Assembly (NCBI RefSeq): GCF_003334335.1 | Contig: NZ_QOWQ01000179.1 | Source of the DNA: Escherichia coli | GTDB lineage: Bacteria > Pseudomonadota > Gammaproteobacteria > Enterobacterales > Enterobacteriaceae | Strand: one strand, 5' to 3' | Length of the DNA: 506 bases | Notes under the pieces: model-generated | Told to the model about the DNA's origin: nothing | The model's input: only the letters and a program-made list of their open reading frames with translations | The model's database searches: none | Translations under genes and position numbers: made by a program | In this document: one piece after another, positions 1 to 506 of the stretch | How positions within the stretch are numbered: position 1 is the first letter of the stretch | How the letters are laid out: every line of letters starts with the position of its first letter

Positions 1-506
1 CTGAGCTCGGTTTCAAGCGCCAGCATGGCTGCATGCGCCCGGTCTTCCTGGCGCTCACCGGCAGACACCTTCACACCGGACGGCTTTTTCTGCGTCGACT
101 CATAATCCTTTTTTGCCGACGCCATCAGCGTGTTGTAATCCGCCTGCAGGATTTTCCCGTCTTTCAGGGCCTTATTCAGCTCTTCCTGCCGGGCGGTATA
201 TTTCTCCAGTGGCGTCAGCAGGCGCTCATACGCCTTCTGCGCCTCTCCGGTATACTTCAGCTGTGACGACTCACGCTCAGCCCTGTCCCTTGCCGCCAGT
301 TCACCGGCTTTTTCCATATCCGACTGCAGCGTTGCCGCTGCCAGACCCAGACGGGCATTTTCCCGGTCATCCCATGCGCCCTGAAGGTTGGCCCGGAAAG
401 AGGAGGTTTTACCGCGGCGCTGGCTCCGGCTCTGGTACCACTGCCATTTTTTATCCGCCTCATCAAATGCCTTCTGCGCACTGGCGAGCATATCCGCTGA
501 GGATTC
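1..506 (-). CDS. H: Phage tail tape measure (tail length determination) protein, lambda gpH family; internal fragment, truncated at both window edges
   Basis: Seen directly: the minus-strand frame with first complete codon at 506..504 has no stop codon over 168 codons (506..3; bases 2..1 are a partial codon). Translation: ESSADMLASAQKAFDEADKKWQWYQSRSQRRGKTSSFRANLQGAWDDRENARLGLAAATLQSDMEKAGELAARDRAERESSQLKYTGEAQKAYERLLTPLEKYTARQEELNKALKDGKILQADYNTLMASAKKDYESTQKKPSGVKVSAGERQEDRAHAAMLALETEL. The two ORFs in the supplied track are shorter and lie in other frames. Composition is rich in A/E/K/Q/L/R, as expected for a helical tape measure protein, and GC is about 58.7% (297/506 by hand count). From memory, not a search: the stretch LKYTGEAQKAYERLLTPLEKYTARQEELNKALKDGKILQADYNTLMASAKKDYE closely matches the central region of phage lambda gpH, and the upstream WDDRE motif aligns at the same spacing (39 residues) as in lambda. 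The gene symbol H is the lambda name for this family; this is a homolog, not lambda H itself. Confidence 0.9.

Follow-up and report, generated by a model that had tools for sequence, protein, structure and literature searches.

Results

Coding frame of the window

The DNA studied here is a stretch of 506 nt (58.7% GC; hereafter, the window), which almost certainly corresponds to codons 319-486 of the 857 codons of an ortholog of lambda gene H, the tail tape measure protein (TMP) gene, in a lambda-like siphovirus that is most probably a prophage in an E. coli chromosome. The gene is read from the minus strand, and the fragment is internal, with neither the start nor the stop codon of the gene inside nt 3..506. 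The following features were assigned.

3..506, minus strand: fragment of the tape measure CDS, 168 codons, residues 319-486 of 857 aa (open frame and homology)
3..263, minus strand: conserved segment, TMP residues 400-486, present in both allele classes (84% aa identity to lambda)
264..506, minus strand: variable cassette, non-lambda allele ('...AFDEADKKWQWYQSRSQRRGKTSSFRANLQGAW...'), TMP residues 319-399 (29% aa identity to lambda)
348..374, minus strand: conserved island WDDRENARL (WDDREKARL in lambda) inside the cassette (alignments; 69% nt identity to lambda)

A six-frame stop count gave no stop among the 168 codons of minus-strand frame 0 (nt 506 to 3) and 1-13 stops in each of the remaining five frames. 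At 58.7% GC, such an open frame by itself is just moderately unusual: the analytic chance that one given frame is fully open at the composition of the window is 0.0017, and of 5000 mononucleotide shuffles, 148 (3%) had one or more of the six frames fully open. Thus, independent support for the frame was needed, and homology and selection were decisive. When the window was compared with PhiR12_1, an Stx2a phage, and lambda, 66 of the 87 substitutions fell at third codon positions of the minus frame (positions 1, 2, and 3, respectively: 1, 2, and 14 against PhiR12_1; 5, 2, and 29 against the Stx2a phage; 8, 3, and 23 against lambda). The first-pass annotation had described a stop-free minus-strand frame across the window, and the stop count, the homology described below, and this third-position bias confirm it.

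The plus strand also contains a long open frame. In the frame that begins at nt 2, the single stop is the very first codon (nt 2-4), and 167 open codons follow (nt 5-505); over the full length of the H gene, one antisense frame has an open run of up to 326 codons. From this openness one might propose that the plus-strand frame is the real gene and the minus frame incidental, but the chance of this is negligible. The substitutions pile up at the third positions of the minus frame (14 of 17, 29 of 36, and 23 of 34 in the three comparisons), and this pattern excludes the plus frame as coding, since each wobble base of the minus frame is the middle base of a plus-frame codon. In addition, the evidence from homology and annotation is entirely for the minus frame, and a promoter scan found no promoter-like site on either strand of the window. 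A GC-rich gene with strongly biased codons is expected to leave long frames open on its antisense strand, and the plus-strand frame was rejected as a shadow ORF of such a gene.

There was no evidence of a second feature embedded in the window. An Rfam scan of the window at permissive E-values found nothing, and a promoter and terminator scan of the window found none. The repeats in the window were just pairs of short matches (10-21 nt each), as might arise by chance or from the biased codons of a helical protein.

Identity of the encoded protein

The 168-aa translation aligned with residues 321-482 of lambda gpH (PDB 8IYK chain H; E = 2.9e-44) and matched PHROG_24, 'tail length tape measure protein', at profile positions 514-669 of 1151 (E = 3.9e-33). 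Thus, the earlier assignment of the product to the lambda gpH family was borne out. An HMM search had been proposed as a check of this assignment: the PHROG_24 profile was positive, and the Pfam scan of the 168-aa fragment gave no significant match. The sole NCBIfam match of the fragment, LIC12611_phage_tail, was likewise far below threshold (19 bits against a cutoff of 480). The position of the window explains both results, because it lies mostly between the two Pfam domains of the full-length protein and thus between the modelled domains.

The full-length gene was taken from the E. coli chromosome NZ_CP027340, where it is 2574 nt long and encodes 857 aa; it extends beyond the window by 954 nt on the upstream side and by 1114 nt on the downstream side. 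The 857-aa protein scored 359 bits against TIGR01541 (tape_meas_lam_C; cutoff 104.75) and contained the Pfam domains TMP_2 (PF06791; residues 54-256, E = 8.1e-70) and Tape_meas_lam_C (PF09718; residues 631-705, E = 1.1e-21). Lambda gpH (NP_040595; chain H of PDB 8IYK, 8IYL, and 8K35) has 853 aa, against 857 aa in the TMP of the window; the two share 78% aa identity overall, the same Pfam and TIGRFAM domains, and the same place in the gene order G-T-H-M-L-K-I-J. The GC content of the H gene (58.9%) equals that of lambda H, and that of the adjacent host genes is 51.4%.

The gene is an ordinary one, already known, correctly annotated in RefSeq, and very common. The window was 100% identical over 506 nt to CDSs that bear the annotation 'phage tail tape measure protein' on 11 complete E. 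coli chromosomes, and 2631 of 5426 complete E. coli genomes had a megablast match to it. Gene H of Escherichia phage PhiR5_1 was 100% identical over 504 nt.

Gene neighbourhood in records with the identical sequence

For the gene order and for the intactness of the gene, we relied on further records in which the identical sequence occurs. We inspected the chromosomes NZ_CP027340, NZ_CP058571, and NZ_AP045176 and the phage PhiR5_1, with lambda for comparison. In all four contexts, the gene order was Z-U-V-G-T-H-M-L-K-I-J, as in lambda. As the gene lies on the minus strand of the window, G and T are expected beyond nt 506 and M-L-K-I-J before nt 1.

On the condition that lambda synteny holds, the first-pass annotation had placed G and GT, with their programmed frameshift, beyond position 506, and G and T were present there in the identical-sequence contexts. 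At the locus in NZ_CP027340, the slippery heptamer of lambda, GGGAAAG, in the register G GGA AAG, was found near the end of G at 18602-18608, and the -1 frame was open through T, which gives a G-T fusion of 290 aa. The genes M, L, K, I, and J, which had been predicted to lie before position 1, were likewise present in the predicted orientation, and K, downstream of H, encodes a C40 peptidase. RefSeq annotates G and T on NZ_CP027340 as separate CDSs, with no fusion product.

Upstream of the tail module in NZ_CP027340, we found the genes for the capsid, decoration, protease/scaffold, portal, terminase, and lysis proteins and the Q antiterminator, and downstream of it J and tail-fibre genes, followed by the host gene aspS. 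The element in NZ_CP027340 is thus a full lambdoid prophage module. Together with the phage genome of PhiR5_1, it agrees with the lambda-like prophage or phage setting that had been proposed from the window. Tape measure proteins also occur in tailocins and gene transfer agents, and the gene might be thought to come from such a non-phage tail-like machine (an F-type tailocin or a gene transfer agent). However, the tail genes in NZ_CP027340 are contiguous with the terminase, portal, protease/scaffold, decoration, major capsid, lysis, and antiterminator genes, and the sequence of the window is also found in complete phage genomes. An origin from a tailocin or a gene transfer agent is therefore extremely unlikely, and we retain the tail module of a lambda-like prophage or phage as the source.

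Intact and broken homologs

The earlier caution that the intactness of the gene and of the prophage cannot be judged from the window itself still stands. Many E. coli prophages are defective, and the window could come from a decayed TMP pseudogene in a cryptic prophage, with these 168 codons intact, a lesion in another part of the gene, and no production of functional tails. In favor of such decay, at least 33 records of Stx2a-converting prophages carry a 92%-identical homolog, which is broken in the one examined (LC727840), and in E. coli EC2 a neighbour of H, the tail assembly gene I, has a frameshift according to its annotation. However, the TMP CDS is annotated as intact in the three inspected chromosomes with 100% identity (857, 840, and 857 aa), the identical sequence is carried by PhiR5_1, a member of the temperate PhiR phages, whose records name the hosts used for propagation, and strong purifying selection is visible. 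We thus consider it improbable that the window derives from a decayed gene, and prefer to read it as part of the TMP gene of a lambda-like prophage.

The broken homologs differed from one another. About 33 Stx2a-converting records matched the window at 91.8%, with split tblastn hits, and LC727840 was the sole one aligned. Its H gene (547-3125) has a 1-nt deletion at codon 349, at about nt 413 of the window (CGCGGTAAAAC -> CG-GGGAAAAC), and, after repair of this deletion, a stop at codon 526. H in LC727840 therefore looks pseudogene-like, unless these are assembly errors.

In the record of PhiR5_1 (8047-10619), H appears as two CDSs, with a 1-nt deletion at codon 745, in the C-terminal part and outside the window; none of the 5426 complete E. 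coli genomes carried this deletion. In PhiR12_2_star (201-2773), H is also split into two CDSs, with the break in the C-terminal (gpHC) part, again outside the window. Both phages have E. coli C as the stated host, and their breaks in the gpHC part are different. The identity of H to the NZ_CP027340 gene was 98.8% in PhiR12_2_star and 96.2% in PhiR12_2; thus, PhiR12_2_star is not a simple point mutant of PhiR12_2 in H.

In E. coli EC2 (NZ_CP058571, 5098-7620), which contains the window at 100% identity, the TMP has 840 aa, with a 17-aa in-frame deletion at residues 37-53, and gene I (9395-9975) is the one annotated as frameshifted. The EC2 protein is a natural ruler-length variant in a possibly defective prophage. 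In the unannotated record of Escherichia phage 204576 (CP025907, 557-3112), about 20 single bases that close homologs have are missing at points scattered through H; this looks like an assembly with many errors, which is unsuitable for inferences about the frame.

A variable cassette at residues 319-399

Nowhere in the whole protein is the divergence from lambda greater than in the part encoded by the first 81 codons of the window (nt 264-506). In blocks of 42 nt, the nucleotide identity to lambda was 19-52% in the cassette, 69% in the block of the conserved island, and 74-98% in the rest of the window. The cassette has a net gain of 6 aa relative to lambda, where it is located at 2497-2739 of the locus; in PhiR68_2, it is located at 1246-1506. 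The conserved segment contains an invariant stretch in the alignment columns, KYTARQ.ELNKALKDGKILQADYNTLMA, and a 2-aa deletion (KQ) relative to lambda at nt 80/81 of the window, near residue 460. The aa identities to the TMP of the window, in lambda numbering, were as follows.

Lambda: residues 1-318, 87%; 319-399, 29%; 400-482, 84%; 483-end, 79%
PhiR68_2 and PhiR34_1: residues 1-318, 89%; 319-399, 70%; 400-482, 86%; 483-end, 80%
ev243: residues 1-318, 89%; 319-399, 78%; 400-482, 86%; 483-end, 78%
2B8: residues 1-318, 90%; 319-399, 75%; 400-482, 86%; 483-end, 82%

A compensated frameshift of similar DNA was considered as the cause of the divergence from lambda and was refuted, since the DNA alignment indicated a true replacement of sequence; the block was replaced and did not diverge gradually. 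Some tblastn hits were split by single-base gaps, which lie in the sequences of the Stx2a phages and phage 204576, not in the window.

A tblastn search with the 82-aa cassette query found 61 phage records, all with at least 60% identity. Among the 5426 complete E. coli genomes, 1223 (about 23%) carried the allele of the window and 3008 the lambda allele, and the two allele classes are about 30-38% identical to each other. Within the allele class of the window, dN/dS was 0-0.12, and dN between the classes was 0.65-0.80. The cassette differed from that of PhiR12_1 by 8 synonymous and no non-synonymous codon changes, and its dN/dS against ev243, 2B8, and PhiR68_2 was about 0.07-0.12. With such purifying selection within the class, the cassette is not a freely drifting spacer.

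PhiR68_2 has 96-100% aa identity to lambda outside the cassette and 38% inside it. Between PhiR68_2 and lambda, dS was saturated over the cassette, against 0.016 for the conserved segment next to it. As PhiR68_2 is nearly lambda outside this block and divergent within it, the block has been exchanged by recombination. Judged from these alignments, the cassette is one of two discrete, block-exchanged alleles of about 80 residues.

Comparison with the PhiR phages

The PhiR series of temperate phages was reportedly isolated by Brenes and Laub in 2025. The TMPs of PhiR5_1 and PhiR12_1, 2, 4, and 5 (PV340545, PV340549-54) come from this series. The nucleotide identity to the window was 99.8% in PhiR12_2_star and 96.6% in PhiR12_1, 2, 4, and 5; in PhiR12_1, the one PhiR12 phage examined in this respect, the cassette was 100% identical in amino acids to that of the window. 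PhiR68_2 (PhiR68.2; PV340576), PhiR34_1, ev243, and 2B8 have a cassette of the same class as the window (70-78% aa identity, against 29% for lambda), and the PhiR68.2-type cassettes share with it the motif AFDEADKKWQWYQSRS.RRGKTS.F.ANL.GAW. On the basis of the cassette sequence, the window carries the ΦR68.2 allele class. The likeness is limited to the class: about 30% of the residues differ between the PhiR68.2 cassette and that of the window, and over the rest of the TMP the identity to lambda is 96-100% for PhiR68.2 and 79-87% for the TMP of the window.

Predicted structure

An AlphaFold2 model of the 168-aa fragment, based on a shallow alignment of 6 sequences, consisted of helices at residues 3-28, 35-115, 121-139, and 149-167, with a mean pLDDT of 79.5 and values below 50 for residues 142-168. 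The almost entirely helical fragment predicted by this model fits a tape measure protein.

Discussion

Expected role of the protein in the lambda-like tail

What the protein does is taken from the established biology of lambda (PMC12617516), to which the deletion work of Katsura reportedly contributed. By analogy with lambda, the G and G-T chaperones would help to load the protein encoded at this locus into the tail as it grows. Inside the gpV tube, the protein would form an extended and mostly helical multimer, and its length would set the tail length. Its C-terminal part would be cleaved off to give gpH*, and at infection the protein would be ejected ahead of the DNA and would form, or help to form, a channel across the periplasm and inner membrane.

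In lambda, gpH (853 aa) dictates the length of the tail tube, and gpH* fills the lumen of the gpV tube following the C-terminal cleavage (PMC12617516). Six copies of gpH were seen near the tail tip, and most of gpH*, including the residues equivalent to the window, was experimentally unresolved (PMC12617516). The same study considers gpH the prime candidate for the trans-envelope channel, and AlphaFold3 hexamer models of gpH* 1-319 and 320-691 fit the density of the periplasmic channel (PMC12617516). The window starts at the 319/320 split chosen in this study of Ur-lambda and covers the start of the second gpH* segment.

Possible function of the cassette

Recent work has connected the lambda TMP to the passage of DNA across the inner membrane. 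Saxton et al. (bioRxiv 10.1101/2025.11.03.685801; Nature 2026, PMC13190303) reported that a TurboID-ManZ fusion labels the lambda TMP by proximity during injection, and that susceptibility to SNIPE, a membrane nuclease, tracks both dependence on ManYZ and the TMP clade. ΦR68.2 was the sole exception in the lambda TMP clade: it differs in TMP residues 300-400, enters independently of ManYZ, and has reduced sensitivity to SNIPE, the link of these properties to the 300-400 region being a correlation (PMC13190303). In addition, the substitution A304V, which adjoins this region, lets generalist lambda infect ΔmanYZ cells (PMC13190303). The published link between the region and the phenotype thus consists of one phage and one point mutant, with no swap experiment reported (PMC13190303), and PhiR5.1 and the PhiR12.x phages are absent from the text and the supplementary strain table of that paper.

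The purifying selection on the cassette and its exchange as a block, taken with the correlation in that paper and with the bypass by A304V close to the region, led us to a tentative reading, which we consider possible but doubtful: the cassette at residues 319-399 could be, instead of an inert spacer of the ruler, an exchanged module that chooses the entry route through the inner membrane (ManYZ-dependent or ManYZ-independent) and hence the exposure to SNIPE. If this is true, the phages and prophages with the allele of the window, which occurs in about 23% of complete E. coli genomes, would be ManYZ-independent like PhiR68.2.

Significance

The gene itself flags only the tail module of a lambdoid prophage or phage, which is routine for E. 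coli, with a match in about half of the complete genomes. Wider relevance is limited to the fact that the window spans the single sharply bimodal segment of lambda-type TMPs. If the link between this segment and the entry phenotype is causal, the allele of the window would predict the entry route of the phage and its susceptibility to defence, and would be useful for the typing of prophages and for understanding how siphovirus DNA passes across the inner membrane.

Follow-up and report, generated by a model that had tools for sequence, protein, structure and literature searches.

A break in similarity to lambda H in an Escherichia coli tape measure gene probably marks the edge of an old, recombining two-type segment

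Introduction

The window, a 506-nucleotide stretch of Escherichia coli DNA, raises the question of why one half of a phage gene fragment should closely resemble lambda H while the other half has diverged from it at most positions. [quoted passage not shown] The length of the lambda tail is set by gpH; after cleavage this protein, now gpH*, occupies the tail tube as a hexamer and appears to form the trans-envelope DNA channel, with its central part unresolved (PMC12617516). Among lambdoid phages and prophages, the most frequent mosaics are exchanges smaller than a gene, with a median length of 404-494 bp and in many cases with homology at their flanks (De Paepe et al. 2014, PMC3945230). Here, the break is located, recombination is weighed against constraint, and the origin and distribution of the diverged segment are considered.

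Results and discussion

A fragment of a lambda-type tape measure gene

The minus strand of the window (3..506) reads as one uninterrupted 168-codon frame, which corresponds to codons 319-486 in a tail length tape measure gene, H, that is of lambda type and has 857 codons. All 506 nucleotides are identical to a prophage of E. coli 2015C-3121, in which H is intact (857 aa) and the gene that carries the window sequence is annotated as a phage tail tape measure protein. The annotated tape measure gene of PhiR5_1 is likewise 100% identical to the window over 504 nt. According to the annotation of both genomes, H stands in the tail cluster between the G/T chaperone genes on one side and M, L, K, I and J, which come after it, on the other.

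Profile searches agree with the annotation. The window fragment matches PHROG 24, 'tail length tape measure protein', with E 4e-33. The parent protein, represented by the PhiR12_1 homologue, matches lambda gpH (PDB 8iyk_H) from residues 1-857 to residues 1-853 (E = 0), and contains the Pfam domains TMP_2 (PF06791, residues 54-256, E 4e-69) and Tape_meas_lam_C (PF09718, residues 631-705, E 3e-21). The window falls in the gap between these two domains and aligns to gpH 319-482 in a local protein alignment. End-to-end homology, both Pfam domains, the position in the tail cluster and the predicted helical central region identify the window gene, at the level of sequence, as a member of the lambda gpH family on each criterion that could be tested. 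By homology, the functions of lambda gpH in tail length determination, ejection and the DNA channel would carry over to the window's protein.

Comparison with lambda gpH reveals both likeness and difference. Homology is full-length (857 versus 853 aa) with 78% amino acid identity overall, the two Pfam domains are shared, and so is the gene order Z-U-V-G-T-H-M-L-K-I-J. In contrast, residues 319-397 of the window's protein form an alternative version of the segment, hereafter W, that is 25% identical to lambda's and six residues longer, and two residues are deleted at lambda K455-Q456. Elsewhere in H, the background DNA divergence from lambda is ~17-20%. The features of the window are collected in Table 1.

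Table 1 Features of the 506-nt window, with positions on the window and the evidence for each.
Feature	Position	Strand	Evidence
H fragment, codons 319-486 of 857	3..506	-	open frame, PHROG 24, 100% matches in PhiR5_1 and the 2015C-3121 prophage
Variable block of two types, here in its window-type (W) version, residues 1-80	267..506	-	identity classes, maximum chi-square breakpoints, pS versus lambda
Left edge of the variable block	~485-515 (H nt ~946-976), at or just past the window end	-	maximum chi-square scan
Right edge of the variable block	265..273	-	maximum chi-square scan and alignment
WDDRE motif, residues 45-49, in the island W-D-R..A.L.L..A	360..374	-	conserved in both block types
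Six extra codons versus lambda/N15-type blocks	375..392	-	MAFFT protein alignments; exact placement alignment-dependent
Conserved half, residues 81-168	3..266	-	86% nt and 84% aa identity to lambda
Most conserved core, residues 100-125, LEKYTARQ.ELNKALK.G.ILQADYN	132..209	-	alignment of 8 sequences and pS
Two-codon deletion versus lambda (lambda KPKQS, window KP--S), between residues 142 and 143	78..83	-	alignments

No Rfam match was obtained on either strand of the window at E <= 1. Two plus-strand open reading frames (26 and 77 aa) and an out-of-frame minus-strand one (74 aa) were rejected as spurious because they are antisense to, or overlap, the well supported H gene.

Split annotations of H occur among the relatives. 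In PhiR5_1, H (L002 2047..4619) is annotated as two coding sequences, 2047..4380 and 4380..4619. A frameshift close to the 3' end of the gene is implied, unlike in the intact 857-codon H of the prophage with the identical window (L009 3047..5620). In 1H12 (L012), H is also split, near the 5' end (2046..2279 and 2251..4626). These splits may be sequencing errors or real lesions.

Position and sharpness of the break

Relative to lambda H, the conserved half (266..3) contrasts with positions 506..267, where protein identity is ~25% and synonymous sites are saturated. Counted by residue, 74 of 86 positions are identical to gpH in residues 83-168, with 12 substitutions and the two-residue deletion (84% over 88 columns), compared with 21 of 82 (26%) in residues 1-82. 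With blastn, only window positions 268..15 align to lambda, at 86% identity. A two-breakpoint maximum chi-square analysis of the whole gene against lambda delimits a block at 485..273, with 62% differences inside and 19.8% outside (Fisher 4e-36). The best two-breakpoint solutions for other pairs place the right edge at 267 (lambda versus Kati, 2B8 and PhiR47_2) and 265 (lambda versus 1H12).

The proposed change in divergence inside the gene is thus real, with an edge at ~267-273 that lies within 10 nt of position 260. Residues 1-82 do differ from lambda at most positions. The description of the downstream part as near-identical caught a genuine match, yet overstated it, as 86% DNA identity and a dS of 0.46 indicate.

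The alignment of the diverged half to its lambda counterpart scores 83, compared with 34.7 ± 6.3 for shuffled sequences, none of which (0/500) reached this value. The score is far above chance and argues that the two segments remain homologous. The anchors ML, A, AD, W and W-D-R..A.L.L..A are kept between them, and W45, D47, R48, A51, L53, L55 and A58 are invariant across eight sequences, including N15 and the Citrobacter and Enterobacter relatives. The WDDRE motif was correctly placed in the sequence-only reading, which also held that length and spacing around it are preserved. This is so for the distance from WDDRE to LKYT; the window has six codons more upstream and two fewer downstream. 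The upstream length is not kept because 44 residues separate DIGRP from the W in the window and 38 in lambda. In the MAFFT alignments, the six-residue gap appears in all lambda/N15-type sequences directly before the tryptophan of WDDRE.

An AlphaFold2 model of the 168 residues, based on a shallow alignment and, as a monomer, silent on the oligomer, predicts helices at residues 3-28, 35-96, 99-115, 121-139 and 153-167 with a mean pLDDT of 81. In this monomer model, a short loop at residues 29-34 lies near the six extra residues (aligned at 39-44), and the right edge of the block falls within the predicted continuous helix 35-96.

Recombination and constraint

A jump in synonymous divergence near position 260 had been proposed as a check, and such a jump was found: pS against lambda rises from 0.19-0.37 (~254..39) to 0.70-0.91 (506..255). 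Between the window gene and lambda, the conserved half has a dS of 0.46 and the part of H upstream one of 0.71; the block is saturated (pS 0.78), and dN rises from 0.07 in the conserved half to 0.81 in the block. The abrupt change in divergence therefore includes synonymous sites.

The decisive comparison is one in which the window takes no part, that of lambda with Kati. The two genes differ at 127 of 219 positions (58%) within H nt 976-1194 (window 485..267) and at 46 of 2361 (1.9%) outside it (Fisher 4e-114). Along H, their identity runs at 98-100%, drops to 20-57% in the block and returns to 100%. Across the flanks dS is 0.01-0.10, and 0.01-0.03 directly adjoining the block, which is itself saturated. 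The pattern is the same for 2B8, 1H12 and PhiR47_2 against lambda, with right edges at window positions 265-267. The left edges are found at H nt 946-951 in 2B8 and 1H12 and at 976 in Kati and PhiR47_2; the difference between nt 976 in Kati and nt 946 in 2B8 indicates more than one event.

Without recombination, the break would separate a fast-evolving, weakly constrained ruler spacer upstream from a strongly constrained downstream half. The central tape measure sequence is regarded as working chiefly by length, a view to which deletion studies by Katsura and Hendrix are said to have led. The most conserved core of the central region does sit in the downstream half and is invariant even in N15-type proteins. 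However, synonymous sites reach saturation at the same place as the protein changes, and no rate difference in recently diverged genes yields a dS of 0.01-0.03 beside a saturated block, as seen in lambda and Kati. Within the W class, dN/dS is ~0.10 in the block and ~0.09-0.12 in the flanks, and a block constrained like its flanks is not an unconstrained spacer. The blocks also fall into discrete classes with no continuum. On these comparisons, differing constraint is a very unlikely sole cause, refuted in that form; it survives as a contributor, insofar as the conserved downstream core sharpens the contrast.

In that core (residues 100-125), nearly all positions are invariant in the eight sequences, N15-type proteins included, and pS against lambda is at its lowest (0.19-0.28). 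Crossovers in other prophages map to the same interval, 132..209. The core is a candidate functional site, for example a contact with a chaperone or the tube, or a candidate stretch homogenised by recombination.

We conclude that recombination, rather than constraint alone, accounts for the break. It is important to note that no breakpoint appears at this position when the window gene is compared with H of the 2B8/Kati type by maximum chi-square; the best two-breakpoint blocks lie elsewhere and are weak. The break is therefore a property of the comparison between W-carrying and lambda-type genes, and is not evidence for a recent event in the window's genome. With a probability of roughly 0.9, the junction is the edge of an old alternative segment of ~230 bases that recombination shuffles among E. 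coli prophages.

Block classes and their reassortment

Approximately 13 full H genes, a small set, were looked at in detail. In a group of ten, the flanks form two lineages 13-21% apart, with the window gene and PhiR12_1 in one and all others in the second. The block falls into three discrete classes in the same ten genes. Class W1 comprises the window and PhiR12_1, whose blocks are 97% identical in nucleotide sequence. Class W2 (2B8, Kati, PhiR47_2 and 1H12) is 74-76% identical to W1, and class L (lambda, ev017, Perceval and ev207) shows 41-46% nucleotide identity to either W class.

Block and flank phylogenies are incongruent. The W2 genes are nearer to the lambda group in 300 of 300 bootstraps for each of three flank partitions and in 0 of 300 for the block, where they are nearer to the window gene. 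2B8, 1H12, Kati and PhiR47_2 share with the window the W block type, the six-codon insertion and the right edge, but have flanks that are 94-100% lambda-like. The window gene as a whole is a separate lineage, ~16-21% diverged from these four, with a block divergence of 24-26%. Together with the synonymous jump and the saturation of the block between lambda and Kati, these opposite groupings support the recombinational mosaicism proposed from the sequence.

A chimeric query was used to seek the L block in window-type flanks. In the H gene of E. coli 2015C-3163, nt 1-720 and 1350-2000 are of the window type, and the stretch between them, 720-1350, is lambda-type and includes the L block. The H genes of ExPEC XM and 2014C-3061 are other patchworks, and the switches in such genes sit in the most conserved stretches of H. 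All four combinations of block and flank therefore exist: W in window-type flanks (the window), W in lambda-type flanks (2B8, Kati), L in lambda-type flanks (lambda) and L in window-type flanks (2015C-3163). The flanks, 87-95% identical from one deep lineage to the other and 98-100% among genes of the lambda-flank lineage, could support homologous exchange; flank crossovers are not exactly placeable wherever the two parents do not differ.

Two further short mosaic blocks lie in H outside the window (PhiR5_1 numbering). At nt ~541-630, lambda is 75% identical to the otherwise near-identical Kati and 2B8. At nt ~2334-2480, 2B8 is 98% window-type, compared with 47-65% for lambda and Kati.

Abundance of the two types and damaged copies

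Both types are common. Of 5426 complete E. coli genomes, 1223 (23%) contain the W block, at 1903 places that are mostly 90-99% identical (range 90-100%), and 3008 (55%) contain the L block, at 3805 places that are nearly all at least 95% identical. A tblastn search of 50,697 phage records with the W block returned 61 records, all of them W-type copies, and no lambda-type block at E <= 1e-3, which indicates that the two types are far apart. Phages isolated on E. coli carry intact H genes with W (PhiR12_1, 2B8 and Kati) or with L (lambda). Since intact H genes of plaque-forming phages bear each type, both W and L are functional.

Damaged or rearranged copies were also observed. All 33 of the 33 'Stx2a-converting phage' records (LC7278xx) match the W block as two tblastn pieces. 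In Stx2a_JNE122398, the block carries a 1-nt deletion (L006, ~3093; CGCCGCGGT -> CGCCG-GGG) that ends the frame at L006 3249, and an in-frame TAG follows later (KEAATKR*LSEQ); H in this phage therefore looks like a pseudogene. The H gene of phage 204576 (L007) is also frameshifted.

Two metagenomic or fragmentary proteins depart from the usual architecture. Metagenome contig L019 (755..2566) encodes a 603-residue protein, P0081, whose first ~397 residues are a W2-type tape measure N-terminus. The W2-type part stops exactly at the right block edge (..AESEA), where a C-terminus resembling a tail fibre (Pfam Collar) is joined to it; the next gene, on the opposite strand, is one for tail fibre assembly. 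On this single 3.5-kb contig, P0081 could have come about when a defective prophage lost DNA, or could be a chimera of the assembly. P0085, a tape measure fragment of 503 residues, breaks off midway through the W block (..FRANLQGA), and its sequence resumes from H residue ~175 (GLTFNQARESL..). This arrangement implies an internal tandem duplication of ~200 residues, predicting a longer tail, or a misassembly.

Origin and polarity of the two types

Outgroups provide polarity in part only. Lambda and N15 gp16 are evenly similar in amino acid sequence, with 60% identity in the block, 60% in the following half and 57% over the whole protein, whereas identity between the window and N15 is 29% in the block and 53% beside it. 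N15 gp16 and HK225 resemble the window in homology over the whole length, in the core LEKYTARQ.ELNKALK.G.ILQADYN and in the W..WxDRE anchors; they differ from it in having the short, lambda-type block, as do Citrobacter, Enterobacter and metagenome fragments. A word-indexed protein search with the 168-residue fragment returned almost only short partial proteins, and is informative only in that its non-E. coli fragments are lambda-type. The even lambda-N15 identity, the drop seen with the window and the L-like relatives suggest that lambda's block is typical of the family and that the W block, with its six extra residues, is unusual. Base composition hints weakly at the opposite polarity, as G+C is 52% in the L block (lambda H nt ~976-1176), 60% in the W block and 59% in the whole gene; this signal is ambiguous.

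No outside donor of the W block was found with phmmer among 1.84 billion representative proteins, where the matches belonged to the same tape measure family at the same position. Two long hits to proteins other than tape measure proteins are repetitive and look like chance matches. We infer that W and L first came to differ when a version was imported from a tape measure lineage that is more distant and has not been sampled; alternatively, the difference may reflect fast divergence in place.

Two other origins have almost no probability. The diverged half might have arisen through a frameshift and a compensating frameshift, or as a copy of another part of H, and the 1-nt deletion in the block of Stx2a-phage copies demonstrates that frameshifts occur here. 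Yet W-block protein scores 17-30 against the five other frames of the lambda block DNA, within the range of shuffles, and 83 in frame. The DNA identity of W and L, 41-46%, is at the level of unrelated sequence, and the W block scores 35 against the remainder of its own protein, where the shuffle mean is 40.7. The frame and self-comparison scores rule out frameshift-pair and intragenic-duplication origins. Equally negligible is the notion that a diversity-generating retroelement, or some other form of programmed hypermutation, has the block as its variable target, for which a localised, strongly diverged stretch in a phage tail gene might speak. The alleles are discrete and stable, with W 90-100% identical across 1223 genomes and L at least 95% across 3008; the differences between W and L are not limited to adenine positions and include an 18-nt indel; and no repeat copy of the block is present within the H gene.

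Proposed mechanism

By this account, W and L are two ancient, homologous and saturated versions of one segment of ~220-250 nt (73-79 codons). W is carried by the window, PhiR12, 2B8 and Kati, and L by lambda, ev017 and Perceval, and also by N15, HK225 and other enterobacterial relatives. The segment sits in the central 'ruler' region of H, predicted to be α-helical, and has well conserved DNA on either side. Recombination in these flanks, homologous or homeologous, probably carries the block, and larger pieces of H as well, from one prophage to another in the same cell and to or from infecting phages; the likely enzymes are Red/Rad52-type functions of the phage or RecA of the host. The abrupt jump at the block edge in the comparison of W and L would then arise because recombination in the flanks swaps the whole block. 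Six residues would alter a helical ruler by less than 1 nm, far below one ring of the tail tube, so W and L should give equal tail length.

A possible role for selection

It may be asked whether recombination is only the vehicle of a pattern whose cause is selection. Balancing or diversifying selection could keep W and L common if this stretch met a variable partner while DNA is injected or the tail assembled; the partner might be the G/GT chaperone, a host factor of the inner membrane or periplasm, or a protein of superinfection exclusion or defence. The two types are deeply diverged and both frequent, in 23% and 55% of E. coli genomes; purifying selection acts on each, and each has been reassorted onto both flank lineages. 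Tape measure proteins are named as targets of the exclusion proteins HK97 gp15 and TP-J34 Ltp in work cited in PMC10883804, and gpH* appears to form the trans-envelope DNA channel (PMC12617516). However, no partner is known for gpH residues 319-397. Two old alleles that persist neutrally among prophages, in a population that is large and recombines, would leave the same picture, and in the literature consulted the exclusion-escape determinants known in other phages are not mapped to an equivalent region. Selection of this kind is therefore unlikely as the cause. Slightly less likely again is the specific proposal that the W/L difference at gpH residues ~319-397 is a selected functional polymorphism, in which the two versions of this helix-loop-helix stretch act differently where the ejected channel or the assembling tail meets a variable partner. 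If it were true, recombination would keep W and L circulating on all H backgrounds because of a functional difference.

Relation to known mosaics and significance

The recombining two-type segment resembles the relaxed-recombination mosaics described for lambdoid phages (Martinsohn et al. 2008, PMC2327257; PMC3945230) in that small intragenic segments with flanking homology are shared by temperate phages and E. coli prophages. The described mosaics are recently shared segments that are >90% identical; the H block is the reverse, a short, anciently diverged segment in similar genes. Literature searches returned no paper on this particular H block and nothing specific on the PhiR phages.

In every respect that could be tested, the window feature is an intragenic recombinational mosaic, and as such it is real and ordinary. 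That lambdoid phages are mosaic below the level of the gene is textbook knowledge, and public records already annotate this gene, a tape measure gene of the standard lambda type. The importance of the finding is small beyond careful annotation, and its added value modest: a well delimited two-type cassette of ~230 nt in H, with both forms common, purifying selection on each, and lambda's form the family-typical one. The cassette could serve as a natural marker in studies of prophage recombination, and could be a starting point for inquiry into roles of the central tape measure sequence beyond the setting of length.

Follow-up and report, generated by a model that had tools for sequence, protein, structure and literature searches.

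The window, that is the whole stretch of 506 nucleotides of Escherichia coli DNA analysed here, lies within a tail tape measure gene. When all six frames are compared, only the minus-strand frame starting at base 506 is open over the whole window, the remaining five being closed or containing merely short overprinted open reading frames. The open frame has neither a start nor a stop codon within the window, and positions 1-506 (minus strand) constitute an internal fragment of the gene, codons 319-486 of 857. The chromosome of E. coli 2015C-3121 (NZ_CP027340.1) contains the window with 100% identity, as nucleotides 955-1460 of a 2,574-nt coding sequence for an 857-residue protein annotated as 'phage tail tape measure protein' (WP_032308824.1; coding sequence at 5047-7620 and window at 6001-6506 of locus L001). 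A 504-nt match of 100% identity is also found in phage PhiR5_1. The gene sits in an E. coli prophage and, according to the annotation of NZ_CP027340.1 and PhiR5_1, in a canonical tail module with the order Z, U, V, G, T, H, M, L, K, I, J. Its place after the G/T chaperone genes and before M-L-K-I-J is that of a tape measure gene of the lambda family. The family model TIGR01541 recognises residues 476-817 of the protein with 359 bits (curated cutoff 104.75), phrog_24 ('tail length tape measure protein') scores 1133 bits with the full protein and E=3.9e-33 with the fragment alone, the lambda tape measure chain PDB 8iyk_H aligns with 1412 bits (residues 1-857 to 1-853), and PF09718 and PF06791 are precomputed for P0001, a protein identical to the product of the window's gene. 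Moreover, the protein is collinear with lambda gpH from end to end (857 versus 853 aa), at 78% identity. The gene is a lambda gpH-type tail tape measure gene and as such already well known, and family models, homology to lambda gpH, annotation and tail module context all agree with the assignment made in the initial sequence-only reading. Relatives of the window stretch are present in 2,631 of 5,426 complete E. coli genomes, about half. A non-coding feature in the window was ruled out, as Rfam gave zero matches at E <= 1 and no promoter- or terminator-like sites were found in the window. In PhiR5_1 (PV340545.1) the tape measure gene is represented by two coding sequences, 3047-5380 and 5380-5619 (L002 3047-5619), both called 'tail length tape-measure protein H', which points to a frameshift or stop close to the 3' end, or to a split of the annotation, as compared to the single 857-aa coding sequence of the prophage.

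Two parts of the window differ in their relation to lambda. Positions 1-265 (minus strand, residues ~399-486) form a conserved central helical block common to lambda gpH, with nearly invariant columns (LKYTxEAQKAYERLxTPLEKYTARQEELNKALKDGKILQADYNTLMA...) and 87-93% nucleotide identity to lambda. Positions 266-504 (minus strand, gene nucleotides ~957-1195, residues ~319-398) constitute a divergent, recombinationally exchanged cassette, which is 6 residues longer than the lambda version and only 20-62% identical to lambda H at the nucleotide level versus 80-100% in the flanks. Many E. coli BLAST matches start at query position 239, the cassette boundary. L084 is 100% identical to the lambda-type L085 from nucleotide 1196 on and yet carries the window-type cassette, and this combination of a lambda-type backbone with a window-type cassette indicates that the cassette was exchanged by recombination. 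Mosaicism is commonplace in lambdoid phages. The window-type cassette is found in ~1,228 of ~2,641 E. coli records with the tape measure gene family. Lambda gpH itself (PDB 8iyk chain H; PF06791 and PF09718; TIGR01541) is, like the product of the window's gene, encoded between G/T and M, shares the Gly-rich C-terminal region and has an almost identical EAQKAYERL central block, but it carries a different allele of the cassette at residues ~319-398.

Within this gene fragment, exactly two plus-strand copies of the 11-mer GCCTTCTGCGC occur, at 232-242 and 469-479 of the window, their starts being 237 nt (79 codons) apart. Read on the coding (minus) strand, where the repeat reads GCGCAGAAGGC, both copies are divided into GCG CAG AAG GC and encode A-Q-K-A. 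More precisely, in coding order copy 1 (469-479) encodes A328-Q-K-A331 in the context SAQKAFDE and lies within the divergent cassette, being lineage-specific, and copy 2 (232-242) encodes A407-Q-K-A410 in the context EAQKAYERL, ~20 nt inside the block conserved in lambda H. String search, frame check and translation confirm what had been read from the letters alone: the exact 11-bp direct repeat in the same frame, 237 bp or 79 codons apart, the encoded A-Q-K-A in EAQKAY and SAQKAF, and a spacing that is a multiple of three, such that exchange between the copies would amount to an in-frame change of 79 codons. Beyond the exact 11-mer, similarity of the two copies at the DNA level reaches just 15 of 17 nt. 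In the 857-aa protein AQKA is found three times, at residues 55, 328 and 407, and two of these three sites are identical DNA. The interval between the repeat copies overlaps the cassette almost exactly, copy 1 being situated ~25 nt inside its left edge and copy 2 ~20 nt past its right edge. Comparison of the copy positions with the cassette edges gave no sign of the 11-mers having served as joints of the cassette exchange, and the overlap is taken as a coincidence. The window contains one copy of another exact in-frame 11-mer repeat, GGCGGATAAAA (…A-D-K…), at 449-459 (minus strand), at a distance of just 10 nt from repeat copy 1. The other copy is located outside the window (L001 5937-5947), 111 nt or 37 codons further upstream in the gene, and the two start at gene nucleotides 891 and 1002. 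This pair shows that exact in-frame 11-mer repeats are common in the tape measure gene.

How often would such a repeat be expected by chance? An exact 11-mer direct repeat turns up at least once in 4.2% of mononucleotide shuffles of the window, in 10.4% of its codon shuffles (9.0% in frame) and in 32% of sequences in which the window's protein is kept fixed and synonymous codons are resampled from the usage of the gene, and 35% of the 168-codon windows of the real gene contain one. An expectation of zero applies to the particular 11-mer GCCTTCTGCGC and not to any 11-mer. The whole gene contains five exact repeats that are 11 nt or longer, compared to 2.1 +/- 1.5 in codon shuffles (P = 0.06), and, with the protein fixed, 7 identical 11-mer pairs versus 4.0 +/- 2.6 expected (P = 0.16). 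Since all five repeats are in frame, being in frame carries little information. At the protein level there is no excess of repeated tetrapeptides (7 observed versus 9.8 +/- 3.1 in shuffles). The protein is composed of 14.5% Ala, 7.7% Gln and 5.6% Lys and the region is helical, and in its gene CAG accounts for 63 of 66 Gln codons (95%), and Ala is most often encoded by GCG. Where AQKA occurs at two sites, this codon usage makes their 11-mers identical with a probability of 0.15. Very probably, therefore, A-Q-K-A recurs in the Ala/Gln/Lys-rich helical region by composition alone, and the strong bias for CAG and GCG then renders two of the three AQKA sites identical at the DNA level. With the protein fixed, the whole gene (L001 5047-7620) also contains 27 identical 10-mer pairs versus 12.8 +/- 4.7 expected (P = 0.005) and 21 identical tri-codon pairs versus 10.1 +/- 3.3, and tripeptide pairs are not in excess (154 versus 141 +/- 13), suggesting context-dependent codon choice and not peptide repeats. 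As codon choice is thus not independent between sites, a null model of independence somewhat understates the chance of repeats, and the 10-mer excess favours rather than opposes an explanation by chance. A codon-level first-order Markov null was discarded, as it overshoots (29 expected 11-mer pairs) and copies real codon pairs.

The fate of the repeat in close relatives, 77 IMG/VR sequences of at least 92% identity, points in the same direction. Both exact 11-mers are kept in 46 of them and one copy is lost in the other 31 (40%), mostly through synonymous changes. Copy 1 reads GCA CAG AAG GC in 18 of the 77 (GCG>GCA, synonymous), and the exact 11-mer of copy 2 is gone in 13, in 7 of which AAA replaces AAG synonymously. 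The peptide AQKA is found at site 1 in all 77 relatives and at site 2 in all 70 that are readable there. The DNA of the repeat is conserved no further than the protein demands, and its synonymous decay in 31 of 77 relatives means that nothing maintains it as a repeat. At the position of copy 1 lambda reads AEAA, so that lambda has no repeat, and L084 reads AEKA; lambda, L084 and L085 all carry the 11-mer of copy 2. Since copy 1 is absent from lambda and L084 and the block with copy 2 is shared, the exact repeat is a recent, lineage-specific coincidence.

The sequence-only reading had proposed that the repeat reflects a periodic helical sequence of tape measure proteins and had suggested a self dot-plot of the full-length protein as a check. 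Along the diagonal with an offset of 79 residues the best ungapped score is 34 over 35 residues, which ranks 15 among the offsets and is below the best off-diagonal score in shuffled proteins (40.6 +/- 4.6); even the top self-diagonal score of 50 is near the shuffled 95th percentile of 49, and the self-diagonals therefore do not reveal any significant wider internal repeat. Fourier analysis detected only the 3.6-residue hydrophobic periodicity of an amphipathic helix (z = 5.3, residues 280-640) and no periodicity of 11, 18, 40 or 79 residues, the aromatic periodicity at 11 and 18 residues having z < 1. The proposed periodicity thus finds no counterpart in the protein. Tape measure proteins made of repeat units, with W/F residues recurring at 11 or 18 residues (Belcaid et al. 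2011, PMC3271669; TP901-1, PMC5099701), are likewise tail rulers and largely alpha-helical, and gain or loss of repeat units has been proposed for these as a natural route to different tail lengths (PMC3271669, PMC5099701), the idea that the sequence-only reading carried over to the present repeat, albeit W/F repeat patterns are found in only ~5% of annotated tape measure proteins (PMC3271669). The protein encoded at the window, unlike these, has no W/F units, no 11/18 periodicity and no significant internal similarity. Neither of two published ProSite-style W/F patterns (PMC3271669) matches it, and it lacks both the series of seven or more W/F markers at spacings of 11 or 11-11-18 residues and the tandem repeats by which the repeat-unit class is defined. 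Periodic ruler units of 11, 18 or 40 residues were ruled out by the Fourier analysis and the W/F pattern searches.

For lambda, deletions and duplications in gene H are known to shorten and lengthen the tail in proportion (PMC1796659 and PMC12617516, with reference to Katsura & Hendrix 1984 and Katsura 1987), and tail length responds similarly to deletions and duplications in the tape measure protein of TP901-1 (PMC5099701). The general principle that tape measure length sets tail length, on which the sequence-only reading had built, is therefore established for lambda H by this earlier work. By analogy to this literature the product of the window's gene would lie as a helical ruler within the tail tube and determine how long the tail becomes. 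PMC1796659 equates 114 aa with ~17 nm, i.e. ~0.15 nm per residue, and on this scale a change of 79 residues would be expected to alter the tail by ~12 nm or ~9%.

The sequence-only reading had further supposed that recombination or slippage between the two copies would create length variants, and that indel boundaries in homologous genes might coincide with the repeats. The deletion junction (…CTCGCCAGT-GCGCAGAAGGC-GTATGAGCG…) and the duplication junction (…ACCGGAGAG-GCGCAGAAGGC-ATTTGATGA…) predicted for exchange between the copies were built synthetically and searched for. In BLAST searches of 5,426 complete E. coli genomes no match spanned the deletion junction among 4,386 places, the best matches covering positions 21-131 only, which is the wild-type arrangement, and no match spanned the duplication junction among 1,898 places, the best matches covering 1-117 only. 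Similarly, exact patterns for the two junctions had zero matches in IMG/VR and, in scans run without a positive control, zero matches in JGI metagenome contigs; these exact-pattern scans of metagenomes tolerated only one degenerate position each, and diverged junction variants would be missed by them. All but one of the 120 nearest protein clusters have a length of exactly 857 aa, the exception being P0002. The 77 close relatives have indels at residues 460, 518, 571, 711-718, 790 and 839 only and none within residues 328-407, and pairwise global alignment of 105 full-length representatives at 28-55% identity to the reference, in which indel positions are approximate at such identity, yielded no indels of 70-90 residues and many length differences of 10-23 residues in the 320-359 bin. 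Three IMG/VR sequences (L054, L059, L062) have a 23-residue in-frame deletion at residues ~714-736 in a Gly/Ala/Ser-rich segment (GGAFGGGASAS…), close to the site of lambda gpH to gpH* cleavage, and four others (L043, L069, L077, L080) have a divergent patch at residue ~518 that is 7 residues longer. The length variants at ~714-736 and ~518 thus locate natural length variation there and not at the repeats. In none of these surveys did an indel boundary coincide with the repeats, and with neither homolog indels at their boundaries nor a wider internal repeat the supposition gives way to chance, which the sequence-only reading had named as the consequence of such an outcome.

One relative, P0002 (L086; draft GCA_900479735.1), is 908 aa long owing to a perfect in-frame tandem duplication of 147 nt (49 codons) at L086 2685-2978, near the 3' end of the gene and in the C-terminal part of the protein. 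The duplication is bounded by three copies of an 11-mer, GCGCAGATGCG (A-Q-M-R), at L086 2689, 2836 and 2983, and the parental arrangement with two copies of GCGCAGATGCG is present in 24 of the 77 IMG/VR relatives. In a BLAST search, the P0002 duplication junction was found in 0 of 5,426 complete E. coli genomes, with wild-type coverage of 1-115; meant as a positive control, this search shows the duplication to be a singleton and does not validate sensitivity, although on wild-type arrangements all three junction searches behaved as intended. The singleton comes from a draft assembly and was seen in 2 samples. In-frame duplications bounded by short repeats can occur in the tape measure gene family, and the P0002 duplication says nothing specific about the repeat at 232 and 469. 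The mechanism proposed in the sequence-only reading is hence plausible in general and finds no support at this repeat.

Taken for itself, the pair of 11-mers is very probably a chance coincidence inside an ordinary tape measure gene of the lambda family and has no function of its own. Could it instead go back to an ancient duplication of a ~79-residue unit within the ruler region? AQKA[FY][DE] is found at both copies, each AQKA is preceded by RPESS or RESS at a distance of 11 residues, the ungapped score at offset 79 extends over 35 residues and the BLOSUM autocorrelation at this offset is ~1.7 sd above the mean. However, 14 offsets score higher, the score of 34 remains below the shuffled best, a 79-residue periodicity is missing and DNA similarity ends after 15/17 nt. 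In addition, copy 1 is the derived one, as judged from AEAA in lambda and AEKA in L084, suggesting that the identity of the copies goes back to recent convergence and is not a retained ancestral state. Self-diagonal scores, the 15/17-nt limit and the derived copy 1 ruled this candidate out, and a duplication origin has to be considered highly improbable. It is just as improbable that A-Q-K-A-[F/Y]-[D/E] is a recurring functional motif, contacting for example the tail tube or the G/GT chaperones, of which the DNA repeat is a by-product. Such a motif would be consistent with AQKA[FY][DE] being invariant at the two sites among the 77 relatives, wherever it could be read, as their DNA drifted, and with the invariance of AQKA 55-58 and EAQKAYERL 406-414 across lambda, L084 and L085. 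Albeit, site 1 is unconserved outside the sublineage, where the same AEAA and AEKA are found, the three AQKA sites share only the tetrapeptide, with GISV following at the residue 55 site, and the recurrence of tetrapeptides is at or below the expectation from composition. Furthermore, replacing whole repeat units of the TP901-1 tape measure protein by alanines had little effect (PMC5099701), arguing that side-chain-specific motifs are not generally required.

A role of the repeat itself as standing microhomology, at which slippage or illegitimate recombination occasionally generates in-frame 79-residue deletions or duplications and thereby tail variants of ~12 nm on which selection could act, is very unlikely, even though the arithmetic of an in-frame change of 79 codons is correct. 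Replication slippage that deletes or duplicates sequence between short direct repeats is a classical microhomology-mediated rearrangement, and 11-nt repeats 237 nt apart are formally a possible substrate as in those systems; the difference is that here no product was found at the site in the collections searched. The tolerance of lambda H for internal deletions and duplications with proportional tail length (PMC1796659), the same tolerance of TP901-1 (PMC5099701), and the 147-nt tandem duplication in P0002 bounded by another 11-mer would all agree with this role. Set against it are the lack of a spanning junction in the 5,426 complete E. coli genomes, IMG/VR and JGI metagenomes, the uniform length of 857 aa in all nearest clusters besides P0002, the absence of indels from residues 328-407 in 77 relatives, the synonymous decay of the repeat in 40% of these, and the absence of the P0002 duplication itself from every one of the complete genomes. 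RecA-dependent recombination in E. coli needs ~23-27 bp to be efficient, well above the 11 bp of the repeat, so that only very rare slippage would be possible. The window's gene offers four more pairs of 11 nt or longer that are equally good slippage substrates. A broader version, in which scattered in-frame microhomologies including the GCGCAGAAGGC pair are a low-frequency source of viable tail-length variants, with the GCGCAGATGCG duplication as an example, also has to be regarded as very unlikely. If it were true, an event at the window's repeat would excise almost exactly the exchanged cassette (residues ~319-398), and the cassette would be a dispensable, adjustable spacer of the ruler.

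Of the sequence-only reading, then, the gene, the frame and the general link of tape measure length to tail length stand, and the claims of periodicity and of repeats as indel boundaries fall. With chance as the preferred explanation, the finding itself matters little, the gene being well understood and the repeat a by-product of composition and codon bias. Its use is a more general one. Searching for synthetic junctions provides a quick general test of claims of this kind, and exact in-frame 11-mers occur frequently in genes of this type. As about one window in three contains such an 11-mer, a repeat of this sort in a tape measure gene is not to be taken as a recombination substrate or as a sign of periodicity unless junction evidence accompanies it.

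Follow-up and report, generated by a model that had tools for sequence, protein, structure and literature searches.

A two-residue gap relative to lambda gpH in the tape measure gene of Escherichia coli prophages, most likely a derived linker deletion

The window analysed here, a 506-nucleotide stretch of Escherichia coli DNA, is filled on its minus strand by a single open frame of 168 codons without a stop. This is the only long reading frame present; a plus-strand or non-coding reading was dropped because the plus-strand frames are all short and antisense and no Rfam family was matched. At 100% identity, the DNA matches a stretch of a chromosomal tape measure protein (TMP) gene of E. coli 2015C-3121 (WP_032308824.1, 857 aa, labelled 'phage tail tape measure protein' in RefSeq), of which the window encodes residues 319-486; gene H of Escherichia phage PhiR5_1 likewise agrees with window bases 3-506 at 100% identity. 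Some form of homologue of the window is present in 2,631 of 5,426 complete E. coli genomes.

The window translation aligns by BLASTP with lambda gpH 319-482 (58% identity, E=1e-55) and matches PHROG 24, the tail length tape measure protein family (E=3.9e-33). Over its full length, the source protein (residues 1-857) matches lambda gpH 1-853 (PDB 8IYK/8IYL/8K35, chain 8iyk_H etc.) with E=0, and it carries Pfam TMP_2 (PF06791, residues 54-256, 8.1e-70) and Tape_meas_lam_C (PF09718, residues 631-705, 1.1e-21), both of them outside the segment covered by the window. In the RefSeq annotation of 2015C-3121 the gene order is major tail protein, gpG, T, TMP, minor tail proteins, L, C40 peptidase (K), I and J, so that the TMP follows the G/T chaperones and precedes M, L, K, I and J, as in PhiR5_1 and in lambda (V, G, T, H, M, L, K, I, J). 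Lambda gpH (853 aa) thus resembles the source TMP in full-length homology, Pfam domains and gene order. Because of the full-length gpH match, the two Pfam domains and the PHROG 24 match, assignment of the source gene to the lambda gpH family is secure, and by homology to lambda gpH its product would set how long the tail tube becomes and be cleaved to gpH*. The features discussed below are collected in Table 1.

Table 1. Features of the 506-nucleotide window, with coordinates in window positions
Feature	Position	Strand	Remarks
Internal fragment of lambda-family TMP gene	3..506	minus	TMP 319-486; aligns with lambda gpH 319-482
AGERQED motif	42..62	minus	Conserved, directly after the loop; 54 diverse TMP relatives
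Peptide QKKPSGVKVSAG	57..92	minus	Segment singled out by the first-pass annotation
Predicted non-helical loop QKKPSGVKVS	63..92	minus	TMP 457-466; AlphaFold2 model residues 78-87
Indel junction, codons P-S-G (CCG TCC GGT)	75..83	minus	DNA and protein alignments
Conserved block SQLKYTGEAQ...KKP	81..266	minus	82-95% nucleotide identity with lambda; includes the TPLEKYTARQEELNKALKDGKILQADYN unit
Repeat-like unit TPLEKYTARQEELNKALKDGKILQADYN	132..215	minus
Mosaic cassette	264..506	minus	TMP residues 319-399; strongly diverged from lambda

Translated from J02459 10542-13103, lambda gpH reads ...KKDYEATLKKPKQSSVKVSAGDRQED... at the site of interest. BLASTP and MAFFT agree on a single two-residue gap after KKP, in which QKKP-SG-VKVSAG of the window is aligned against LKKP-KQSS-VKVSAG of lambda gpH and the absent residues are lambda K455-Q456. 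Because both flanks, KKP and VKVSAG, match exactly, the placement of the gap is unambiguous at the residue level. In the DNA, lambda CCG AAA CAG TCC AGC GTG corresponds to CCG TCC GGT GTG in the window: a clean, in-frame 6-bp gap that can be placed as AAACAG or as GAAACA, an ambiguity of one base, with lambda AAACAG (K455-Q456) falling between window positions 80 and 81. A search for direct repeats or microhomology beside the absent 6 bp, such as slippage would leave, gave nothing beyond that single-base ambiguity, and a repeat scan of the window returned nothing relevant to the indel. The gap is the outcome of a sequence comparison and is not a statistical signal. It agrees with the first-pass annotation, which had noted as possible that the window lacks two lambda residues between KKP and VKVSAG: the lambda sequence given there is correct against the J02459 translation, and the difference is real in BLASTP, MAFFT and DNA alignments alike, none of which yields an ungapped match. 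That annotation placed the peptide at positions 72-92, which do encode QKKPSGV; the full peptide extends further, to the span given in Table 1.

Identity between the source gene and lambda H is mosaic, at roughly 30-97% across 90-nt windows. Residues 81-168 of the window translation are highly similar to lambda gpH 396-482, and the cassette upstream of them, which replaces lambda gpH 319-395, retains ~25-58% nucleotide identity with lambda (60-column windows of the pairwise alignment). Compared with its lambda counterpart, the cassette has 6 additional residues, whose exact placement within it is uncertain. With +6 in the cassette and -2 in the linker, the net length difference from lambda is +4 and not -2, both for the window and for the complete protein (857 versus 853 aa). 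The cassette is common to O18, O157 and ECA64 prophages at 92-100% and occurs at 70-83% in otherwise lambda-like TMPs (UID240, IGC). Its pattern is that of typical lambdoid module exchange within one gene.

Two ways of tying the linker gap to this mosaicism were considered and rejected. The first, that the loss of two residues compensates for the six gained in the cassette, fails because linker lengths and cassette types occur in all combinations: fragment P0024 has a lambda-type cassette with KKPSA, fragment P0025 a lambda-type cassette with KKPKSSG, and the window the long cassette with KKPSG. The O157:H7-type TMP of FRIK2069 (WP_000082473.1, 859 aa) shares the upstream cassette type of the window and ~92% nucleotide identity across it, but has the long linker KKPKSSGVKVSAG (CCG AAG TCG TCA GGA), two residues longer than the window's allele. 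The second, that the indel marks a recombination breakpoint, fails because there is none at this position in the closer relatives (O18, O157). Identity to lambda does fall from ~0.93 to ~0.75 just downstream of the indel site, a drop for which the gene's overall mosaicism accounts.

Our initial homologue search gave only fragments of <300 aa, and full-length genes were therefore taken from annotated genomes. The nine full-length genes compared encode TMPs of 851, 853, 857, 859 or 877 aa. In an alignment of eight of them, indels are confined to four sites; the ninth (strain 504239) departs from the lambda length at the linker only. The largest natural length differences in the set are insertions in the E. 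coli ECA64 TMP (L005 1514-4147; 877 aa), which has an 11-residue N-terminal insertion, with its first ~40 residues diverged, and a 7-residue insertion (KLLADAQ) after ...AVLHE.

Linker length is also variable on a broader scale. The short allele of the window occurs in ~500 of 5,426 complete E. coli genomes; a 108-nt probe spanning the site recovered 502 E. coli records at an identity of at least 95%, and every sampled match at an identity of at least 96% had a span equal to the query length. Long alleles (KKPKQSG, KKPKQSS, KKPKSSG) are commoner, the lambda-like 114-nt form being found in ~3,548 records. E. coli prophage fragments include alleles in which 2 or 4 residues separate KKP from VKVSAG, and protein fragments show two further short forms, KKPSA and KKPKG, the latter with ~64 records in complete genomes. 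In representatives clustered at 50% identity, the stretch that begins at the KKD preceding the conserved Tyr and ends at the acidic residue following AG[DE]R is 19 to 32 residues long (24 in the window), and the motif there is a K/P-rich 'YKDPKTPK...' spacer whose length varies.

Confirmation of the KKPKG allele came from strain 504239, whose genome is complete and whose TMP (WP_000840263.1, 851 aa) is intact and 96% identical to lambda gpH. Its sole gap against gpH is Q456-S457 (CCG AAA [CAG TCC] GGC), giving KKPK--GVKVSAG. Like the window's source protein it is two residues short in the linker, but its gap lies one codon off and it carries the lambda-type cassette. By its one-codon offset and its lambda-type background, the gap in 504239 is a different 6-bp event, independent of that in the window, and the four-codon linker has therefore been shortened independently at least twice. 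Fragments from error-prone records need confirmation (e.g., P0017, from the ECZU34 draft). In ECZU34 (BNGB01000004.1; L010 2016-4545) the TMP gene is called as at least five small pieces and the adjoining tail genes are fragmented too, which looks like indel-rich assembly errors.

Because 5-6 residues separate KK from the V of VKVSAG in fragments from Citrobacter, Enterobacter, Klebsiella and Salmonella, against 3 (PSG) in the window, the short form is most likely a derived 6-bp in-frame deletion, a call of direction made by parsimony on a handful of outgroup fragments. More distant representatives mostly have longer K/P-rich linkers as well. The opposite polarity, with a short ancestral linker into which two codons were inserted in lambda and the other long alleles, would accommodate the existence of three distinct short forms (KKPSG, KKPSA, KKPKG) and the fact that no direct repeat, and no microhomology of more than one base, borders the 6 bp as the trace of a deletion by slippage. 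Against it, long forms dominate in E. coli (~3,548 lambda-like records versus ~500 + 64 short), every enterobacterial outgroup fragment that covers the site has the 5-6 residues, and the background of the KKPKG allele is 96% identical to lambda, for which recent loss is the simplest reading. We consider the opposite polarity unlikely.

The structural setting of the gap was addressed with an AlphaFold2 monomer model of TMP 380-560, built from a 54-sequence alignment (mean pLDDT 75, moderate). In this model the central region is largely alpha-helical, its helices broken by short loops, and the indel falls in one of these loops, flanked by predicted helices at TMP 439-456 and 467-491. Since virion gpH is an oligomer, the loop should be read as a monomer prediction. 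The block of model residues 81-90 has a pLDDT of 60, the lowest in the model. Among 54 diverse TMP relatives there is almost no variation at the Gly of VKVSAG (TMP G468), directly behind the loop, or in the [DE]R..D/E next to it, in contrast to the variable linker that precedes them. The indel is therefore predicted to sit in a flexible, low-complexity linker beside a conserved element, and such flexibility would explain the tolerance of length change. Solved structures contain no model of the indel region: PDB entries include gpH as a complete sequence but model residues 818-849 only, and the remaining oligomer in the tail lumen is unresolved (PMC10721106, PMC12617516). An AlphaFold3 hexamer model puts gpH segment 320-691 in a trans-envelope channel (PMC12617516).

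Tape measure proteins act as rulers for the tail, and the loss of two residues can be set against the scale of that ruler. The lambda tube consists of 32 gpV hexamer rings, each with an axial rise of ~42 A (~4.2 nm) (PMC10721106). With the ruler ratio of ~0.15 nm per residue as quoted in two papers (PMC1796659, PMC5099701, both citing Katsura & Hendrix 1984), one gpV ring corresponds to ~28 residues; two residues then amount to ~0.3 nm, the net +4 of the source protein to ~0.6 nm, and even the 877-aa allele of ECA64 lies within roughly one ring of lambda. The conversion assumes a helical ruler and is not strictly applicable at the indel, because the indel lies in a predicted loop. Because the tube grows by whole rings and the missing residues lie in a loop and not in a helix, we would not expect the two-residue gap to change tail length at the quoted ratio. 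The first-pass annotation had proposed both that small in-frame indels in tape measure proteins translate into small tail-length changes and that this spot tolerates length variation. The first proposal finds no support at this scale: ~0.3 nm is set against a ring of ~4.2 nm, the protein as a whole is longer than that of lambda, and the indel is in a predicted loop. The second is borne out by the further two-codon gap in strain 504239, the alleles with two or four residues, the 19-32-residue spacer and the AlphaFold2 loop.

Engineered TMP deletions, as described for lambda H (Katsura & Hendrix 1984, Katsura 1987), TM4 gp17 and TP901-1, are likewise in-frame length changes. By contrast with the variant in the window, which involves 2 residues and falls well below one ring, the reported engineered deletions remove 29-347 residues (TP901-1) or 114 (TM4), with shifts of many nm in the tail. 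The natural lambda-type TMPs of E. coli compared here differ by small numbers of residues, chiefly at a handful of loop or cassette positions, and all stay within about one ring's worth of residues.

Taken together, these observations lead us to put a probability of about 0.88 on the reading that the window is a piece of a lambdoid TMP in which a derived, neutral or nearly neutral deletion of K455-Q456 lies in a flexible loop and leaves tail length and function unaffected. The window would then be an internal piece of a lambda gene H homologue from a lambdoid E. coli prophage or phage, lacking the codons for lambda K455-Q456 in a short Lys/Pro/Ser/Gly-rich linker that is predicted to connect two helical segments in the central region of the protein. 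The 6-bp deletion, having little or no effect on fitness, would have spread with its mosaic tail module among E. coli prophages; the removal of two residues from a flexible loop would leave the number of gpV rings, and with it tail length, unchanged, and tape measure function would be undisturbed.

Recurrence at one spot could, however, reflect selection and not just tolerance. The linker might act as a hinge or register-setter between gpH* helices, whether in the lumen of the tail or the trans-envelope channel, with two-residue changes favoured by selection, for instance for their fit to a partner protein or cassette. A single four-codon linker struck independently at least twice, the nearly invariant AG[DE]R..D (G468) right after it and its location within the segment 320-691 of the modelled channel (PMC12617516) speak for such tuning. 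Linker length nevertheless reassorts freely with the upstream cassette and with the downstream sequence type, spacer length varies widely across the family, and the predicted loop is of low confidence and low complexity; we regard functional tuning, including selection to match a partner or cassette, as very improbable. If it were true, a selected linker hotspot would bear on the packing of the hexameric tape measure in the tube or on the trans-envelope DNA channel. That the gap is a sequencing, assembly or alignment artefact deserves almost no weight, even though some related records are error-prone (the fragmented ECZU34 draft gene, a 1-nt frameshift in PhiR5_1 gene H), and is refuted by the identical in-frame 6-bp gap in hundreds of independent complete genomes and several phage isolates, a reading frame intact across 857 codons and an unambiguous alignment with identical flanking residues.

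On the preferred reading of a near-neutral loop deletion, the short allele is ordinary, widespread allelic variation in a well-known protein. The gap matters little in itself; the analysis identifies the window as belonging to a common tape measure allele of prophages and marks the linker as, at most, a safe place for small indels in gpH engineering.

Three side observations can be added. The repeat-like unit TPLEKYTARQEELNKALKDGKILQADYN resembles a motif, TP.E.Y......LN..L..G.I....YNRA, that is present in 4-7 tandem copies in some distant TMPs (e.g., P0202, P0200). The window also aligns weakly to a second stretch of lambda gpH (401-526, E=1e-6), which hints at a possible old internal duplication. 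Finally, in gene H of PhiR5_1 (PV340545.1, L002 ~5280) a 1-nt gap against the intact prophage gene splits the annotation into two CDSs of 778 aa and 79 aa. The gap lies beside a G-rich run (GGGGA-CGGGGG) near the C-terminal GGFTGTGGKYEP region and may be either a sequencing error or a genuine frameshift.

Follow-up and report, generated by a model that had tools for sequence, protein, structure and literature searches.

The four homopolymeric A runs on the coding strand of the window, by which we mean the whole 506-nt stretch of Escherichia coli DNA under analysis, are very probably a functionless by-product of lysine codons in a tail tape-measure gene of the lambda gpH type, and they bring with them a modest risk of single-nucleotide indels. 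Nothing was found in the analysis that argues for a function of the runs. Observed directly were the runs and the codons in which they lie, the kind of gene to which they belong, the outcome of a chance test at the level of codons, and two indel cases from relatives, one an assembly error and one a true mutation.

The helical middle part of the tape-measure protein is rich in lysine, which occurs there in KK dipeptides and in an EK pair, and the A5 and A6 runs are present because of this richness and because lysine is encoded solely by AAA and AAG. Homopolymers of this length, these runs among them, are subject to a modestly higher risk of single-nucleotide indels. In error-prone assemblies such indels surface as errors of base calling or of the consensus; more rarely they are true replication-slippage mutations, which are kept only in prophages released from selection. 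The expected consequence of a single-nucleotide indel would be a truncated protein that has lost its C-terminal domain, and a gene annotated as a frameshifted pseudogene.

The caution about homopolymers, drawn earlier in a preliminary description of the same DNA, is valid in principle, quantitatively minor and already common knowledge. In practice, where tape-measure genes of lambdoid prophages look frameshifted, single-nucleotide changes in the A runs of lysine codons are a plausible cause. The understanding of tape-measure proteins, of frameshifting and of prophage biology is unaltered by these runs.

Coding context and identity of the gene

The runs were located by direct reading and by a regular-expression scan of the 506-nt window. 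Positions refer to the plus strand, on which the A runs of the coding strand appear as T runs.

1..506, minus strand: codons 319-486 and 2 further nt from the interior of a tail tape-measure gene of the lambda gpH type
85-89 (T5), coding strand minus: A5 run in CAG AAA AAG CCG (QKKP; K458, K459)
109-114 (T6), coding strand minus: A6 run in GCA AAA AAG GAT (AKKD; K450, K451)
309-313 (T5), coding strand minus: A5 run in GAA AAA GCC (EKA; K384)
407-410, minus strand: A4 run in GGT AAA ACC (G-K-T), the counterpart of an A5 run, GGA AAA ACC, in relatives
447-452 (T6), coding strand minus: A6 run in GAT AAA AAA TGG (DKKW; K337, K338)

The preliminary description had given the coordinates and lengths of the four longer runs and the encoded QKKP, AKKD, EKA and DKKW exactly. 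It had also taken the frame to be intact, and the minus-strand frame from base 506 is indeed open through the entire window, with stops present in the remaining two minus-strand frames. The longest run in the window has six nucleotides. The scan further returned three plus-strand T4 runs (152-155, 358-361 and 407-410) and no run of four or more of any other base on the plus strand of the window.

By homology and synteny the gene is a tail tape-measure gene of the lambda gpH type, with a predicted role in setting tail length. The window corresponds to positions 6001-6506 of a locus (L003) of the RefSeq record NZ_CP027340.1 with 100% DNA identity. There the CDS at 5047-7620 (2574 nt) encodes a protein of 857 aa annotated as ‘phage tail tape measure protein’. 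Prophage DNA that is 100% identical was found in 11 RefSeq E. coli genomes among the matches listed, 127 records are at least 99% identical to the window, and its first 504 bases are identical to Escherichia phage PhiR5_1. The E. coli matches to the window number 4,428.

The earlier assignment of the gene as a tape measure is borne out by several results that agree with each other. Translated, the window hits PHROG 24 with E=3.9e-33, a family named ‘tail length tape measure protein’, and its 168 aa align by BLASTP with residues 319-482 of lambda gpH (NP_040595.1) at 56% identity (E=3e-52). Within the 857-aa protein, the Pfam domains TMP_2 (residues 54-256, 8.1e-70) and Tape_meas_lam_C (residues 631-705, 1.1e-21) were detected, and the window falls between the two. 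The gene order in NZ_CP027340.1 is that of a lambda-like tail cluster, namely V (major tail protein), the chaperones G and T, the tape measure, and then M-, L-, K-, I- and J-like genes. According to the RefSeq annotation the gene occupies the place of the lambda tape measure, following directly on the G/T chaperone genes and preceding M and L.

The comparison with lambda itself gives both likeness and difference. Lambda shares the order of genes from G and T through the tape measure to M and L, as well as the Pfam domains, and lambda H has the lysine pairs AKKD and (Q/L)KKP together with their A5 runs. It differs in that its AKKD site reads GCG AAA AAG (A5) where the window has GCA AAA AAG (A6), in that two codons are inserted after KKP (KKPKQSS), and in that it carries longer runs elsewhere in the gene, one A7 and one G7. 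At the DNA level the resemblance to lambda H is confined to coding-strand nt 239-492 (86%), whereas for coding-strand nt 1-238 of the window lambda H offers no match in its DNA. Of the E. coli matches, about half likewise span only coding-strand nt 239-492. A putative mosaic junction is indicated near window position ~268 (coding-strand nt ~239), the 5′ part being apparently of a different sequence type.

Number and stability of the runs

The window contains four T runs of at least five nucleotides. Compared with a mononucleotide shuffle this number is high (mean 0.43, P(≥4)=0.0002), and it is still high if dinucleotides are preserved (mean 1.26, P(≥4)=0.015). If the codons are permuted synonymously, which holds the protein and its codon usage fixed, the mean rises to 2.31 and four or more runs occur with P=0.11. 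The run count is therefore greater than base composition predicts, but not greater than protein and codon usage predict, although the four observed runs lie on the high side of this last null distribution. The excess over base composition arises because the protein is rich in lysine (16 of 168 residues, with three KK dipeptides and one EK pair) and because of its usage of AAA and AAG (9:7 in the window). The codon permutation gives no sign of selection for or against the runs themselves. The full host gene of 2574 nt has 14 homopolymer runs of at least five nucleotides; together with the A7 and the G7 of lambda H this makes the window typical of its gene family.

To describe the runs among relatives, 80 IMG/VR sequences and three fetched loci were combined into a set of 83. 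These are close relatives, with about 92-100% DNA identity, and for this reason the invariance of the DKKW A6 run, which is the same in 83 of 83, says little. The EKA run is an A5 in 82 of 83, the sole exception being CP025907.1 with an A4. The AKKD site reads GCA AAA AAG in 56 of the relatives and GCG AAA AAG (A5) in the other 27, and at the QKKP site 73 have an A5 and 10 an A6 (AAA AAA CCG). Within the 80 IMG/VR sequences no out-of-frame length change was found at any of the four runs, and the sole length changes were in-frame insertions of 6 nt directly after QKKP. A spread of 60 RefSeq records matching the window showed length differences of only 0 or +6 nt.

We also searched 5,426 complete RefSeq E. 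coli genomes for six variants with one nucleotide fewer or more, with a threshold of 99% identity and, for the −1 variants, queries of 88-91 nt. The −1 variants of all four runs and the +1 variants of both A6 runs gave 0 exact matches. The −1 queries for DKKW, EKA, AKKD and QKKP matched 1226, 583, 2341 and 551 records respectively, none of them with at least 99% identity. Such searches catch only alleles that agree with the window throughout the flanking ±42 nt, and those with an extra SNP would be missed. Within this exact-flank limit the runs are stable. The word ‘hotspot’, which had been applied to them before, exaggerates the risk in polished assemblies, as seen from the 80 IMG/VR relatives, the 60 RefSeq records and the 0 exact ±1 variants.

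The in-frame insertion is an observation in its own right. It adds two codons at window positions 83-84 (…AAAAAGCCG AAGTCG TC…), just 3′ of the QKKP run on the coding strand, and is present in 22 of the 83 relatives; the insertion in lambda H is similar. The tape measure thus varies slightly in length, and its length is expected to set that of the tail.

Two frameshifted relatives

The exception at the EKA run belongs to a record that is broken in many places. CP025907.1 (‘Escherichia phage 204576’, a ‘complete genome’ in GenBank) has an A4 in place of the A5 at 309-313, and three additional single-nucleotide indels inside the window. Over 3.5 kb (positions 1516-4993 of its locus, L001) it differs from the IMG/VR locus L051 by one substitution and 30 single-base indels, of which 28 are deletions and two are insertions. 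The share of runs that are deleted varies with the length of the run:

Run length 1: 0.2%
Run length 2: 2.0%
Run length 3: 4.3%
Run length 4: 9.7%
Run length 5: 25%
Run length 6: 0/3
Run length 7: 1/1

This homopolymer-biased pattern points to uncorrected consensus or sequencing error as the probable source of the indels. The tape-measure gene and its neighbors are broken into short ORFs in this record, which resembles an unpolished assembly. That a single-nucleotide indel at one of the listed runs can mimic a frameshift in another assembly, as had been anticipated, is illustrated here by the A4 at the EKA run.

The second case is of a different kind and lies at the run that is only an A4 in the window. 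Intact relatives have GGA AAA ACC (A5) where the window has GGT AAA ACC (A4) at 407-410. In the Stx2a-converting phage LC727840.1 (position 3096 of locus L002) one nucleotide is deleted at the codon homologous to 407-410. The window matches 33 GenBank records of Stx2a phages, of which this one was inspected, and the net +5-nt span is the same in 23 Stx2a rows among the matches listed. A literature search on the phage record LC727840 returned no paper. The E. coli record NZ_CP027325.1 (locus L085) shows the change as well: over gene nt 1-1,500 it differs from the intact NZ_CP027548.1 (locus L086) by the A5-to-A4 deletion at gene nt 1053, by one substitution, and by nothing else. Its gene also contains a CAG-to-TAG nonsense mutation at codon 526 (nt 1575-1577), PGAP flags it ‘frameshifted; internal stop’ and classes it among the pseudogenes, and in the same prophage of strain 2013C-4830 an IS600 truncates the neighboring upstream tail gene. 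The exact deleted allele was found in two of the 5,426 complete RefSeq E. coli genomes.

We conclude that the A5-to-A4 change of the Stx2a lineage is a genuine mutation, carried by a prophage in decay, and that it probably arose by replication slippage. The nonsense codon and the IS insertion in the L085 prophage speak for decay, not for switching. Phages of this lineage that carry the tape-measure pseudogene may fail to build their own tails. The expectation that homologues would be found frameshifted thus stands in so far as PGAP flags a gene with an A5-to-A4 change at a lysine-codon run; it does not stand as to place, as the change sits at a neighboring site and not at any of the four runs.

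At the site of this deletion, gene nt 1047-1053 of NZ_CP027548.1, we observed an in-phase G_GGA_AAA, a heptamer of the X_XXY_YYZ type. The window does not have it, reading GGT AAA instead. The heptamer of the relatives resembles the G_GGA_AAG shift site of lambda G-T.

The known phenomena of pseudogenes frameshifted at homopolymers and of homopolymer consensus errors in long reads have their likeness in these two cases, in the length-dependent deletions of CP025907.1 and in the A5-to-A4 change annotated ‘frameshifted’ in NZ_CP027325.1. The difference is that all runs of the window are intact and that the real frameshift took place at a run that has only four A in the window.

Alternative readings of the runs

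The earlier reading of the runs passed over the sole element with a known translational slippage property. It overlaps the AKKD run and is followed by a stop in the shifted frame:

108-114 (gene nt 1347-1353), minus strand: heptamer A_AAA_AAG, read in phase and known from dnaX and IS911 as a −1 ribosomal frameshift motif
100..102, minus strand: TGA stop of the −1 frame, reached two codons past the heptamer (AAA AAA GGA TTA TGA)

Across the 2574 nt of the gene no other X_XXY_YYZ heptamer is in phase. A −1 shift at this site would yield a truncated product of 453 aa ending in ...AKKGL, and one could regard the motif as a used ribosomal frameshift site that makes this product beside the full-length protein, as in dnaX. 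The heptamer is identical to that of dnaX and IS911, its phase is the correct one, GC stands before it just as it does in dnaX, and the −1 stop comes soon after. A_AAA_AAG is moreover among the most efficient motifs in E. coli if stimulators are given, and E. coli genes contain markedly fewer copies of it than expected (PMC4066793).

What distinguishes the window from dnaX and IS911 is the surroundings of the motif and its conservation. With a position 6-17 nt before the motif as the criterion for a Shine-Dalgarno-like (SD-like) stimulator, no GGAG, GAGG or AGGA was found in the upstream 20 nt (ACAACACGCTGATGGCGTCGGC). The downstream 81 nt show no significant stimulatory hairpin or pseudoknot: their minimum free energy is −25 kcal/mol, the shuffles average −23.4 (z=−0.53), and 60 of the 200 shuffled sequences are no less stable than the native one. 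The heptamer is present in 56 of the 83 relatives and is not conserved in the other 27 nor in lambda H, where the synonymous change from GCA to GCG gives G_AAA_AAG. By chance it emerges in 6.3% of the synonymous permutations. Heptamers that have no stimulators reach merely 2-10 times the background of ~0.055% (PMC4066793). Because stimulators and conservation are lacking, the chance occurrence is of this order and the unstimulated rate is low, the heptamer at 108-114 is most likely incidental, and any frameshifting would amount to a fraction of a percent.

We therefore consider its use as a frameshift site very unlikely. Equally improbable, to our mind, is the related idea that it might yield a small constant fraction of the 453-aa N-terminal half of the tape measure, comparable to the gamma product of dnaX. 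If this were true, the fragment might help to assemble tails in those lambdoid prophages whose sub-lineage has GCA and not GCG.

Still less probable is a role of the A runs as mutational switches, i.e. contingency tracts, or as sites of transcriptional slippage that tune the expression of the tape measure or tail competence. One lineage, that of the Stx2a phages, does have a tape-measure gene that was inactivated by the contraction of a homopolymer. This sole real frameshift, however, sits in a prophage that an IS insertion and a nonsense codon mark as decaying. Known phase-variable tracts are generally longer than 5-6 nt. For bacteria, transcriptional slippage of high efficiency is described at runs of ~9 A or T, matching the RNA-DNA hybrid of 9-10 bp (PMC5009743), and the runs of 5-6 nt, the longest being six, are too short for an efficient form of the transcription slippage that had been suggested for them. 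A contingency locus would be recognized by tract lengths that vary among close strains, and at the four runs there is no out-of-frame length change in the 80 IMG/VR relatives and no exact ±1 variant in the 5,426 genomes. By this absence of length polymorphism the switch or slippage reading is largely refuted.

The least credible reading, that the runs of the window are themselves sequencing artefacts with miscounted homopolymer lengths, found no support in the analysis and is opposed by the intact frame over the window, by the 100% identity in 11 independent RefSeq genomes among the matches listed, by the 127 records of at least 99% identity, and by the matches to several IMG/VR contigs and one sequenced phage. 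As stated above, we regard the runs as a by-product of the lysine codons.

Other features of the window were considered and rejected. A scan of both strands against Rfam (E≤1) gave no match to a non-coding RNA. An antisense promoter or terminator, as the plus-strand T runs could suggest, would call for such sites, and none were found on either strand of the window. Two alternative ORFs, 33-266 (plus strand, 77 aa) and 257-481 (minus strand, 74 aa), are without support; the latter is the frame that is entered after an upstream single-nucleotide deletion, as in the Stx2a pseudogene. In place of functional repeats the window has just short two-copy matches. Among these, positions 81-90 and 305-314 share the identical 10-mer CGGCTTTTTC, which reads GAAAAAGCCG on the coding strand and holds two of the four runs. 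The two copies are in different codon phases (AAA AAG CCG versus GAA AAA GCC G), and for this reason the recurrence is most likely a coincidence.
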